Of a stretch of 64,000 nucleotides of DNA, positions 1 through 64,000 are shown in pieces. The stretch covers positions 2,874 through 66,873 of the forward strand of contig JAHJOQ010000110.1 of NCBI GenBank assembly GCA_018820315.1. Direction: 5' to 3'. Position numbers and translations under genes: made by a program. Position 1 is the stretch's first letter, and each line of letters begins with the position of its first letter. A model generated the notes under the pieces. That model made no database searches. It saw nothing but the letters and a program-made list of their open reading frames with translations, and had not been told where the DNA came from. Source of the DNA: Candidatus Zixiibacteriota bacterium (GTDB taxonomy: Bacteria; Zixibacteria; MSB-5A5; JAABVY01; JAHJOQ01).

Positions 1-878
1 CAGTAGACTCTGACGATGGTGTACGGTTCCCCCCATGGGCTCATCTGCTCGGAGAGCCACTGCGCTCTGGCATCGAGCAGAACATGGCTTGGATCACCGG
101 TGGGCATGTCCTCGACAAGAATCGTGGTAGGATTGAGGAATTTCGCCCAGCAGTCTATGTGATGAATCCCTCCGGATTGAACGTACTCCATTACGGTGTA
201 TTGATTGCCGAGATAAGCGAGCATGATCGAGTCAATCTCACGGTGTGTCTTACCGGTGTTTTCGTCCCATACAAGACGGGATGACATAGACATGCCCAAC
301 CCATCGGACATATGATTTCCGCCTGTGTGTTTGAGGTCCATGCCGTAAACTGCCATGCCCCAATCCGACCCGATTATTTGTGGAATCACATCATCGAGGG
401 GTCTCGGCCTGTTGTATTGGTGATCGACAATCTCCATCGTCTGATCACGGAAGATGAACCATGGGCCATAGTCACGGGTCCAGATAGAATTCGTCGGGGC
501 CATGATGAAGTCGACGCTATCCATATTCACGCCGCCTGACGTATACGAACTGATCGCCTGATTCTTGTAATAGTCGCTCGACACGATTGTCCAGACAACC
601 GCTGTTTCGGAGAGTGCTGCCACAAGTGACACTGTGATTCCAAGCGGCCATCGGATGATAACACCTTCCGACCGTTCCCATTCGGCGCAATTACGAAGTT
701 TTCCCACGGGCGGGGCTGTAATCTGATGATTGATACCGATTTCATGCAGCCGAGTCATTTCCTCCTCTGTGAATCCAATCGGAAGAAAATCTTCCTGCTG
801 CTCCTCGGCAATTGCCACCGAAGTGACTATGACGGAAATGATGATAAAAGCTGTTAGGAATCTGTAGAGTGTGCTCAT
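1..878 (-). CDS. Secreted agmatine deiminase / peptidylarginine deiminase (PPAD-like) family protein, partial (3' end runs off the window)
   Basis: Not in the ORF track; my translation from ATG 878: MSTLYRFLTAFIIISVIVTSVAIAEEQQEDFLPIG (signal peptide), then AEWE, WTRDYGPW, TGGN and IHHIDCW motifs of the amidinotransferase-fold agmatine deiminases. Open to position 1. Confidence 0.85.
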   Translation of the reverse strand, partial: MSTLYRFLTAFIIISVIVTSVAIAEEQQEDFLPIGFTEEEMTRLHEIGINHQITAPPVGKLRNCAEWERSEGVIIRWPLGITVSLVAALSETAVVWTIVSSDYYKNQAISSYTSGGVNMDSVDFIMAPTNSIWTRDYGPWFIFRDQTMEIVDHQYNRPRPLDDVIPQIIGSDWGMAVYGMDLKHTGGNHMSDGLGMSMSSRLVWDENTGKTHREIDSIMLAYLGNQYTVMEYVQSGGIHHIDCWAKFLNPTTILVEDMPTGDPSHVLLDARAQWLSEQMSPWGEPYTIVRVY

Positions 879-1051
879 GATACCACCAAGATGTTAGAAC
901 AAAGTGTGCTCTTTGTGAAGTTATGAAGTCGAAGTAACTCTATATCTGCTTCAAATTTCAATATAATCCAAACAGCATATTTGGCAAGATATATCCTGTT
1001 TTGTGGACTTTCAAAGTCTTGGATTGAGTTGCATACGGTAGGTTGAAACTG

Positions 1052-1095
1052 ACCTGCCTCCCTGACTAAGAAAGGCAGGTTCCGGGGAAACCTGC
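1052..1095 (-). terminator. Overlapping inverted repeats; probable intrinsic terminator after pbpC
   Basis: ACCTGCCT(1052-59)/AGGCAGGT(1073-80) and GCAGGTT(1075-81)/AACCTGC(1089-95). On the minus strand the second hairpin is followed by CTTTCTT and lies 8 nt past the pbpC stop. Confidence 0.5.
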
Positions 1096-1103
1096 TCTAC
1101 GGG

Positions 1104-3446
1104 TTATCGCACTACGAACTTAATCTCGCTCGACCGGCCTTCGTCGTCTGTGCAGACCACGCTGTGTTTGCCCGGTTCCGGATTTATAAAAACTCTCTGC
1201 ATCGGAGTACCTGAGTAGACTAGTTCACGATCGACAAACCAGAATATCTTGCGTGTACGGTTGGATACCGAAGCATCGAGAAGGATATTCTGGTAACTAA
1301 GATCGACGCCGGTACGAATCTTGTACTCTGCCTCCGCCATCGGCGAGAGAATGATCGGTGCATCACCTGCGACAACCACCGGGCACTGTGGATAATGCTC
1401 CGGAATCTTCTCGACAGCGTGGCCAGTGCGCTCAAGCCAGATAGCAACATCCGCAGGCCATTGCTCGACAATCCGCTCTTCACAATCGCGATCAGCGCGG
1501 CAGTGAGAGCAAAGACGGACATTCTCTTTCTTGTCGACCAGTATCTTCTCGTGAATATTGCATTTGCGAAAAGGCGACACTCCGGGGATATACATCTCCG
1601 TGCAGGCACTCACGCAATTCTCCGACATCGGCATCCCGCTGACCGAACAGACCTGTCGACGTTCGACACCTCTCGGCTCGACAAACCAGCCACCATCATC
1701 GTATTCGTGAAGTGCAGTGAATATCGAAAAGAGAATCGGTGCGGCGGATTCTGCGCCGACTAACTCCGGTACACCTTTGCCGTCGAAATTGCCGACCCAA
1801 ACTCCGACAGTGAAACGCGGTGTGTATCCGATACTCCAAGCGTCCCGTCGCCCATACGAAGTGCCGGTTTTCCAGGCGACCTTCGGCATGTCGACAGACC
1901 AATCCCAGACTGATGGCAGCTCGGGACGTCTCAATTGTGATAAAATCTCAGAGATTATGAAGCTCGCTTCAGAGCTTATCAGTCTCTCGCCTGCAACCGG
2001 CGTCTCTGATCTAAGAAATCGATATCGGGCAAATTTCCCGCCGCGCGCCATGCCTGAATAAAGATTCGTCAGCTCCAGCAGAGACACCTCGCACCCGCCG
2101 AGAGTTATCGACAGTCCATAGTATTCTCGCTCCCTGGTCAACGATGTGACTCCCGCCGCTCGAAGAAACTCGTAGATACCATCATGTCTGAGATCCGCTG
2201 TGAGTCTGACTGCAGGCACATTGAGCGATCTAACGAGCGCATCGGTGACCGTGACGCAACCGTTGTAAACTCCATCGTAGTTCTCGGGCGAGTATCCGGC
2301 ATAGTTGATCGGCACATCGTAGAGAAGCCCCCTTGGGGAAATCAGTCCGCGGTCGAGCCCCAGCGCATAGACGAAAGGCTTCAGGGCAGAACCGGGTGAT
2401 CTGAGTGCAGTTGCGCCGTTCACTTGCCCCTGCGCCTCATCATCGGTAAAATCTCCGGAGCCGACGAGCGCTAGCACATCGCTTGTATGATTGTCAATGA
2501 TGACTACCGATCCATTCGTTATGCCGACTGCTTCCAATGGTTCGAGATTCATGCTCAGAACGCGCTCCGCCAGATTCTGAATCTTTCCATCAATCGTGCT
2601 TTCGATGCGGTCCATTTGTGGATAGCTGGCGACAAGCATGTTAGATAGATGCGGAATCTCAAATGGCATTTGGTAGCGCCTGTCGGGGATATCTTCCGAA
2701 AGAGCTTCCGCGAGCCGGGTTTCAGTGATCAGCTTCTGTGATCCGAGTATGCCGAGGACTTTCTTTCGTGCGATCGCAGCATTCTCCGGATTCAGGTCCG
2801 GGCGCAGATTATTGGGTGAATTCGGGATTGCAGCGAGAATTGCTGCCTCTCCAAGACTGAGCTGATTCGGCAATTTGTTGAAATAGGCCATCGATGCCGC
2901 ACCGACGCCTACAATATTGCCACCGTACGGCGCGAGATTGAGATAGCAGGCAAGGATTTCATCTTTGGAATAGTGCAACTCAAGCTGAAACGAGCGTAAG
3001 ACCTCGATCACCTTGCCGGCAATCGTCCGCTCTTTCGGTTCGATCATCCGGGCAACCTGCATCGTGATAGTCGATCCTCCCTGCACGAATCTCCCGGCTC
3101 GCAGATCGACATATGCCGCACGAATTATCGATGCCGGATTGACGCCGGGATGCCAGTAGAAATGCTTGTCTTCGTAGGTGAGCGCAGCTTCGGTAAGGGT
3201 CGGGGACATCTCCTGCAATCCTACCGGTATCCTCCACATGCCATCGGGAGCAAGAAACACTCGCATGACCTCGCCGTTGCGATCGAGCACAACTGTCGAT
3301 GCCTGCGGGTAGAGCTTATCAGTCGGCAGCGGGAATATCCAGTTGAGTATCAGACACACGAAGACCGGTATCAGCACAACTGCTGCGATCCTCGCCATTA
3401 TTCTATTTCTCACGTTAGCTGTCATTTTCAAAACCGCCACTCTCAA
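1104..3446 (-). CDS. pbpC: Penicillin-binding protein 1C (transglycosylase-transpeptidase)
   Basis: 780 aa; N-terminal TM anchor; GT51 motifs EDKHF, GGSTITMQVAR; transpeptidase SALK (SxxK), SLN and KTGT; C-terminal Cys-rich and PBP1C C-terminal domain; coupled to an alpha-2-macroglobulin gene. Confidence 0.93.
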   Translation of the reverse strand: MRVAVLKMTANVRNRIMARIAAVVLIPVFVCLILNWIFPLPTDKLYPQASTVVLDRNGEVMRVFLAPDGMWRIPVGLQEMSPTLTEAALTYEDKHFYWHPGVNPASIIRAAYVDLRAGRFVQGGSTITMQVARMIEPKERTIAGKVIEVLRSFQLELHYSKDEILACYLNLAPYGGNIVGVGAASMAYFNKLPNQLSLGEAAILAAIPNSPNNLRPDLNPENAAIARKKVLGILGSQKLITETRLAEALSEDIPDRRYQMPFEIPHLSNMLVASYPQMDRIESTIDGKIQNLAERVLSMNLEPLEAVGITNGSVVIIDNHTSDVLALVGSGDFTDDEAQGQVNGATALRSPGSALKPFVYALGLDRGLISPRGLLYDVPINYAGYSPENYDGVYNGCVTVTDALVRSLNVPAVRLTADLRHDGIYEFLRAAGVTSLTREREYYGLSITLGGCEVSLLELTNLYSGMARGGKFARYRFLRSETPVAGERLISSEASFIISEILSQLRRPELPSVWDWSVDMPKVAWKTGTSYGRRDAWSIGYTPRFTVGVWVGNFDGKGVPELVGAESAAPILFSIFTALHEYDDGGWFVEPRGVERRQVCSVSGMPMSENCVSACTEMYIPGVSPFRKCNIHEKILVDKKENVRLCSHCRADRDCEERIVEQWPADVAIWLERTGHAVEKIPEHYPQCPVVVAGDAPIILSPMAEAEYKIRTGVDLSYQNILLDASVSNRTRKIFWFVDRELVYSGTPMQRVFINPEPGKHSVVCTDDEGRSSEIKFVVR

Positions 3447-6400
3447 TGCTCAACCACTTTGATCTTTCCGCTCGATGCCACCGACGCCTTCATTGGTGCA
3501 TACATCGCCTCTGCTCTAACCGGGGGCAGAATGAATTCTCCCTGAGTGACGGCCCGCAAACCGTAATAGAATACCTCTTTGCGATTGTGACGGAAATCTC
3601 CGTATATGATCAGCCTGTCATCGCGAATGTCCATATACATCGGATTATATGCCTTATCGCCGATCCATCGTATGCCTCTGCGCGATTGCAGTCGCGGATT
3701 TTCGATTTCGAATCCCGCCGGAAGTAGATCAACTATCGCAACATTGCTGAGTGGCTCTGTCGGCGCGAGCACTGTTATCTCAGCGACAATCATATCGCCT
3801 TGTCTGAATCTATCGTATGCCATCTCATTGCCATTCTCATCGAGGTACCTTCTCCTGACAATCAAATCATTGTCGTATTCGTCAATGTGAAGCGTCGATG
3901 GAAGACCGTCAGCCCTCCAGAAATAATAGCAAGTCCCCTCGCCTGTAATTCGGATTGAGACTTCCTTCCCCGCCCACTCTTTGGAATCGAACCGGACATT
4001 CTCTACGCCAAAATCACCGAGTTTCTTCCCGTCGACTATGATGGTTCCGGTGTAGTGTGCCTCGGTCTGTTTACTCATGATCTTCCCAAGCGCGAGAAAT
4101 GCGAACGCATTGTCCTGGGTTGAATGCCACCGGCCGTTCTTAGATGCTGCCTCAGTCAGGTTAGCAACCAATCTCGCAATCAAGGGACTGTTCGCATCAA
4201 CCTCTGCGAGCACATCAAGCATGATCGCCTGAGCCCGAATCGGCGAATTGAAGTTGTCGCCGGTTTCGCGATTCGAATCATCGGTTGGAAGAGTTGCTGT
4301 CTTTGGAAGAAGCGACACAGCGCTGTTTCTATCGCCCGACAGTGCAAACGCGCCGGCAAGCTGGTATCTCGAATACTCAGAGAGCATGTCAAGCGCATTA
4401 TCCTTGATGAAGTGCATCGTATTGCGATTCGGTTCACCTGCCAGAGCAAGCACATAGCAAGCATACGCTACAGTCTGGAAGCTGTACCTCTCTGACATGC
4501 TGTAGTCCTTCGCCGATCTCTTCAGAGCGCTGATCATACGATTGTATGTTCGACCAGAGACAGTGTAGCCTGCGCGGCGAGCCTCCACTAGAAAGTGCGA
4601 GGCGTAAATCGAACTCCAGTTGTTTAGATACCCCCCCTGCGGCCAGTAGGAAAATGCGCCGGATGACTGCTGCATATTCTCCAGCCTGGCGATGCCTTCC
4701 TCAAGGAAATAGGTGGCACTGTTGACCTTGAAAAGATCCGGCTCCGCCAGTTTTGCGATATCCTCGAAATAGAGGAGCGGGAACAGCCTGGAAGTAGTCT
4801 GCTCAACGCATCCGTGCGGATACTGCAGCAGATACTGCAGACTTCGAGTGAACCTGACCGCCGGAAATGCGGCAATACTCAGAGAGAAGTCGGTAGTTCC
4901 CGGAACCCAATCAACCGGGAATGTAAATTCGACCGGCTTGCCTTCAGACAGCGAACCTGCTCCTGACAAAGTCGTAAATGGAACTGGCGGACGCAGTGGT
5001 ACATCCACCGAATAGCTGCTTCTCTCGCCTCCGCCACTCGCTTCGATCCCAAATGAAACCTTCCCGGTCTTTTCTTCAGCCTTCATTGCAAAAAGCACGA
5101 ATCCTTCGGAGTCATTAGCGATAGTCACTGACTGACTTTGCTCGCCCAGACACACAACAGGTCCGTCGACATCGATCTTGATTTCGAACGTAGCTTTCTC
5201 TCCGGTTCCGTTATAGACGCTCACGGGCACATTGAAACTGTCTCCTGAGCCTATGAAGCGCGGGAATGTCGGCGTGAGCACAATCGGCTCCCGCACAAAC
5301 ATTTCTCGCTCGGCATTTCCGAATTTGTTGCCTGCGGCTGCAACAGCCATCAATCTGAGCGTCCCGTTGAACTGCGGGATATCGAATGAGACTTTGCCGA
5401 AACCTCGATTATCAATCTTGACCAGCCCTGACCAAAATGCAACCGGCTTGACTCTGGTCACAGAGATCGGCGTAAGGTGCCGTTTTCTGGCAGCTTCGAC
5501 ATCACCGGAAGTAGCCGAAAGAGACGACTCTATTTCGGGCAATATCATACCGTAGATATCATAAGTGTCGATCATCAGGCGTTTCTTGCCGTAAAAGAAT
5601 GCCTGAGGATCGGGAGTCTGAAAATCGGTCAACTGGCAGATACCCTCATCGACAGCGGCGATTGTGATATAGGGCGTTTGGCCGCTCTGACCCGTTACAC
5701 GGAACTCTACGGGTAGAGTGGTTTTGGGTCTGATCTCATGAGGAACATCAAGTTCGACAGTCAGCCATCTGCTTTCGGTATTGACCACAAGTGGCACCAC
5801 TCCAAATGCCCGCACCGGAGTATCTCTGTCGAGTGATTTTGTTGATCTGATCAGATGAGCGGAGACATAGACATTCGGCAGGAAGTCCTCCTCGACGGGT
5901 ACGGTGATTGTCGCTGTGTTCTCTTCGAGCGTAATCACCCGCTGGCTCAACAGACGGTCTTTTTCTACAGTAACGAGGAGCTTACCGGCAAATGGTGCAC
6001 GTATCTGCACTTGAGCCTTATCACCCGGCAGGTATGTCTCCTTATCCAGATCAATCTCGATTCGATCAGGATTATCCATCGCCCACGGGGCATATCCCCA
6101 GCCGGAAGCATAGAAGTACAGCGATGCCGATGCACCCGACTCGATATCGCGCACGACAACGAGATACCTTCCGTAATCACCCGGCGTTACCGAGAACGAA
6201 CCAGTTCCATCGCCAGACTCGACTGTGAAGCTCTCGATTAGGTTTTTAACTCTCTCGGATTCATATCTATATCCGCCCCGTGAACTGACGCGCTTCAGCA
6301 CCGACTGCCAGTAAACCCTGTAGAACCTGACTTCCGCCTTCCGACCTTCGACCAGATTGCCCTCAGTATCCAATATTGCGAATTCGTGCTGAGTCTGAGC

Positions 6401-8896
6401 GTTCGGTTGAGCATAGCCCTCCTCGGTTCTCCTGATACCGACATAGGTCACGTGAGGATGTATTATGACACCGCGATAAGCGGAAACTCCGCGCCCTCCC
6501 GGCTCGAGCACTGTTGTCGAAATGACTCCGCGCAGTGATGACTGCGGGTCCATTCCGGCCGGAATGTCGACACTGTACGTAAATTGCCCATTCTCGTCGA
6601 GCGTCTCGTCATCGAGTTTGATTTTGGTGGAGGAAAATGATTTCTCTGCATCTGCGAACGTGAATTTGCTCCAATCAGGCGGCTGAAACCGGAATTGTTC
6701 GATTTCGATGTCGCCGCTGACACGCCGTCCTCCGGCCGGAGGTCCGAACAATGTCATTGCTTCGACAGTGATATCGGCAGTCGATCCGGCCATATATGTA
6801 TCAGAATCAGATTTGATCTTCACTTTCATCCTGTCCGGCATGAACTCTTCGACATTGAATGAGGTTCGGCCGATTTCGTTGTCGGTCCCGAGGAGCAACA
6901 TCGCATCATATCGACCTGTCTTTGAGTAGTCGGGAATCGGCACGGAAAACTCCGCTGCCGCCTGCTCGTTAAGAATTGCTCGTTGTTCGCTGAGTATGCG
7001 ACCGTCCGGTCCCTTGACACTGAGAATTACCGGGAACGGCTGCGGACATGCTGCCCCTACGGAGCGCACTATTGCCGCAACATGTGCAATCTCTCCCGGG
7101 CGATAGATACCTCTCTCGTTATAGACGAATGCTTCATAGCCTGACTGTATCTGCGCTAGACCTCCGACATCGAAATCCGACGTCGAGATGGCGCTTCCGG
7201 GGAGTTTCAGGAACGAAAGGTCATCATTGAATGCGGCCGTGATCAGAAACGGGATGTATTCGGACTCGGTAGCCATCATAGCCTTGAACACCACCAATCC
7301 ATCCCTATCCGACTGAACGCGCATCAATTCCTGATTATTCTGGCTGAAAAGAACAATATCGGCTCCGGTCACCGGATCGAGTGTTGAGAGCGAATTCACC
7401 CAGACCCAAAGATCATCACCGGCTCTTTTGGCAGTGATTCCTATATCTGTCGCGATCACCCACTTCGACACCTTCTGCCATCGCCTCTCTGCGATTCTTG
7501 CGGTCAGCTTGAAGATGCCTTTGGGGTCGGCATCGAGGTATTCTCTCACGTTAATGGGTGTGATCACCTCTTCATTTTCCACGCGAGCTACCTGCACGTC
7601 TGAGGAGTGGATACGCTTTCCGACTGCATTCAGATTGTAACCCCCGCCGTAGTAATCTTGTCTTGTCTCAAGACCAGTCGAATTTAAGAGATAGACAAGA
7701 TTGTTGGCGAAAATCTTGTCTACTTCGATCGTCGCAGAATCAACGTTGATTGTCGACAACCCGACATTCAGGTTGCCGCCGAGCGTGAGGTAGCATCCCT
7801 TGCCGACAAAATCGACCTGCGGCGGTATTTGCTCCTTGTGAAAACTGACCGAACTGGAGAACTCGCGTTCGAGTGTGGAACCGTCAACAGCACGCAGACC
7901 TTTGCGTATGGTCACTACATACGATTTCGAATCCTCGAAATCTCCCTTCAGATCAATATGATGGTGTTCCGCAGTCAGCTTATAGTCGATGGATGGTTCG
8001 CACGAAATGAATCGCGAAGCAGTGGCGACATCAATCGGGATATTGAAATTCAACCTTAGTGATCGCTGTTCAGGCGCGCCATGAACGGGCTTGAGACTCT
8101 CCACGACGAGATTGCCTTGGCTGGGAAGGATCGCAGGAGTGATATAGTCATCCGCCAACCCGAGATTGCCTCCGATGCACTGTAATCCCTCTCTAACTAC
8201 GAGTTGAATCTCCCGATCGCTGTCGAGCCGCTGCACGTCTTCGGCTCGCAGAGAGATTATGCTCGATTGAGATGCAGTGATGATATTGTACGGGATATTC
8301 CCGCCGCCTTTGTATTTTATGGAGATGCTCTTTGCCGCTTCATGCGGGTCCACATCGTAGTTGAACTCGATCGATGATACAAGATTAGCGCTCTTTCCCG
8401 ACTCGGGAGTATACTCAAACATAAGAGATGCACTGTTGACGCGAAACCGGGCAGTCTTGAAGCTGAATTCTCGATCACCTTTCAGTGTGACTCCGTATGC
8501 CGATGCGACTTTCTGCGACAGAGATGCTCTGTATTCTGTCGATGGTGCGAGTATGATGTCGGGATAGAATCTGAGCTTGTCCCCGGCGATCCACTGGACC
8601 TTGCCCGGAATAGCCGGATCGAATTCGAGTACGTCATCCGCAGGTGGGAATGCAACCGCAGAATCGGGAACAATCTCATGGCCGAAAAGAACTGTTATGT
8701 TAGTCGTGCGTGGAGTCTCCCCTTCGGGAGAAAATGATTCAACTCGCACGGTCTCCCGACCGGAGTCCCCGCAAGAGATCAAAAGATTCCCGACACATAT
8801 GATTAACAACTGCAGGCCGATCATGCTGTAGTGAACAAATCTCCCCCGGCTTCGTCCAGCCTGAGTGTCATTCGACTTCTGATTGAGTGCATTCAT
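3443..8896 (-). CDS. Bacterial alpha-2-macroglobulin (YfhM-like), probable lipoprotein
   Basis: 1817 aa; lipobox-like LISC after a hydrophobic stretch; MG-domain motifs (YRPGE, FNVEEFMPDR, AAVDEGI); thioester motif YPHGCVEQ; 4-nt overlap with pbpC. Confidence 0.95.
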   Translation of the reverse strand: MNALNQKSNDTQAGRSRGRFVHYSMIGLQLLIICVGNLLISCGDSGRETVRVESFSPEGETPRTTNITVLFGHEIVPDSAVAFPPADDVLEFDPAIPGKVQWIAGDKLRFYPDIILAPSTEYRASLSQKVASAYGVTLKGDREFSFKTARFRVNSASLMFEYTPESGKSANLVSSIEFNYDVDPHEAAKSISIKYKGGGNIPYNIITASQSSIISLRAEDVQRLDSDREIQLVVREGLQCIGGNLGLADDYITPAILPSQGNLVVESLKPVHGAPEQRSLRLNFNIPIDVATASRFISCEPSIDYKLTAEHHHIDLKGDFEDSKSYVVTIRKGLRAVDGSTLEREFSSSVSFHKEQIPPQVDFVGKGCYLTLGGNLNVGLSTINVDSATIEVDKIFANNLVYLLNSTGLETRQDYYGGGYNLNAVGKRIHSSDVQVARVENEEVITPINVREYLDADPKGIFKLTARIAERRWQKVSKWVIATDIGITAKRAGDDLWVWVNSLSTLDPVTGADIVLFSQNNQELMRVQSDRDGLVVFKAMMATESEYIPFLITAAFNDDLSFLKLPGSAISTSDFDVGGLAQIQSGYEAFVYNERGIYRPGEIAHVAAIVRSVGAACPQPFPVILSVKGPDGRILSEQRAILNEQAAAEFSVPIPDYSKTGRYDAMLLLGTDNEIGRTSFNVEEFMPDRMKVKIKSDSDTYMAGSTADITVEAMTLFGPPAGGRRVSGDIEIEQFRFQPPDWSKFTFADAEKSFSSTKIKLDDETLDENGQFTYSVDIPAGMDPQSSLRGVISTTVLEPGGRGVSAYRGVIIHPHVTYVGIRRTEEGYAQPNAQTQHEFAILDTEGNLVEGRKAEVRFYRVYWQSVLKRVSSRGGYRYESERVKNLIESFTVESGDGTGSFSVTPGDYGRYLVVVRDIESGASASLYFYASGWGYAPWAMDNPDRIEIDLDKETYLPGDKAQVQIRAPFAGKLLVTVEKDRLLSQRVITLEENTATITVPVEEDFLPNVYVSAHLIRSTKSLDRDTPVRAFGVVPLVVNTESRWLTVELDVPHEIRPKTTLPVEFRVTGQSGQTPYITIAAVDEGICQLTDFQTPDPQAFFYGKKRLMIDTYDIYGMILPEIESSLSATSGDVEAARKRHLTPISVTRVKPVAFWSGLVKIDNRGFGKVSFDIPQFNGTLRLMAVAAAGNKFGNAEREMFVREPIVLTPTFPRFIGSGDSFNVPVSVYNGTGEKATFEIKIDVDGPVVCLGEQSQSVTIANDSEGFVLFAMKAEEKTGKVSFGIEASGGGERSSYSVDVPLRPPVPFTTLSGAGSLSEGKPVEFTFPVDWVPGTTDFSLSIAAFPAVRFTRSLQYLLQYPHGCVEQTTSRLFPLLYFEDIAKLAEPDLFKVNSATYFLEEGIARLENMQQSSGAFSYWPQGGYLNNWSSIYASHFLVEARRAGYTVSGRTYNRMISALKRSAKDYSMSERYSFQTVAYACYVLALAGEPNRNTMHFIKDNALDMLSEYSRYQLAGAFALSGDRNSAVSLLPKTATLPTDDSNRETGDNFNSPIRAQAIMLDVLAEVDANSPLIARLVANLTEAASKNGRWHSTQDNAFAFLALGKIMSKQTEAHYTGTIIVDGKKLGDFGVENVRFDSKEWAGKEVSIRITGEGTCYYFWRADGLPSTLHIDEYDNDLIVRRRYLDENGNEMAYDRFRQGDMIVAEITVLAPTEPLSNVAIVDLLPAGFEIENPRLQSRRGIRWIGDKAYNPMYMDIRDDRLIIYGDFRHNRKEVFYYGLRAVTQGEFILPPVRAEAMYAPMKASVASSGKIKVVEH

Positions 8897-9125
8897 TAGT
8901 TACCTCTCCTTTGCGATATTCATGGACTTTCTATTCCTCAAGTTACATATATTCATCATCACAGTCAACCGACTCATTCCCTACTTTCGTGGAAGTCTTC
9001 GAAACAGCATTCACAGAGCAATGCGGCCATCTCATAATCCACTATCAGCACTATCCATGCCAGACTCCACTCTGCTAAATCGCAGGGAGTTACGCGTTGT
9101 CAGCTCGGGAATGTCAACGGCTTAC

Positions 9126-9141
9126 GTGTCAGATGTGACAC
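9126..9141. promoter_or_regulatory. Palindrome GTGTCA-N4-TGACAC in the divergent intergenic region
   Basis: Perfect 6-bp inverted repeat between the alpha-2-macroglobulin operon and the YbhB-family gene; regulator unknown. Confidence 0.3.
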
Positions 9142-9231
9142 AGTGGCCACTTCCGACTTTTCGTCTTGACCGTAGGATTGAGTTTGGTTATATGAATTAT
9201 GTGCTATCGATCGGGCGCAACCAGTAGCAGC

Positions 9232-9333
9232 TTCCAGGAGATCCGACCCGCCGCAACCATAATTGAGGTGAGCAGGCTTGCCGCTCCCGGTTTGCTGGTT
9301 GAAATCGAGGTTGATGCGATTATATCCGAATAA
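9232..9333 (+). pseudogene. RidA (YjgF/YER057c/UK114) family 3' remnant
   Basis: Translates FQEIRPAATIIEVSRLAAPGLLVEIEVDAIISE*, the typical RidA C-terminus (RPA..VEV..L...LVEIE); no recognisable N-terminal ~90 aa upstream. Confidence 0.7.
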
Positions 9334-9370
9334 GTGCTCCTTGCAGATGTAATTGATGGAGGGAAAGTCT

Positions 9371-9946
9371 ATGAGCCGAATAATCACATGCCTTCTTTTC
9401 CTGTCAATGCTGGTTTTTCTCGGATGCAAGGAGAAAGAACAGACTCTGCCTGAAACATCGTCTGATGCAGCAGGAGGAATCGATATGGATATCACTGCCA
9501 CAAGCAGTGCATTTCAGGAAGGCGAGCTGATCCCGACGCAATACACATGCGACGGTGCAGATATCTCTCCACCGCTGAAATGGACTGCAGTTCCGGAAGA
9601 AACCAAATCAATAGCGCTGATCTGCGATGATCCGGATGCCCCGAGAGGGACCTGGGTACATTGGGTGCTTTACAATCTTCCGCCGGAGACAACGGAATTG
9701 CCTGAAGATATGCCAACCTCGGAGGTGCTTGATAACGGTGCCAGACATGGCGTGACAGATTTCGGGCAGTTCGGGTATGGGGGGCCTTGTCCACCGAGCA
9801 GCACTCACCGGTATTTCTTCAAGCTGTACGCGCTCGATACGATGATAGACATATCGGGTGAAGTGACGAAGGAGACGGTCGAGTCTGCCATGAAGGGACA
9901 CATCCTGGCAGAGGGTCAGTTGATGGGAAAATACGCACGGAAATAG
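9371..9946 (+). CDS. YbhB/YbcL (PEBP/Raf kinase inhibitor-like) lipoprotein
   Basis: Lipobox FLGC; motifs DISPPLKW, DPDAPRGTWVHWVLYN, YGGPCPP, HRYFF. Start ATG 9371 chosen (track starts at 9353). Confidence 0.9.
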   Translation: MSRIITCLLFLSMLVFLGCKEKEQTLPETSSDAAGGIDMDITATSSAFQEGELIPTQYTCDGADISPPLKWTAVPEETKSIALICDDPDAPRGTWVHWVLYNLPPETTELPEDMPTSEVLDNGARHGVTDFGQFGYGGPCPPSSTHRYFFKLYALDTMIDISGEVTKETVESAMKGHILAEGQLMGKYARK

Positions 9947-9987
9947 AGTGGCAGCGCAGGTTTCGTTGATACCTGCCGAATCTGCCG

Positions 9988-10737
9988 TCAGATGATTTGC
10001 AACAACTCCGACAACTGGCCAATCACCCTGACGCCATCAATCACGATTGAATCCTGTGCCTTTTCTTGATCAGCAGACTTGAAATCGAATCGATCGCCCT
10101 TCGAAGACTCATCTCTGCGTTGAATCAGTATCGGCTTCATACCAGCGGCAACCGCACCATCGACATCCTCCGATGTATCCCCCACATAGATCACTTCGTC
10201 GCTTCGCAATCCAGTCTCTTTCAGAGCAACCGAAAATATCCTTGGATCGGGTTTCTTGAAACCGACATCGGCAGAAATCACTATCGAATCGAAATACTGA
10301 GTCAGACTGAGTTCCGACAATGTCGCGCGAACATTTGGCGGGTGATCAAAGTTGGAGATCAATGCGACCGGCACACGCGATTTCAGATGATTAAGGACTA
10401 TCGGTGTTTCAGGATCGAGCGAAACGTATTTCTGCCATGCCACTGCAACACCGAATGCAGTCTCTGAGAGCTGATCGCGCGATGGTGTGAGCGAGAGTTC
10501 ATCACAATGCGCCATAATGCGACGTTCAAGAACAGTTAGACCGTCGCCATTGTCAGTCGGTTCTGGTTTGCTGAAAAACCCGTCGCAAGACAATGCGAAT
10601 TCATCACGGGACATACCGAGTCCGCAGCCATGCAGGCATCGATGGAATTCCGATAGCCAGTCATTCCACGCTGCGGACATATCGCCATACATGAGCAGGG
10701 TTCCATACAGGTCGAAGAATGCACCCTTGATCTTCAT
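9988..10737 (-). CDS. HAD-superfamily hydrolase
   Basis: FFDLYGTL (motif I), ISNFD, KKPDPRIF, YVGDTSEDVDGA. Confidence 0.88.
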   Translation of the reverse strand: MKIKGAFFDLYGTLLMYGDMSAAWNDWLSEFHRCLHGCGLGMSRDEFALSCDGFFSKPEPTDNGDGLTVLERRIMAHCDELSLTPSRDQLSETAFGVAVAWQKYVSLDPETPIVLNHLKSRVPVALISNFDHPPNVRATLSELSLTQYFDSIVISADVGFKKPDPRIFSVALKETGLRSDEVIYVGDTSEDVDGAVAAGMKPILIQRRDESSKGDRFDFKSADQEKAQDSIVIDGVRVIGQLSELLQII

Positions 10738-10760
10738 ATCTCGATAATAGTGTCTGATGC

Positions 10761-10932
10761 CTGTTGCTGCAACAGAATTCCCGATCGATGCGCTGTCAGG
10801 ATTCCCATCCTGACAGTTCTGCGTAGCATTGGGTCGACGATTCGTGCAGGAAAGATTCCTGCCTGCGGTGTTCTCCTGCGGCTCTACTCAGATGCGCAGA
10901 GATCGCCACGTCGTTCCGCTCCTCGCGATGAC
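10761..10932. repeat. Cluster of palindromes including REP-like elements
   Basis: CTGTTGC-T-GCAACAG (10761-75), CTGTCAGGAT-TCCC-ATCCTGACAG (10793-10816), GCAGGAA-AGA-TTCCTGC (10846-62), and GAGATCGCCACGTCGTTCCGCTCCTCGCGATGAC (10899-10932), which resembles the widespread GAGATTGCCACGTCGC..CTCCTCGCAATGAC extragenic repeat. Confidence 0.6.
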
Positions 10933-11047
10933 AAGATCATGGGTCTGAGACAACTTGTGGAAGCGCTAATTTGATGTTGACTCTGCGCGCAACTATCCCT
11001 TCATATACGCGTATGCCTCTAACCGAGGCATGCAGAGTGTCAGGACA

Positions 11048-11977
11048 ATGAGCATAATCGAAGTACATGACCTTACAAAAATCTACGGCGGGGCGCGCGG
11101 AAAAGATATAGTCGCGCTCGATAAAGTCAGCCTCTCTGTCAAACATGGAGAAATCTTTGCTCTGCTGGGACCAAACGGTGCCGGAAAAACGACTCTTTTC
11201 AAAGTCCTGCTGAGCATTGTGCGTGCTACATCCGGTACTGTGGAAATTGGCGGCTATCCACCGTCGAATCCCGAGTCGCGTCGAAAAGTCGGCTACCTTC
11301 CCGAGAACCACCGCTTTCCGGATCATCTGACCGGACTTGGGCTGATGAGATTCACGGCGCGGCTTCATGGGCTTTCTGCAGCAAATACAAAATCGCGCGC
11401 CGACGATCTGCTCGAACTCGTTGGCATGTCGAAATGGGCGGAGACGAGGATTCCGAAGTATTCGAAAGGAATGCTGCAGAGAATCGGGCTGGCACAGGCG
11501 CTGATCTCCGATCCCGATACTCTGCTGCTCGACGAGCCGACCGACGGCGTCGATCCCGTCGGCAAAATCGAAATTCGGCGAGTGCTCGAGAAGATTCGGA
11601 GTGAAGGGAAATCGATTGTACTAAACAGCCACCTCCTTTCGGAGGTGGAGTCTGTGGCGGATGGTGTGGCGATACTGTCGAAAGGGCATGTGCTTAAGGT
11701 CAGCACAGTCGACGAATTGACGAGACGTAGCTGCCAATATAAGATCGAGGCGAATCTGAGTGGTCCCGAAATCCAGATATCTCCAGATGTCGGCAGGATA
11801 CTATCCTTTACAGATATCTCAATGACTGTCGAACTGGAAGACGAACGGCTGATAAACAGCGTCATAGATGAACTTCGTGTGCGCAAGATCGAAATCAAAT
11901 CTGTGGTGCCGATCAAGGTCACGCTCGAGCAGTCGTTCCTCGAAACGATAGGCGACGAGAAGGGGGAGGCGACGTGA
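11048..11977 (+). CDS. ABC transporter ATP-binding protein (ABC-2/exporter type)
   Basis: Walker A GPNGAGKTT, signature YSKGMLQ, Walker B LLLDEPT, H-loop NSH. Confidence 0.92.
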   Translation: MSIIEVHDLTKIYGGARGKDIVALDKVSLSVKHGEIFALLGPNGAGKTTLFKVLLSIVRATSGTVEIGGYPPSNPESRRKVGYLPENHRFPDHLTGLGLMRFTARLHGLSAANTKSRADDLLELVGMSKWAETRIPKYSKGMLQRIGLAQALISDPDTLLLDEPTDGVDPVGKIEIRRVLEKIRSEGKSIVLNSHLLSEVESVADGVAILSKGHVLKVSTVDELTRRSCQYKIEANLSGPEIQISPDVGRILSFTDISMTVELEDERLINSVIDELRVRKIEIKSVVPIKVTLEQSFLETIGDEKGEAT

Positions 11978-12759
11978 GAGGGATAGTGCACGACTGCATA
12001 GTGGAATTGCTGAGCCGTAGAGTGATCTATGTCTTCGCGGCGTTGACGGTTATCGGCTTGCTCTCGACACTTGCGGCGAGCCAAGTCGACATCGCCTGGC
12101 AGGGTGCTGAATTAGACATGAGTGATGTCAACAGTTCACTCGGCAATATATTTCTCGGCGGTTTCAACAAGTTCATGAGTTTCCTGGTATTCCTGTCGGT
12201 GATGATTACTGCCGGGCAGATTCCGGGCATGTTGATCAGAGGGAGAGCTGACTATTATTTGTCGAAACCAATCTCGCGCGCATCGCTGCTAATGAGCAAA
12301 GCCCTCGGAATATGGTTGGTCTACGGCGCTGTGATGGTGGTGAGTGTGGCGATCAACTATGTCTTTGCCTGTCTGCTGTTTGGTATCTACGATGCCCGGA
12401 TAGTATATGTGATAGCAATGAACCTCCTTGGATTTGTGATATGGCTGAGTGTGACAACATTCGCAGGAATCGTGACCGGCTCGACCGGAATGACGATTAT
12501 GGCTGCGTTTTTCGTCTGGATCGCGCAGTCGGTGCTGGACTGGCACGAAGGTATCGGTCAATTAGTCGATTCCGATGTTGTAAGATATATCGTTGATGCA
12601 TTTTACTATATCATCCCAAAGACCGGTCAGATTATCGACATGACCGGCGACCTCACCTCCGGCAACTCCCCCGACTGGCTGCCTCTCTGGAGCTCCCTGA
12701 TCTTCGCTGCTGTGATATTCTATCTCGCAGTCTACATATTTAAGCGGAAAGATTATTAG
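11974..12759 (+). CDS. ABC-2 type transporter permease
   Basis: About 6 hydrophobic segments, YYLSKPISR motif, GTGA overlap with the ATPase gene. Confidence 0.85.
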   Translation: MRGIVHDCIVELLSRRVIYVFAALTVIGLLSTLAASQVDIAWQGAELDMSDVNSSLGNIFLGGFNKFMSFLVFLSVMITAGQIPGMLIRGRADYYLSKPISRASLLMSKALGIWLVYGAVMVVSVAINYVFACLLFGIYDARIVYVIAMNLLGFVIWLSVTTFAGIVTGSTGMTIMAAFFVWIAQSVLDWHEGIGQLVDSDVVRYIVDAFYYIIPKTGQIIDMTGDLTSGNSPDWLPLWSSLIFAAVIFYLAVYIFKRKDY

Positions 12760-12865
12760 AATCGGATTATCCTACTTCGACTCACTTTCTGTAGGATATG
12801 ATTGACAAAATCTGCTGGCTGGGTTTCTTTCGAAGTGATAATCACTCTGTCCATCAGAGAATGCT

Positions 12866-12991
12866 ATGCCACGTATTGTGCATGTTGAGATTCCGGCTGA
12901 TAATCCGGCACAGTCAAACATGTTTTTGTTGAAAACCGTATCAATGTCTGTTGACTGTGTCTTGAGCAGTCTACAAACGTCTGTGACCTGA
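12866..12991 (+). pseudogene. Truncated VOC/glyoxalase-like gene start
   Basis: ATG 12866 gives MPRIVHVEIPADNP, matching the usual VOC-family N-terminus (MPRVVHFEIPADDP); similarity is lost after ~14 codons and the frame stops at 12991. Confidence 0.55.
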
Positions 12992-13006
12992 AGGGCAAAT
13001 CGTGCA

Positions 13007-13873
13007 ATGCTGAAACGTCAGAAAATCATACTGGGAGTTCTGTTACTGGCCCCAAGGTCTCTATCGAAGCTTCAACTGACAAAGCTCACATTTCTAATGA
13101 GACAGGAGTCAGCCCTGGCCGACGATAGCTCCTTTTACGATCACGTGCCTTACCAGCAGGGACCGTTTTCCTTCACACTTTACAGAGACATTGCTGATCT
13201 CAAGCAAATGGGCTATTTGGATGATAACTCGCTTGCTATCAGCGACAACTTAAGGTCAGACGCGCGTTTGCTCTTTGATTCCCTTCCACAAAGTACACGT
13301 ACGGAAGTAGGTCGGACTGTCGAACGTTACGCGAAGCTTGGGGAGAAACCTCTCATCGAGTATGTTTATTCTGAGTACCCTTGGTTTGCCTCGCGAAGCA
13401 GGTTGCGCGGAGCTCCGACCACAGGTAGAATAAAGGGTAAGCTGGCTGTGTATACCGCAGGGTACGAAGGTGAATCTGTCGACCACTTCTTTCAGAAACT
13501 CATGCGTGTGGGAATAGAGGTGCTCATTGATGTGCGACACAATCCGGTTTCGCGCAAGTACGGATTCTCGAAGAAGGACATGCAACGACTTTGTCAGAAA
13601 CTCGACATCCGCTACGAACATATTCCGGAGCTGGGAATTCCGTCTTCGATGCGATCCACGCTGAGCACATACGAGGACTATAAAAGACTTCTCAACAAAT
13701 ACGAACGGTCGATTTTGCCGGAAGCTAGTGAACCGCGCGCCAGAGCCGCTCACATTATGGAGTCTATACCATCTGTGCTTGTCTGCTTTGAGAAGAACGT
13801 CCATTTCTGCCATCGGGGAAGACTGGCTAAAGCAATCGCAAATGATGTCGGCTTGGAGGTGAAACATCTATAG
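13007..13873 (+). CDS. Panacea(DUF4065/SocA)-like wHTH domain fused to DUF488 domain
   Basis: N-terminus: LTKLTFL..FYDHVPYQQGPFSFTLYRDIADL..GY..YVYSEYPWF. C-terminus: DUF488 motifs YTAGYEG, LIDVRHNPVSRKYGFSK, YEHIPELG, CFEKNVHFCHR. Confidence 0.8.
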   Translation: MLKRQKIILGVLLLAPRSLSKLQLTKLTFLMRQESALADDSSFYDHVPYQQGPFSFTLYRDIADLKQMGYLDDNSLAISDNLRSDARLLFDSLPQSTRTEVGRTVERYAKLGEKPLIEYVYSEYPWFASRSRLRGAPTTGRIKGKLAVYTAGYEGESVDHFFQKLMRVGIEVLIDVRHNPVSRKYGFSKKDMQRLCQKLDIRYEHIPELGIPSSMRSTLSTYEDYKRLLNKYERSILPEASEPRARAAHIMESIPSVLVCFEKNVHFCHRGRLAKAIANDVGLEVKHL

Positions 13874-13894
13874 GCCGTAGAAAGGGGAACCAAA

Positions 13895-14665
13895 GTGGGG
13901 GAACGAACCAAGGTTTTAGTCACAGTTAAGACGTATCCGTTACCTTCAGAATCCTACATGGAGCTTGTTTGCACGGGAGGAGTGCTTGAAGACGGGCGCT
14001 TCATTCGTTTGTACCCGATTGACTACCGATATAAACCTTATGCAGAATGGTACAGGAAGTATCAATGGATTGAGATCGAAATTGAGAAGAACGCAAAAGA
14101 CCCTAGACCAGAATCATTCAGACAGACTCACGGTACGCGCATAACAGTTTTGGGCCAGCCTCTCCCAGCCGGGGGCTCATGGGCTGAGCGAAGACGTTAT
14201 GTCTTGGCGAGAGGTGTTTCCACAATGTGTGACCTACAGACAGACTCCCAAAAGGTGAGATCGTTGGGAATAATCAAGCCTAGAAAAGTAAGAGACTTAG
14301 TTGTTGAGAATGTTGCCGGAGAGTGGCCAGAGAAATGGAAGACGCTCTTTCAGCAGCAGGATCTTTTTGGTCCAGATCGCAAACCACTTGAGAAAGTCCC
14401 GTACAAGTTCTCTTATGTATACGACTGTGAGTCTCCCACATGCAGGGGACATAAGATGATGATCGAGGACTGGGAAGTCGGGCAGCTATACCGCGCGATG
14501 AGGGACAAATATGAAAGCGAATCCATTGCCGTCGACAAAGTCAAACAGAAGCTACTCGATCAGATGTGCGCGCCGGATAGAGACACATACTTCTATACAG
14601 GAACCGTTCTCAAACACGACACATGGATTCTGCTAGGTGTGTTTTGGCCAAAGCATATCAAATAG
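13895..14665 (+). CDS. Conserved hypothetical protein co-transcribed with the DUF488 gene (possible divergent dual-OB-type nucleic-acid-binding protein)
   Basis: GTG start with AGGGG RBS; motifs VKTYP.PS..Y.E.VCTGG, FIRLYP, KYQW, DPRPES, CESPTCRGH.M.IEDWE; 256 aa. Confidence 0.7.
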   Translation: MGERTKVLVTVKTYPLPSESYMELVCTGGVLEDGRFIRLYPIDYRYKPYAEWYRKYQWIEIEIEKNAKDPRPESFRQTHGTRITVLGQPLPAGGSWAERRRYVLARGVSTMCDLQTDSQKVRSLGIIKPRKVRDLVVENVAGEWPEKWKTLFQQQDLFGPDRKPLEKVPYKFSYVYDCESPTCRGHKMMIEDWEVGQLYRAMRDKYESESIAVDKVKQKLLDQMCAPDRDTYFYTGTVLKHDTWILLGVFWPKHIK

Positions 14666-14713
14666 CACTGTCACATGTGATGGAAAATTCGACATAGAGC
14701 CGTGCATTTCCTA

Positions 14714-15658
14714 CTACGGGAACATGGCGCTGATGCTTTCGCGGTTGTGGATGCTCTCGATTGCTTTGGCGAAGAGCGACGCCACCGATACGATCTCGAT
14801 CTTCTTCGACAACTTGACCTGCTGATTCTCGACTGTATCGGTGACAAAGAATTTCTTGATTGGGCTGGCATCGATGCGTTTCATCGAGTCTTTTCCGAAC
14901 ACTCCATGTGCAACCATTGCATAGACATCTTTCGCACCGCGTGCGACCAATTCATGAGCCACACCTGCAAGCGTGCCGCCGGAAATAGCGAAGTCGTCGA
15001 CGATGAGTGCAGTCTTGCCCTCGACATGTCCGATGATTTCGAGCACCGTGGCTTTCTCGTCATGCGCCACGCGCTCTTTGTCGGCAATCGCGACTGAGGT
15101 TCCCAGAGCAGACGAGTATTTGCGAGCTTGCTTCGCGAAGCCGGTATCTGGTGAGACGATGATGATGTCTTTTAGCTTTTCTTTCTTGATTCGGTCGCAG
15201 AGGGCGGGGAGCGCATAGAGATTGTCCACGGGGATGCGAAAAAAGCCCTGTATCTGAGGAGCATGGAGATCCATCGTAACGACTCGATCTGCACCTGCGG
15301 CCTCGATTGCATCGGCGCAGACTCTCGCCCTGATCGAGACTCTCGGCTCGTCCTTCTTGTCCCCCTTGCCGTAGCTGAAATACGGAATTATCGCCGTCAC
15401 CGACTCGGCGCTCGCGCGTTTGAGGGCATCAATCCAGAAGAGAAGCTCCATGAAATTATCGTTGGCTGGAAACGCAGTCGATTGAACGAGGTATACTCGG
15501 CGGCCACGGACATTTTCGTTGACTCTGACAAAGATATTGCCTTCTGAGAATATCAGAGTCTCGTTGTCGCCGGGCTTGATCTTCAGATGTTTGCAGATAC
15601 GACCGGTTAGCTGCCTGCTTGCACTTCCGGCAAATACGATAATGTTATCAGGATTCAC
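14714..15658 (-). CDS. prs: Ribose-phosphate pyrophosphokinase (divergent Prs-family member)
   Basis: MELL..IDALKRASA, DLHAPQIQGFF, VSPDTG, DKER, IVDDFAISGGTL, VTDTV. Confidence 0.88.
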   Translation of the reverse strand: MNPDNIIVFAGSASRQLTGRICKHLKIKPGDNETLIFSEGNIFVRVNENVRGRRVYLVQSTAFPANDNFMELLFWIDALKRASAESVTAIIPYFSYGKGDKKDEPRVSIRARVCADAIEAAGADRVVTMDLHAPQIQGFFRIPVDNLYALPALCDRIKKEKLKDIIIVSPDTGFAKQARKYSSALGTSVAIADKERVAHDEKATVLEIIGHVEGKTALIVDDFAISGGTLAGVAHELVARGAKDVYAMVAHGVFGKDSMKRIDASPIKKFFVTDTVENQQVKLSKKIEIVSVASLFAKAIESIHNRESISAMFP

Positions 15659-15777
15659 GGCTATCTCCTCCTGGAATCACAAACAACCGCAGCAGCAATC
15701 TATGTCAACTACAATCACGGATGGCAGTTGCTAACAGTCTCTCCTGGTCATACGCAAAACAGCAGACAGGTGATGTC

Positions 15778-16446
15778 TTAAACATGCTTTGTGCGATACT
15801 GTGCAATCCAGAAGCAATCGCCGATTCTGATATTTAGATCATCGGCCCAGGGTGAGAAGATATCCTCGAGGTCATCAGCATTATAGTAATTCTTCAGCAC
15901 CAGATGCCTGGAATCATCGCTCAGCCGACGATTTACGTAAGTATCTGGTTTGTTTTCTTTGCGGACCAACTCGCCACTAAACTCCGGTATGTAGACGCTG
16001 TCGACCGCCAGCACGGAGGAGCCCGGTTCTAGCTTGCTGTGGAAACCCTTCAGAAACTCAAGGAGTCCTGACTTCGGAACATGCGATATCCAGAAATTAA
16101 CCACTCCGCCATCGAAGGTCTCGTCCAACAGGTCAAGTTGATATGCGTCCAACTTACGATATTCGACAACCTCCCTGACGAACTTCCTTTGTCGAGCTAT
16201 CTCGATCATCTCGGTCGAAGAGTCAATTGCGATTACTTGTCTGGCAACTTCTGCGAGATATGCTGTCCAGAACCCGGTTCCACTGGCTACCTCGAGCACT
16301 CGACGATCAGCAAACGACTCCCTGATTTCATCAGCGATTTGCGCCTGCTCCGCCTGTCTGACCGGATCATCGCGGTGATAGATTGAATCGAATTCCTGCG
16401 CGCGCCTGTTGTAGTATTCGCGCAGTTCGCTATCATCAAACACCAT
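15778..16446 (-). CDS. Class I SAM-dependent methyltransferase
   Basis: YYNRRAQEFD, VLEVASGTGFWT, AIDSSTEM. Start set at ATG 16446 because the track's longer start overlaps the next gene. Confidence 0.85.
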   Translation of the reverse strand: MVFDDSELREYYNRRAQEFDSIYHRDDPVRQAEQAQIADEIRESFADRRVLEVASGTGFWTAYLAEVARQVIAIDSSTEMIEIARQRKFVREVVEYRKLDAYQLDLLDETFDGGVVNFWISHVPKSGLLEFLKGFHSKLEPGSSVLAVDSVYIPEFSGELVRKENKPDTYVNRRLSDDSRHLVLKNYYNADDLEDIFSPWADDLNIRIGDCFWIAQYRTKHV

Positions 16447-16456
16447 CAGACCGCCA

Positions 16457-16666
16457 TCAATTTGTGAAGAAGTCGAATATATTGCCGAGCATGCTGGTCT
16501 CGGCCAAGAAAATCTCTGTGTACTTGCATCTGGAGCAGGTGACAGTCGAAAACCGCTTACCCTGAACGTCGAAAATTTTCGACCAGAACCCGCCGGCAGC
16601 GCGCATCTCACCGACCTGATACTGAGTGTTGGAACACTTCGGACATGTATAGTTTAGTTGCTGCAT
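16457..16666 (-). CDS. Small zinc-ribbon protein (DUF2082-like)
   Basis: CPKC...CSRC with GGFWSKIFDVQ and YTEIF; GGAGG RBS upstream. Confidence 0.8.
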   Translation of the reverse strand: MQQLNYTCPKCSNTQYQVGEMRAAGGFWSKIFDVQGKRFSTVTCSRCKYTEIFLAETSMLGNIFDFFTN

Positions 16667-16759
16667 CTACTCACCTCCGGTTTCATTTGCTCTGAGTCAT
16701 ACAACGTGTCACAAACAGCATTACAGCCGATACGTCACAATATTCACATCACGGTGCGA

Positions 16760-17314
16760 TCATTCGTCACCCTGATCAAATTCTTCTCTGAGGATGGAAT
16801 AGACGTTCATATCTTCGTACTTGCCCCACTTCTTCATATGCTGTCTGAGGCATCCCTCGAAAGACATGCCGATTTTCTCCATGACCGCCCCGGAGGCAGG
16901 ATTTCTTGTGAAGTGTTCAGCAAAGATACGATTTAGTCTAAGACTGCCAAATCCGAATTTCAAGAGAGCCGCCGCCGCCTCGGTGCAGTAACCGTGATTC
17001 CAGAAATCCTTGCCGACCCAGTATCCCATCTCCGCACGGTCAAATGTCCGAAGCACAAGCAGGCTTATCGCGCCGATCAATTGACTGGATTTTTTCAGTA
17101 CGATCGCATAAGTGACTACTTTGCCAGTCTGGAATCGCTCGGCATGCATGCCGATCCATTCCTCCGCAGCACCGTCAATGTAAGGATGGGGGATGTTCAT
17201 GGTTGTATCGGCGATTTCACGATCCCCTGCGAGTTTCTGCACTATCGGTGCATCAGCCAGCGTAAACGACCTTAGGATCAGCCGCTCGGTTTTGATAATA
17301 GGTTGAACTTTCAC
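16760..17314 (-). CDS. GNAT N-acetyltransferase, RimJ/RimL family
   Basis: TERLILR, EMGYWVGKDFWNHGYCTEAA, NPASGAVMEKIGM. Confidence 0.9.
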   Translation of the reverse strand: MKVQPIIKTERLILRSFTLADAPIVQKLAGDREIADTTMNIPHPYIDGAAEEWIGMHAERFQTGKVVTYAIVLKKSSQLIGAISLLVLRTFDRAEMGYWVGKDFWNHGYCTEAAAALLKFGFGSLRLNRIFAEHFTRNPASGAVMEKIGMSFEGCLRQHMKKWGKYEDMNVYSILREEFDQGDE

Positions 17315-17390
17315 TGGGTCCTATCCTGTCAAAATGGGGAATTGAGTCTCGTCCATAAGCTCGTGGACACCCAGCCCTGACCAGGCAGAT

Positions 17391-17684
17391 CTAACCGGGA
17401 ATCCAGATCTTCTTCGATGCTATTATTTCGATCCTGCCGTCGAGTCTGAGTGGTTCCGCCGATTTCGTGAAAAATATCAGGCCCTTGTACGCAGTCAAGT
17501 ACTGATAGTTCTTTTTGAACACGCCGCCGGTAGCTGTCACGACGAGAGGGCTTTCAGACTTCGATAAGATAATCTTGAAATCGGAAGGATCGACACTGAC
17601 AATCGCGCCAGATGCCTTGATCGCCCGTGCAATTGCTGCGGCAGCCGCAGCAGCGGCTGCTCCGCCACTCGCTCCGTTAGCCAT
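17391..17684 (-). CDS. Small conserved hypothetical protein with N-terminal poly-Ala
   Basis: From ATG 17684: MANGASGGAAAAAAAAAIARAIKASGAIVSV...YQYLTAYKGLIFFTKS...KKIWIPG; GAGG RBS. Confidence 0.65.
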   Translation of the reverse strand: MANGASGGAAAAAAAAAIARAIKASGAIVSVDPSDFKIILSKSESPLVVTATGGVFKKNYQYLTAYKGLIFFTKSAEPLRLDGRIEIIASKKIWIPG

Positions 17685-17741
17685 GCTATAAACTACCTCT
17701 CTGCGGCCGGCGGAGTTCAGCGAGAACTCCTGCAAGGTTGC

Positions 17742-18173
17742 TCAGGCCGCAATCTCAACCAACTCTATTTCGAATATCAGCGTCTTCCCTGCGAGAGGAT
17801 GGTTGGCGTCCAGAGTCACTGCCTCACCATCGATCCCTGTTATGGCAACATTCAGCACTCGTCCGTCCGGCTGGCCTACCTGAAGTTTCTTTCCAATTTC
17901 CGGTGCGATCGTATCCGGAAATTCGCTCTTCTGAACAACCGTAACGAGTTCGGTACGCCGCGAGCCATAGGCGTCCTTCTCCGGAATTGTAACAGTCTTA
18001 GTGCTGCCAATCTCCATGCCCTTGACACCATCGTCAAATCCGGGAATCACGCTGCCACTTCCAACCACAAACTCCAGGGGAGTGCGATCTCTGGAACTAT
18101 CAAATATGGAACCGTCTTCCAGTTTGCCCGTGTAGTGCACCCTGACTTTGTCGCCAGCTTTTGCCTGACTCAT
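17742..18173 (-). CDS. FKBP-type peptidyl-prolyl cis-trans isomerase (short SlyD-like)
   Basis: VRVHYTGKLEDG.IFDSS, VIPGFD, LDANHPLAGKTLIFEIEL; GGAGG RBS before ATG 18173; no His-rich tail. Confidence 0.92.
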   Translation of the reverse strand: MSQAKAGDKVRVHYTGKLEDGSIFDSSRDRTPLEFVVGSGSVIPGFDDGVKGMEIGSTKTVTIPEKDAYGSRRTELVTVVQKSEFPDTIAPEIGKKLQVGQPDGRVLNVAITGIDGEAVTLDANHPLAGKTLIFEIELVEIAA

Positions 18174-18525
18174 CTCATCCTCCAATCATCAGTCTTTGTC
18201 ACAATCCCGATTCAGTCTTGACAGCTCGGGGGCCTATAGATCGCCCGGAATGAAGTCAAGCGATGACGGATTAGACAACTCTGACTATCGCACAACCTGC
18301 ACTCCACACAGAACTGCATGCTTGTTGTTCGGCTCTCCCTCAGCGGAGACCTGTTTGGCAATAGAACGCAAAAATCCGGCAAAATGCAAACAATTAATGC
18401 CGTCGATAATCAGGGTGCGGAATGACGGCACACACGTTCATGGATCACAGCATATCCTTGCCGAATCGATGAGTTTCTATGTATATTCAGTGTCAGACTG
18501 ATTCACATTCAGGGTTGAAGTCCAG

Positions 18526-19197
18526 ATGGCAGACTATTATTCCGACAGGCTGTCGGCTGATCGGCTCAGACGAGTCTACGAAATTGCCACACCGCGAATT
18601 GTCAGGTATCTCGATGCCGAGATCGGCTACGTGAAAGAGAAGATCAGACCTACCGATAAAGTCCTCGATCTGGGCTGTGGATATGGCAGAGTGCTCAATG
18701 ATTTGGCTGATTGCTGCAACAGCGTTGTCGGCATAGACAAAGCACAGTCGAGTTTACTGCTAGCGAGAGAAATGCCGCTCAACCCAACTGTCCATCTCGC
18801 ACAGATGGATGCTGTCGCTCTCGGATTTCGCGACAGGTCATTCGATGTCGTGGTCTGCATCCAGAATGGGATATCAGCGTTCAAGATTGAGCCTGAGAGA
18901 TTGCTCGCGGAGTGCATGAGAGTTACGAAGCGCGGTGGGAGAGTGTTGCTGTCGAGCTACTCCGACAAGATATGGGATGATCGTCTGGAGTGGTTCAAGC
19001 TTCAGTCCGCGGCCGGTCTCCTCGGTGACATTGATCAGGATGCTGCAGGCAACGGAGTTATCGTCTGCAAGGATGGCTTCCAGGCGACTACTTTCACCCG
19101 ACAGGACTTCAGATCACTTTCAGCGCGAATCTGCGCGAACCTCCGCATCGAAGAGGTCGACAATTCAAGCTTGTTCTGTGAAATCGTAGTTGGATAG
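18526..19197 (+). CDS. Class I SAM-dependent methyltransferase
   Basis: VLDLGCGYGR, GIDKA, FDVVVC. Confidence 0.85.
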   Translation: MADYYSDRLSADRLRRVYEIATPRIVRYLDAEIGYVKEKIRPTDKVLDLGCGYGRVLNDLADCCNSVVGIDKAQSSLLLAREMPLNPTVHLAQMDAVALGFRDRSFDVVVCIQNGISAFKIEPERLLAECMRVTKRGGRVLLSSYSDKIWDDRLEWFKLQSAAGLLGDIDQDAAGNGVIVCKDGFQATTFTRQDFRSLSARICANLRIEEVDNSSLFCEIVVG

Positions 19198-19559
19198 CAT
19201 CAAATACGCCACCGATCGTAACTGAGCTGGGGGCGCAATCCCTCTCAGACTCTGCGAAGAGTAGACTGTCACTAATTCGCGAGCATTAGGCATATATGTT
19301 GTCGACCAAAACGGTCTATTTACTCTGCGTGTGATGCTGCGTTAAGTCCTTTCTGTCTCCAAATGAGCGGTGATATTGCTGTAGATCAGGGGCGGATGCC
19401 AGAAGTAAGGCGGTGCAGACTACTAGCTCAGAATCTCTGAGCGACGCGGATGTTCCGATGCAACAAACCCCAACCTGAATCGTCATAATGGATGTGCAGG
19501 ATTGATCAATTGGATTCCGCGTTTTCCATTCTGATCATTTCTACGCAAGCACGAAACGG

Positions 19560-19589
19560 CAACCCCGGCGCAAGTCGGGGTTGTTTATT
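19560..19589 (+). terminator. Intrinsic terminator-like hairpin with GCAA tetraloop
   Basis: CAACCCCGGC-GCAA-GTCGGGGTTG (10-bp stem, one G:U) followed by TTTATT. Confidence 0.6.
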
Positions 19590-19782
19590 CGCACACAGCA
19601 TGCTTCTTCATGATCAATCTAAGTGTGCATCGCCATGCATGGGAGGTCTCGGAATCTCCTGGAACAAATTCGATCAGCACTCGTTAGAATTAGCGGACAG
19701 CAATCGATACCATTTCGTCATGTGCAGGGGATTTCTTTAAGACTTAATACAAAGGGCGAAATGTGGACATCTTAGACATAGA

Positions 19783-19813
19783 GGGCTCATTTTTTGAGGG
19801 CTCATTTTTGAGC
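19783..19813. promoter_or_regulatory. Tandem operator-like palindromes upstream of nfi
   Basis: GGGCTCATTTTTTGAG followed directly by GGCTCATTTTTGAGC (CTCA-Tn-TGAG twice). Confidence 0.4.
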
Positions 19814-19940
19814 TTGTGTTCGAATGTGAAATTTCTTATTATCGTGTTGCCGCAGCAACTGCGTCGAAGTCAACTGTGAGTGGTCGGGGTGCGAATGGGC
19901 CAACCCGACATGATAACAACTGGAGCAAAAGAGGATTGAG

Positions 19941-20663
19941 ATGAAGTTTACGCGCCTACACCCTTGGACATCCGACATCAGAGAGGCGTCGCGGATTCAG
20001 GATAATCTGAAGCACTTCATTGAAGTGAAGGGTTCGAAGAAAGAGTTCCAATTGATCGCCGGTGCTGATACGGCATACTCCAAGAAAGACGATTCCGTAT
20101 TCGCGACCGTAGTGGTCATGCGATTCCCTGAGCTTGTGACTGTAGACAGAGCACGGGCTCAGACAATGGCGAGTTTTCCGCATCAAGCCGGCTTTGCTGC
20201 ATTCAGAGAGGGTCCCGTTATTATTAAGGCTCTGCAGAGACTCCAGACAACGCCCGATCTAATAATTTTCGACGCGAACGGAATCGCACACGAGAAGGGA
20301 ATCGGCATGGCTTCTCATCTGGGACTGATGCTTGACATAGCGACTATTGGATGTGCAAAGAAACGGCTTGTAGGTGAATTCGAAGAGCCGGAGGATTCTG
20401 TGAATGCTACATCCCCCCTGATGTACAATCGAGAGCAGGTAGGAACGGTTATCCGAACTCGAATGGGTGTGAAGCCATTGTTTGTCTCGATTGGCCATAA
20501 GATAGATTTGGACTCAGCTGTCGAAATTATAGCTTCGACTACTCGCGGCTATAGACTGCCGGAACCGATGAGAGTTGCGCATATACTGGCCAACAAGATG
20601 CGACGTAATTATGACAATCGCCTCAGGGGTTCCGGATCAAATCAGATGCGTCAATTCGGCTAG
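19941..20663 (+). CDS. nfi: Endonuclease V (deoxyinosine 3' endonuclease)
   Basis: AGAD, AFREGP, DANGIAH..G.ASHLG, IGCAK, PLFVSIGH, RLPEPMRVAH. Confidence 0.9.
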   Translation: MKFTRLHPWTSDIREASRIQDNLKHFIEVKGSKKEFQLIAGADTAYSKKDDSVFATVVVMRFPELVTVDRARAQTMASFPHQAGFAAFREGPVIIKALQRLQTTPDLIIFDANGIAHEKGIGMASHLGLMLDIATIGCAKKRLVGEFEEPEDSVNATSPLMYNREQVGTVIRTRMGVKPLFVSIGHKIDLDSAVEIIASTTRGYRLPEPMRVAHILANKMRRNYDNRLRGSGSNQMRQFG

Positions 20664-20771
20664 GCTCTTCTCCGACGGAGGCACATGTCCTACTGATCAG
20701 GGTCCACGACTTGGAGAGCAGCATCGCCCGATCGTTTCCAGATAGTCTTGAATTGCTATCAGGTATGCAGC

Positions 20772-21956
20772 ATGGTCTCGACAATAGATCGTCTCGCTGA
20801 CAAGTACTTCCCGTTTGCGCGGAAATTGCGCCGTCAACTCCATCAACACCCTGAGACTGCATTTGAAGAGCGAGAAACCTCGAAGTTACTTCAGGATCAC
20901 CTCGCCCCTCTTGGACTACTGATAACAAGAAAGGTGGCGTCAACCGGATTCACAGCGCTCCTCAAGGGTGACCCAAACGGCAAAGTCGCAGCGCTTCGTG
21001 CCGATATGGATGCGTTGCCGGTGAATGAAGAGACTGGCTTGCCGTACAGGTCGAAGACCAAAGGCAAGATGCACGCCTGTGGCCATGATGCGCACATGAG
21101 CATCGCAGTCGGTACAGCATACATCCTCTCCGATATCAGATCTGACCTCAAAGGTTCGGTCAAATTCATATTTCAACCGGCAGAGGAGACGCCGCCGGGA
21201 GGCGCGATTGCCATGATCGAAGAAGGAGTACTCAGATCGCCGGATGTGGATGCGATCTTCGGGCTCCACGTTGACCCTGACATACCGGTCGGCAAGATCG
21301 GAATCCGCGACGGTGTCATGATGGCCGGAGTGGTCGATTTCGACCTGACAGTCAAAGGCAAGGGTGGACATGCCGCTCGTCCTGATAAATGTATTGACGC
21401 TATTGTAGTTGCGGCAAATGTTGTTACGCAGCTTCAGAACATAGTATCCCGCCGGACCGATCCCCTGGAACCGGTTGTGCTGACATTCGGTAAGATAAGC
21501 GGGGGGAGTGCGCGCAATGTGATCGCCGGTGAAGTCACTCTCAGTGGGACTATGAGGTCTCTGTCAAATAAGACGATGGCCCGGATGAAGAAACTGATCG
21601 AAAATACCTGCAAACATGTAACGAAAGCATCGAACGCCGGCTTCGAAATAGACTATTTCACAAGCTATCCGCCTCTGATCAACGACGAATCCGTAAATCG
21701 ATATTATCGCAATGCCGCGCAAGAGCTGTATGGCAAGCGATCAGTCGTTGAGATCGCTTCTCCCCTGATGGCATCGGAAGATTTTGCGCGATTTCTTGAG
21801 CACATACCGGGCGCCATGATGCGGCTTGGTGTCAGAAACAGCAAGACCGATGCGATCTATCCGTGGCATCACAACCGGTTCAATATCGACGAAGATGCTA
21901 TTGGGATAGGCATGGCAGTTTGTTCCAAGGCCATATATGACTTTCTTGAAAGCTGA
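20772..21956 (+). CDS. M20D family amidohydrolase
   Basis: HQHPETAFEE, RADMDALP, MHACGHDAH, FQPAEE, SEDF, WHH. Start ATG 20772 preferred (track: TTG 20748). Confidence 0.92.
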   Translation: MVSTIDRLADKYFPFARKLRRQLHQHPETAFEERETSKLLQDHLAPLGLLITRKVASTGFTALLKGDPNGKVAALRADMDALPVNEETGLPYRSKTKGKMHACGHDAHMSIAVGTAYILSDIRSDLKGSVKFIFQPAEETPPGGAIAMIEEGVLRSPDVDAIFGLHVDPDIPVGKIGIRDGVMMAGVVDFDLTVKGKGGHAARPDKCIDAIVVAANVVTQLQNIVSRRTDPLEPVVLTFGKISGGSARNVIAGEVTLSGTMRSLSNKTMARMKKLIENTCKHVTKASNAGFEIDYFTSYPPLINDESVNRYYRNAAQELYGKRSVVEIASPLMASEDFARFLEHIPGAMMRLGVRNSKTDAIYPWHHNRFNIDEDAIGIGMAVCSKAIYDFLES

Positions 21957-21959
21957 ACT

Positions 21960-23471
21960 GTGAGATTGACTGTACGCACATCCATTCTTACCGCCGCTCT
22001 ATTGATAGGCGCAATATGTGCGACTGTCACCGCTCAGAACCGCAAAGGCTATTTCCCGGAAGACTGGGTTACATATACACAGACAAGGTACGTGACATCC
22101 GTCGCAAAGGGATGGGACGATATCTACTTCGGCACAACACACGGCATCATTCGTTACAACAGCCTCGAAGAGAAGTGGAGAGATCCTATGACCGCTTCCA
22201 GCGGACTCCCCTCGGATGAAATATGGCGGCTGGCTGTCAATCGGGACGACGATGTAATCTACGCAGAAACTTCGCTCGGTGTTTATAGTTATAGCCCTAC
22301 TTTTCAAGAGTGGACAAGCGAGTACGATTTTCCTGCTGAGCTCGATGACGGCAGTGGAATGAGACGGCTCAGCTTCGAGGCGTACCATTTCGATCTCGGG
22401 TATCATCTCTCCTATTCTTCAGACAACGTATACCTCACCGATCCTGATTTGAGAGACTACCAGATACTCGATGCCGCGGAAGATCGATGGGATCATGTTT
22501 GGGTTGCAACATACGGTCACGGGGTTGCCGACATCAATCTTGCGAACAATCTTGTGACAATGATCCCATTTGGAGTTTTCCAGGAGGATGTTAACGTCAT
22601 CTATCTGGACGGCAGCAAAGTCTGGTTTGGAGGAAAGCAGGGATTGGCGAGCGAGAATGCCATCACAATGTGGGACAGGCAGAATGACACATGGCAGTAC
22701 TTTGAAGCTCGCTTCAATGGCTGGATATCGTCGGATGAAGTGAATGCTATCACCGGCAATGGTCAGGCAGTATACTTCGGTACCGATTACGGACTCGTGA
22801 AATATTACCGAAAGAGCGGGAAATTCCGCAGTTTCACTTCAGCTCTCGGGTTAAGGTCGAACGCTGTATACTCTCTTTTCGCAGAGGATAGCCTTTTGTT
22901 CGTGGGTGGCAACGGAACTATCGATGTACTCCTAACTCCACAAGATTCGATTTTCCCGCTCACATCGTCCGCCGATGGATTTGGCAAAATTCTGGCAATG
23001 GCACATATCGGCGGGGACTTCTGGATCGGCACCGAGTACGGACTTCACCGCCTTGACGGAAGAACCTTCAAGTGGGGAAGGTTCAACATCCCCAGCGGTC
23101 ACCTCGGAGGGGCGGTGTGGCAGATCATTGAGGGTACGAATGGAGAGATCTGGTTTGCCGGCATCGACGGCGTTGTCCATCTTGACAGCAACCTGACTGA
23201 AATCGAGTCTTTCCTGACCAGAACGGACCTCAATGAACAAATGCCACACAGAATCGCACTGGCCGGTGACATCCTTTGGATAGGCACCGACAACGGTGTA
23301 CTCAAATATGACAGGGTTCGCAAAACCTGGAAGGACTATGCCACTTACGACGGCTTGATCGATAATTATGTGAACGACATGGTACTTGAGAATGACCATA
23401 TCTGGTTTGCCACACCCAGGGGGGCGACCAGATTCTACTGGAATAACCCGCTTCGGGTCCGTGAAGACTGA
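21960..23471 (+). CDS. Secreted beta-propeller repeat protein (two-component regulator propeller / ligand-binding sensor-like repeats)
   Basis: Signal peptide; repeated GLxSxxV / IWFGT-type blades (IYFGTTHG, VYFGTDYG, LWIGTDNG, DGLIDNYV). Confidence 0.7.
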   Translation: MRLTVRTSILTAALLIGAICATVTAQNRKGYFPEDWVTYTQTRYVTSVAKGWDDIYFGTTHGIIRYNSLEEKWRDPMTASSGLPSDEIWRLAVNRDDDVIYAETSLGVYSYSPTFQEWTSEYDFPAELDDGSGMRRLSFEAYHFDLGYHLSYSSDNVYLTDPDLRDYQILDAAEDRWDHVWVATYGHGVADINLANNLVTMIPFGVFQEDVNVIYLDGSKVWFGGKQGLASENAITMWDRQNDTWQYFEARFNGWISSDEVNAITGNGQAVYFGTDYGLVKYYRKSGKFRSFTSALGLRSNAVYSLFAEDSLLFVGGNGTIDVLLTPQDSIFPLTSSADGFGKILAMAHIGGDFWIGTEYGLHRLDGRTFKWGRFNIPSGHLGGAVWQIIEGTNGEIWFAGIDGVVHLDSNLTEIESFLTRTDLNEQMPHRIALAGDILWIGTDNGVLKYDRVRKTWKDYATYDGLIDNYVNDMVLENDHIWFATPRGATRFYWNNPLRVRED

Positions 23472-23508
23472 TTCAGACACGGCGCTGCTTATGTACGCTA
23501 ATCTTTGT

Positions 23509-23537
23509 TTGACAAATCACTATATGATGTCTAATTT
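23509..23537 (+). promoter_or_regulatory. Sigma70-type promoter for cdaR-tsaD
   Basis: TTGACA (23509-14), 17-nt spacer, TAATTT (23532-37). Confidence 0.55.
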
Positions 23538-23593
23538 GACTACGCCCGAACAATGCGTGGTGAGCAACCTCATAATCAGTACGGGGATTTTCG

Positions 23594-24517
23594 GTGGACC
23601 CAATCCTTAAACATTTCGGTGTCAAAGTACTCGCGGTCGTGCTCGCATTTCTTCTCTGGGTGCATGTTGTCACGAATATGACGTACGACCACAGGGTGGA
23701 ACTTCCGCTGGAGATCATCGACATTCCGGAAGGGATGATGCTTGTATCCAATGTTGACAAGAATTGCGACGTGATGATTCGCGGAACGGGCAAACAACTG
23801 ATCCGGTTCTTGATCGACGCTGATGACGCAAAAATCACTGCCGCAGGATACGGTGAAGGGTTGTACGTCATCGACATAACTCCCGAGGGACTTATATGCG
23901 ACAACAAGGGAGCCACAGAGATAATCGAAGTCATTTCCCCGAAGAAAGTCAGGCTCAGAATCGAGGAACGGCTTGAGCAGTGGGTCAGTGTAAGCCCTAA
24001 TGTCGAAGTAACTTCGGCTCTCGGCTATCAGAAAGATGGGGAACTCAAAGTCACACCGGACACAGTGCTCGTGAGTGGACCGAAGCGCGTGGTCCGAAAG
24101 ATGCAGAATGTCAAGACCGAGGAGCTTACATTCACCGACATAAAGGAGCCGTTCCGCGATCATGTCAGACTGACCTTCCCCGATTCGTCATATCTGACTC
24201 TTTCAGATTCGTCAGTCCTGATCGAGCAGAATATCATTCAGCTTATGGAGCGAACATTCTCCGACATACCGATCGGTGTCAGAAACAAAGTGCCCGACTC
24301 CACATACACCATAGTACCCACATCTGTTTCCGTGACCGTCATGGCGCTGCCCGCGGTTCTCGATTCACTTTCTGCCGGGCAATTCGCGGCATCCATAGAT
24401 GTTGCAGGAGTGCCGCCAGGTAGTACATTTGTCTCTCCGATCATCACCTTTCCGAATGGACTGCATCTTATAGACGTTAAGCCGAAGGAGATTCGTGTCG
24501 AGGTTCCTAGGGAATGA
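23594..24517 (+). CDS. CdaR/YbbR-like domain protein
   Basis: KVLAVVLAFLLW N-terminal TM; YbbR repeats (VMIRG, VTPDTVLVSGP, VPTSVSV, VKPKEIRV). Confidence 0.8.
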   Translation: MDPILKHFGVKVLAVVLAFLLWVHVVTNMTYDHRVELPLEIIDIPEGMMLVSNVDKNCDVMIRGTGKQLIRFLIDADDAKITAAGYGEGLYVIDITPEGLICDNKGATEIIEVISPKKVRLRIEERLEQWVSVSPNVEVTSALGYQKDGELKVTPDTVLVSGPKRVVRKMQNVKTEELTFTDIKEPFRDHVRLTFPDSSYLTLSDSSVLIEQNIIQLMERTFSDIPIGVRNKVPDSTYTIVPTSVSVTVMALPAVLDSLSAGQFAASIDVAGVPPGSTFVSPIITFPNGLHLIDVKPKEIRVEVPRE

Positions 24518-25515
24518 TCGTTCTCGGCATCGAGACTTCCTGCGACGAGACTTCGTGCGCTCTCATCGATGAACGCTTCCGAATCTTCTCCAATGCTATT
24601 TACTCCCAGCTTGAGCATGAGAAATATGGCGGGATAGTCCCGGAAGTCGCGTCACGTCAGCAAATAAAGAAAATCTATCCGATCTACAGAGAATGTCTGA
24701 AGTCGGCGGGCTTGGCAATCGACGATATCGATGCGATCGCGGTTACCTGCGGTCCCGGGTTGATCGGATCACTGCTCGTGGGGGTCAACTTTGCTAAGGG
24801 TGTGGCGTATGCTACTAAGAAGAAGATCATCGGTATCAACCATCTTGAAGGACATCTCTGCTCTAGTTTCCTCGAGCATGATGATCTCAAGCCACCCTTC
24901 ATCTCTCTGATTATCTCCGGCGGACACACGCTGCTGATTCACGTTAAGGATTACTGTGAGTACGAAATCCTTGGGCAGACGCGAGATGATGCCGCAGGTG
25001 AGGCGTATGATAAGGTCGCAAAGCTTCTCGGGCTTGGGTATCCAGGCGGGCGCAAGATCGACGAACTGGCGCGTAGCGGGAATCCGAAGTTTCACAAGTT
25101 CCCCAGAGCCACTGTCAGAAAAGATCCGCTGGCGTTCTCGTTTTCGGGACTCAAGACAGCAGTAGTTCTCTTTGTGCGCGATAAGACGACCGAATTCATC
25201 GCCGAGAATCTGAATCACATCTGTGCGTCGTTTCAGGAAGCTGTAGTCGATATGCTGGCTACGAGATGCCTTCGAGCGCTCGATGATCTCAAGCTCGACA
25301 AACTGGTTATCGGCGGCGGTGTGGCTGCAAACAGGCGATTGAGAGAGTTTTTCGGCGACGCAGCGAAACAACGTGGATTCAAGCTCTACTACCCGTCGTT
25401 GGAGCTATGCACCGACAACGGAGCGATGATCGCAGCAGCTGGATTGATAAGGCTGCAGCGGGGAGAATCATCGGATCTCACACTTGATGCTTCCGCACAA
25501 TTGCCGCTCGTTTAA
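24514..25515 (+). CDS. tsaD: tRNA N6-threonylcarbamoyladenosine biosynthesis protein TsaD
   Basis: GIETSCDET, HEKYGGIVPEVASR, GPGLIGSL, NHLEGH, ISGGHT, DDAAGEAYDK, CTDNGAMIA. Confidence 0.97.
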   Translation: MIVLGIETSCDETSCALIDERFRIFSNAIYSQLEHEKYGGIVPEVASRQQIKKIYPIYRECLKSAGLAIDDIDAIAVTCGPGLIGSLLVGVNFAKGVAYATKKKIIGINHLEGHLCSSFLEHDDLKPPFISLIISGGHTLLIHVKDYCEYEILGQTRDDAAGEAYDKVAKLLGLGYPGGRKIDELARSGNPKFHKFPRATVRKDPLAFSFSGLKTAVVLFVRDKTTEFIAENLNHICASFQEAVVDMLATRCLRALDDLKLDKLVIGGGVAANRRLREFFGDAAKQRGFKLYYPSLELCTDNGAMIAAAGLIRLQRGESSDLTLDASAQLPLV

Positions 25516-25763
25516 ACGCAGTGCGGCGCTAAGTCTTCCGATTCAAACTTGGAACTTTCATTATCCGTCGATTGTTAATACAGTAGACGCCAACAGCCAA
25601 GACCAGGTTTTCGCTAAACAGCGATGGGGAACTGCAGAAGATTAGAGCAACTAATCTCTTGACAAATGCTTGGTCTGTAGTTTATTGGGCGTGCTCTTTC
25701 TTGTTAGATTTCAGTTGCCAAAATCCGCAGCGATCTCATCAGGAACTTCTTGGAAGAATTGAT

Positions 25764-27032
25764 ATGATCAGGCGAACTCTGATTGGACTCATGATTGCAA
25801 TGGTCTTTCTTGCGGGAAACGCGAGGGCCGACAAGATTCTCATCCCAATGGATGACTCTCAGACCGATCATCTGAAGGCATACGGCGTAGCTTATTGGTG
25901 TCTGCAGCAGGGCATGAAAGTCGAATGGTTGCTGAACTTCCGAGCTGGCTCGTTTCTCGCCGATGCACGCGGCAATATCGAAAACATCTGTCTGCTTCGT
26001 GGTGTGGATTATGAAGTAGTATCACAAGATCAGGTCAGCCAGATTGAGGCAATTATCGACTCGGAGAATATGGAAATTGTGGAGCTTGAAAAAGTTCCGA
26101 ACGTTGCGGTCTATACTCCGCCGAACAAAGAACCGTGGGACGACGCAGTGACTCTTGCACTCACATACGCCGAGATTCCATACGAAACCGTCTGGGATGA
26201 GGATGTGCTCGCCGGCAAGCTGGTCGAATACGATTGGCTGCATCTGCATCACGAGGATTTCACGGGACAATATGGCAAATTTTATGCGATGTATCACTCT
26301 GCAACGTGGTATCAGCAGGAGGTCGCAGTCAACGAAATGACCGCTCGCAAGCTCGGCTTCTCAAAGGTGCCCGACTTGAAGCTGGCCGTAGCCCGGACGA
26401 TCAGAGATTACATCTCTCGTGGCGGGTTCCTTTTCGCAATGTGCTCAGCTCCCGAGACTCTCGACATGGGACTCGCTGCCTGGAATACCGACATTGTGCC
26501 GCAGGAATACGATGGCGACCCTTATGATCCTAACTGTAAAGAGAAGCTCGATTACGATCAATGTCTCTGTTTCGAGAATTTCACTCCGTCGCTCAACGCA
26601 CTGGAGTACCGCCATTCGGACATCGACACTTACCCTGAGAGGCGGGCATACATCCCGGGTGCTAACGCCGATTACTTCTCGTTGTTCGATTTCTCCGCAA
26701 AACTCGATCCGGTTCCGACCATGCTCGTGCAGTGCCATGTAGGCACAATGAATGGATTCATGGGGCAGTCGACGGCTATGCGAAAGTCGCTTCTGAAAAA
26801 ATTTGTTACAGTGCTTGCGGAGGTAGAAGGAAAGGACGAAGCCCGATATGTGCATGGCAACTTTGGGAAAGGTACGTTTACATTTCTTTCCGGTCACGAT
26901 CCGGAAGACTACCAGCACATGATAGGTGATCCGCCTACCGATCTGAGTTTGTACAAAAACTCACCCGGGTACCGTTTGATTCTTAATAACATTCTCTTTC
27001 CTGCGGCGAGACAGAAAGAAAGGAAGACTTGA
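25764..27032 (+). CDS. Conserved secreted protein with class I glutamine-amidotransferase-like fold (family often mis-annotated as asparagine synthetase B)
   Basis: Signal peptide ending ARA; DHLKAYG, WDDAVTLAL, WLHLHHEDFTGQYGKF, GGFLFAMCSA, GHDPEDYQH, YRLILNN. Confidence 0.7.
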   Translation: MIRRTLIGLMIAMVFLAGNARADKILIPMDDSQTDHLKAYGVAYWCLQQGMKVEWLLNFRAGSFLADARGNIENICLLRGVDYEVVSQDQVSQIEAIIDSENMEIVELEKVPNVAVYTPPNKEPWDDAVTLALTYAEIPYETVWDEDVLAGKLVEYDWLHLHHEDFTGQYGKFYAMYHSATWYQQEVAVNEMTARKLGFSKVPDLKLAVARTIRDYISRGGFLFAMCSAPETLDMGLAAWNTDIVPQEYDGDPYDPNCKEKLDYDQCLCFENFTPSLNALEYRHSDIDTYPERRAYIPGANADYFSLFDFSAKLDPVPTMLVQCHVGTMNGFMGQSTAMRKSLLKKFVTVLAEVEGKDEARYVHGNFGKGTFTFLSGHDPEDYQHMIGDPPTDLSLYKNSPGYRLILNNILFPAARQKERKT

Positions 27033-27170
27033 ACTTAGCCTGATAAAGGTATTTTATTACTGACAAGATTGTTGATATGACATATATTGAGTTCGCCTTT
27101 AGTGGGGCTGGCTCCCAAGTGAGGTTGGATTCAGCAAAAAGCTTAAAATCAGACATTAAGGAGTTTCATT

Positions 27171-27824
27171 TTGTTTGGGCCAAACCTAGCATTAATAGCA
27201 TCTAGCCACGAGAAAGATGGTCCGGTCGCTAAGCATCTTCAAAATCTGGGATTACAGATTCGTTTTGCTAATCTGAAGATGGGCGACTTCCTGATATCAG
27301 GGACTACTGCGGTCGAGCGAAAAGATGCTGATGCGTTTATTCAGTCAATCGAAGACAAGTCGATATTCAGACAACTGATTGACTTCAAGAGAGAATTCTC
27401 AAATCCGCTCTATATCATAGAAGGCTGCGATCTATATAAGAGCAAGCTGGTGAACGCGACTAAGATTCGATCTGCGATCTCGTATGTAACGATTCTCAAT
27501 CATGTTCCCATCATATTCACGCAGGATCCAAAGGATTCGGCGGAGTATATCTATATGATATCGAGACAGGCGGACCATGGACTCACGTTCAATCCGATTG
27601 AAGAAAAAAAGAAACAGAAGTTCTCAGAGGACAAAGAGGCACAGCTTTCTGTCGTCGAGCATCTGCCTGACATAGGCACCGCCATTGCAATGGCCATGCT
27701 CAAGCAGTTCAAATCGCTGAAGCAACTGTTTAACGCAACGAAAGAAGATCTGGTTTCTGTAGACGGAATCGGGGACAAGAGAGCAGAAAAGATACTGAAG
27801 TTTATTGCTAAGAAATACGAGTAG
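27171..27824 (+). CDS. Stand-alone ERCC4 (XPF/Hef-type) nuclease domain + HhH2 protein
   Basis: AAGGAG RBS + TTG; GDFLIS...AVERK, SIED..IFRQ, LYIIEG; two HhH motifs (LPDIG, VDGIG). Confidence 0.85.
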   Translation: MFGPNLALIASSHEKDGPVAKHLQNLGLQIRFANLKMGDFLISGTTAVERKDADAFIQSIEDKSIFRQLIDFKREFSNPLYIIEGCDLYKSKLVNATKIRSAISYVTILNHVPIIFTQDPKDSAEYIYMISRQADHGLTFNPIEEKKKQKFSEDKEAQLSVVEHLPDIGTAIAMAMLKQFKSLKQLFNATKEDLVSVDGIGDKRAEKILKFIAKKYE

Positions 27825-28231
27825 CGCCACTCCGGTTCGTATAACTAAGCCAAATACCTGCAAACAGTCCAACTCTCGGATGAATCAATTCGATACTTGA
27901 TACGACAGTGATCTTGAATCAGATACTGAGAGTGCGAGTCGCGTTCTGAATTCCCGATGATCTCCAGAATTCAAGAGTTGCTCAAAATAGCTCACCCTCG
28001 ATCCCCAGTGCACGCAGGAACTGCGATCCTACGATTGCCGCGAGAATTGGTACATCTGAGAAGCATGGAGATCATCCGGAAGCACTCTATTCCGATGGGA
28101 ATTTTCCTGAATCTGAGATCAAAGTATAGGAAGAAAGATTGTGGCACAATGATTTGCAGAATATACTTGACAAGGCCGCATTTGTTTATTTTATGTACGC
28201 GATATTGATGCGGAGGCTGTTGAGAATTTAA

Positions 28232-28249
28232 TTGTGAAGTTTGTCACAA
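28232..28249. promoter_or_regulatory. Rex-box-like (also Crp-like) palindrome upstream of the nuo operon
   Basis: TTGTGAAGTTTGTCACAA: 1 mismatch to Rex TTGTGAA-N4-TTCACAA and a perfect TGTGA-N6-TCACA; 30 nt before nuoA; TTGACA at 28167-72. Confidence 0.65.
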
Positions 28250-28278
28250 AAATCGTATGACGGCTGAAGGCTTGTGAT

Positions 28279-28638
28279 ATGCAACTCGAGAACTACGGAA
28301 CAGTCGGAATATTCCTCTTAGTCTCCGTCGGCTTTGTCCTGATGACATTTATCATTGCCAGGATCTTTCGACCGCAGCGACCCACCCCAAGTCAATTGCA
28401 GGCATATGAATGCGGCGAGCCGACCATCGGGCCGTCATGGGTACAGTACAACGTCCGCTACTATATTTTTGCACTGCTTTTTGTGATTTTCGATGTTGAA
28501 GTCGTCTTTCTGATCCCGTGGGCGGTCGTATACAAGCAGCTCGGACTCTTCGCATTGATCGAGATGCTGATATTCCTTTTTATTCTGATCTTCGGTCTCG
28601 TGTATGCCTGGAAGAAGGAGGTATTGAAATGGGTGTAG
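28279..28638 (+). CDS. nuoA: NADH:quinone oxidoreductase subunit A
   Basis: [27 protein letters not shown]. Confidence 0.95.
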
Positions 28639-29153
28639 CATCCAAGCTGCCGGTATATTTTGAGCAGGTCCCCGGAGGGGGAATCATTACAACGAAACTC
28701 GAGCAGGTTCTCGATTGGAGCCGGGCATCATCGCTCTGGTATATGCTGTTCGGGCTCGCCTGCTGCGCTATAGAAATGATGTGCGCGGGAGCATCGCGCT
28801 ATGATTTCGACAGGCTTGGAATGATATTCCGCGCATCGCCGAGGCAATCGGACCTCATGTTCGTCGCGGGTACTGTGACACACAAGATGGCGCCACGTGT
28901 GAAGCTGCTCTACGACCAGATGTCATCGCCGAAGTACGTGATCGCTATGGGCGGATGCGCAACTCGTGGTGGTCCCTTCTATTACGACTCATATTCAGTT
29001 CTGAAGGGCGTTGATTTGATAATTCCGGTTGATGTATACATCCCAGGGTGCCCTCCGAGGCCTGAATCGCTGATGGAAGGCTGCCTGAAACTGATGGAAA
29101 AGGTTAAGAAGGAAAAGATGGCCGACTGGAGCAGAGATGTCCGACCAGAGTGA
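28629..29153 (+). CDS. nuoB: NADH:quinone oxidoreductase subunit B
   Basis: [33 protein letters not shown]; start ATG 28629 overlaps nuoA. Confidence 0.95.
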
Positions 29154-29607
29154 TATGGTCAAATCACTGATTGCGGCCTTTCCCGGTAAAGTCATCGCGC
29201 TTGAGCTTGCTCCGGAGCAGGCTGCCGTCCTCGTGGGAGCATCTGCAGTGCGGGACTTCTTCCGACATCTGAAAAGTGATGACAAACTCAGGTTCGACTA
29301 TCTATCCTCTCTTTCGGGAGTCGATGCCGGCGAGCATCTTGAAGTAGTCTATCACATATTTTCGACTGTTACAAAAGCAAAACTGACTGTGAAGGTTCAA
29401 CTCCCGACCGAGAACGCCGAGATCCACTCGATCTGCGACATCTATCGCGCTACTGATTGGTACGAGCGGGAGATTCGTGAGCTTTACGGTATAGAAGTGT
29501 TGAATCATCCCGACATGCGCCCGCTGCTGCTGCCAGAAGATTGGGATCAGGGGCCTCCAATGCGCAAGGGGTGGACCGGCAGAGATTTCATTGTAAAACC
29601 TGAGTAA
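29137..29607 (+). CDS. nuoC: NADH:quinone oxidoreductase subunit C
   Basis: [35 protein letters not shown]. Confidence 0.92.
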
Positions 29608-29635
29608 TCTTTAGATAGGGCATCTTTGATTAGGT

Positions 29636-30784
29636 ATGGACGAAGAGATTAGATCAGACCAATTAATCAGTAAATCCACTGACTCAGGTTTTGCGACTGA
29701 AGAGTTCATGGTCAATATGGGTCCGCAGCACCCATCGACTCACGGCGTATGCCGCTTGCTACTTACAATGGACGGCGAGGTGGTCAAAGACTGCCAGCCG
29801 CACGTCGGCTACCTCCATCGCGCGATTGAGAAGATCTCTGAAAACCGCACTTATGCTCAGATAATTCCACTCACCGACAGATTCGAATATCTCACGTCGA
29901 TGGCCTGCAACTGGGTTTTCTGTCTCGGTGTCGAGCGTATCTCGCAGATGGAAGTGCCCGAGCGCGCCGAGTATATACGGGTCATCATGGTGGAATTGAA
30001 CAGAATCGCGTCGCATCTGGTGTGGCTTGGGACATTCGGTCTTGATCTGGGTGCAATCACGCCATTCCTATATTGTCTGCGCGAACGCGAGCTGATAATG
30101 GATCTCTTCGAGATGACATGCGGGCAGAGATTGCTCTACAACTACATTCGCGTCGGTGGAGTATCGAGAGACCTTCCCGTCGGATTCGAGAAGAAATGTA
30201 AAGAGTTTGTCGGATATTTCATGCCGCTCGTGGACGATTACGAGGCTCTTCTGACGAATAACCCGATCTTCCTTACGCGCACCAAGAATATCGGTATTCT
30301 TCCGGTCGATATGGCGCTCAATTATGCCGTATCGGGGCCGGTGCTGCGCGGCAGCGGACTGAAGTGGGATCTTCGAAAAGACGATCCGTACGGCTACTAC
30401 CACAAATTTGATTTCGAAATCCCAACCGGTACAGTCGGCGACACCTGGGATAGATATATCGTGCGCATCAATGAGATGAGACAGTCTGCGCTGATCGTAA
30501 AGCAAGCCATTGAAGGCCTGCCGGAAGGCGAATTCCGCGCAAAGGTGAAGCCATCATTCAAACCGCCTGCCGGTGAGTGCTACACTCGAATCGAAGCGGC
30601 TCGTGGTGAAATGGGTGCTTACATCGTCAGCGATGGCACGGCAAAGCCTACACGACTGCGACTCCGTGGGTCATCCTATAATCACATTATGGTTCTGCCG
30701 GAGATTGTCAAAGGGCTCAAGATCGCTGATCTGGTCGCAATATTTGCATCGTTTGATGCCATTATGCCGGAGGTTGATCGCTAA
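29636..30784 (+). CDS. nuoD: NADH:quinone oxidoreductase subunit D
   Basis: NMGPQHPSTHGV, GYLHR, ELNRIASH, EAARGE, IMPEVDR; no NiFe-binding CxxC motifs. Confidence 0.95.
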   Translation: MDEEIRSDQLISKSTDSGFATEEFMVNMGPQHPSTHGVCRLLLTMDGEVVKDCQPHVGYLHRAIEKISENRTYAQIIPLTDRFEYLTSMACNWVFCLGVERISQMEVPERAEYIRVIMVELNRIASHLVWLGTFGLDLGAITPFLYCLRERELIMDLFEMTCGQRLLYNYIRVGGVSRDLPVGFEKKCKEFVGYFMPLVDDYEALLTNNPIFLTRTKNIGILPVDMALNYAVSGPVLRGSGLKWDLRKDDPYGYYHKFDFEIPTGTVGDTWDRYIVRINEMRQSALIVKQAIEGLPEGEFRAKVKPSFKPPAGECYTRIEAARGEMGAYIVSDGTAKPTRLRLRGSSYNHIMVLPEIVKGLKIADLVAIFASFDAIMPEVDR

Positions 30785-31821
30785 TGGAGCTTTGCGGCAT
30801 TTTCAGTTGGGTCGGCGACTTACTCCGCGAGATCGGGCTTTCGGGAACACCATTCTTAATCGTTTCCAATGTCATGGTCGCAGCAGCTCTCCTCGGCATT
30901 CTCTCACTGATGGCGCTGTTCCTTGTGTGGTGGGAGCGAAAAGTCTCCGCGCACATACAGGATCGTCTTGGACCGATGCGTGTAGGGTACCACGGCGCGC
31001 TGCAGACGCTCGCCGATGGTCTTAAACTGCTCCAAAAAGAAGATATCACGCCTTCAGGTGCAGATCGAGGAGTCTTTTTCTGGGCGCCGGTCATCACGTT
31101 TGTAGCCTGCTTCATGGCGTATGTCACGATTCCGTGGGGCGAAGGATTGATCCCGGCCGATCTCAATATCGGTATTCTCTACATCATCGCGATTACGACC
31201 TTCACAGTCATCAGTCTACTGATGGCAGGATGGGGATCGAACAATAAATGGGCACTGCTGGGCGGCATGCGCTCCGCGGCGCAGGTGATTTCTTATGAAG
31301 TCCCGCTGACCGTCGCCATCCTCGGTGTGATCGTTCTTGCAGAGTCGCTTTCGATGCAAAAAATCGTGACGGCGCAGGATGGTGTGCTGAACTGGTTCAT
31401 CTGGAGGCAGCCGCTTGGATTTGTGATCTATATCATTGCTGCGACTGCCGAAGTCAATCGCACTCCATTTGATCTGCCGGAAGCGGAGCAGGAATTGGTA
31501 GCCGGGTTTAATGTCGAATATTCCGGAATGAAATTCGCCATGTTCTTCCTGGCGGAGTTTTTGAATATGTTCACCGTTGCGGCTATAGCAACGACGCTGT
31601 TCCTCGGAGGCTGGAACGGTCCGATTCTGCCGTCATGGCTATGGTTCCTCGGCAAGACGCTGGTTATCGTCTTTGTCTTGATGTGGTTCAGATGGACTTA
31701 CCCGCGACTGAGAGTCGATCATCTTATGGAATTCGCGTGGAAGTGGCTTCTGCCGCTGGCATTCCTGAACTTGATTCTGACTGGAATCGGCCACTACCTG
31801 TGGGAGACGCTTTTCGGATAG
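30784..31821 (+). CDS. nuoH: NADH:quinone oxidoreductase subunit H
   Basis: ERKVSAHIQDRLGP, ADGLKLLQKE, RSAAQVISYE, NRTPFDLPEAEQELVAG, YPRLRVD. Confidence 0.96.
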   Translation: MELCGIFSWVGDLLREIGLSGTPFLIVSNVMVAAALLGILSLMALFLVWWERKVSAHIQDRLGPMRVGYHGALQTLADGLKLLQKEDITPSGADRGVFFWAPVITFVACFMAYVTIPWGEGLIPADLNIGILYIIAITTFTVISLLMAGWGSNNKWALLGGMRSAAQVISYEVPLTVAILGVIVLAESLSMQKIVTAQDGVLNWFIWRQPLGFVIYIIAATAEVNRTPFDLPEAEQELVAGFNVEYSGMKFAMFFLAEFLNMFTVAAIATTLFLGGWNGPILPSWLWFLGKTLVIVFVLMWFRWTYPRLRVDHLMEFAWKWLLPLAFLNLILTGIGHYLWETLFG

Positions 31822-31825
31822 GAAT

Positions 31826-32362
31826 ATGGGTAACTTTAGAAGTCTCATAGATGGTGTCTACAATTTGCTCTTAGGCCTTGGCGTGACCGCCAGGCGGTTG
31901 CCAAAGCCGGCTGTAACGCTTCAGTACCCCAAAGAGCGTTGGGAGATGCCGGAGCGATCGCGCGGTATAGTGGTCCTTCTCTCCGACAAGGAGACTGGCG
32001 AACTCAACTGCACAGGATGCTTGCTCTGTGAGAAAGCTTGTCCTACGGGCGCGATTACCATCGAGCGCGAGAAGAATGAGCAGAAAAAGTGGTACGCCAG
32101 AAGCTTCACGGTAGACAATACCATTTGTTGTTTCTGTGGTCTCTGCGAAGAGGCATGCAATTTCGCGGCGATCAAAATGGCGACAATGTATGAGTTCTCT
32201 GTTTACAATCAAAGCGAACTGATTTACGATATAAACAGGCTGCAGGAACTCGGAAGAGACGTGCCGTATACGCCCAGGCCAAAGAAGAAACCGGCTGCGA
32301 AGGTAACTGAGGGTGGAGAGGCTGACAAAGCAGGAGAAGCCGAACCGGAGGCAGAAGAGTAG
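31826..32362 (+). CDS. nuoI: NADH:quinone oxidoreductase subunit I (2x[4Fe-4S])
   Basis: TLQYP, CTGCLLCEKACP, CCFCGLCEEAC. Confidence 0.93.
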   Translation: MGNFRSLIDGVYNLLLGLGVTARRLPKPAVTLQYPKERWEMPERSRGIVVLLSDKETGELNCTGCLLCEKACPTGAITIEREKNEQKKWYARSFTVDNTICCFCGLCEEACNFAAIKMATMYEFSVYNQSELIYDINRLQELGRDVPYTPRPKKKPAAKVTEGGEADKAGEAEPEAEE

Positions 32363-32364
32363 TC

Positions 32365-32886
32365 ATGCTATCTGAAACTGCGTCATTGGTGTTCTGGGTA
32401 ATCGCCTTCGTGACAATCATGTCGGCCATACTCGTGGTGAGTCTACGGAATATTTTTCACTCTGCCCTATTCCTGGTGCTGTGCCTCTTTGCTGTCGCCG
32501 GAATATTCATTCTTTGTGAGGCGGAGTTCCTCGCCGGTGTTCAGGTGCTGATCTATGCCGGCGGAATAGCTGTCTTGATGATTTTCGCAGTTATGCTTAC
32601 TACACAAATGACCAATTATAGCATCAGTCAACAGAATGAGCAGAGGCCTCTGAGCGCTCTCGTGGCATTCTGTTTCCTTCTGATTGCCGTCGGTTCGATA
32701 CTTAAGACTCTATCTGTACCGGGCGGTTTCCCGCTGGCAAGCCACCCGGAAATCGAAGGAAGTACAACGCATACTATTGGACAGCTGCTTCTGAGAGACT
32801 TCGTGCTGCCGTTCGAGCTCGTATCAGTGGTGCTGCTGGTCGCCTTGATCGGAGCGGTTGTGCTTGCGAAAAAGGATGGTGAATAG
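32365..32886 (+). CDS. nuoJ: NADH:quinone oxidoreductase subunit J
   Basis: QVLIYAGGIAVL, LPFELVSVVLLVALIGA. Confidence 0.93.
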   Translation: MLSETASLVFWVIAFVTIMSAILVVSLRNIFHSALFLVLCLFAVAGIFILCEAEFLAGVQVLIYAGGIAVLMIFAVMLTTQMTNYSISQQNEQRPLSALVAFCFLLIAVGSILKTLSVPGGFPLASHPEIEGSTTHTIGQLLLRDFVLPFELVSVVLLVALIGAVVLAKKDGE

Positions 32887-33198
32887 ATGCAGGTCGGTTT
32901 AATACACTTTCTGGCGCTCGGCGCAGTCCTGTTCTCGATCGGAATTTATGGCGCGCTGACCCGTCGCAACGCCATCGGTGTGCTGATGTCAATTGAGCTG
33001 ATGTTCAATGCGGTCAATATTAACTTCGTCGCATTCGCCAAGTTTGTCAGCCCGGTTGCTATAACCGGCCAGGTATTCACAGTGTTCGTAATCGCTATCG
33101 CCGCCGCCGAGGCCACTGTCGGCCTGGCGATTGTGCTCGTTATATACAGGAATTTCAAGGAGATTTTCGTCGATCGCATCAATCTGATGAAATGGTAA
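32887..33198 (+). CDS. nuoK: NADH:quinone oxidoreductase subunit K
   Basis: RRNAIGVLMSIELM, AAAEATVGLAI. Confidence 0.95.
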   Translation: MQVGLIHFLALGAVLFSIGIYGALTRRNAIGVLMSIELMFNAVNINFVAFAKFVSPVAITGQVFTVFVIAIAAAEATVGLAIVLVIYRNFKEIFVDRINLMKW

Positions 33199-33202
33199 CA
33201 AT

Positions 33203-35128
33203 ATGCTTGAGTATTCGTGGATAATACCGGTACTTCCGGTGCTCTCATTCGTACTGATCATCTTCTTCACGCGATGGAATGAGAAACTGTCGTCCGGTAT
33301 TTCAATCGGCGCAATTCTGATCGGACTAGCGCACTCGATTGCGATTCTGACCAAGGTGCTGGCGAATCCAGAGCCGTTCGAGATGTCGTTCAAGTGGATC
33401 GTTCTTTCGAATTTCAATCTCGAAATCGGAATACTGATCGACCCGCTAACATCGGTTATGCTGATCGTCGTCTGTACTGTTTCATCTCTCGTTCAGATAT
33501 ATTCACTCGGTTACATGCACGGCGATCCCAGATTCTCGCGATATTTTTCATTCCTGTCGCTGTTCACATTTTCGATGCTTGGTCTTGTTCTCGCAAACAA
33601 CTTCGCGATGATATTCATCTTCTGGGAACTGGTCGGCTTGACATCATACTTGCTCATCGGGTTCTTCTACGAAAAGAAATCGGCAGCCGATGCCGGGAAG
33701 AAAGCGTTTATAACGACGCGTATTGGCGATCTTGGGTTCATTGTCGGAATACTGATGTTGGTGACCTATGCCGGAACGCTAAACTATGGCGAAGTATTTG
33801 AACTTGTAGAGAATGGCCATATTCCCGCCGGCATATTAGCCGCCGCCGGAATATTCATCTTCTGCGGAGCCATTGGCAAATCGGCGCAATTCCCGCTCCA
33901 TGTATGGCTGCCGGATGCTATGGAAGGTCCGACACCCGTGTCGGCATTGATCCACGCAGCGACAATGGTCGCGGCCGGTGTCTACCTCGTGGCGCGATGC
34001 ATCACGATTTTTGCAGCATCGGAATCGGCTGCGATGGTCGTCGCGACAATCGGTGCAATCACCGCATTCATGGCGGCTACTATTGGACTTGTGCAGAACG
34101 ATATCAAGAGAGTCCTGGCTTATTCGACAGTGTCACAACTCGGATACATGATCATGGCGATCGGCCTTGGGTCGATGACCGCAGGGATTTTCCACTTGAT
34201 GACTCACGCGTTCTTCAAGGCTCTTCTCTTCCTCGGTGCAGGTAGCGTCATTCACGCTGCGCACACGCAGGACATTCGTGAGATGGGCGGGCTTTCCAAC
34301 AAGATGAAGATCACGTCGGTGACGTTCATCATCGGATCGCTATCGCTCGCAGGAATCTTTCCGTTGTCAGGTTTCTGGTCGAAGGATGAGATCCTTGCGT
34401 CCGCGCACGGTTACCCGATATTCATGGTAGTCGCGCTTGCAGTGGCGTTTATGACCGCATTCTACATGACACGGCTCTGTTTCATGACCTTCTTCGGCAA
34501 GCCGCGAGTGCAGGAGCACTACGATCATGCGCATGAATCGCCGAAGTCGATGACGTATCCGCTGATGATTCTGGCTTTCCTCGCGATATTTGCCGGCTGG
34601 GTCGGAATGCCGTGGCTGCCCAAGGGATTCGGAAGTTTTGTTTATCATCACCACCCACATCATGGTCATGCGGACTATCTGCTGATGATTATTTCGACTC
34701 TCGTTGCAGGTTCCGGAATTGTGTTCGGATATCTTATGTACGGCAAGAAAGTCATATCGGCTGATAAGATGGCCGAGCGATTCAAACCGATCTACAATCT
34801 TCTCTTGAACAAATATTACTTTGATGAAATATATAACGCGGTCATCATCAAGCCGATCCTCGCATTCTGCAGGTTCTTATGGTCATTTGACAACGCAGTC
34901 ATTGATGGATTAGTGAACCTGACGGCTAAGTTTACTCTGCTATTGTCAACAGCGCACAACATTTTCGACAAATATGTTGTCGACGGGCTGGTCAACGGCT
35001 CCGGATACACGATCTGGGGTATCGGTTCTGCGATAAGACAGGCTCAGACCGGCAGAGTGCAGAATTATGCAATCGTAATATTTGCAGGGCTGGTGGTAGC
35101 CCTGATCATAATGCTGAATGTACTTTAG
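33203..35128 (+). CDS. nuoL: NADH:quinone oxidoreductase subunit L
   Basis: WELVGLTSYLLIGF, GKSAQFPLHVWLPDAMEGPTPVSALIHAATM, THAFFKA, FWSKD. Confidence 0.96.
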   Translation: MLEYSWIIPVLPVLSFVLIIFFTRWNEKLSSGISIGAILIGLAHSIAILTKVLANPEPFEMSFKWIVLSNFNLEIGILIDPLTSVMLIVVCTVSSLVQIYSLGYMHGDPRFSRYFSFLSLFTFSMLGLVLANNFAMIFIFWELVGLTSYLLIGFFYEKKSAADAGKKAFITTRIGDLGFIVGILMLVTYAGTLNYGEVFELVENGHIPAGILAAAGIFIFCGAIGKSAQFPLHVWLPDAMEGPTPVSALIHAATMVAAGVYLVARCITIFAASESAAMVVATIGAITAFMAATIGLVQNDIKRVLAYSTVSQLGYMIMAIGLGSMTAGIFHLMTHAFFKALLFLGAGSVIHAAHTQDIREMGGLSNKMKITSVTFIIGSLSLAGIFPLSGFWSKDEILASAHGYPIFMVVALAVAFMTAFYMTRLCFMTFFGKPRVQEHYDHAHESPKSMTYPLMILAFLAIFAGWVGMPWLPKGFGSFVYHHHPHHGHADYLLMIISTLVAGSGIVFGYLMYGKKVISADKMAERFKPIYNLLLNKYYFDEIYNAVIIKPILAFCRFLWSFDNAVIDGLVNLTAKFTLLLSTAHNIFDKYVVDGLVNGSGYTIWGIGSAIRQAQTGRVQNYAIVIFAGLVVALIIMLNVL

Positions 35129-35150
35129 TTAGATATAGAAGGAGTTCTCG

Positions 35151-36644
35151 ATGGATATACCGATTCTCAGTTTGATGATATTTATTCCGCTGCTAGGAAT
35201 GATCGTCGTCCTCTTCCTTAAACAGTCGCAGATGCAGGTTATTCGGTACACTTCGGCGTTTTTCTCGTTCATCCCGCTCCTGCTCTCATTTCTGATGCTT
35301 GCAAACTACGACTGGACGACGTCGAAGCTGCAGTTCATCGAACTGCATTCATGGATTCCATCGCTGAGCGTCAACTACCATCTCGGTGCCGATGGGTTGT
35401 CGGTTCCGATGCTGTTCTTGACCGCACTTCTGAGCTTCATCTCAATCGTCGCATCATTCGGAATCGCGAATCGTGTGAAAGAGTACTTCGCATTCTTTCT
35501 GCTTCTTGAAGTGGGAATGATGGGAGTTTTCGCAGCTCTCGATTTCTTCCTGTTCTACGTTTTCTGGGAGATTATGCTGGTTCCGATGTACTTCCTGATC
35601 GGAATCTGGGGTGGGCCGAGAAAGATATACGCGGCAATCAAGTTCTTCCTGTATACGCTGTTTGGCTCGATTTTCATGCTTGTCGGAATACTGCTTCTGT
35701 ATTTCAATACTGCGCCACACACTCTGTCCATCATGGAGCTAATTAGAGTAGGACCAAGTCTGGGGCACGACCTTCAGATCATGATCTGGGCATTCTTCTT
35801 CATCGCATTCGCTATCAAGGTGCCGGTCTTCCCATTCCACACGTGGTTACCTGACGCGCATGTCGAAGCTCCGACGGCTGTGTCGGTGATTCTGGCCGGT
35901 GTGTTGCTTAAGATGGGAACCTACGGTATTCTGAGGATTTCGTACCCGATGCTCCCGTTCGGAACCAACTACTTCTCACTCATGCTGGCAGTTCTCGGCG
36001 TGATCGGCATCATATATGGTGCACTTGTATCAATGGCTCAGACGGACCTGAAGAAGCTCGTGGCATATTCATCCGTGTCTCACATGGGCTACTGCCTGCT
36101 CGGAATGTCGGTCTTCTTCATCTCAGTCGACGGTAAGCCGTTCATCATCGGTCTTTCGGGCTGCGTGTTCCAAATGTTCTCGCACGGTCTGATCACAGGC
36201 GCGCTGTTCCTTCTGGTCGGCGCTCTCTACGATCGCGCTCACACTCGCGAGATCGCAGCTTTCGGCGGGCTCTGGACGAAAATGCCGGTTTACGGTTCTA
36301 TAATGACATTCTTCGCGATGGCATCACTCGGACTTCCGGGACTCTCCGGTTTCGTATCGGAATTCCTGGTGTTTATCGGCGGATTCGCTAAATATCCGGT
36401 ACTCACGGGCATTGCGGTGATCGGCGTAGTACTGACAGCAGGATACATACTCAGGATGGTTCAGCGCATGTTCCTCGGGCAGTTCAATGTGAAGTGGGAA
36501 CACCTTACTGAGATGAATGCCAGAGAGATATTCACCGTAACGCCGCTTATCATACTGACTCTTGCAATCGGTATATATCCGAAACCGCTCGCCAATCTGA
36601 TGGCAGCGACGCTGGAAAACATTGTAATGCTGGTGGGGAGATAG
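35151..36644 (+). CDS. nuoM: NADH:quinone oxidoreductase subunit M
   Basis: FYVFWE, AIKVPVFPFHTWLPDAHVEAPT, LLKMG, HMG, GLPGLSGF.SE. Confidence 0.96.
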   Translation: MDIPILSLMIFIPLLGMIVVLFLKQSQMQVIRYTSAFFSFIPLLLSFLMLANYDWTTSKLQFIELHSWIPSLSVNYHLGADGLSVPMLFLTALLSFISIVASFGIANRVKEYFAFFLLLEVGMMGVFAALDFFLFYVFWEIMLVPMYFLIGIWGGPRKIYAAIKFFLYTLFGSIFMLVGILLLYFNTAPHTLSIMELIRVGPSLGHDLQIMIWAFFFIAFAIKVPVFPFHTWLPDAHVEAPTAVSVILAGVLLKMGTYGILRISYPMLPFGTNYFSLMLAVLGVIGIIYGALVSMAQTDLKKLVAYSSVSHMGYCLLGMSVFFISVDGKPFIIGLSGCVFQMFSHGLITGALFLLVGALYDRAHTREIAAFGGLWTKMPVYGSIMTFFAMASLGLPGLSGFVSEFLVFIGGFAKYPVLTGIAVIGVVLTAGYILRMVQRMFLGQFNVKWEHLTEMNAREIFTVTPLIILTLAIGIYPKPLANLMAATLENIVMLVGR

Positions 36645-38135
36645 ATGCTGCCTGATTTCTCATTGTTGATGCCGGAGCTATTCCTCTTCTGTTGGGCGAT
36701 TTTGCTCTTCGTTCTGGATCTCTTTTTCCTTAAGGGAAGAAAGGACATTCTGGCGTATGTCGCACTGGCAGGGCTTGCGATCACAATAGTCATCGCGTGC
36801 ATGACGCCGCCCGGAAGAACATTTGGACGGACTTTCATCTCTGATGGGTTCACCTTCTTCTTCAATATCATCTTCCTTGCATCGACAATGATAGCAGTCG
36901 CCAGCTCCGGACAGTTCTCTGAAAAACTGAAATATCACCGAGGCGAATATTACGGCCTGATACTGATGTCGACCGTAGGCATGATGTTCATCGCGTCTGC
37001 CGGTGAAATGATCTCTCTCTACGTTGCGCTGGAATTGACTACTATCACGCTGTTCATTCTGGCTGCTTACCGCAAGACCAGAATTGAGTCATCAGAAGCC
37101 GGATTGAAGTACCTGATTCTCGGCGCCATCTCTTCGGCCATTCTTCTGTACGGAATGAGCATGATCTACGGCGCTACCGGCACCACCGATCTCGGTGCAA
37201 TGCGGGCTCTGATGGCTGCCAAACTCAATCAGGGAATCATAAAGGTGGCGTGGGATGTGCACGTTCTCGGCATGGTCATCATGATCGCCGGACTCGCGTT
37301 CAAACTTGCTGTCGTTCCGTTTCATATGTGGGCTCCGGATGTCTACGAGGGTGCTCCTACTCCGATAACATCCTATCTGTCGGTTGCCTCGAAGGCAGCA
37401 GGCCTTGCAGCAATGATCAGGATACTGATCGGCGCATTCAGGATCGATGCACTGATGGAGGACTGGGGGTTAGTGATTGCAGTGCTTGCCGCGTTGGCGA
37501 TGATTGTGGGTAACATAACCGCAGTCTTGCAGACAAACATAAAGAGAATGCTCGCATATTCTTCCATCGCTCAGGCAGGGTATATCTTGATTGGGCTGGT
37601 GGCTATGTCTCGGTTCTTCGGCACCGGAGGTGACCGTCCATGGGAACTCGGCATATCATCCCTCTCTTTCTATATGTTCGGTTACATGTTTGCGAATATG
37701 GGAGCATTTGCGGTCGCAATCGCCTTCTCTCACCAGCATGATTCAGACCAGATCAAGGACTATGCCGGGTTGGCAAAGAGATCACCGCTGCTTGCTGCGG
37801 CGATGTCGGTATTCCTATTGTCGCTGGCAGGGATTCCTCCCCTGGTCGGATTTATGGCCAAGTATTACGTGTTCGCATCCGCTATTGCAGCGGGCGGATA
37901 TCTCTGGCTGGTCTTCATCGGTGTGCTCACCTCCGTCATTGCGCTGTTCTACTATGCCTACATAATCAAGCAGATGTATTTTGAAGAAGCTGCCGAATCT
38001 GCGGTCAAGGTGAGGGTGGCTCCTATGCTTGCCGCGACGATAGCCCTGACTTTCATCGGCACGATAGCGATCGGCATCTATCCGCAGCCGTTCGTTTCGC
38101 TCGCCGAAAAGGCTGTAGCGGTATTTGGCGGTTGA
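36645..38135 (+). CDS. nuoN: NADH:quinone oxidoreductase subunit N
   Basis: EAGLKYL, FKLAVVPFHMWAPDVYEGAP, KRMLAYSSI, LAGIPP..GF..K. Confidence 0.96.
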   Translation: MLPDFSLLMPELFLFCWAILLFVLDLFFLKGRKDILAYVALAGLAITIVIACMTPPGRTFGRTFISDGFTFFFNIIFLASTMIAVASSGQFSEKLKYHRGEYYGLILMSTVGMMFIASAGEMISLYVALELTTITLFILAAYRKTRIESSEAGLKYLILGAISSAILLYGMSMIYGATGTTDLGAMRALMAAKLNQGIIKVAWDVHVLGMVIMIAGLAFKLAVVPFHMWAPDVYEGAPTPITSYLSVASKAAGLAAMIRILIGAFRIDALMEDWGLVIAVLAALAMIVGNITAVLQTNIKRMLAYSSIAQAGYILIGLVAMSRFFGTGGDRPWELGISSLSFYMFGYMFANMGAFAVAIAFSHQHDSDQIKDYAGLAKRSPLLAAAMSVFLLSLAGIPPLVGFMAKYYVFASAIAAGGYLWLVFIGVLTSVIALFYYAYIIKQMYFEEAAESAVKVRVAPMLAATIALTFIGTIAIGIYPQPFVSLAEKAVAVFGG

Positions 38136-38146
38136 TCGCAAATTCC

Positions 38147-38175
38147 TTGACACGCTGACGCGATTTTCGTATTAA
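38147..38175 (+). promoter_or_regulatory. Possible sigma70-type promoter for DUF502 / PTS-CBS genes
   Basis: TTGACA (38147-52), 17 nt, TATTAA (38170-75). Confidence 0.4.
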
Positions 38176-38188
38176 AGCGAAGACCTAT

Positions 38189-38833
38189 ATGTCTTTTAGA
38201 AGATCTATAACAGGGTTGATCAGGAACCGGTTCATTTCCGGCCTACTGGTAATTGTACCGCTAGTCATTAGTTATCAGGTACTCAGCTTCCTTCTTGCCA
38301 AGCTGGACGGATTGCTGAGTCCGTTCTTTACAAGGTATCTCGGATACGAAGTTCCCGGGCTCGGAATTGTAGTCACGCTTCTGCTCATTCTGCTGGCAGG
38401 ATTCATCGCACACAGTGTCATCGGTGGCAGACTCATTCGGACGTGGGAGCGTCTGGTCGAGAAAGTACCTCTGGTCAGGACGGTCTACATCCCTGCGAAG
38501 CAGCTCCTTGAGACTATCACACCTAAGTCCCAATCATCTTTCAAGAGGGTTGCATTGGTAGAGTACCCTCGAAAAGACGTTTGGGTAATTGGATTTTTGG
38601 CGAACGATGTCGATCTAACTAGTGGAGGAATCGAGGGCGAGTATCGCGCGGTTTTCGTTGCATCGACACCCACGCCCTTCACCGGTTTTATGGCGATGAT
38701 CCCAAAGGACGACATTCATCCGATTGATATGCCCGTCGAGGAAGCCATCAAGTTCCTGGTTTCCGGCGGCGTCGCCTGCCCCAAGTCCTGGCTACCTGCC
38801 CTCGAACCTAATGAGCGGGAGGCTAGCGACTGA
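38189..38833 (+). CDS. DUF502 family membrane protein
   Basis: FISGLLVIVP, PGLG, VPLVRTVY, LVEYPR, VFVASTPTPFTGF, EAIKFLVSGG. Confidence 0.88.
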   Translation: MSFRRSITGLIRNRFISGLLVIVPLVISYQVLSFLLAKLDGLLSPFFTRYLGYEVPGLGIVVTLLLILLAGFIAHSVIGGRLIRTWERLVEKVPLVRTVYIPAKQLLETITPKSQSSFKRVALVEYPRKDVWVIGFLANDVDLTSGGIEGEYRAVFVASTPTPFTGFMAMIPKDDIHPIDMPVEEAIKFLVSGGVACPKSWLPALEPNEREASD

Positions 38834-39738
38834 TGAAGCTCTCCAGACTACTTGAGCCTGAATTGGTCAGAGTCGACCTTAAAGCATCCTCAAAAACAGA
38901 AGCAATCGTAGAACTGTTTGACCTTGTCCTCGCCAAGTATGATGGCATCGATCGTGAATCTGTTCTTAACTCGATCTTCGAGAGAGAGGAAATCGAAAAC
39001 ACATCGTACGGTCGAGGATTCTCATTTCCACATGCACGTACCGCCGAAGTCGATCGGATGTACGTATCCATGGGAATTTCGAAGAATGGTCTCGAAGATG
39101 AGACAATTGATGGCGAGCCGCTCAAGATCATCTGTCTAATGCTCACGCCGCGTAACATCTCAAAATTCTATCTACAGACACTTTCGGCTCTCGCTACTCT
39201 GGCAAGGGATCCGGAAAATAGAGCAGCACTGCTTCAAGCTAAATCGCCGCAGAACGTCATCGACCTCATCGCGTCATCCGGAATTGAGCTGAAAAAGGAA
39301 CTTGTGGTTAAGGATGTAATGGGTGAGGAGCCAGTCACTGTCACACCGGATAGAACTCTCAAGGAAGTGGCAAACCTGCTCTTCAAACACCGCATATCGG
39401 GTCTGCCTGTCGTAGATTATGAAGGTCATGTGATCGGGGAGATCACCAACCGTGATCTGATTCGAGCAGCCATGCCCGACTACCGGTCGCTGATCACCAA
39501 TCTCGCCCTCACCTATGAGGCAGAACCGTTCGAAAACCTCCTCAAACAGGAGGACAAGATCACGGTCGGCGAACTGATGACCTCGAATGTCTATGCGGTC
39601 GAAGAAGACGCTTCTGTCACCGAGGTCGCTGCCATGATGCTGTTCAAGGACCTGTATCGCGTCCCGGTCGTTCGAGACCAGAAAATCGTGGGCTTGGTTG
39701 TCATCTCCGACATGGTGGCTAAGATCATCCGAGGCTAG
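38833..39738 (+). CDS. PTS EIIA (fructose/Ntr-type) domain fused to a CBS pair
   Basis: EREEIENT..GRGFSFPHAR (phospho-His kept), DGEP; C-terminal VKDVM..V.V.P, SGLPVVD, YRVPVV. Confidence 0.85.
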   Translation: MKLSRLLEPELVRVDLKASSKTEAIVELFDLVLAKYDGIDRESVLNSIFEREEIENTSYGRGFSFPHARTAEVDRMYVSMGISKNGLEDETIDGEPLKIICLMLTPRNISKFYLQTLSALATLARDPENRAALLQAKSPQNVIDLIASSGIELKKELVVKDVMGEEPVTVTPDRTLKEVANLLFKHRISGLPVVDYEGHVIGEITNRDLIRAAMPDYRSLITNLALTYEAEPFENLLKQEDKITVGELMTSNVYAVEEDASVTEVAAMMLFKDLYRVPVVRDQKIVGLVVISDMVAKIIRG

Positions 39739-39938
39739 CCCGCACCACAATCGACGTATTCCCTGAGATCAAATCACTCAGATGCAGGTTGGAGTCTAGC
39801 TCTTGCGCATGATGCATCAAAGCCCGATTTTGGTTGAAGTGGTCGCAGGAATGGGTATATTAACTGGCAATATGGATAAGAGGCCACAGCATATGCGACA
39901 GGTATGTCGCTTAGTCACTTCACTGGGATACTTTTTCA

Positions 39939-41435
39939 ATGACCGCTAATACGCAAACAGAACTAGATTTTAAAGATAACTCAAGAAAATGGATGCATGT
40001 CCCGCCGGATGGCTACAAAGGGCTTTCGGGATTCCACAAGTATTGGGGGAAGAAGCCCACCGAAGCATGGCGATTTCTGATTGAGAATCTGACTGATGTT
40101 GATGAGATTGTCCTAGACCCGTTTCTCGGGTCTGGCCTAATCGCAAAGGAATGCACTGACCTAGAAAGGCGTTTCATTGGCTTTGACATCAATCCAATAA
40201 GCATAGAGTTAACAAAGCTCTATTTGGATCTGCCTAGCTATAAAGATCTGAATAATGCAATTACTTCTATCGAGAAGGAAGTTAGGCCGATCATCGATGA
40301 GATGTATCTCTTGTCTGCCAATAATATCGCCACACACATTCTGTGGGAGAACAACCGCATCACAAAGGTCTGGAAGAAAGTCGGGAAAAATCGAGTTGAG
40401 CTTGATGTAAGCGAAGATGAGATCATTGGACTGGAACATAAAGATATATACAATCCTGAATATATCAGAGACCTAAGGTTATTTGATAATTCGCGCATTA
40501 ATACTAAGAAAGAACTTGACATTAGGGACCTCTTCAACCCGCGAGCGTTAAGGGCTATCGACTTAGTTAGGAGTGAGATAGAGAAATATGACAAACGGAT
40601 GAAGAGAGCATTGTCGCTTATTCTGTCATCGTCACTTGGTCAGATGTCGGAAATGGTCTTTGCAGTTTCTAAACGAGGCAAGACCACTGGAAAGGAGAGC
40701 GAAAAGATAGAGGTGGGTAGCTGGGTAATAGGTTACTGGAGACCTGAACAACATTTTGAAATTAATGCATGGAATTGCTTCGAGAATAAAGCGAGAAAAT
40801 TACTAAAGGCCATTAGGGATATCGGAGCATTGAGACAGAACTCAATTGCATTGAATTTAGATAGGTTTCAGAATGATCGCTGTGATGTCTATGTATGCGT
40901 GGGTGACTCTGAGGATCTCTTGAAGGACATACCGTCCAAATCAGTTAGGGTAATACTGACCGATCCTCCGCACGGCGACAGAATTCCTTATTTGGAATTG
41001 AGCGAAATGTGGAACAGCATATTAGGGTTGGATTCAAAATATGATGGCGAGCTTGTAGTCTCAAATGCAAAAGGACGCGGCAAGGATATAGATGCCTATA
41101 ATAAGAAATTATCATTGATCTTTGGGCAATGTTCCCGCATTCTCAGAGATGATGGCTTACTGGCTGTTATGTTCAATGCAAGATCTGATGATCACTGGGA
41201 TAGTCTTCATGAGTTGGAAGAAGCCGCTGATCTCGAATATCTTGGTTGCTATCCCATGGAATATTCTGCTGGATCGGTAGTGCAAGATAACAGGAAGGGT
41301 GGATTGAAAACGGATTACGTACTCTTATACGGCAAAGACATTAGCAAAGAACGCCGGAAAAATATCATGGGAATATTCAACATAATGAATGAATGGTCAA
41401 CTGATTACCCCAAAAAGGCTAGCCGACCATGTTAG
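39939..41435 (+). CDS. Amino-(N6A/N4C) DNA methyltransferase of a restriction-modification pair
   Basis: FHKYWGKKP, motif I LDPFLGSG, distant motif IV TDPPH, YLELSEMW; AT-rich relative to the flanks. Confidence 0.85.
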   Translation: MTANTQTELDFKDNSRKWMHVPPDGYKGLSGFHKYWGKKPTEAWRFLIENLTDVDEIVLDPFLGSGLIAKECTDLERRFIGFDINPISIELTKLYLDLPSYKDLNNAITSIEKEVRPIIDEMYLLSANNIATHILWENNRITKVWKKVGKNRVELDVSEDEIIGLEHKDIYNPEYIRDLRLFDNSRINTKKELDIRDLFNPRALRAIDLVRSEIEKYDKRMKRALSLILSSSLGQMSEMVFAVSKRGKTTGKESEKIEVGSWVIGYWRPEQHFEINAWNCFENKARKLLKAIRDIGALRQNSIALNLDRFQNDRCDVYVCVGDSEDLLKDIPSKSVRVILTDPPHGDRIPYLELSEMWNSILGLDSKYDGELVVSNAKGRGKDIDAYNKKLSLIFGQCSRILRDDGLLAVMFNARSDDHWDSLHELEEAADLEYLGCYPMEYSAGSVVQDNRKGGLKTDYVLLYGKDISKERRKNIMGIFNIMNEWSTDYPKKASRPC

Positions 41436-42526
41436 ATTTCGATACCGCTAATCAGATGTTCAAGGATGATCAGATTCGCGAGCTTTCTTCAACAAGTGAG
41501 GGCATGCGATTTCTAAAATTGCGTTCTCTTTCCAGAAAAGACCAGATGCAGTACCTTATAGAAAGTTCCAATATTGATGTAGGAGATACCAAATCTAAAG
41601 TGTGGTTGAAGACACTATATGAGTCGGATGTCGAGACATCATCAATAGACAATGTAATAGCTAACTTGTATGAGAAGGAGAGAGAAGTAAGGCGACAACA
41701 TGAGAGTCAATTGGTGAGTGAGCTTTACAAGGTTCAGTCATTTCAGTGGGGCGGATTGCACCAGAACAGCCTGGAAAAAACAATAGTAGATAACTATGTG
41801 AAGAGAATCACTTCCTTTGATATTCTGAATTTTGCCATAGAGAATGACTTGCATAACAGCATGCGGGCTTATGTCTTAGCTTCATGGTACAATCACTGGA
41901 GCTCAATCGTCATAGAGGATGTTTTCAAAGAGCATGAAAAAGTAATACCAGCAGTAGGTCTAGTCAAAAAAATTGACTTTTTTGTCAATGACAAACCGTT
42001 CGACTTAAAAGTAACCTATTTACCTGAGGGTTATGTGCGAGATTCCCGGAAAGAACAAGGATTAAAGCCGGAACTTACTTTACTGAAATCCATGGCAAGG
42101 AGATTGAAGATTGCTTTTGATAAGGAAGTAGCGGATTCGGTTCTGGTTCCTGATCTGTGGAGAAAGTTGGACGACAGTCCTAGTGATAGCGCATCCGAGC
42201 TAATAGCCTCATTGCAGAAAAACAGAGAAACTCTCTTGAAAGAATGTATGGAAAAGCCGGAGCACTTAGTAAGATGGTTGTACGAAAATCAAGGGGTGCG
42301 ACGTTTTGATGCATCTAATCGGTTGTTCTTAGTTTTAGTTGACAAAGGTGATTTCTTTGAATCTTGGAAGCTGAAACGAGCAAGACAGTTAATAGCGGAT
42401 AGCGTAAGTTCGTATTTAGACAAGATTGAACAGGATATGGGTTTTGAACTAGAGTTTCATTGGGAAGGTAAAACTTATACAACCGAATCCGCTGCTATTT
42501 TCGTTGTTAAAGATTCCAAGACATAA
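41429..42526 (+). CDS. Putative type II restriction endonuclease (PD-(D/E)xK)
   Basis: Overlaps the MTase gene by 7 nt; WYNHW..IE, IDFF...FDLKVT catalytic-type motif, ENQG..RF..NRLF. Confidence 0.72.
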   Translation: MLDFDTANQMFKDDQIRELSSTSEGMRFLKLRSLSRKDQMQYLIESSNIDVGDTKSKVWLKTLYESDVETSSIDNVIANLYEKEREVRRQHESQLVSELYKVQSFQWGGLHQNSLEKTIVDNYVKRITSFDILNFAIENDLHNSMRAYVLASWYNHWSSIVIEDVFKEHEKVIPAVGLVKKIDFFVNDKPFDLKVTYLPEGYVRDSRKEQGLKPELTLLKSMARRLKIAFDKEVADSVLVPDLWRKLDDSPSDSASELIASLQKNRETLLKECMEKPEHLVRWLYENQGVRRFDASNRLFLVLVDKGDFFESWKLKRARQLIADSVSSYLDKIEQDMGFELEFHWEGKTYTTESAAIFVVKDSKT

Positions 42527-42577
42527 CAAAGTACTGCGCCTGCGTCCTGCATAGGCGGGCGAGCTTGGGCGTTATCG
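42521..42577 (+). mobile_element. Solitary attC-like integron recombination site
   Basis: R'' ACATAAC overlaps the REase stop codon; 5-nt spacer AAAGT; central GCC-TGC/GCA-GGC hairpin; right arm GAGCTTGGGCGTTAT is typical of attC ends; 57 bp in total; L boxes imperfect. Confidence 0.5.
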
Positions 42578-42599
42578 GCGTATGCCGGTCTGAACAATC

Positions 42600-43571
42600 A
42601 TGATGGAGCTTCTGGCAAACAAGTATTTCCTCTGGATAGGGTTCAACATCCTCGTCCTGCTGATGCTCGCCATCGATCTCGGATTCTTCCATCGCAAGGA
42701 TCACGAAATATCGATCAAGGAAGCTTTGCTCTGGAGCGTAATCTGGATCGTGGTAGCCCTGGTATTCAATGTTGGAGTCTATTTCTGGCGCGGGACTGAG
42801 GTATCTCTCCAGTTCTTCACCGGTTATGTGATTGAGAGGACGCTTAGTATAGACAACATTTTCGTTTTCCTGCTGATATTTACGTATTTTCAGGTGCCCA
42901 CCAAGTACCAGTACAAAGTACTCATCTGGGGAATTCTCGGTGCGCTGATCTTCAGAGGACTCTTCATAGCAGTCGGCACGATCCTGATCGCCAAATTCCA
43001 TTGGCTTATCTACGTTTTCGGGGCTTTTCTGGTCTTCACAGGTATCAGGATGGGATTCGGCGGCGACACCAAAGTTGAGCCGGAGAGAAATCCTATCCTC
43101 AGACTCGTTCGCAAGCTTCTGCCGATAACAGCAAAATATGAAGGGGGAAAATTCTTCGTCAGAAGAAACAAACGAACGCTCGGCACTCCACTATTGGTTG
43201 TGCTCGTGGTCATTGAGACGACCGATATTGTTTTCGCTGTCGACTCGATCCCTGCTATATTCGCAATCACGCTCGATCCATTCATTGTCTACACGTCCAA
43301 CGTATTCGCTATTCTCGGGCTGCGCGCGCTCTATTTCGCCATGGCAGGTCTCATGAAGCTATTCTACTATCTGAGGTATGCGCTTGCAGCCATCCTGTCT
43401 CTTGTAGGTATTAAGATGCTTCTTTCGACGATCTATCCTATCCCCAATAGCATCGCACTGGGAACGGTGGCACTATTGCTTGCAGCCTCGATAATACTGT
43501 CGCTAATTTTCCCAAAGAAGAATGGCGAGACCGGAGACAAACATCCTGAGCAGACATCAAGAACAGCCTGA
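42600..43571 (+). CDS. TerC/Alx family membrane protein
   Basis: FFTGYVIERTLSIDNIFVF, GILGALIFR, IETTDIVFAVDSIPAIFA, SNVFAILGLRALYF. Confidence 0.93.
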   Translation: MMELLANKYFLWIGFNILVLLMLAIDLGFFHRKDHEISIKEALLWSVIWIVVALVFNVGVYFWRGTEVSLQFFTGYVIERTLSIDNIFVFLLIFTYFQVPTKYQYKVLIWGILGALIFRGLFIAVGTILIAKFHWLIYVFGAFLVFTGIRMGFGGDTKVEPERNPILRLVRKLLPITAKYEGGKFFVRRNKRTLGTPLLVVLVVIETTDIVFAVDSIPAIFAITLDPFIVYTSNVFAILGLRALYFAMAGLMKLFYYLRYALAAILSLVGIKMLLSTIYPIPNSIALGTVALLLAASIILSLIFPKKNGETGDKHPEQTSRTA

Positions 43572-43594
43572 AATTGCCCATTTCTACAGCAATT

Positions 43595-44269
43595 CTATTC
43601 CTCTTCCTTCGGCTTGTACCCTATTCTGTGGAATGGATTGACAACTGACGATGCGATATTCGACAGGTGGGCAGCGATTCTCTTCAAGTAACGGATATAG
43701 AGTGCGGCAGCAGCGTAATCTCCGGGATTGAGATCTTCGACTTTACCAGTGACCAGCTTTGTTGCCATCACGTCGCAGAATTTCGTTATATCCGTGTGAC
43801 CATCAAGTACAGTTTTGGCCAATTTGACGTCGAAGTCCTCCAGAGACCTGATCGTATTGGTGAAACGCCTTTCAATCGCCTGCTCAATATCGACCACTTC
43901 CGTCTCATTCTTCCCGAAACTGAGCCGCTTCGGGTGCATCTTCGCCAAATCCGCGAAATTCTTGCAGTAATCACCGATTCGCTCTACGTCGATGACGATG
44001 CTGGTAATCACCAGAGCCGCCGACACATCGAAACCTTGCTGCACAGACAAATGAGTGAGGACTTTCTTTCTGACCTCGCGCTCGAATTTGTTGATCTTTC
44101 TGTCTTTTTCGCGAAAATCGAAGCGCAACTCGGCGGTATCTAACCGACGGAGTGACCGAATTGCCTCGGCAAACATCTCTTCGTCTTCCTTCAACATCGT
44201 GATGACATCAGAGTATGCCTGATCAAGCAGACTCTCCCTGTTGAATAGATTCAATATTTCTCTAAGCAT
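43595..44269 (-). CDS. PhoU-domain protein
   Basis: DRKINKFERE, DVERIGDYCKNF, YLKRIAAHLSNIA. Confidence 0.85.
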   Translation of the reverse strand: MLREILNLFNRESLLDQAYSDVITMLKEDEEMFAEAIRSLRRLDTAELRFDFREKDRKINKFEREVRKKVLTHLSVQQGFDVSAALVITSIVIDVERIGDYCKNFADLAKMHPKRLSFGKNETEVVDIEQAIERRFTNTIRSLEDFDVKLAKTVLDGHTDITKFCDVMATKLVTGKVEDLNPGDYAAAALYIRYLKRIAAHLSNIASSVVNPFHRIGYKPKEEE

Positions 44270-44273
44270 GTTC

Positions 44274-45368
44274 TTACCTCGTTAGTAATACGATTCCAAG
44301 CGGAATAGCATAAAAGAATACGACTACGAATGCAATAGGAAACATCCGATTCTTCACCGCAAGCGTGGCCGCATACTCTGCTACCCTTATTGGTACGATC
44401 CTAAACGGCCATATTATGATGATTCCGAAGACATTAAAGAGTAAATGAGCGAAAGCAACAGTCACAGCGCTGGCTTCTCCGGTCGCCATCGATGCAAGGA
44501 TTGCTGTAACGGTCGTGCCAACATTGGCACCCAGCGTATATGGCAAGACTTGCCATAGATTTAGTAATCCGGCACCAGCCAGCGGAACGACCAGAGAAGT
44601 TGTGATCGAACTGGATTGGACCATCACTGTGACTACGAGGCCAAAGACCAGGCTGATGGCGGCGTTCTTGAAAATCACCCTGTCAAAGAAAACCTGGACT
44701 CTTGATACTACTACCGACTTCAGGGTCTTGACAAGATAGTTCAGGGAGACAAAGAGAAGTATTCCGGCAATTATGATTAGCATCCACGGGTTCCCACCAA
44801 CCACTGCATCAATCAAATCCGCCGCTGGTTTGACCACTATTTTGATGGGGCTGGAGAATTTGGCCCCACTGACTCCAACGAACATCCTGGAGAGAAATTC
44901 AGCCGACCTACCCAGGAGATTGAACTTAATCTGAATGGGAAACAGTATGGCGACGGTTATCACGTTGAACGTATCATGCACGACGGCAGCCGAAAATGCT
45001 CGTCTGAAGTCGTCCTTCCGTCCAATCTGACCCAACGAGACCAGCATATTCGTGACAGTTGTACCGATATTGGCGCCCATCACCATTGGGATTGCCGACT
45101 GCAGACTGAGTGCCCCGCCGCCGACCAGCCCCACAATCAAAGAAGTCGTCACTGATGAACTCTGGACAAGACTCGTGACAATGACACCTATCATCAACCC
45201 CAGGAACGGGTTGGAGGTAGACTCCACCAATTGCTTTGCGAATCCACTTCCGAATGCTTTGAATGAAGTTCCGAGGAGTGCGATTGATAGAAGAAATACA
45301 TAAAGAAGGACGACAATCTTGATTGCCGCCACAAGACCTGAAAGCCGCTGATCCCCTCCTAATCGCAT
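44274..45368 (-). CDS. Na+/phosphate cotransporter (NptA/SLC34-like)
   Basis: Two QSSS repeats (LVQSSSVTTS, MVQSSSITTS), MGANIGTTVT, LGANVGTT, AHLLFN. Confidence 0.92.
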   Translation of the reverse strand: MRLGGDQRLSGLVAAIKIVVLLYVFLLSIALLGTSFKAFGSGFAKQLVESTSNPFLGLMIGVIVTSLVQSSSVTTSLIVGLVGGGALSLQSAIPMVMGANIGTTVTNMLVSLGQIGRKDDFRRAFSAAVVHDTFNVITVAILFPIQIKFNLLGRSAEFLSRMFVGVSGAKFSSPIKIVVKPAADLIDAVVGGNPWMLIIIAGILLFVSLNYLVKTLKSVVVSRVQVFFDRVIFKNAAISLVFGLVVTVMVQSSSITTSLVVPLAGAGLLNLWQVLPYTLGANVGTTVTAILASMATGEASAVTVAFAHLLFNVFGIIIIWPFRIVPIRVAEYAATLAVKNRMFPIAFVVVFFYAIPLGIVLLTR

Positions 45369-45422
45369 CTCGCTCGCTAATATACGGATTTGGATGGCAC
45401 ACCGAAAGAAAATATTAGCGTT

Positions 45423-45440
45423 CTGTCAGATTTATGTCAG
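45423..45440 (-). promoter_or_regulatory. PHO-box-like direct repeat upstream of the Na/Pi transporter
   Basis: Minus strand reads CTGACATAAATCTGACAG: 11-bp-periodic repeat, 15/18 to the E. coli PHO box CTGTCATAAAWCTGTCAY; 55 nt upstream of the start codon. Confidence 0.5.
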
Positions 45441-45539
45441 GGAATGTTGGAGATCGACTACGGATTGAGATGCCTTACTGAATTCCGCCGGATGATGAGC
45501 CTTGCGGCGTGAACTGTATTTATCTATATTCGTATCACG

Positions 45540-46838
45540 ATGGATTCTCACTGGCTGGAACTTATCGCGATTGTCATTCTGATTCTCGCTAACGGCTTCT
45601 TTGCCGCCTCGGAATATGCCCTGATATCTGCTCGTCGAAGCAAGATTTCTCAGTTCATTAAGAAAGGCAACAAAAAGGCTGAATTGGTCGAACGACTGCA
45701 TGCGAAACCAAATCGCCTTGTGGCCGCCATCCAGGTCGGGATAACGCTCGTGGGCACTCTGGCATCCGTCGTAGGTGGAGCTACTCTTGTCAAACGACTC
45801 AATGTGGTGCTTGCCGATAGTTCGATAGGAATTATCAGAGAATCGGCCGGATCCATCGCAATAACGGTTGTAGTTCTCGGAATCGGTTTTCTGACCCTGG
45901 TATTCGGAGAGCTGGTCCCAAAACGTCTCGGGCTTAAACACGCTGAGAGAATCTCATTAGCGGTTGCGCGAACAATATCGATCTTCATGATGCTCGCATA
46001 TGTGCCGGTTAAAATTCTCACACTGTCAAGCAGGCTTGTCCTTAAGATCATTCGCCAGGATTCCGGACCACTGCAGTCCGTCATCACGGAAGATGAAATT
46101 GTCCATATCATTTCCGAGGGGCGAGAGTCGGGAGAATTCAGCCAAACTGAGCATGACCTCATTGAGTCTGTATTTGAGTTTACAGAAAGCACAGTACACA
46201 AGGTCATGACTCCCCGGATGGATATTTCGGCGATTAATGTCGACTGGGATGCGAGCAAGGCTCTTCGGTACATCTCTGAGGAGGGGTTCTCGCGCTATCC
46301 AGTGTTCAGAGATTCGATAGATAATGTCATCGGAATGATCTATACGCGAGATATCATAAATATACTGCTCCATTCCGGACTTATCATCCTCCAGGACATC
46401 ATGCGCACACCTTTCTTCGTACCCGATTCAAAAGGATTGACAGAGCTGCTCAAGGACTTCCAGCGCAAGCAGATGCACATGGCTATTGTCCTCGACGAGT
46501 TCGGTGGAACAGCGGGTGTTGTCACTCTCGAAGATATCATGGAAGAGATCGTAGGCGAGATATGGGATGAATACGATGCCGAGGAACCGGATTACAAGTT
46601 TCAGGCCGATGGATCAGTCATCATATCGTCACGAATGAGTGTCGGAGACCTCAACAAACTTCTCGACACCAGGCTGCCGGAAGATGGCGCGGACACTATG
46701 GGTGGATTCATCTACAATCACCTTGGCGATATCCCTGCCCTGAATCAGAAAATCGAATATGGCAATATTCGGATCACTGTTACAGAAAAAACCGGCCACC
46801 AAATAGACAAGCTCAGAATCGAGATAATCGAATCATGA
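45540..46838 (+). CDS. HlyC/CorC (CNNM-CBS-CorC) family transporter
   Basis: NGFFAASEYAL, IQVGITL, FGELVPK, VMTPR, FSRYPV, HMAIVLDEFGGTAG..TLEDIMEEIVGEI. Confidence 0.93.
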   Translation: MDSHWLELIAIVILILANGFFAASEYALISARRSKISQFIKKGNKKAELVERLHAKPNRLVAAIQVGITLVGTLASVVGGATLVKRLNVVLADSSIGIIRESAGSIAITVVVLGIGFLTLVFGELVPKRLGLKHAERISLAVARTISIFMMLAYVPVKILTLSSRLVLKIIRQDSGPLQSVITEDEIVHIISEGRESGEFSQTEHDLIESVFEFTESTVHKVMTPRMDISAINVDWDASKALRYISEEGFSRYPVFRDSIDNVIGMIYTRDIINILLHSGLIILQDIMRTPFFVPDSKGLTELLKDFQRKQMHMAIVLDEFGGTAGVVTLEDIMEEIVGEIWDEYDAEEPDYKFQADGSVIISSRMSVGDLNKLLDTRLPEDGADTMGGFIYNHLGDIPALNQKIEYGNIRITVTEKTGHQIDKLRIEIIES

Positions 46839-46860
46839 TTAGCAGCATCAAAGAGCAGAT

Positions 46861-47328
46861 ATGAACCCTTTGCTTTACTCCGTTGTGCTTTCGTTGCTGC
46901 CGATTGCCGAGCTGAGAGGCGGCATTCCTTATGCCGTCGCAAACGACATCAGCCTGCCGGTCGCCTACCTGGTCTGTGTCGCCTCGAATATTCTGGTAAT
47001 CCCAGCTCTTTTCATCTTCCTCGATACTCTGCACCATCAATTATATAAGATCGGTCCATACAAGTGGCTCTTCGACAAAATGGTCATCAGGACACTTCGC
47101 AAAGCCGAGACGAAGGTCGGCAAGTACGGCTACTGGGGAGTAATGCTCTTCGTCGCGATACCACTGCCTGTGACAGGAGCCTATACCGGCACGCTCGCAG
47201 CCTGGTTGCTCGAACTGAACAAACGCAAAGCCTTCTGGTATTTAGCGCTCGGGGTAGTGATTGCGGGAGTTATAGTCAGTGTCGCTACATTGACCGGAGT
47301 CGGCATCCTGCGCATCTTCACAAAATAG
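46861..47328 (+). CDS. Small multi-drug export family (COG2426-like) membrane protein
   Basis: PIAELRGGIP, FVAIPLPVTGAYTG. Confidence 0.85.
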   Translation: MNPLLYSVVLSLLPIAELRGGIPYAVANDISLPVAYLVCVASNILVIPALFIFLDTLHHQLYKIGPYKWLFDKMVIRTLRKAETKVGKYGYWGVMLFVAIPLPVTGAYTGTLAAWLLELNKRKAFWYLALGVVIAGVIVSVATLTGVGILRIFTK

Positions 47329-47343
47329 TACGCCTCTTTGAAT

Positions 47344-47757
47344 TCATCCGGATTCGATCGTAGCTGCTATCCTGCGGTACCGTTCAGAATCCGCGTGAAA
47401 TAGCTGCGTCAGGCAGTACACGAAATCACTCAGTACAGACTCTTGTCTGAAATCGCTGATCTGCTCGATCCTCGGATCGGCTCTGTAGAATTCATCAGCC
47501 CTTATCTCTGAGAGAATATGTTCGATTCGAGGATTGACAGGTATCTCGAATTCAGAAGGCAACGTGCAGTCCTTGCGGTCGAACATCTTCTTGACTGCGA
47601 GTAGAAACTCCTCTTCCGGCAAGTTATTTTTGTGAAGTTCTCCGAACACCTCTGCAATAAGCGGCTCAATTTCATGCCCGGCGAATGCCTCGATTCCGGC
47701 TCTCCCATATCGAATTCCGCAATGCAGAATCCGCGTCGCTGTCAGAATCCGTTCCAT
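47344..47757 (-). CDS. Hypothetical protein
   Basis: 137-aa ORF fills the gap between convergent genes; no motif recognised; weak RBS. Confidence 0.4.
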   Translation of the reverse strand: MERILTATRILHCGIRYGRAGIEAFAGHEIEPLIAEVFGELHKNNLPEEEFLLAVKKMFDRKDCTLPSEFEIPVNPRIEHILSEIRADEFYRADPRIEQISDFRQESVLSDFVYCLTQLFHADSERYRRIAATIESG

Positions 47758-47878
47758 GCTTCCGATAATAGCGTCCTAAAACGAATCGCGCAAGAGTCTG
47801 GTACAGGTGGGATATCCCAATGTCCGCACCGAGTCGCAGCCCTTGAGAGCACCAGAAATATCTAAGCGAACAACAAAA

Positions 47879-47904
47879 GAGAAAGGCCCGCAAGGGCCTT
47901 TCTC
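47879..47904 (-). terminator. Intrinsic terminator after the M16 peptidase pair
   Basis: Perfect 11-bp stem GAGAAAGGCCC/GGGCCTTTCTC with a 4-nt loop, followed on the minus strand by TTTTGTTGTT. Confidence 0.85.
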
Positions 47905-47928
47905 ACCATCTATATCTTCGAAGAGTGT

Positions 47929-49320
47929 TTACAATTCAGATATCTTGTACATCGTCACCGGGCCGAGCTCCTCGAGACCAGCCTTGATATCCGCTGCCTT
48001 GCCGACAACTACGAATATCATGTTGTCGTGATCGATATAGTCCTTCGCCGCCTTATTCGCTGCAGCGACATCGACACCGTTAATCTTTGACACGTATGAT
48101 GTCAGGTATTCAACACCGAGCCCATAAAGCTCAGCGGTCTGAATCTGTTGAGCGATCTGTGCCGGAGTCTCGAATACCAGCGGGAAGTATCCGGAGTAGA
48201 ACGAATGGCAGTCGTCGATTTCCTCGTCGGTCAGTCCCTCCGCCCCTACTTTCTTCAACAGTTCAATAGTCGAATTGATCGCGCTGGCGGTGTTCTCATT
48301 GCCGGTGAATGTCGTCACTGCAAAATCGCCGATATCGCGCTGATACGAAAACTGCGAATTGATATCGTAAGTCAGCCCCTGTTCCGCTCGAATGTCCTTC
48401 ATCAGGCGCGAAACAAAACCGCCACCGCCGACTATGTAATTCATCACTCTGACAGCGAATATGTCCGGGTTGGATCGATTGATCCCAAGATGGCCGAACA
48501 TGATGTTCGACTGAGTGGCATCCGGCTTGTCTATCAAGACAATCTTGTATCCGCTGATCGTCGGAGGGGCCGGGAAATTCATCTCCGGCACTGTGCCCTT
48601 CTGCCACGGGCCAAACTTAACTGAAGCCATCTCGAAAACTTCATCCGGCTTGATGTCTCCGACAACGATCAGAAATGAGTTGTTCGGTACGTAGTATTTC
48701 TGATGAAATGCGACCACATCGTCTCTGGTCAGCATCGACATGCTTTCTTCGGTGCCCATAGCGGGAAGAGCATACGGATGATCCCCAAAGATTTGTTTGT
48801 TGAACATCTCAGCTGCAATGCTGTTGGGATCATCTTTGGAGCGCATGATCGCAGAAATCGTCTGGTTGCGAATGCGCTCGACTTCATCGTCGGCGAATGT
48901 CGGATTGATGACCATATCGGAAAGAAGGTCGAATCCGACCGCAAGATGCTTCGAGAGCACTTCGCAATTGGCGTTGGTTTCATCAAGTCCGGCACCCGCA
49001 GCCAGCGATCCGCCTACGAAGTCTATCTCTTCCGATATCTGGTTGGCATCGCGTGTTGTCGTTCCCTGTCTCAGGAGAGACGCCGTGAAGTTCGCGAGTC
49101 CCGCTTTGTCGGCGGTATCAAAACTCTGACCGCCTCGTATGACGAGCCGTATCGAGACAACCGGCTGCTCGTGATGCTCCAGTGCGATAACCTCGAGACC
49201 GTTATCAAGTGTTTTCCGGTTCATCTTCGGCAGTTTCACATCGCTTGCCACGGCTGACGTGGCAAGAATAAAGGCTGCCGTCGCTATCAATGCAACAACT
49301 GTGATTGATCGATTTCTCAT
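47929..49320 (-). CDS. M16 (pitrilysin) family peptidase, non-catalytic subunit
   Basis: Signal peptide; LDNGLEV, GLANFTASLLRQGT (no HxxEH), GGGGFVSRL..IR...GLTY. Confidence 0.9.
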   Translation of the reverse strand: MRNRSITVVALIATAAFILATSAVASDVKLPKMNRKTLDNGLEVIALEHHEQPVVSIRLVIRGGQSFDTADKAGLANFTASLLRQGTTTRDANQISEEIDFVGGSLAAGAGLDETNANCEVLSKHLAVGFDLLSDMVINPTFADDEVERIRNQTISAIMRSKDDPNSIAAEMFNKQIFGDHPYALPAMGTEESMSMLTRDDVVAFHQKYYVPNNSFLIVVGDIKPDEVFEMASVKFGPWQKGTVPEMNFPAPPTISGYKIVLIDKPDATQSNIMFGHLGINRSNPDIFAVRVMNYIVGGGGFVSRLMKDIRAEQGLTYDINSQFSYQRDIGDFAVTTFTGNENTASAINSTIELLKKVGAEGLTDEEIDDCHSFYSGYFPLVFETPAQIAQQIQTAELYGLGVEYLTSYVSKINGVDVAAANKAAKDYIDHDNMIFVVVGKAADIKAGLEELGPVTMYKISEL

Positions 49321-49338
49321 TACGTTTCACTCCCTGCC

Positions 49339-50685
49339 TTACAATCCAAAGCCCATGCCGGCGTCAGACTGCTCCGGCACCAGCGTAACTACGGTACGAT
49401 TCCTGGAATCGAAGTACTTCTTGGCAACTCGCATCACGTCATCGGCGGTCACAGCCATGTACTTGTCCATTTCTCCAAACATATTGCGATAGTCGCCGGT
49501 GAGGGTCTGATACTGCCCGAGCATCTGAGCTTTGTCATCGATGGACTCCATCTGCCCGACCAATTCCGCTTCGATCTGGTTTTTCGCTTTCTGCAATTCG
49601 TGATCGGTAAGCGGTTCATTCTTGATCTTCTCCAATTCATCATAGAGAGCAGCCTCCGCAGTCTCAGTCGTCGCTCCCGGATTCATGAATGCGAACACGT
49701 AGAATAATGCAGGGTCTTCTCTTGTCTCGAACTGACCACCTGCGAAGAGGCAGATTTGTTCGTCATAGACAAGACGTTTATAAGCGCGTGAACTCTGCCC
49801 GCCAGAGAATACTCTGGAGAGCACGTCAAGCGCGTAAGTATCTTCGTTAAGCATCTCCGGAGTGTGGTATCCGGCTATGAAGACCGGAAGCTGTGCCTGC
49901 TTGTGGAATTCCACTCTCCTCTCGCCCATCTGCACCGGCTCCACCGTATGAGGACGGGGGGGCTCAGCACCGCGCGGAATTGCACCGAAATGCTTCTCGA
50001 CAAGCTGCATGGCATCCTTCGGATTGACATCGCCTGCAATCACAAGGGTTGCGTTATTGGGAACATAGTACGTATCGAAATAATTCCGGCAATCATCCAG
50101 CGTTATCGATTCGAGGTCACTCATCCAGCCGATTACGTGCCAGCCATAAGGATGCGCATTGTATGAAGTCGCAAACAACTGCTCGACAATCGGCATGAAT
50201 GGATTGTTGTCGATGCGCCAGCCCCGCTCTTCTATGATGACCTGCCTCTCCGAAGCAAGATTCTTGTCATCGATGGTGAGATTCTGCATCCGTTCGGCTT
50301 CCAGAGATAGCGCCAGATCAAGCTTTTCATTACCGAGTGTCTCGTGATAGACGGTCTGATCGAAATAGGTGTATGCGTTCGATGTACCACCGTTCTTCTG
50401 GACTATTCTGGCGTGTTCCTCTGGCGGTATGTTCTTCGAACCTTTAAACATCATGTGTTCAAACAGGTGCGAGATTCCGGTGATTCCCGGCCGTTCGTTC
50501 TTCGAGCCGACATGATACCAGATCTGACTGGTTACAGCCGGCGTCGAATGATCTTCGAGAATGATCACCTTCAGGCCGTTATCCAACTCCGCTTCAGTAA
50601 TCGGCCACTCGGCTGGACCTGCAGCGATGGCCGGTACCGACATCAGACAGAACGCTGTCAACAGCGCAATAAGTGTTAGTTTCAC
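49339..50685 (-). CDS. M16 (pitrilysin) family peptidase, catalytic subunit
   Basis: Signal peptide; VGSKNE, HLFEHMMF (HxxEH), NAYT, YYVPNNA. Confidence 0.93.
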   Translation of the reverse strand: MKLTLIALLTAFCLMSVPAIAAGPAEWPITEAELDNGLKVIILEDHSTPAVTSQIWYHVGSKNERPGITGISHLFEHMMFKGSKNIPPEEHARIVQKNGGTSNAYTYFDQTVYHETLGNEKLDLALSLEAERMQNLTIDDKNLASERQVIIEERGWRIDNNPFMPIVEQLFATSYNAHPYGWHVIGWMSDLESITLDDCRNYFDTYYVPNNATLVIAGDVNPKDAMQLVEKHFGAIPRGAEPPRPHTVEPVQMGERRVEFHKQAQLPVFIAGYHTPEMLNEDTYALDVLSRVFSGGQSSRAYKRLVYDEQICLFAGGQFETREDPALFYVFAFMNPGATTETAEAALYDELEKIKNEPLTDHELQKAKNQIEAELVGQMESIDDKAQMLGQYQTLTGDYRNMFGEMDKYMAVTADDVMRVAKKYFDSRNRTVVTLVPEQSDAGMGFGL

Positions 50686-50868
50686 TTCCTTCCTCCTTCC
50701 ATATTGACAGATACTCTCATTCCAATCGGGCTAATATACTCTTTCCAGATCGATTTTGGCAACCGGTTTAACAACAGAATTGAAAGTGCGCTGGTTTCGC
50801 AAGCTTTGCAGATTATCGCGTTCCTGCTGGACAAACTTCCCCTGCCGGAAACCGCACATGTTGCAAGG

Positions 50869-53298
50869 TTATTTGATTCTTATCTCGTAGGGACTCCTGA
50901 AATAATACCCGTTTCCCAATCCGGCAGCGAAGTCATCAGGTATTTCTGCGACTTCCGGATGTGTGACTAATCTGATAAGACCTGCCACAGTCGCCAGGGG
51001 CTGCAAGCTCGGAATCGCTGAGTGCTGCCTGGTCGGGACAATCTCCACAACAACATCCCGGCGCTTGATACGTGCCAGCTGGCAGGCTGTGTCTATCGCA
51101 TCGGAAATCCCGCCAATGCCGTCAATGAGATTGCGATCAAACGCGCGATTTCCGCTCCATATACGTCCCTGAGCAACCTCGTCAACTTCGTCGTACGTCA
51201 TACCCCGATTTTCCGCCACGGTATTGACGAAATCATCGTAAACAAGCCTGATCTGCTTGTGGAGCTTCAGGCGCTGCTCATCGGTGAAACCGTGCGCCAT
51301 CGAAAAAAAATCGGCGTTATCTCCCCTCTTGACGATATAGGTCGAGAAACCAAGATTCTCGCGAAGCCTCGACAGGTCGAGTTTTCCGTAAATCACGCCG
51401 ATCGATCCGGTGACTGTCGAATTCTGCGCCAGTATGTAGTCCGAGGCGGATGAGATATGATACCCCCCGGATGCCGCAACATTGCTCATCGAGACAATGA
51501 CCGGTTTCTGTTCCTGAGTCAGTTTCAGTTCACGCCAAATAGACTCTGAACCAAGCACCTGCCCCCCGGGACTATTCACCCTGAGGACAACCGCTTTGAC
51601 AGACTCATTCGTACGTGCCCTGCGAATTGCCTGATTCAGCGTCTCAGATCCAAGAGACTTGCCGGTGAACAAGCTGTTACCGCTGACTCCGTCTGTGATT
51701 GATCCCTCGGCTGGAATGATTGCAACGCATGGAAGCTCACCCCATCGAGCATCATAAGTCCCGATATCAATGTACTGCTTGAACGTTACCGGCGATGCAC
51801 CACTCAACTGAGCTCCGGCCCAGTCCTCGAATTCGTCCGGATAGATGAGAGTATCGACGAGCCCAGCCTCAAGAGCATCGACAGATGTAATCGGCGCATT
51901 ATCGATCAGCAACATTAGGCTGTCAGACGAAATCGCTCGCGATTCTGCGATTCCGCACATCACCTGATCCCAGATATCATCGAGGAGAGCATCAACTGCC
52001 TCCCGGTGACAAACCGACATGCTGTCGCGGGTCACCAAGTCGGAGGCTGTCTTATAATCACCGATATGCTCAAGCTGTGCATCGATACCGAGCTTGTCCA
52101 AAGTGCCCTTGTAGAATGTTACTTCAGCCCGCAGGCCCATCATTTCGAGCTGATCGAGCCTCTGCATGGCGATCTTATCGCACGCTGATGCAAGATAGTA
52201 TGATCCTGTCCCGGATAATGGTGCAAGAAAACAGACGACCTCTTTTCCCCGCGCCTTAATCTGCATGATCTTCACCCGTAGTTCCTCAAGTTGGGCAAAG
52301 CCGAACTTCGGATGGTCTAAATACAATGCGATGCCTGTGATGTGTGCATCATCGCGGATGCGATCCAGTCCAAGGATCAGATCGGAGAATGTCCGCCGCT
52401 CCTTTTTCCAGAGAAAGCTTGTCTGACGTTCCTCAGGATAAGATCCGGAAAGTTTGAGAACCGTGTAACGATTTGGGTGTAGCAGAGCATAGCCACGGGT
52501 GTTATAACTGTAACCGTACGAGACCACGCCTGATCCAAATTCCGGTTCATCGTCGAAGTATGCATAAGACTCTACGACGGATCGACCGAAAGCAAGAGAC
52601 AATCCGATTCCAAAGAACTTATTCTCGTCGGCATGCCCACTTACCCACATGCCATCTTTGAGCTTGATGTCGGCGAATGCCGTAAACCTGCCATGTTTGA
52701 ATTTCTCGCCGCCATAGAACAGGTAATCACCCGATAGCGTGATCTTCTCGCCGAAAGGCCTCAGTCCGCCACCTACGGTGTACTCCACGCTCGTCTTATC
52801 ACCCTCGAACTCCATACGGTTCAGATTGTTAGCAACAGCGGCCAACGAGAGCTTCCTGTTTGGGCGATAAACCATGCCGATTTTCCAGAAATGGTCGTTG
52901 TGGAATCCCTGTCGATCGGTCTTGTAAAATGTGTAGCTCGATCCGACCAGCAGCCGTTTGTTATAGCGCGAGGCCAGCGCAATCGTCCAGGAACTGACCG
53001 AGGGCTCGCCACTGCGCTTGAGGCTGTAGTAACCCAGCCCTAATCCGCCGCGAGAAAAAACGAGTCCATTGTCACCGTCGAATGTCGAATCATCAAACGA
53101 GTGATAAAACTGCATCTCGAGATAGGGGTTCGATTTCATGACAGCAGGATTATAAAAGACTGCATCGGTACCATCGACAGATGCGACTGATCTTGCACCG
53201 TGCGGGTAACTAATGGATGGATACCGCACCGCATTCGCATTAGCTGCAATTGCAGTCAGTATGATCAGTATTCCTGCGACAACTCTCTTCACGTACAT
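50869..53298 (-). CDS. sppA: Signal peptide peptidase SppA (S49, 67K type) with an extra N-terminal beta-barrel-like domain
   Basis: Signal peptide, then ~250 aa of alternating aromatic beta-strands; tandem S49 domains (GDYKTA, LRVNSPGG, AASGGY, TGSIGV, VAQGRIWSG). Start ATG 53298 with GGGAG RBS. Confidence 0.85.
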   Translation of the reverse strand: MYVKRVVAGILIILTAIAANANAVRYPSISYPHGARSVASVDGTDAVFYNPAVMKSNPYLEMQFYHSFDDSTFDGDNGLVFSRGGLGLGYYSLKRSGEPSVSSWTIALASRYNKRLLVGSSYTFYKTDRQGFHNDHFWKIGMVYRPNRKLSLAAVANNLNRMEFEGDKTSVEYTVGGGLRPFGEKITLSGDYLFYGGEKFKHGRFTAFADIKLKDGMWVSGHADENKFFGIGLSLAFGRSVVESYAYFDDEPEFGSGVVSYGYSYNTRGYALLHPNRYTVLKLSGSYPEERQTSFLWKKERRTFSDLILGLDRIRDDAHITGIALYLDHPKFGFAQLEELRVKIMQIKARGKEVVCFLAPLSGTGSYYLASACDKIAMQRLDQLEMMGLRAEVTFYKGTLDKLGIDAQLEHIGDYKTASDLVTRDSMSVCHREAVDALLDDIWDQVMCGIAESRAISSDSLMLLIDNAPITSVDALEAGLVDTLIYPDEFEDWAGAQLSGASPVTFKQYIDIGTYDARWGELPCVAIIPAEGSITDGVSGNSLFTGKSLGSETLNQAIRRARTNESVKAVVLRVNSPGGQVLGSESIWRELKLTQEQKPVIVSMSNVAASGGYHISSASDYILAQNSTVTGSIGVIYGKLDLSRLRENLGFSTYIVKRGDNADFFSMAHGFTDEQRLKLHKQIRLVYDDFVNTVAENRGMTYDEVDEVAQGRIWSGNRAFDRNLIDGIGGISDAIDTACQLARIKRRDVVVEIVPTRQHSAIPSLQPLATVAGLIRLVTHPEVAEIPDDFAAGLGNGYYFRSPYEIRIK

Positions 53299-53516
53299 GG
53301 CCACTCCCTGGCTGACTATTCACTTATATCAGAGGGCATTCGCGCTGATCGGATCGAGCCAACCCGGCATCGCGAGTCCCGTTACGATTGCTATCATAAT
53401 CGTTCAAATGGAATCCGGCAACAAGTCTTTGTGAAGACTAAAGGACGGGGTCTGAGTGTAGGAAGCTACAACCGAATAGGCAGGTGTGATATATCCTGTG
53501 TCGCTCGGCGATCTGT

Positions 53517-54614
53517 CTACGGCACTCCATAGAATTTCTTGCCCTGAATGCTGACCGTACCGATCCCACTAATATCGACATTTACTTTAGATTCAGGATT
53601 GTCTGTGTGAGCTACAAGGCGGTGCCGCCCCATCTCCTCCGATGTGACTGTTATGCCTGTCATGTGTATCCTTCCCCCCCGTTCGACATTCAAATCGAAT
53701 TCCGCCTCGACATCTTCCGGCAATATCAGCTCCACATTTGAGAAATCATCGGTAACATATAGCTCGGCGTCCTTAAGCTCGATAATCTCAGCGTCAATAG
53801 ATCCGTAAGTCGTAACAAAGCGAGATCTGCCGCTCGTGAGCTTGATACCTCGAAGGTCAATTGCCGAATAGGACGTCACACATTCCACAACACCAGTCAG
53901 GCGAGAAATCTCTATCACCCCGTATTCATTCCTGAAAAGCGCCATTCCATCCTTTGTGTCTATTTTCTGAGCACGGATCATGTTGTTAGACGTGGTTACG
54001 TCGATGGCGCCCTGAATATTGTCGAGGTTTACACGGCTGTTTTCAGTAAGAATCTTGAGCATCTGTGTAACGTTTGATACCCTGATTCTCCCGTAGTCAT
54101 TCAAAACTTCAACAATCGTGAATGGACCCTGGATATTTATGTCAAAATACTCCGCCTGCAAGTCGATTCCAAGACTCTCTGGAAGCACAAGCTCGATTTC
54201 GAGCCTGGCGCTCTGGTCGGTGCCCTGCCAGGGCGCTCCCCGCTCAGCGTCGGCACGAAGCACGAGAACTCCATTAGACTTGTCGGACACCAGCTTTATG
54301 TACTTTGCGAAGTTCTCCGCCTCATCGAGTGATCTCGCCTTGAAATGTTCTGAGTAGACAAGCCTTGTTTCGGTAGCTGAAGTCTTCATAGAGATTGTGC
54401 CCGTAAATCCCGACGAGGCTGTGAACGCCAATCTGGTGATTCCGTCAAAATCCAATTGTTCAGTAATCGTTTCTGACTCATAAATATTGCCGGTCACATT
54501 CGTAATCTTGACAGTCTGAGCCGAGGTGCCTGAAAACGACAACAGGAGAATCAAGATTGGCAAGTATGTCGCATGTTTACAGGTCTGAATTGGCATAATA
54601 TCCCTCTCGCTCAC
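53517..54614 (-). CDS. Secreted DUF4097 / putative adhesin beta-strand repeat protein
   Basis: Signal peptide; repeats of (N/T)xxGxI (NDYGRI, NEYGVI, TTYGSI, ISGIGTV). Confidence 0.7.
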   Translation of the reverse strand: MSERDIMPIQTCKHATYLPILILLLSFSGTSAQTVKITNVTGNIYESETITEQLDFDGITRLAFTASSGFTGTISMKTSATETRLVYSEHFKARSLDEAENFAKYIKLVSDKSNGVLVLRADAERGAPWQGTDQSARLEIELVLPESLGIDLQAEYFDINIQGPFTIVEVLNDYGRIRVSNVTQMLKILTENSRVNLDNIQGAIDVTTSNNMIRAQKIDTKDGMALFRNEYGVIEISRLTGVVECVTSYSAIDLRGIKLTSGRSRFVTTYGSIDAEIIELKDAELYVTDDFSNVELILPEDVEAEFDLNVERGGRIHMTGITVTSEEMGRHRLVAHTDNPESKVNVDISGIGTVSIQGKKFYGVP

Positions 54615-55432
54615 TTCCTGACTACGGTTTCCCCAGCCCCAGGTTTCGTCTGTTTTGCAGATTGAAAAGCCTGTGAGATTTCATACATGGCAATTCCCGC
54701 TGCAACAGGGGCACTGAGCGATTCGCAGCCATCTCCGATCGGAATTCGGATCACCTTGTCGCACAATGAAATAACGCCAGCCGAGATACCGTGAGCCTCG
54801 TTTCCGATAACAAGGCACACTGGTCTGCTACCTTCCGGCATACTATCAGAAATATCGCTTTCAGAACTCGTTCCAACTACTCTACGTCCGGAAGCCTTCA
54901 GTTCAGTCAGCAAATCAGCCAGTTCAGCGTCGGCATGGATATCAAGGTGAAATATGCTGCCAGCAGATGCCCTGACGACCTTGGGCGAATACAACTCGAC
55001 AGAACCTGAACTCAGTATCACATCTCTGAAACCGAATGCGTGCGCCGACCGCAGAATTGCACCGAGGTTTGATGGGTCTGCCATCGCGTCAAGAGCAAGA
55101 ATCAGCTCCGAGTTAACCTTCGCAGGAGTGTCGTTCTTCTCAGGTCCTGATAGCACCGCAACGATTCCCTGCGACGACCGGGAGCTATCGAAACGTCTCA
55201 GATCCCTGGCTGCCAGTTCGAATATCTCCTTGCCGTCCACTCTTCGAAGGAATTCCTCTCCAGTCGAAGTCAGTTCAGACCGTGACACGACAAGATACTG
55301 GATCGGCCAGTTCGCCTTGATCGCTTCCTCTATTACTCTCACTCCGGAGACAAGGAAAGCGTTTCTCTCCCGCCGTCCCTTGACCGTCAACAGCGAGACG
55401 AATTCTTTTAGCCTGCTCCCACTCAGTTTCAT
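54611..55432 (-). CDS. TrmH/SpoU family RNA 2'-O-methyltransferase
   Basis: DPSNLGAILRSA, KVVRASAG, VIGNEAHG, IPI...ESLS. Confidence 0.9.
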   Translation of the reverse strand: MKLSGSRLKEFVSLLTVKGRRERNAFLVSGVRVIEEAIKANWPIQYLVVSRSELTSTGEEFLRRVDGKEIFELAARDLRRFDSSRSSQGIVAVLSGPEKNDTPAKVNSELILALDAMADPSNLGAILRSAHAFGFRDVILSSGSVELYSPKVVRASAGSIFHLDIHADAELADLLTELKASGRRVVGTSSESDISDSMPEGSRPVCLVIGNEAHGISAGVISLCDKVIRIPIGDGCESLSAPVAAGIAMYEISQAFQSAKQTKPGAGETVVRK

Positions 55433-55528
55433 GCCATCAATTAAGCGGAAAAGTCAGTTTAAAGTCAACCGAAACAATTAAGCGTGATTTCTGTTGCGAT
55501 TGGGTTCACCGTTTCGTAGTTTCTTCCG

Positions 55529-58159
55529 ATGATTCGTCTAAGAATTCTCTTTGGCTTGCTTCTTCTGCTGCTCCTGCACACATCCGGGCTCGGCGGACAG
55601 GCAAGGACTCTCGTCAGATTCGATCTCGACAGTCTTCTATCACGCGGCTTTCCCGAGTACCAGCCGAAGCTCGGAGGTGCGAGAGTCGGCCTGGTGATGT
55701 CTGGTGGAGGAGCGAGAGGTTTAGCACAAATCGGCGCATTGAAAGTCCTCGAAAATAGCGATATTGAAGTAGATCTCATCGCCGGCACAAGCATGGGTGG
55801 TGTGGTGGGCGGACTGTGGGCCGCTGGATTCTCCGCAGACAGCATCGAACGCCTGGCCAGGAATGTTGATTGGTCCAGTTTTTTCTCCGATAGACCGAAA
55901 AGGTCTAATCTCTTCATGACACAGCGTGAGGAGGGAGAGAAACATCTGCTGACGCTTCGATTCGACGGGTTCAAACCGACAATCCCGACCGCTCTCACCT
56001 CAGGACAGAAACTGACCTCGCTCCTCAACAGACTCTCTATCGAGACAAACTATGGTTGCCGCCACGATTTCGACAGGCTTAGGATTCCTCTGAGGATATG
56101 CGCAGTCGATATTCTGACAGCTAAGCCGGTTATCATTCGCAAGGGGAATCTTGCAGACGCCCTTAGAGCGACTATGTCCGTGCCGCTGGCTTTCACACCG
56201 CTCGAGATTGATTCCATGATGCTCATGGATGGTGGACTGCTGATGCCAATACCGGTTGAAGTCGCTCGCGACGCAGGAGCAAACGTCGTAATTGCCATCA
56301 ACACAACATCAGGACTGCTCGAAAGAGATCAGATTTCTGATGCGATCGACATAGCGAATCAGACCACGACTATCATGCAGCTTGAGACCAGAAACAATGA
56401 ACTTTCCAAAGCAGACGTGGTGGTCACTCCGGATCTCGGAGGGAAATTGGCAACCGATTTCAGCGGAATTGACCTAATGATTGCTGCCGGAGAAGCGGCG
56501 ATGCTGGAAGCCCTGCCACAAATCAGGGCGAAGATTGACACCGAACGGTATTTGTGCGGCGACGCAGCTTCGGTGCGAGTCGATTCCATATCAGCCCCGG
56601 GATTTTTGCGGACTAATCCGACAGTTATTGATCTTACCAAAACGGCCAGGCAGGGGAAGCTGCTCACCATTTTCCAGATTAGGCAGGCCGCACTTCAAAT
56701 CCTGAACTCGGGGACCGTATCTCATCTTGAGGTAAGGCATGTTGAGTCTGACAGTCTCGGCCTGCTTATCTTGGAATCATGCCCGATATCGCCTGCCGCC
56801 AGGGTTGGCTGGGTTGGCAACGAGACTATCAGCGACGGAACAATTCGGAGTGCTATCAGCTCATGTGACTCAACCGAGAATGGCGCCGATGCTATTCAGG
56901 ATGTCTATGACCGATTCTCCGTCCTCTACAGGAGCTGTGGATATGATCTAATGGAGATAGACTCGGTTACGTACAATATTCTCGCAGACTCAACCACTTA
57001 CTACATCTCCGAAGGTTTGATTTCGCGTGTCATGATTACAGGCAACGACCGCACTCGAGGCTGGGTGATCAAGCGGAATTTCACTCTTGATCCGGGCGAA
57101 CCGTTCAATCTTGAAGCCGCTGAGAAGGGAATGTCGAACATCTATTCGACCGGGCTGTTCGAACGGGTCAATTTCGATGTAGAGCGTCGCGAAAATGAGG
57201 CGCTCGTGCGCATCGAAGTCAAAGAGAAGAAATTCGACCACATGCGCATCGGAGCACACTACCACGAGCACTACCATGCAGAGACTTTCGCGGATTTTGC
57301 CGACGCGAATGTCCTTGGATTGTCACACGAATTGTTTTTCAGGGTCCAGTACGGCGAGAAACGGAAGTACTACAGTCTGAATCTTAAGGCAGACAGGATA
57401 TTCGAAACCTATCTCACATATCGCATAAAGTTGTATCACGAAAGGCTGAAGCGAGATCGGTATGAGGACAATGTCTCACTCGGATTCAACAGAGAGCGAC
57501 GCACCGGCGCTATGGTAGCTTTCGGCCAGCAGATATCGAAACTTGGGACGGTTACGATCGAGGCAAGAGCGGAGCGGCTCCGAATCGATCTGCCGGTATT
57601 CGCGGGACTGATACACAGAAGTCTGCGCAGCATTACCCTGCGGTCGAAGGTCGACAATCTCGACAAATACCCCTACCCCGATGCAGGTGTCGCGGCCCAC
57701 TTCTATCTTGAGCTTGCGTACGATGCTTTCGGCGGAGAAGACCGCTATAAGAAGGCGTATTTCGATTGGAAGGCACAGATTCCTCTCAGTGATAAGCTCG
57801 GTCTCCAGCCAAGCTTCGCCATCGGTGCGTCCGATGTCGCGCTGCCAATGTTCGAGAAATTCTCCCTCGGTGGCAACAGGAATCTGTATGGATACCACAA
57901 CGACGCTCTTGAGGGAGATAAGCTGTTCAGAGGAAGTTTCGGCCTTAGATATGCCCTGCCGTACGGATTTTACGTAACGGGACGGTATGATGTCGGCAAT
58001 ATCTGGAGTACACTCGAGGAAATTCGTTTTGACAACCTGCTCCACTGCTCCGGCGTAGAACTGTCATACGACTCTCCGCTCGGACCGATTTCGGTCAGCT
58101 ATGGCCGAGCGGAACGCGAGCATGAGCGCGCGTATATCGATGTCGGTTATGATTTTTGA
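55529..58159 (+). CDS. Patatin-like phospholipase with POTRA and Omp85-type barrel (PlpD / type Vd-like)
   Basis: GGGARG, GTSMG, DGG patatin motifs; POTRA (ITGNDRT..VIKR, GLFERV..VKEK); C-terminal beta-signal YIDVGYDF. Confidence 0.9.
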   Translation: MIRLRILFGLLLLLLLHTSGLGGQARTLVRFDLDSLLSRGFPEYQPKLGGARVGLVMSGGGARGLAQIGALKVLENSDIEVDLIAGTSMGGVVGGLWAAGFSADSIERLARNVDWSSFFSDRPKRSNLFMTQREEGEKHLLTLRFDGFKPTIPTALTSGQKLTSLLNRLSIETNYGCRHDFDRLRIPLRICAVDILTAKPVIIRKGNLADALRATMSVPLAFTPLEIDSMMLMDGGLLMPIPVEVARDAGANVVIAINTTSGLLERDQISDAIDIANQTTTIMQLETRNNELSKADVVVTPDLGGKLATDFSGIDLMIAAGEAAMLEALPQIRAKIDTERYLCGDAASVRVDSISAPGFLRTNPTVIDLTKTARQGKLLTIFQIRQAALQILNSGTVSHLEVRHVESDSLGLLILESCPISPAARVGWVGNETISDGTIRSAISSCDSTENGADAIQDVYDRFSVLYRSCGYDLMEIDSVTYNILADSTTYYISEGLISRVMITGNDRTRGWVIKRNFTLDPGEPFNLEAAEKGMSNIYSTGLFERVNFDVERRENEALVRIEVKEKKFDHMRIGAHYHEHYHAETFADFADANVLGLSHELFFRVQYGEKRKYYSLNLKADRIFETYLTYRIKLYHERLKRDRYEDNVSLGFNRERRTGAMVAFGQQISKLGTVTIEARAERLRIDLPVFAGLIHRSLRSITLRSKVDNLDKYPYPDAGVAAHFYLELAYDAFGGEDRYKKAYFDWKAQIPLSDKLGLQPSFAIGASDVALPMFEKFSLGGNRNLYGYHNDALEGDKLFRGSFGLRYALPYGFYVTGRYDVGNIWSTLEEIRFDNLLHCSGVELSYDSPLGPISVSYGRAEREHERAYIDVGYDF

Positions 58160-59073
58160 GAAACGATGCTTCCTGACGGCTCCCGCGAAGCAAACCACAC
58201 TCCCACCAACACAAGGGCAATCCCGAAACCTAGCCGGGCTGTAATACTCTCATCGAGGATTAGCCAGCCGAGAAAGAGCGCTACAATCGGCGTGACAAAT
58301 CCGACCAGCGACAGTGTGACAGCATTCATTCTCGATAACAGATAGAAGAAAGCCCAGAATGCAAACGCTGTTCCGACCAGAGCAAGATGCAACGTCGAAA
58401 GAATCGTGTTGGCGTTGAGCTTGAGTGCAGATACGTCATCAAATACAAGCGCCATTACCAACAACAGAATAAAGCCTGGTATCATCTGCGTGTGCGTCAA
58501 CAGAAGCGGATCGACATGGCGCAGATGTTTTCTCACGAATACCGTGGTAAATCCCGCTGTCGCCGAAGCGAGCGTGATAACGACAGCCCCCCATATTGCC
58601 ATTTCCCCATGCAGAGAGATATCGCCGAGATAGATCACGACTATTCCGGCAAAGCCTACAACGATGCCGATGACTTTTAACACGGTCACCCTCTCGCTGC
58701 GGAGCATCATGTATGAAAACATCGCAACGAAAAATGGAATCGATGCGAACAGAACCGAGGCGGTCCCTGACGACACGTAATTCTGTCCCCAGTGAATGAA
58801 TCCATAACTCACGCCGTACGACAGCGATCCTACCAGCATGATTTTGCCCCAATTGCCAGAAATCGATTGATAGCTCGGGCGTTTGAATAGTATCACCGAG
58901 CCAAGGGCTATAAAACTGATGAAAAACCTTATGGTGGCAAGCCAGAATGGCGGGGCCGATTCGAGGCCGATTTTCACGACCGGCCAGTTCGATCCCCACG
59001 CAAGCGCAAGTGCTACGAAGAGTATGAATTCACGCAAGCTTCTAATCTCCTCCGAATCTGGAGATAAGTGCAA
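58147..59073 (-). CDS. EamA/DMT family transporter
   Basis: AWGSNWPVVKIG, PPFWLATIRF, duplicated 5-TM halves, TPIVALFLG..ILDE. Confidence 0.9.
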   Translation of the reverse strand: MHLSPDSEEIRSLREFILFVALALAWGSNWPVVKIGLESAPPFWLATIRFFISFIALGSVILFKRPSYQSISGNWGKIMLVGSLSYGVSYGFIHWGQNYVSSGTASVLFASIPFFVAMFSYMMLRSERVTVLKVIGIVVGFAGIVVIYLGDISLHGEMAIWGAVVITLASATAGFTTVFVRKHLRHVDPLLLTHTQMIPGFILLLVMALVFDDVSALKLNANTILSTLHLALVGTAFAFWAFFYLLSRMNAVTLSLVGFVTPIVALFLGWLILDESITARLGFGIALVLVGVWFASREPSGSIVSQKS

Positions 59074-59139
59074 TCCGGCGCCAAGTCAACCTGAATTCGC
59101 AGTCTGCATGATTTGCGTGGAAGATTGCCGGACAGCCGG

Positions 59140-59967
59140 CTAGTGCGCTGTACCAGCAGAAGCACTCGTCGGTGAAGGTGTCGAGTGAATGATTTTGAGG
59201 TCCTTGATTTCTATCACCTGTGGCTCAGTCTTACCAGTCTCAACTATCGAACAGCCCCAGATCGACCGGACATGCGCTCTGTTCCATCGGGTCAAATCGA
59301 TTTCGATCTGTGTGAACTCCTTTGAGAGAGTCTTGTCGACCGCTGGAAAGGTGCCGTTCGGAGAATCGCAATCCTCGATAAGCGAGAAGAACTGAACGTC
59401 TATCTCGCTGGCTTGTGATCGTGCGAGGAATGTAATCTTCTCGGCGTTTTCCATGTCGTAACCATCTTTGCCGAGGAGGATTTCCTCGTCAGGCGAGAGA
59501 GTGAAAATGCAGCTGATGCGATCAGAGTTGTGATTGCTGAAACTCAGAATAACAGTTGATCCGCGATCACCACTGCAATCAGATTCGATCAATGAGCCGC
59601 ACGATTCGATTCTCGCAAATCGGCTCTGGTCACTGCATGGCACAACCGGCTCCGGTTCACCCTCGCGGACAAGCGTCACGTTGTAGCTGACTGTATCCGC
59701 CGATTCCGGAATAGTGGCGAGGCAGTACCGTACCATGAACCCTTCGCGCGATGCTGATATCGCACAATCAATATGATCTGACTCCACATAGGTAAGCGCC
59801 ACGCCATCTTTGTCGGTGAAGAAGTAATTCTCGCGACAATCCACAAAAAGCATCACATCCGGCACCGGGTAACCATTTGAATTATGGAATATGCCTTTCA
59901 GTATGACGCCGGCTGCAGGCTGAGATATGCAGAATAGCAGTAAGAATGCAATGACAGTACGACTCAT
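59140..59967 (-). CDS. Secreted Cys-rich hypothetical protein (carboxypeptidase-regulatory-like N-terminus, possible CBM-like beta-sandwich C-terminus)
   Basis: Signal peptide from ATG 59967; GYPVPDV, TDKDG; C-terminal ITFLARS, FTQIEIDL..W, IEIKDLKI. Confidence 0.55.
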   Translation of the reverse strand: MSRTVIAFLLLFCISQPAAGVILKGIFHNSNGYPVPDVMLFVDCRENYFFTDKDGVALTYVESDHIDCAISASREGFMVRYCLATIPESADTVSYNVTLVREGEPEPVVPCSDQSRFARIESCGSLIESDCSGDRGSTVILSFSNHNSDRISCIFTLSPDEEILLGKDGYDMENAEKITFLARSQASEIDVQFFSLIEDCDSPNGTFPAVDKTLSKEFTQIEIDLTRWNRAHVRSIWGCSIVETGKTEPQVIEIKDLKIIHSTPSPTSASAGTAH

Positions 59968-60103
59968 GAATCGGATTCCTTTCCAGCATTCTATCGGCAA
60001 ATTGACGGTTTGGAGGCATCGCGCGGAAGCCTCAAACGGCCATTCTGTTCAAGTTTACAGCAGTGCGTCTGCGGATTTCGATTTCGATAATCTTAGTTAT
60101 CCT

Positions 60104-60132
60104 TTGACACCGGATTAGCTATTGCGTAGTTT
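60104..60132 (+). promoter_or_regulatory. Sigma70-type promoter, possibly producing a leaderless mRNA
   Basis: TTGACA (60104-09), 17 nt, TAGTTT (60127-32); in-frame ATG at 60139. Confidence 0.5.
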
Positions 60133-60138
60133 ATGGCC

Positions 60139-60600
60139 ATGGAAGAGACAAAGCCGAAAGAGACAACTCCCGAGACCGAACCGATCATAGCCTGGTCAAT
60201 CCATCCGGCAAAGCAGAGGCTCTGGGTGACAGCTGCGGTGATAGTCTTTATTCTGATAATCGCCATCGGCATTTATTCGTGGACTGTCTCGGCACTATTT
60301 ACGGCGCTTGCGACGATGATACTGATCGGTTCACTATCAGGCTACTTCTTCCCGACTTCATACAAATTCTACGACGACCAGGTTGTGGTCAAATATACGA
60401 TCACAAGCATCAAGAAAGAGTGGTCTCAGTACAGATCGTATTACAAAGACAAGAGTGGCGTGCTTCTTTCGCCGTTCACCCAGCGGTCGCGTCTCGAAAA
60501 CTTCAGGGGCATATACATACGCTTCGGAGATTGCGATCGGGAACGTGTGATGGAATTCATAAAATGCAAAGTCGAAAGTGACGACAATGGGACTCGGTGA
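60139..60600 (+). CDS. Hypothetical membrane protein (2 TM + PH-like soluble domain)
   Basis: WSIHPAK, two TM helices, YFFPTSY, GVLLSPF..SRLENFRG. Confidence 0.65.
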   Translation: MEETKPKETTPETEPIIAWSIHPAKQRLWVTAAVIVFILIIAIGIYSWTVSALFTALATMILIGSLSGYFFPTSYKFYDDQVVVKYTITSIKKEWSQYRSYYKDKSGVLLSPFTQRSRLENFRGIYIRFGDCDRERVMEFIKCKVESDDNGTR

Positions 60601-61072
60601 TATGATTCCGGGCAGCAAGGGGCAGCCGGAGAGTCAGAAAGAACTCCCGCCGGAGCAGCAGGAGATTCTCGAAAAAGTCGCGAAAAAAGTCGTGCGGTGG
60701 CGCATGGCTGTCCCGGCGATCATGGCGCTTGAAACTGCCAAGCCGCTCACCTTCATCGGGTCGCAGGTGATGGTATTCTTCGAGCCGATTGTGCAGACAA
60801 TATTCTCGATAAAGTACTACGACACCTTTCGTGAAATGATGGAAGATCGCGAGAATGTCGAACGGCTGCTCTTGTGTATTGAGAAATTCGACGCCGAGCT
60901 CAAGGTCAGAGAGAAAGACTACAACAAGAAGCTCAAGAGATATCTCAAGAAGCAGTCCTGGGGCAAGCGTTTCTGGATGTGGCTTACCGGCCGCTATCCC
61001 AATCTCGAACAGCTCGAAAAAGAGCTGTCAAAGTATGGCGCTATGTCGAGCGAAGATCTCGACGCTAAATGA
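60587..61072 (+). CDS. Conserved hypothetical protein
   Basis: ILEKVAKKVVRWRMAVPAIMALETAKPLTFIGSQVMVFFEP; overlaps the upstream gene. Confidence 0.65.
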   Translation: MGLGDMIPGSKGQPESQKELPPEQQEILEKVAKKVVRWRMAVPAIMALETAKPLTFIGSQVMVFFEPIVQTIFSIKYYDTFREMMEDRENVERLLLCIEKFDAELKVREKDYNKKLKRYLKKQSWGKRFWMWLTGRYPNLEQLEKELSKYGAMSSEDLDAK

Positions 61073-61082
61073 CGCCGACCTC

Positions 61083-63977
61083 TCAGCAATCCCCCGGTGC
61101 CGGGCCACCTGAAAATATATACGCGATCAGATAAACCACATCATCGATATCAATAGCGCCGGAGCAATCCGCATCACCTGAACCGATCGGATCGGGAACC
61201 GGGCCGCCTGAGAAAATATAGGCGATCAGGTACACGACGTCATCAATATCGACCGCGCCGCTGCCATCGGCATCACCCGGAACAAAAACGTTAGCTATCG
61301 AGAAACTCGCCCTCGGTGAATACGCCGTCGTAACGACAGGCGCCGACGACGGTGTCGCCGCCACGCGCCAGTAATAGTCTCCCTCAGCAAGTGGATCGGT
61401 TGCAATTGACGATCCGGACGGCTGAGTCGCGCTATACACGACATTGGTGAATCCGAATTCTGTCGCCACCTGTACCTGATATGACGCTGCTCCCTCGGAT
61501 GCAGTCCAGCGCAGTTCTGGTGTCTCCGTGCCGACCAACGCTCCCCCCTTCGGCGATATCGGCAAAGGAACATCAATATTCGTGTGGGAGAGAATCCACG
61601 CGTACCAGCCCTGCAGAAAGGCAACCAATGATGCATGGTCGAGTCTCTCAATACCATATGCACAGAATGTCGTCGCTAGCGTACCGACAACAGGATCGCC
61701 GCTCGGATAGCTAACGGCTATCGCACCATCATCGAGCGCCTCCTGCAACGTGGCTGCTGCACCGGCTCCGGCGATTATGAAATCGGAATAGTCATAGAAT
61801 GTCCATTCCATGCTCGTTCCGCTAAAGCCGTCCATATATGATCCGGGAACGCCTTCAATCAGATAAGCTCCTTGATCCTCCTGAGGCACGCCGGTGACAT
61901 GCATGTAGCCGGCAAGGAACGAGTCCATGCCGAGATCGTAGATATAGTCCTGGCTGAATAGACCAACACGACCGGCGTTGTCGAGATACTGCTGCAGCAC
62001 TGTCCGCTCTGCGGATGTCAGGCACTTCTCATAATCAGGGTCCGACGTTCGCGTGCCAAAATATGATCCGTTCGTCCAAAGCACGAGCTGATATGGTATG
62101 AGCTTGTCGTATTCAGGAGTGCCATCGGAGAATGTGCGATAGACATCAAAGGCAACACCTGCATCATACATCGCATCAACAAGATTGTCCGACCAGTTCG
62201 AGCCGTTATTGTCGAGCACCAGCAGAATCTTCTGGCGATTGATGTCGATTCTGATCGGAATATCCTGCGGACTACCGTCCGCAGTCAGGTGCAGATTGAA
62301 TGTTGCCGCCGAATCGAAATCTGCGATTCCTGTCAGCACTTCGAACCTGAACGGTGATGGTTCATTCGCGACAACCGACGCGTGGCTGGCGCTGCCGTAG
62401 TCGGCGCTGTTATCAATAATCGAGACGCGCGTATCTGATGTGCTCAGAATCCCGCTGAGACCTGCCGCACCGCCACCGTCGCACGCGAGTGATATCACAA
62501 GATCGACCACCTCGCCGGAATCGGCATCAGAATTGAAATTCGGTGGTGCACCGAGCGAGACCGTGTCGAGAATGTCGTACGAACTCAACCTGTAGATTGG
62601 TTCGTCGGGATCGACGATGAGATCAAGTAGCATCGAATCGGCATAGTATTCAATGCTCGCGATGGTCACGATGTCGGTAGTGTTATTGTAATCGAAGCTG
62701 TTGGGATTCGACGAAAACGAGAAATAGTCGTTCCCGGTCGCTCCGGGGTAGAGATCGCCCGCGTCTCCCCTGTTTGTGCGAGGGTGTCTATTGCCGCCAC
62801 CGTAATCTTTTTCGAGATCGAAACTGCCGTCAGCCTGCTCTAATGTGACGTAACGATGGCTCTCGTCCTGCTGCCATCCGTTCTCATCGACATGCCAGAT
62901 CGCCAAACCGCCATCCCCTCTGAAAAGTGAATCGAAACCGATCTTTGCGCGGTCTTCTACAAGAAAATACTCGTGCGGGCTAATTGGGTGATGAATTCTA
63001 TAACAGACGGGTGAAGTGACGGCCGGCGGAATCACGAGACCGATCATGTTGGCAGTTACATCAATAGGCGTCATCCAGCCCATTCTCAGCTTCATTTCGG
63101 CGCACATGTGTGTCGGACGTTCCGGGTTGCCGGGAAGCGCGCCCCATGACCCAGCCGCCATCAAGCAGTACACGCCGATCCCCTCCGATGTGCCGTCGGT
63201 GTCGTACAGATCGGGAAGTCCAAGAACATGCCCGTACTCATGGCAGAAAACTCCGATTTCGATCATCGCGCCGCCGAGAAGCTCTTCCGGCTCTATTGAG
63301 TAACGACCAGTTGAAACGAAGTCATTTGTGTATACTTCATGATACCATGCATGCGACCAGATGTCGTTCGGATCGCCTGTCTCTTCACCGCCCGGACCGG
63401 CATGCACGAGGAATATTCCCTCCGCGTAGCCGTCGCCGTTATTGTCAAACTGTGCGAAGTTTATTGTCGGATCAAGGATGTTCACACAATCCTCAAGCAA
63501 TCCCTGAGAGTTGTTCGGATACCATCCCATGCCGTAATTGCCGTCTGAATAGTATGTGTATGGATGCGGAGCCATTATCCACGCAGTGACAGTTCCGGTT
63601 GGTGAAAATGCACCATATGAGACTTCCTGATAGTATTCGAGAAGCGAACCGGTCGGGATAACGCCCGTAGAAAACATCAAGTCATCATAGGCTAACTGTG
63701 GATGATTGACATCGTCCGCCTGATTATCAGGGAATTCTACAAGGATCAGCAGGAGATTATCAGTATTGTTCGGTCTTTTCAGGGCTGCCTCTTCGAGGTC
63801 CTTCTTCATAGTTGGTGGCAACTTCGGGATACCATGCTTGACGCCTTCCGGTACCGGCATACCGAGCCGTTCAGTATACCACTCCGGAGGAGCCGGCGGC
63901 ATCACTGCCAGAGTCCATGAGCTGAGAACCAAAATGAGAACAAAGCTCAAGCACGTTAGTCTAATGAGATTCTTCAC
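61083..63977 (-). CDS. Secreted M6 (immune inhibitor A) metalloprotease with C-terminal dockerin-like domain
   Basis: Signal peptide; SLLEYYQEVSYG, IWSH, CHEYGHVLGLPDLY (HExxHxxGxxD), CLMAAGSW, YFLVE; C-terminal duplicated GDADxSGxxDIDDVVYLIAYIFSGG. Confidence 0.92.
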   Translation of the reverse strand: MKNLIRLTCLSFVLILVLSSWTLAVMPPAPPEWYTERLGMPVPEGVKHGIPKLPPTMKKDLEEAALKRPNNTDNLLLILVEFPDNQADDVNHPQLAYDDLMFSTGVIPTGSLLEYYQEVSYGAFSPTGTVTAWIMAPHPYTYYSDGNYGMGWYPNNSQGLLEDCVNILDPTINFAQFDNNGDGYAEGIFLVHAGPGGEETGDPNDIWSHAWYHEVYTNDFVSTGRYSIEPEELLGGAMIEIGVFCHEYGHVLGLPDLYDTDGTSEGIGVYCLMAAGSWGALPGNPERPTHMCAEMKLRMGWMTPIDVTANMIGLVIPPAVTSPVCYRIHHPISPHEYFLVEDRAKIGFDSLFRGDGGLAIWHVDENGWQQDESHRYVTLEQADGSFDLEKDYGGGNRHPRTNRGDAGDLYPGATGNDYFSFSSNPNSFDYNNTTDIVTIASIEYYADSMLLDLIVDPDEPIYRLSSYDILDTVSLGAPPNFNSDADSGEVVDLVISLACDGGGAAGLSGILSTSDTRVSIIDNSADYGSASHASVVANEPSPFRFEVLTGIADFDSAATFNLHLTADGSPQDIPIRIDINRQKILLVLDNNGSNWSDNLVDAMYDAGVAFDVYRTFSDGTPEYDKLIPYQLVLWTNGSYFGTRTSDPDYEKCLTSAERTVLQQYLDNAGRVGLFSQDYIYDLGMDSFLAGYMHVTGVPQEDQGAYLIEGVPGSYMDGFSGTSMEWTFYDYSDFIIAGAGAAATLQEALDDGAIAVSYPSGDPVVGTLATTFCAYGIERLDHASLVAFLQGWYAWILSHTNIDVPLPISPKGGALVGTETPELRWTASEGAASYQVQVATEFGFTNVVYSATQPSGSSIATDPLAEGDYYWRVAATPSSAPVVTTAYSPRASFSIANVFVPGDADGSGAVDIDDVVYLIAYIFSGGPVPDPIGSGDADCSGAIDIDDVVYLIAYIFSGGPAPGDC
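61086..61280 (-). repeat. Tandem dockerin-like (EF-hand-type) repeat
   Basis: GDADGSGAVDIDDVVYLIAYIFSGGPVP and GDADCSGAIDIDDVVYLIAYIFSGGPAP. Confidence 0.85.
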
Positions 63978-64000
63978 GACGGCTCTCCTTTATCAACACT

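What the first reader, a model, noticed from the sequence alone, without database searches (positions are those of the whole stretch)
13007..14665. Candidate uncharacterised two-gene conflict/defence system: Panacea-like-DUF488 fusion + conserved Cys/His partner
Seen: two co-oriented genes 21 nt apart in core synteny, next to a truncation scar, with somewhat lower GC (spot counts 38-48%). Gene 1 joins a Panacea/SocA-like wHTH region to a DUF488 domain with intact DVR..P.SR and CxExxxxxCHR motifs. Gene 2 has KTYP..S..Y.E.VCTGG, IRLYP and a CxxxxCxxH possible Zn site. Known: Panacea (DUF4065) is a promiscuous antitoxin domain. From memory, and needing verification, DUF488 has been linked to Cys-dependent phosphatase-like chemistry and to DarT/dual-OB neighbourhoods. 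Inference: a toxin-antitoxin-like or anti-phage module acting on nucleic-acid ends or adducts. No canonical toxin (ART, nuclease) is visible, so gene 2 may be the effector. This is my best candidate for a new system.
Basis: partly seen in the sequence, partly recalled or inferred. Interest (0 to 1): 0.75.

Follow-up and report, generated by a model that had tools for sequence, protein, structure and literature searches.

The report
Catalogued two-gene candidate phage-defence pair
The two genes are real and tightly linked across many bacteria, phages and plasmids, pairing a likely phosphatase-type enzyme with a likely single-stranded-DNA-binding protein; the pair is already listed as the untested anti-phage candidate PDC-M19, so it is a good target for experiments, not a new discovery.

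Summary
Window 13007-13873 (+) encodes a 288-aa fusion of a divergent Panacea/SocA-like domain to DUF488. After a 21-nt gap, 13895-14665 (+, GTG start) encodes a 256-aa protein. All quoted motifs are present.

It is not a new system. Both proteins match PADLOC's PDC-M19A and PDC-M19B end to end (E 4e-79 and 1e-79). PDC-M19 is one of 145 untested "phage defence candidates" predicted by guilt-by-embedding.

Gene 2 is a dual-OB protein, not an unclassifiable Cys/His protein. Its model resembles RPA70 DBD-A/B and baculovirus LEF-3, and it is homologous to proteins Pfam annotates as DuOB (hhalign E 3e-73). Its CxxxxCxxH knuckle is clade-specific. DxRxES, W..R and DWE are invariant family-wide.

DUF488 lies next to the OB gene in 118 of 127 loci, in four gene arrangements, across more than 10 phyla, on Gordonia phages, 39 viral contigs and plasmids. 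The CxE..CHR catalytic motif is invariant throughout.

Some loci are embedded in Hma or adjoin restriction-modification genes. The window's own neighbours are housekeeping genes.

Most likely mechanism (inferred): the OB protein recognises ssDNA or DNA ends and the DUF488 enzyme processes them, with Panacea as an optional adaptor. I found no experimental data.

The parts
13007..13873 (+). Gene 1 (288 aa): fusion of a Panacea/SocA-like domain to DUF488; equals PADLOC PDC-M19A
   Evidence: ORF. PDC-M19A PDLC04505, E 4e-79, residues 1-287. phrog_14939, E 3e-38. AF2 model pLDDT 92.6, pTM 0.88.
13007..13390 (+). N-terminal winged-helix plus helical-bundle domain (aa 1-128), a divergent Panacea/SocA-like domain (DUF4065)
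   Evidence: 28 of 43 family members hit PF13274, best E 1e-5; the window protein itself is below threshold. Hallmark FYDHVPYQQGPFSFTLY is present. Secondary structure is helix-helix-hairpin-helix followed by four helices. It matches the C-terminal part of a PADLOC type I specificity-subunit model at 2.8e-11.
13445..13870 (+). DUF488 domain (aa 147-288), with a predicted Cys-dependent phosphatase-like Rossmannoid fold
   Evidence: PF04343, E 2.3e-21, 77.1 bits against a 22.2-bit cut-off. 41 of 43 relatives also hit DUF488-N3a. Foldseek matches include DUF442 phosphatase 3gxh, PtpB 1ywf and laforin 4r30.
13529..13555 (+). DVRHNPVSR motif of DUF488 (D175, R177, S182, R183)
   Evidence: D175, R177, S182 and R183 are invariant and P180 nearly invariant in A2. 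D, V and R are invariant across all gene arrangements. Translation verified.
13784..13816 (+). CFEKNVHFCHR: predicted active-site loop (C260, E262, C268, H269, R270) between a strand end and a helix start
   Evidence: Invariant in A2 and in all DUF488 partners from phage, plasmids and chromosomes. Model has strand 256-260 and helix 269-281.
13874..13894 (+). 21-nt intergenic spacer with the ribosome-binding site (GAAAGGGGA, 13880-13888) for gene 2
   Evidence: Sequence. Gaps of similar size occur in most co-oriented loci.
13895..14665 (+). Gene 2 (256 aa, GTG start): dual OB-fold protein of the DuOB family; equals PADLOC PDC-M19B
   Evidence: PDC-M19B PDLC04508, E 1e-79. phrog_25907, E 4e-61. 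AF2 pLDDT 88, pTM 0.86. Foldseek: RPA70 DBD-A/B 1jmc prob 0.98, Teb1, POT1, p204 HIN; baculovirus LEF-3 prob 1.0. BLASTP 37% identity, E 2e-56, to DuOB-annotated P0299. hhalign against 19 DuOB-annotated proteins: prob 100, E 3e-73.
14099..14116 (+). DPRPES motif (D69, R71, E73, S74), invariant across the whole OB family
   Evidence: Invariant in A1, A4 and A5. Kept as DxRKES in the solo Chloroflexi copies.
14426..14452 (+). CESPTCRGH knuckle (C178, C183, H186), a probable structural Zn site in OB2, possibly with C225 (14567-14569)
   Evidence: Invariant in the window's clade. Absent as a group in the Fischerella, Rhizobium and Pseudomonas relatives, and the second Cys is missing in the Chloroflexi copies. 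Zn binding is inferred.
14468..14476 (+). DWE motif (D192, W193, E194), invariant across the whole OB family

Best explanation
What it is (shown). The pair is a member of the catalogued but untested candidate anti-phage system PADLOC PDC-M19. Gene 1 fuses a Panacea/SocA-like domain to DUF488, and gene 2 is a DuOB-family dual-OB protein. It behaves as a horizontally mobile two-gene cassette.

How it most likely works (inferred).
1. The dual-OB protein is the nucleic-acid-recognition subunit. It would bind single-stranded DNA or DNA ends that appear when a phage or other mobile element replicates, recombines or enters the cell.
2. It would direct or activate its DUF488 partner.
3. DUF488 is a Cys-dependent enzyme of the rhodanese-phosphatase superfamily with an invariant CxE(x5)CHR loop. 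It would process a phosphate-linked group on the bound nucleic acid, such as a terminal phosphate or a sugar-phosphate or ADP-ribose-type adduct. This would block replication, ligation or packaging of the invader.
4. The N-terminal Panacea-like domain is an optional adaptor. It would tether or hold the partner in check in the window's clade. In other clades it is replaced by an XRE-type HTH or is absent.

The shown steps are the folds, homologies, motif conservation, gene linkage, mobility and occasional embedding in defence loci. The inferred steps are ssDNA binding, the DUF488 chemistry and substrate, physical interaction of the two proteins, and anti-phage activity.
For: Identity:
- Full-length PADLOC matches to PDC-M19A and PDC-M19B.
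- PDC systems were defined by embedding in BREX, DISARM and type I RM loci.

Gene 2 as an ssDNA-type binder:
- Confident AF2 model.
- Best PDB matches are tandem-OB ssDNA binders: RPA70 A/B, Teb1, POT1 and HIN.
- Best viral matches are LEF-3, which from memory is the baculovirus SSB.
- Homology to Pfam-DuOB proteins.

DUF488 as the enzyme:
- Pfam hit.
- Fold matches to Cys-phosphatases.
- Catalytic-type residues are invariant in every arrangement.

Functional linkage:
- DUF488 is adjacent to the OB gene in 118 of 127 loci, in four different orders or orientations.
- The loci span more than 10 phyla, Gordonia phages, 39 IMG/VR contigs and conjugative plasmids.

Defence context:
- The pair sits between HmaB and HmaC in L032 and L071.
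- A type III Mod+Res pair is adjacent in L020.
- A PDC-S37/Hhe-like giant protein is adjacent in L036.
- HsdR directly follows the OB gene in L079.
- HsdR- or Mod-like genes lie near the pair in L029, L037, L041, L044 and L047.
- In Gordonia prophage-type genomes the pair sits in the lysogeny module, between the integrase and the gene annotated as immunity repressor.
- DUF488 also recurs in another PADLOC candidate, PDC-M45.

Mobility:
- The closest relatives lie among different housekeeping genes in each genome.
Against: - No experiment on PDC-M19 or on any DUF488/DuOB pair was found in the held literature.
- The window's own neighbours are housekeeping genes, as are most neighbours in the 21-locus sample.
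- Defence adjacency is seen in roughly 10 of 80 genome loci, with no matched control, so enrichment is not statistically established.
- Foldseek E-values for both models against PDB are only about 1e-3 to 1e-2.
- The OB protein carries invariant acidic residues (D69, E73, D192, E194). These are unusual for a pure ssDNA binder and could mean that it is itself catalytic.
- Six Chloroflexi loci carry the OB gene without an adjacent DUF488 (one of them, L063, is interrupted by a stop codon), so the OB protein may act alone or with other partners.
- No DUF488 substrate is known.
Confidence: 0.5

Rival explanations
1. Toxin-antitoxin or abortive-infection module of the PanAT type. The OB protein is the toxin, for example by coating ssDNA at replication forks or acting as an OB-fold nuclease. 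The Panacea-DUF488 protein is its antitoxin, neutralising it by binding and perhaps also enzymatically, as DarG does for DarT.
For: - The N-terminal domain is Panacea-like, and Panacea is a promiscuous antitoxin domain (PMC8832971).
- Gene order is 'antitoxin first' with a 21-nt gap, and this order is conserved in many species. That matches the operational criteria of Kurata et al..
- The top fold match of gene 1 is a chain of the M. tuberculosis DarT-DarG complex, 7yk3 B/D, prob 1.0.
- The OB protein has invariant acidic residues.
Against: - 34 of the 118 paired loci have no detectable Panacea domain, and 16 pairs are convergent and so not co-transcribed.
- Five intact OB genes stand alone among housekeeping genes in Chloroflexi, with all family-wide invariant motifs kept.
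- Gene 2 has no recognisable toxin domain.
- The most strictly conserved catalytic signature is in the supposed antitoxin.
- The window protein itself does not reach any Panacea threshold.
Confidence: 0.2
2. Counter-defence or DNA-care module carried by mobile elements. The OB protein binds the element's own ssDNA during conjugative entry or phage replication, and DUF488 removes a host-inflicted adduct or end block, such as ADP-ribosyl- or phosphate-linked lesions.
For: - The pair is present on conjugative plasmids, near ssb and relaxase in Arthrobacter FB24 plasmid 3 and near toprim, helicase and DUF1419 genes in Rhizobium pRL8.
- It is present in phages and viral contigs.
- From memory, Burroughs & Aravind 2023 placed DUF488 in a clade predicted to process sugar-phosphate or ADP-ribose derivatives and DNA ends.
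- Gene 1 shows fold similarity to a chain of the DarTG complex.
Against: - Most copies are chromosomal and outside recognisable mobile elements.
- In Gordonia phages the pair is in the lysogeny module rather than among early lytic genes.
- Embedding inside Hma and next to RM genes is typical of defence genes, not anti-defence genes.
- No DarT-like gene was seen next to it, and PADLOC gave no DarT or DarG hit for either protein.
Confidence: 0.12
3. An ordinary nucleic-acid or nucleotide housekeeping function, such as repair of spontaneous DNA-end damage, unrelated to conflicts. Its patchy distribution would reflect dispensability.
For: The window and most sampled loci have housekeeping neighbours. 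There are no integration signatures around the window's pair: no flanking repeats and no tRNA. GC is close to the genome average.
Against: - The pair occurs in only about 302 of 185,579 species genomes, scattered over many phyla.
- It is present on phages, viral contigs and plasmids.
- A whole Hma-plus-pair cassette is shared at about 80% identity between MAGs assigned to different phyla.
- The chromosomal site differs in each close relative.
Confidence: 0.08

Closest known systems
PADLOC PDC-M19 (phage defence candidate, multi-gene no. 19; Payne, Hughes, Fineran & Jackson, bioRxiv 10.1101/2024.01.29.577857)
   Same: Both proteins match the A and B models over their full lengths (E 4e-79 and 1e-79). 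The genes are adjacent and co-oriented. Embedding in defence loci is reproduced here (Hma in L032 and L071, HsdR in L079).
   Different: Nothing structural differs. The window's copy is a 'solo' instance among housekeeping genes. PDC-M19 itself has no published phenotype or mechanism that I could find.
DUF488 with DuOB (Pfam PF04343/PF22751 and PF22557). From memory these come from Burroughs & Aravind 2023, NAR Genom Bioinform lqad029; that paper is not held.
   Same: Same two domains. The DUF488 active-site motifs are intact. Gene 2 is homologous end to end to DuOB-annotated proteins and has two OB folds.
   Different: The window's OB subfamily falls below the Pfam DuOB threshold: 0 of 45 close relatives hit it. 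Gene 1 adds a Panacea-like domain, and the window protein hits DUF488-N3a only at E 0.23. I cannot quote what that paper says about this particular pairing.
PanAT toxin-antitoxin systems (Panacea/DUF4065 antitoxins; Kurata et al. 2022, PMC8832971)
   Same: Panacea-like domain at the N-terminus of the first gene. A two-gene locus with a short gap, conserved across species.
   Different: Here Panacea is fused to an enzyme domain, is optional across the family, and the partner is an OB-fold protein with no toxin signature. No toxicity data exist.
DarTG (ssDNA ADP-ribosylating toxin with a de-ADP-ribosylating, toxin-binding antitoxin)
   Same: It is an ssDNA-centred conflict system. Its antitoxin combines an enzymatic domain with a partner-binding domain. 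The best PDB fold match of gene 1 is a chain of 7yk3.
   Different: There is no ART (DarT) domain and no Macro or NADAR domain. PADLOC gives no DarT or DarG hit for either protein. I could not determine which 7yk3 chain or domain matches which part of gene 1.
Multi-OB ssDNA-binding proteins (RPA70 DBD-A/B, POT1, Teb1, baculovirus LEF-3)
   Same: Tandem OB architecture. From memory, the Zn knuckle inside one OB fold recalls the zinc ribbon in RPA70 DBD-C.
   Different: No sequence similarity, and TM-scores are only 0.3-0.4. Gene 2 has its own invariant polar motifs (DxRxES, DWE) and an obligate DUF488 neighbour.

Membership tests
PADLOC PDC-M19 | Protein matching a PDC-M19A model | tested here: met
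   PDLC04505, E 4.1e-79, residues 1-287 on profile 1-293/294.
PADLOC PDC-M19 | Protein matching a PDC-M19B model | tested here: met
   PDLC04508, E 9.9e-80, residues 4-254 on profile 3-262/269.
PADLOC PDC-M19 | The two genes are adjacent | tested here: met
   21-nt gap, same strand.
PADLOC PDC-M19 | Anti-phage activity (the reason for the family's name) | not testable with these tools
   No published test found. Only other PDCs (S05, S70, M05) have been tested.
Pfam DUF488 (PF04343) | HMM score above the gathering cut-off | tested here: met
   77.1 bits against 22.2, residues 158-276.
Pfam DUF488 (PF04343) | Conserved DVR..P.SR and CxE(x5)CHR residues | tested here: met
   Present and invariant among relatives.
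Pfam DUF488 (PF04343) | Rossmannoid Cys-phosphatase-like fold (rhodanese-phosphatase superfamily) | tested here: inconclusive
   AF2 pLDDT 92.6. Foldseek hits to DUF442 phosphatase, PtpB and laforin have prob 0.57-0.89 but E 0.05-0.25.
Pfam DUF488-N3a (PF22751, 'active DUF488-N3 subclade') | HMM score above the gathering cut-off (27 bits) | tested here: not met
   Window protein scores 12.2 bits, E 0.23. 41 of 43 relatives hit at E<=1 (best 6e-6), and the phage and plasmid partners pass with 29.5 and 35.1 bits.
Pfam DuOB (PF22557) | HMM score above the gathering cut-off (27 bits) | tested here: not met
   No hit at E<=1 for the window protein or for any of its 44 close relatives in A1.
Pfam DuOB (PF22557) | Homology to bona fide DuOB proteins | tested here: met
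   BLASTP 37% identity over 257 aa, E 2e-56, to P0299, which scores 30.4 bits on DuOB. hhalign A1 against 19 DuOB-annotated proteins: prob 100, E 3e-73.
Pfam DuOB (PF22557) | Two OB folds | tested here: met
   Two beta-barrel strand sets in the AF2 model. Tandem-OB matches: 1jmc prob 0.98, Teb1 AB, p204 HINab, LEF-3.
Pfam DuOB (PF22557) | Nucleic-acid (ssDNA) binding | not testable with these tools
   Inferred from fold only.
PanAT (Panacea antitoxin with toxin) | Panacea (PF13274) domain above the Pfam cut-off | tested here: not met
   No hit at E<=1 for the window protein. 28 of 43 relatives hit, best E 1e-5. The hallmark motif is visible.
PanAT (Panacea antitoxin with toxin) | Conserved two-gene locus with a gap of 100 nt or less in two or more species | tested here: met
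   84 loci have the Panacea-DUF488 gene directly upstream of the OB gene. The criterion is quoted from PMC8832971.
PanAT (Panacea antitoxin with toxin) | Partner is toxic and is neutralised by the Panacea protein | not testable with these tools
   Indirect evidence against: solo intact OB genes and Panacea-less pairs.
DarTG | DarT ADP-ribosyltransferase toxin | tested here: not met
   No DarT model hit in PADLOC and no ART domain in Pfam for either protein.
DarTG | Macro or NADAR antitoxin domain | tested here: not met
   No such Pfam or PADLOC hit. The only link is a fold match of gene 1 to 7yk3 B/D.

The most novel reading that the evidence does not exclude
The DuOB-DUF488 pair is an immune system with an effector chemistry not yet seen in defence. 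A dual-OB sensor captures phage ssDNA or DNA ends and hands them to a Cys-phosphatase-fold enzyme. That enzyme covalently processes or blocks the termini, or removes or installs a sugar-phosphate adduct. The Panacea domain would act as an ssDNA-mimicking auto-inhibitor that is displaced by real ssDNA. This last idea draws on the title of Deep et al. 2023 about the DarG C-terminal domain, and on the fold match to 7yk3.
Probability: 0.25. Interest if true: 0.8.

Novelty: new member of a known kind. Interest (0 to 1): 0.42.

Why it matters
If PDC-M19 is a working defence system, three things follow:
- It would give DUF488 its first biological role. DUF488 is a very widespread domain of unknown function.
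- It would add a Cys-phosphatase-type effector to the known repertoire of immune chemistries.
- It would add a compact two-protein ssDNA-sensing module.

This analysis supplies a ready experimental plan.
- Corrected start codons for both genes.
- The invariant residues to mutate: C260, E262, C268, H269 and R270 in DUF488; D69, R71, E73, S74, W96, R99, D192, W193 and E194 in the OB protein.
- The finding that the Zn knuckle and the Panacea domain are dispensable at family level.
- Natural minimal versions to test, such as Gordonia phage Nymphadora gp42/gp43 and the pairs on the Arthrobacter and Rhizobium plasmids.

As a discovery claim it matters little. The system is already in PADLOC, and its two core domains (DUF488 and DuOB) are already Pfam families.

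Tried and rejected
- Sequence search of both proteins, and of the gene 1 profile, against PDB chains gave nothing significant.
- NCBIfam gave no hit for either protein.
- Pfam DuOB on the window protein and its 44 close relatives gave no hit. Homology had to be shown through more distant relatives.
- Burroughs & Aravind 2023 could not be read. 'PDC-M19' and 'DuOB' do not occur in any held paper. 'DUF488' combined with phage or defence terms found nothing relevant.
- Empty-site and synteny test: a metagenome scan with the flanking ABC-2 permease found one relative at 56% identity with different downstream genes, so the test was uninformative.
- Integration signatures were absent: no meaningful flanking repeats and no tRNA in the window. 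Promoter and terminator scans were at chance level.
- The upstream 40-codon ORF as a VOC-gene remnant was not confirmed.
- The Gordonia phage gp44 'immunity repressor' as a detached Panacea domain was rejected (hhalign prob 0.1).
- The Sulfolobus pSOG2 gene downstream of the OB gene as a DUF488 found no support.
- I could not establish which chain or domain of 7yk3 matches which part of gene 1. The tool gives no aligned ranges, the paper is not held, and two other papers gave only the citation.
- Defence enrichment: the pooled scans of 126 neighbours give counts but no control, so I make no statistical claim.
- I could not obtain model coordinates, so spatial clustering of the invariant residues was not checked.
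- The representative-library search was not used.
Full report
**1. What is in the sequence**

Two co-oriented ORFs lie at 13007..13873 (288 aa, ATG) and 13895..14665 (256 aa, GTG). They are separated by 21 nt containing GAAAGGGGA, 7 nt upstream of the GTG.

- Gene 1: DVRHNPVSR and CFEKNVHFCHR.
- Gene 2: KTYPLPSESYMELVCTGG, IRLYP and CESPTCRGH.

Homologues align from residue 1 of both ORFs. The long reading frames are therefore right, and the shorter metagenome gene calls (258 and 235 aa) are start-codon miscalls.

The GC dip is minor. The pair is 0.485 against a window mean of 0.503, the 13th percentile. There are no flanking repeats and no tRNA.

A 40-codon ORF upstream (12866-12988, MPRIVHVEIPADNP...) may be the 'truncation scar'. 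I could not confirm it as a gene remnant.

The window comes from an 89-kb metagenome contig. The pair's neighbours there are housekeeping genes: alpha-2-macroglobulin, PBP, HAD hydrolase, an ABC transporter, PRPP synthetase, methyltransferases and FKBP.

**2. Identity of the two proteins**

Gene 1
- It carries DUF488 at residues 158-276 (E 2e-21).
- Its N-terminal ~130 residues fold as a winged helix plus helical bundle (AF2 pLDDT 92.6).
- The window protein does not itself hit SocA_Panacea. However, 28 of 43 relatives do (best 1e-5), and 41 of 43 hit DUF488-N3a.
- The Panacea hallmark (FYD..PY..GPFSF..Y) is visible.

Gene 2
- It has no Pfam, NCBIfam or PDB sequence match.
- Its AF2 model (pLDDT 88, pTM 0.86) is a tandem OB fold.
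- The best PDB neighbours are RPA70 DBD-A/B (prob 0.98), Teb1 AB, POT1 and p204 HINab.
- The best viral neighbours are baculovirus LEF-3 proteins (prob 1.0).
- More distant relatives from a Gordonia phage and a Sulfolobus plasmid touch Pfam DuOB ('Dual OB-containing domain') at E 2e-3.
- A profile built from seven distant relatives retrieves many proteins with DuOB precomputed.
- The window protein is 37% identical (E 2e-56) to one of them, which scores above the DuOB cut-off.
- hhalign between the window's clade and 19 DuOB-annotated proteins gives prob 100, E 3e-73 over 257 columns.

Gene 2 is therefore a DuOB-family protein from a subfamily that the Pfam model misses.

**3. The pair is already catalogued**

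PADLOC-DB v2 matches gene 1 to PDC-M19A (E 4e-79) and gene 2 to PDC-M19B (E 1e-79), both full length.

PDCs are the 145 'phage defence candidates' of Payne et al. 2024, predicted from embedding in BREX, DISARM and type I RM loci. No held paper mentions PDC-M19. Only other PDCs have been tested. Both proteins also belong to PHROG families of unknown function.

[quoted passage not shown] That paper is not held. I cite only the existence of the Pfam families DuOB and DUF488-N3a as checked evidence.

**4. Linkage, distribution and mobility**

A relative of gene 2 is found in 302 of 185,579 species genomes. These are scattered over Planctomycetota, Chloroflexota, Acidobacteriota, Cyanobacteriota, Actinomycetota, Ignavibacteriales, Armatimonadota, Verrucomicrobiota, Thermodesulfovibrionia, deltaproteobacterial lineages and others.

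It is also found in seven Gordonia phage records, 39 IMG/VR contigs and 23 plasmids, including Sulfolobus conjugative plasmids.

Over 127 loci, a DUF488 gene is adjacent in 118:

| Arrangement of DUF488 relative to the OB gene | Loci |
|---|---|
| Same strand, upstream, with a Panacea-like domain | 84 |
| Same strand, upstream, no detectable Panacea domain | 15 |
| Convergent, downstream | 16 |
| Same strand, downstream | 3 |
| No adjacent DUF488 | 7 |
| Contig edge | 2 |

One plasmid version replaces Panacea with an XRE-type HTH. Linkage that survives four rearrangements is strong evidence that the two proteins work together.

The DUF488 residues G-Y, DVR, L-G and CxE(x5)CHR are invariant in all arrangements.

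In the OB protein the family-wide invariants are R38, P41, D69, R71, E73, S74, W96, R99, P129, Y174, D192, W193, E194 and G236. The Cys/His knuckle is lost as a group in several clades. It is therefore probably a structural Zn site, not the functional core.

Six Chloroflexi loci carry the OB gene without an adjacent DUF488. Five are intact and keep the family-wide invariant motifs; the sixth, L063, has an in-frame stop.

The closest relatives (59-62% identity) sit as isolated two-gene cassettes between different housekeeping genes in every genome.

**5. Defence context**

- In L032 (Ignavibacteriales) and L071 (Planctomycetaceae) the pair lies between HmaB and HmaC of an Hma system. The two cassettes are about 80% identical across phyla.
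- In L020 a type III Mod+Res pair follows directly. In L036 a PDC-S37/Hhe-like giant protein precedes the pair.
- In L079 HsdR starts at the OB gene's stop codon.
- HsdR- or Mod-like genes lie near the pair in L029, L037, L041, L044 and L047.
- In Gordonia phage Nymphadora the OB gene (gp43) and a convergent DUF488 (gp42, E 1e-29) sit between the integrase and the gene annotated as immunity repressor. That is a usual place for prophage-borne defence genes.

Against this, most of the 126 sampled neighbours are ordinary metabolic genes, and I had no matched control. Defence association is qualitative and concerns a minority of loci. That agrees with Payne et al.'s remark that embedding-derived candidates are often 'solo'.

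**6. Mechanism**

Shown: a dual-OB protein of ssDNA-binder fold, an obligate partner with a Cys-phosphatase-like fold and an invariant active-site-like loop, and an optional N-terminal adaptor.

Inferred: the OB protein recognises ssDNA or DNA ends of an invader. It recruits or activates DUF488, which processes a phosphate-linked group on the nucleic acid. Panacea tethers or restrains the partner.

I put this at about 0.5. The rivals are:
- a PanAT-like toxin-antitoxin with the OB protein as toxin (0.2), weakened by Panacea-less and convergent pairs and by solo OB genes;
- a counter-defence or DNA-care module of mobile elements (0.12);
- a non-conflict housekeeping role (0.08).

The invariant acidic residues of the OB protein remain unexplained and could mean that it is catalytic.

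The best PDB fold match of gene 1 is a chain of the M. tuberculosis DarT-DarG complex (7yk3 B/D, prob 1.0, TM 0.50 on the target). I could not determine which domains correspond, so this is a lead only.

**7. Verdict**

It is wrong on novelty and probably wrong on which gene is the effector.

The window's pair is a new member of a known but experimentally uncharacterised candidate system (PDC-M19, that is, DUF488 with DuOB). Interest is moderate. It is a well-defined target for a first functional study, not a new kind of system.

Noticed in passing
window 12866-12988 (+): A 40-codon ORF (MPRIVHVEIPADNPAQSNMF...) lies in the 246-nt spacer upstream of gene 1. From memory its first ~15 residues resemble the N-terminus of VOC/glyoxalase-family proteins, so it may be the remnant of a gene truncated when the pair arrived. 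Pfam and PDB sequence searches gave nothing.
   Followed up: partly
L032 1341-13764 and L071 2175-13725: An entire HmaA-HmaB-[Panacea-DUF488 + OB]-HmaC cassette is shared between an Ignavibacteriales MAG and a Planctomycetaceae MAG. Protein identities are HmaA 82%, HmaB 67% and HmaC 79%. This points to recent inter-phylum transfer, or to mis-binning.
   Followed up: partly
L082 6825-7274 (Gordonia phage Nymphadora gp42, NC_031061.1): RefSeq annotates gp42 as 'HipA toxin'. It is in fact a stand-alone DUF488 protein (PF04343, E 1.2e-29; DUF488-N3a 29.5 bits), so this looks like a mis-annotation.
   Followed up: yes
window 13007-13096 and 13895-13957: The public gene calls for this contig start both genes too late, giving 258 instead of 288 aa and 235 instead of 256 aa. 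This removes conserved N-terminal residues, including the invariant KTYP motif of gene 2, which starts at a GTG.
   Followed up: yes
window 13076-13408 (gene 1 aa 24-134): The Panacea-like domain matches the C-terminal end (positions 433-548 of 554) of a PADLOC type I RM specificity-subunit model at E 2.8e-11. This suggests that some HsdS proteins carry a fused Panacea-like domain.
   Followed up: no
L063 about 10000-10770: The OB gene of Chloroflexi bacterium CFX3 has an in-frame stop (..TPAS*EWKPEW..). It is either a pseudogene or a sequencing error.
   Followed up: no
L087 8792-9481 (Streptomyces canus plasmid): The DUF488 partner here carries an N-terminal XRE-type helix-turn-helix in place of the Panacea domain, so the N-terminal module is interchangeable.
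   Followed up: partly
gene 1 aa 147-288 (window 13445-13870): The DUF488 domain also matches components of a second PADLOC candidate system, PDC-M45C (1.5e-15) and PDC-M45B (2.7e-10). DUF488 therefore recurs in more than one embedded candidate.
   Followed up: no
L084 6010-7370 (Sulfolobus islandicus pSOG2): The archaeal plasmid copy of the OB gene sits next to the integrase. It is followed by a 168-aa protein that overlaps it and shows no detectable DUF488 signature, so it may be a different partner.
   Followed up: partly

Follow-up and report, generated by a model that had tools for sequence, protein, structure and literature searches.

In plasmid pIE723 the aadB cassette occupies a secondary site of RSF1010; it is a precise non-att insertion, and its expression depends on a resident promoter. 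The locus described here, which lies in the whole 64-kb stretch of DNA that was analysed (the window), resembles it in that a predicted single cassette is at a non-att site 3' of a resident promoter-like site, but pIE723 is a plasmid case, set in a class 1 integron context, and its cassette is one of antibiotic resistance. Experiments have demonstrated solo cassettes that sit at GWT sites of the genome and are expressed from promoters close by; these were named SALIN or attG insertions (bioRxiv 10.1101/2022.09.11.507474). Like these, the predicted cassette in the window is single and has its own attC, is free of any integrase or further att site in its surroundings, has its presumed crossover at a G|TT (GWT-type) site that is not part of an integron, and is placed and oriented 3' of a resident promoter in a way that would allow expression. 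Unlike these, it arose in nature, in an uncultured Zixibacteria-like lineage, and is a large two-gene cassette, its attC is shortened, its left triplet is mutated to GGT, and catalysis by an integrase is deduced from the sequence. Integrons also carry restriction-modification (R-M) systems in their cassettes, one case being the XbaI R-M cassette that is cited in Ghaly et al. 2023 (PMC10661359). Such cassettes and the one in the window both have a methyltransferase gene and a nuclease gene (putative in the window) in one attC-ended cassette, but the window codes for another protein family and its cassette is outside an array. The Tragantia homolog in Marinobacter, in the part of Kieffer et al. 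(bioRxiv 10.1101/2024.07.02.601719) that concerns it, is a homolog of a defence cassette and has a pseudo-attC outside integrons. That part of the preprint describes, as we find in the window, a usually cassette-borne defence system elsewhere in the chromosome with a degenerate attC and a mismatch at the crossover point; it places the Tragantia homolog in a defence island and describes no empty site for it, whereas the window has a documented empty site and cassette-precise ends.

We propose that the R-M unit in the window is an integron cassette that stands alone outside any integron and was delivered by an integrase between a host promoter and terC, that is, an insertion of the SALIN/attG type, and we regard this as the probable explanation. 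The event is of a known kind; the locus is a clean natural example of it and not a new mechanism.

The insertion between the PTS-CBS gene and terC

The initial annotation had described a two-gene block of low GC between housekeeping genes, and this is borne out. The predicted cassette (39902..42571, + strand, 2,670 bp), delimited by comparison with empty sites and by homology to the locus L179 described below, has a GC content of 41.5% versus 50.3% in the whole window. Upstream of it is the host gene for a PTS EIIA (Ntr-type)-CBS fusion (38833..39738, +; PTS_EIIA_2, Pfam PF00359, and CBS, PF00571), and downstream is terC, which codes for a TerC/Alx family membrane protein (42600..43571, +; TIGR03718, 416 bits). 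A search of relatives for an empty site, which the initial annotation had suggested, was successful: in six relatives (L087, L088, L089, L003, L005, and L006) the PTS-CBS gene is followed directly by terC without the R-M pair, and the pair is therefore not syntenic. The upstream PTS-EIIA/CBS protein is 71-95% identical in the relatives, which are Zixibacteria where they are named. The amino acid identity of the flanking protein is 95% in L087 and L088, 89% in L089, 76% in L003, 71% in L005, and 82% in L006 over the 130 residues that are present on its contig. A TerC scan of metagenome contigs gave no relative above 72% identity.

The PTS-CBS/terC spacer is 192 nt long in L087-L089, the three closest relatives, and the window has ~2,669 extra bases compared to the empty sites; the inserted length predicted in this way, 2,669, is to be set against the 2,670 bp of the cassette. 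Split alignment with the empty sites placed the left junction best at 39891-39924 and the right junction at 42560-42590, to ~15 nt either way, the spacer of the relatives being ~70% identical. The pair 39900/42572, which fits a G|TT crossover, falls within these ranges. The 57-nt attC-like element at the right end is absent from all six empty sites examined.

The empty sites also bear on whether the unit is what remains of an integron or a cassette array that was once at this locus. CALINs are frequent, and shrinkage may leave only one cassette of them (10.1101/2022.09.11.507474), and a decayed CALIN could look like a solo insertion. However, the six relatives, at 71-95% identity, keep an intact colinear spacer with its promoter motif and have no attI, intI, or other attC at the locus, and within the 64-kb window the general attC model (R2, see below) found no second attC and no other match above 10.6 bits. 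A decayed array is thus very improbable.

A resident promoter-like site of terC, TTGAAG-16-TATATT, was found by a consensus scan at 39834..39861 (+). It is part of the motif CGATTTTGGTTG...TATATT, which is kept in all the empty-site relatives and is seen in L087, L088, L089, and L002-L006, and it would be the promoter of terC. The insertion now parts terC from this upstream site of the same orientation, and the cassette lies in the terC 5' untranslated leader ~40 nt 3' of it. A scan for a terminator-like site between 42527 and 42599, ahead of terC, found none. Rfam gave no family match around the locus, nor in the relatives; in particular it showed no yybP-ykoY riboswitch ahead of terC, and no attC family either.

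The methyltransferase and its partner protein

The first gene of the unit codes for a Type II DNA methyltransferase (amino-methyltransferase) of 498 aa (39939..41435, +; PF01555, 61 bits; PADLOC MTase_II, 3e-43). It has motif I (DPFLGSG, residue 60) and motif IV (DPPH, residue 342) in an order that is a permutation of that in the Pfam beta-class model. From DPPH and established knowledge of these motifs, the enzyme is predicted to be specific for N6-adenine. The second gene codes for a partner protein of 365 aa, a putative restriction endonuclease (41429..42526, +). Both ORFs are intact and they overlap by 7 nt. The partner protein has more than 2,500 homologs and a confident predicted structure, and it showed no recognisable family and no detectable relative among solved structures. 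Most likely it is the cognate restriction endonuclease, with a putative nuclease role. The two genes are adjacent and on the same strand in 77 of the 80 homologous loci, which come from more than 10 phyla. The restriction activity of the pair is likewise predicted.

Homologous cassettes in integron arrays and the left end

Five or more unrelated lineages (among them L159, L158, L116, L126, and L179) have the same methyltransferase-partner pair as a cassette within attC arrays, and the homologous unit is likewise a cassette in L179-L181. In L159 (Casimicrobiaceae) the array has at least 10 attC sites, each R' complements the next R'', and the R-M pair is one cassette of ~2,676 bp. In L158 (Planctomycetaceae) the pair is the first cassette and beside it, divergent from it in orientation, is an N-terminal fragment of IntI, while in L116 and L126 attC sites that score 27-39 bits follow the pair directly. 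The closest cassette-borne homolog is L179, at 70% amino acid identity in both proteins. Four attC sites that obey the chain rule (16.6-24.8 bits) lie upstream of it, and the DNA of its cassette is 69% identical to that of the window between positions 93 and 2588 of either cassette, with numbering from the proposed left ends.

At the left end the window has G|GTATGT as the probable cassette 5' end (39901..39907, +), in a register shared with L179. The initial annotation had pointed to this GGTATGT as a near-complement of R'', and rightly so: it begins 38 nt before the methyltransferase ATG, counted start to start, and matches the complement of R'' ACATAAC, for which GTTATGT is expected, at six of seven positions. 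The L179 cassette starts with G|TTATGT 31 nt before its ATG, and in the window the same 31 nt separate GGTATGT from the ATG. At one fixed position, 6/7 or more matches would arise by chance with a probability of ~0.0013. The mismatch is within GTT, so that the left crossover triplet in the window is GGT and not GTT. GTT is invariant in the crossover triplet. A Logan contig (L001) is 100% identical to the window and therefore does not confirm the GGT junction independently.

The attC-like element

The right end of the unit is a degenerate attC site of 57 nt (42521..42577, +), assigned from its geometry, model R2, and homology to L179. As the initial annotation had noticed, ACATAAC (42521-42527) encloses the stop codon TAA of the partner gene (42524-42526), and GAGCTTGGGCGTTATCG forms the end of the element at 42577. 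Its parts on the + strand are R'' ACATAAC (42521-42527), a spacer (42528-42532), L'' ACT(G)CGCC (42533-42540), the centre (42541-42557), L' GGCGAGC (42558-42564), a second spacer (42565-42570), and R' GTTATCG (42571-42577), and the crossover is presumed to be between G42571 and T42572. This geometry, 7-5-8...7-6-7, is canonical for attC. ACT(G)CGCC pairs with GGCGAGC at 6/7 positions, or 8/9 when extended, with spacers of 5 and 6 nt, and the bulged G has position 4, which it shares with the cmlA5 attC and the ACATAAC family. R'' fits RYYYAAC at 6/7 and is identical in the array-resident attC of L179 and in 14 GTDB loci. R' has the GTT and fits GTTRRRY at only 4/7, which is to be expected if target DNA makes up its right part. 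A GWT target would agree with the right junction G|TTATCG, and the spacer of the relatives is too diverged for the ancestral target to be read from it.

The flanks of the element are identical to those of the L179 attC at 24 of 32 positions, a chance of ~4e-9 per placement, and ACATAAC...GAGCTT...GTTAT is common to both. The initial annotation had allowed for the sequence downstream of the pair being unrelated; it is homologous to the attC of L179. ACATAAC...GAGCTT...GTTATG marks a widespread family of canonical 70-nt attC sites to which we assign the element. This family was retrieved with a pattern built from the window and L179, and so membership at the pattern positions is partly circular. 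The element is ~13 nt shorter than the 70-nt family, with the loss in the 5' half of the central stem. The second extrahelical-base (GAC) motif is absent from it, with CCTGCG where the family has CCTGAC, and its interior has no significant similarity to the interiors of the family (z 0.6). The attC was shortened either by later decay or on arrival, and its competence for recombination may be doubtful.

Searches with attC models

The general attC model R2 is our own and has 19 seeds, with the window excluded. In a search of the whole window its top match on both strands was 42521-42577 with exact ends, at 12.5 bits (E 0.66). With the search narrowed to one strand and ~100 nt around the end of the last inserted gene, the E value was ~5e-4. 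R2 gave held-out true attC sites 27-53 bits and degenerate array-resident attC sites 8-18 bits; among the shortened array-resident relatives L179 scored 9.2, L183 17.2, and L196 17.6 bits. The covariance-model check that the initial annotation had proposed therefore singles out the element as the best match in the window, but at a borderline score. A narrow model, R1, gave it 7.1 bits (E 7) and is too lineage-specific for a fair test because it has 7 seeds, mostly from one array.

The 57-bp hairpin of the initial annotation is there as an element with attC geometry, but its fold is not unusual: folding of 42515-42600 as DNA of both strands and as RNA was unremarkable against dinucleotide shuffles (z -0.4 to -1.1). 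Since a rule-based attC scan gives ~2 chance matches per 64 kb, the element stands out by its position and homology and not by its fold energy. A rule-based match at 14139-14202 (-) was rejected as a chance match, being within an ORF (13895-14665) and without support from the covariance model.

R-M systems are mobile, and the unit could have moved by another route, with the 57-nt element and GGTATGT resembling attC by chance. The unremarkable fold, the rate of chance matches in the rule-based scan, and the E value of 0.66 would fit this, and so would the absence of an attC from ~75 of the 80 homologous R-M loci. P0002, the closest homolog by protein (74%), has no attC. Against it, the top R2 match in the window coincides with the stop codon that closes the last inserted gene, where the narrowed search gives the low E value; the flanks agree with the attC of the nearest cassette-borne homolog at three quarters of the positions compared; and the left motif is at the same distance from the ATG as in that homolog. 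We thus consider a chance resemblance quite unlikely.

Proposed route of insertion

The R-M unit is an insertion relative to the related genomes, its homologs in the arrays are cassettes, and both of its ends are homologous to those of the L179 cassette. The most likely explanation is that an integron integrase was supplied from elsewhere and that the folded attC of the circular cassette recombined with a non-canonical genomic GWT site (an 'attG' or secondary site). This would have left G|TT... junctions at both cassette ends and, between them, a short 5' leader, the methyltransferase gene, the translationally coupled partner gene, and the terminal 57-nt attC. Integrase catalysis and recombination of the folded bottom strand are presumed in this account. 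In agreement with the initial annotation, tblastn with IntI1 (E<=0.01) found no integrase in the 64-kb window.

It is also conceivable that DNA of an integron array entered without an integrase, for example by uptake and illegitimate or microhomology-mediated joining, with the attC as a passenger. A left junction of GGT and not GTT, a window free of integrase, a shortened attC that may not be recombination-competent, and junctions that are placed only to ~15 nt either way are all compatible with this. But a random fragment would be expected to bring along parts of neighbouring cassettes or to miss part of its own, whereas both ends match the ends of the L179 cassette in the same register and the extra length is that of one cassette, 2,669 versus 2,670. 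We consider entry without an integrase unlikely.

Because the cassette is promoterless and has the same direction as terC, transcription of the R-M genes probably starts at the terC promoter and reaches terC by read-through. Since the left crossover triplet is now GGT, the cassette is probably fixed in place and no longer excisable. The proposal of the initial annotation, a solitary cassette in a non-integron site, is thus largely supported by the empty sites, the array homologs, and the ends shared with L179, with the borderline model score, the shortened attC, and the GGT triplet as the points on which it falls short; that the cassette is stranded at this locus is plausible.

The locus provides a well-documented natural example of a solo cassette insertion beside a promoter, a process that has so far mainly been shown in the laboratory. 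The record is unusually complete in that it includes the site in its empty and its filled state as well as donor-type arrays. An anti-phage defence system is the cargo, in a host from an uncultured phylum. The locus indicates that defence genes can be spread by integrons to genomes outside the integron platforms themselves, and that solo cassettes with decayed attC sites escape standard attC models.

Spread of the R-M pair

The analysis also draws attention to a large family of probable, as yet uncharacterised restriction enzymes. As a tentative suggestion, about which we have more doubt than confidence, the 365-aa partner might found an uncharacterised family of Type II endonucleases that has spread between phyla largely as a cassette with one shared attC type, the present locus recording its delivery by an integrase into a lineage without integrons. 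In a blastn comparison the flanks of the window had no match in the 80 R-M loci. Homologs of this family are also present in archaeal MAGs.

Insertion of the restriction-modification genes upstream of terC

As the initial annotation had it, a restriction-modification (R-M) pair of low GC content (41.5% in the inserted block versus 50.3% in the whole window) lies between other genes, namely, a PTS-EIIA/CBS gene on its 5' side and a TerC/Alx gene on its 3' side, and this was confirmed. Both ORFs are intact and on the same strand, and together they fill 39939-42526. The first (498 aa) codes for a DNA amino-methyltransferase (PF01555, 61 bits; PADLOC MTase_II, 3e-43) that carries DPFLGSG (motif I) at residue 60 and DPPH (motif IV) at 342, and the second (365 aa) codes for a partner protein and its start overlaps the end of the first by 7 nt. 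Those relatives of the flanking genes that have names are Candidatus Zixibacteria. The PTS-CBS gene is followed by terC with nothing between them in six relatives, whose flanking protein is 95% (L087/L088), 89% (L089), 76% (L003), and 71% (L005) identical to that of the window, and 82% identical in L006 over the 130 residues present on its contig. Judged by sequence comparison, the R-M block is an insertion relative to these relatives.

Against a spacer of 192 nt in L087-L089, the window contains 273 nt of non-coding and 2,588 nt of coding sequence, giving about 2,669 extra bases. Split alignment against the empty sites placed the left junction in 39891-39924 and the right junction in 42560-42590, 39900/42572 being one near-optimal pair; the relatives alone give no tighter placement because the spacers are just ~70% identical. 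A promoter-like motif, CGATTTTGGTTG...TATATT, is kept in all empty-site spacers. In the window it is at 39826-39862, with TTGAAG-16-TATATT at 39834-39861, and because this is on the 5' side of the methyltransferase gene, the block has been inserted into the terC leader. When window 39739-39900 plus 42578-42599 is set beside L087:6319-6510, the promoter-like motif is conserved and the leader of ~115 nt is poorly conserved. The TerC protein is of the 'riboswitch-associated' Alx subfamily (TIGR03718); the yybP-ykoY riboswitch (Rfam) was not found in the window or in the five GTDB relatives scanned (L002-L006). There is also a direct near-repeat (18/21) at 39788-39808 and 42771-42791. One copy, GTTGGAGTCTAGCTCTTGCGC, is intergenic, upstream of the promoter-like site and kept in L087/L088, and the second is within terC; this repeat is unrelated to the insertion.

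Proposed ends of the cassette and its putative attC

The closest cassette-borne homolog (P0003), at locus L179, defines the ends. Both of its proteins are 70% identical to those of the window, and its R-M pair is preceded by four attC sites, which score 16.6-24.8 bits and follow the chain rule. The L179 cassette starts 31 nt 5' of the ATG, at G|TTATGT, and in the window GGTATGT (39901-39907) is at the same distance from the ATG. The two cassettes have 69% DNA identity in the same register over positions 93-2588 of both from their left ends. The L179 attC is ACATAACAAGGC...GGTGAGCTTAGTTGTTATGT and the window element at 42521-42577 is ACATAACAAAGT...GGCGAGCTTGGGCGTTATCG, with 24 of 32 flank positions in common. 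From these ends the window cassette is 39902-42571, and its 2,670 bp agree with the estimate of 2,669 obtained by comparison with the empty site. Directly past the L179 array (L179:7250-7700) there is a C-terminal tyrosine-recombinase-like motif (+), without homology to the class 1 integrase IntI1 by tblastn, and then a tRNA gene (-); this array may be in or beside an island integrated at the tRNA gene.

In a rule-based scan the layout of the 57-nt element, the attC proposed at the 3' end of the R-M pair, is canonical (R'' 7 nt, spacer 5, L'' 8, L' 7, spacer 6, R' 7), the bulged base being the fourth of L''; by itself such a match is uninformative because ~2 are expected by chance per 64 kb. 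A second match, at 14139-14202, was rejected as an attC, being inside an ORF. A general covariance model (R2) was built with the window left out and long centres trimmed, from 19 seeds, 11 environmental and 8 from class 1 integron cassettes on plasmids. It gave 27-53 bits for held-out true attC sites and 8-18 bits for degenerate attC sites resident in arrays. Its best match on both strands of the window (12.5 bits, E 0.66) was 42521-42577 and had precisely the expected ends; this score is borderline on its own, and E becomes ~5e-4 when the search space is restricted to ~100 nt behind the inserted genes. The fold energy of the element is nothing unusual.

A search pattern derived from the window and L179 elements matched 14 sites in GTDB genomes versus ~2 expected, and 11 of these are canonical attC sites of 70-71 nt (33-52 bits) in multi-attC arrays of very different taxa. 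Compared with this family the window element lacks the GAC motif, which bears the second extrahelical base, and is ~13 nt shorter in the 5' half of its central stem, while its L box pairing is maintained by a G:C for A:T exchange; similarity between the interiors is not significant (z 0.6). The type ACATAACAAGGCGCTGCA...GAGCTT...GTTATG, 70-71 nt, is common to the arrays L183-L196, for example at L187:265-334, L194:3896-3965, L192:2680-2749, and L185:1694-1763, in very different taxa, MAGs labelled Methanosarcina and Micrarchaeota among them. Variants shortened to 44-55 nt also occur within arrays.

The gene pair as a cassette elsewhere

In L159 (Casimicrobiaceae) the R-M pair fills one cassette of ~2,676 bp within an array of at least 10 attC sites, 0.4-1 kb apart, in which the final six R' bases are the exact complement of the R'' of the next cassette. 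In L158 (Planctomycetaceae) it is the first cassette, beside a divergently oriented integron integrase fragment (62% identity to IntI1 over the 29 residues present on the contig), and in L116 and L126 clear attC sites are directly 3' of the pair. At most other loci of the pair, for example in Poribacteria, attC is absent. A Ca. Ozemobacter homolog (L151) has a 13-nt direct repeat, CGATTGGCGGACC, on either side (~4880-4900 and 6148-6165), and its R' is GATTGGC, that is, GAT where GTT is expected; it may be a further off-site or variant insertion. A class 1 integron on an Acinetobacter johnsonii plasmid (L174:3058-5042) has what looks like a three-gene cassette: its attI is separated from the one attC (4972-5042) by msrB, msrA, and a gene for a ZIP-family transporter.

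Probable route of insertion and expected expression

Integron integrases are known to recombine a circular cassette, through its folded attC, with a non-canonical genomic site (attG, consensus GWT), giving a solo cassette outside an integron, or SALIN, that is expressed when placed behind a resident promoter (10.1101/2022.09.11.507474). The window locus fits this pathway: an integron integrase would have recombined the folded attC of the circular R-M cassette with a genomic GWT site. The right junction, G|TTATCG, agrees with the integrase model; the left is G|GTATGT versus the expected G|TTATGT, and a single substitution after insertion would give GGT for GTT. With this altered junction and the shortened attC, re-excision would be unlikely. 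The initial reading of an R-M cassette at a non-integron site is supported by the six empty sites, by the occurrence of the pair as a cassette in other loci and by ends that match L179; as also stated there, no integrase is present within the 64-kb window. We consider an integron-cassette origin of the insert very likely, whatever the route, and its insertion as a solo cassette by an integrase probable.

The cassette has the orientation of terC, the promoter-like site lies ~40 nt upstream of it, and no terminator was found before terC; the methyltransferase gene, the partner gene, and terC are therefore expected to be transcribed together.

R-M cargo in integron cassettes is recorded in one report (PMC10661359), and another describes, outside integrons, a homolog of a defence cassette whose pseudo-attC is mismatched at the crossover point (10.1101/2024.07.02.601719). 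Since these and attG solo cassettes are on record, the window locus is a further case and not a new kind of event; its value is in being a complete natural record and in the uncharacterised family of the partner protein.

The partner protein

The partner protein had no matches in Pfam, NCBIfam, PADLOC, PHROGs, or PDB sequences. Its 2,556 homologs, in bacteria and archaea, are nowhere annotated, and no structural relative was found despite a confident AF2 model (pLDDT 88). In the modelled fold the order helix-strand-strand-strand-helix-strand is compatible with a PD-(D/E)XK core. In 77 of the 80 best genome loci of these homologs, from more than 10 phyla, a methyltransferase homolog is directly upstream on the same strand. 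Four observations, namely, the translationally coupled and conserved pairing with the methyltransferase, the invariant residues E163, D183, D192, and K194, the predicted fold order, and the patchy distribution across phyla, suggest that the partner protein is the putative nuclease of the R-M pair.
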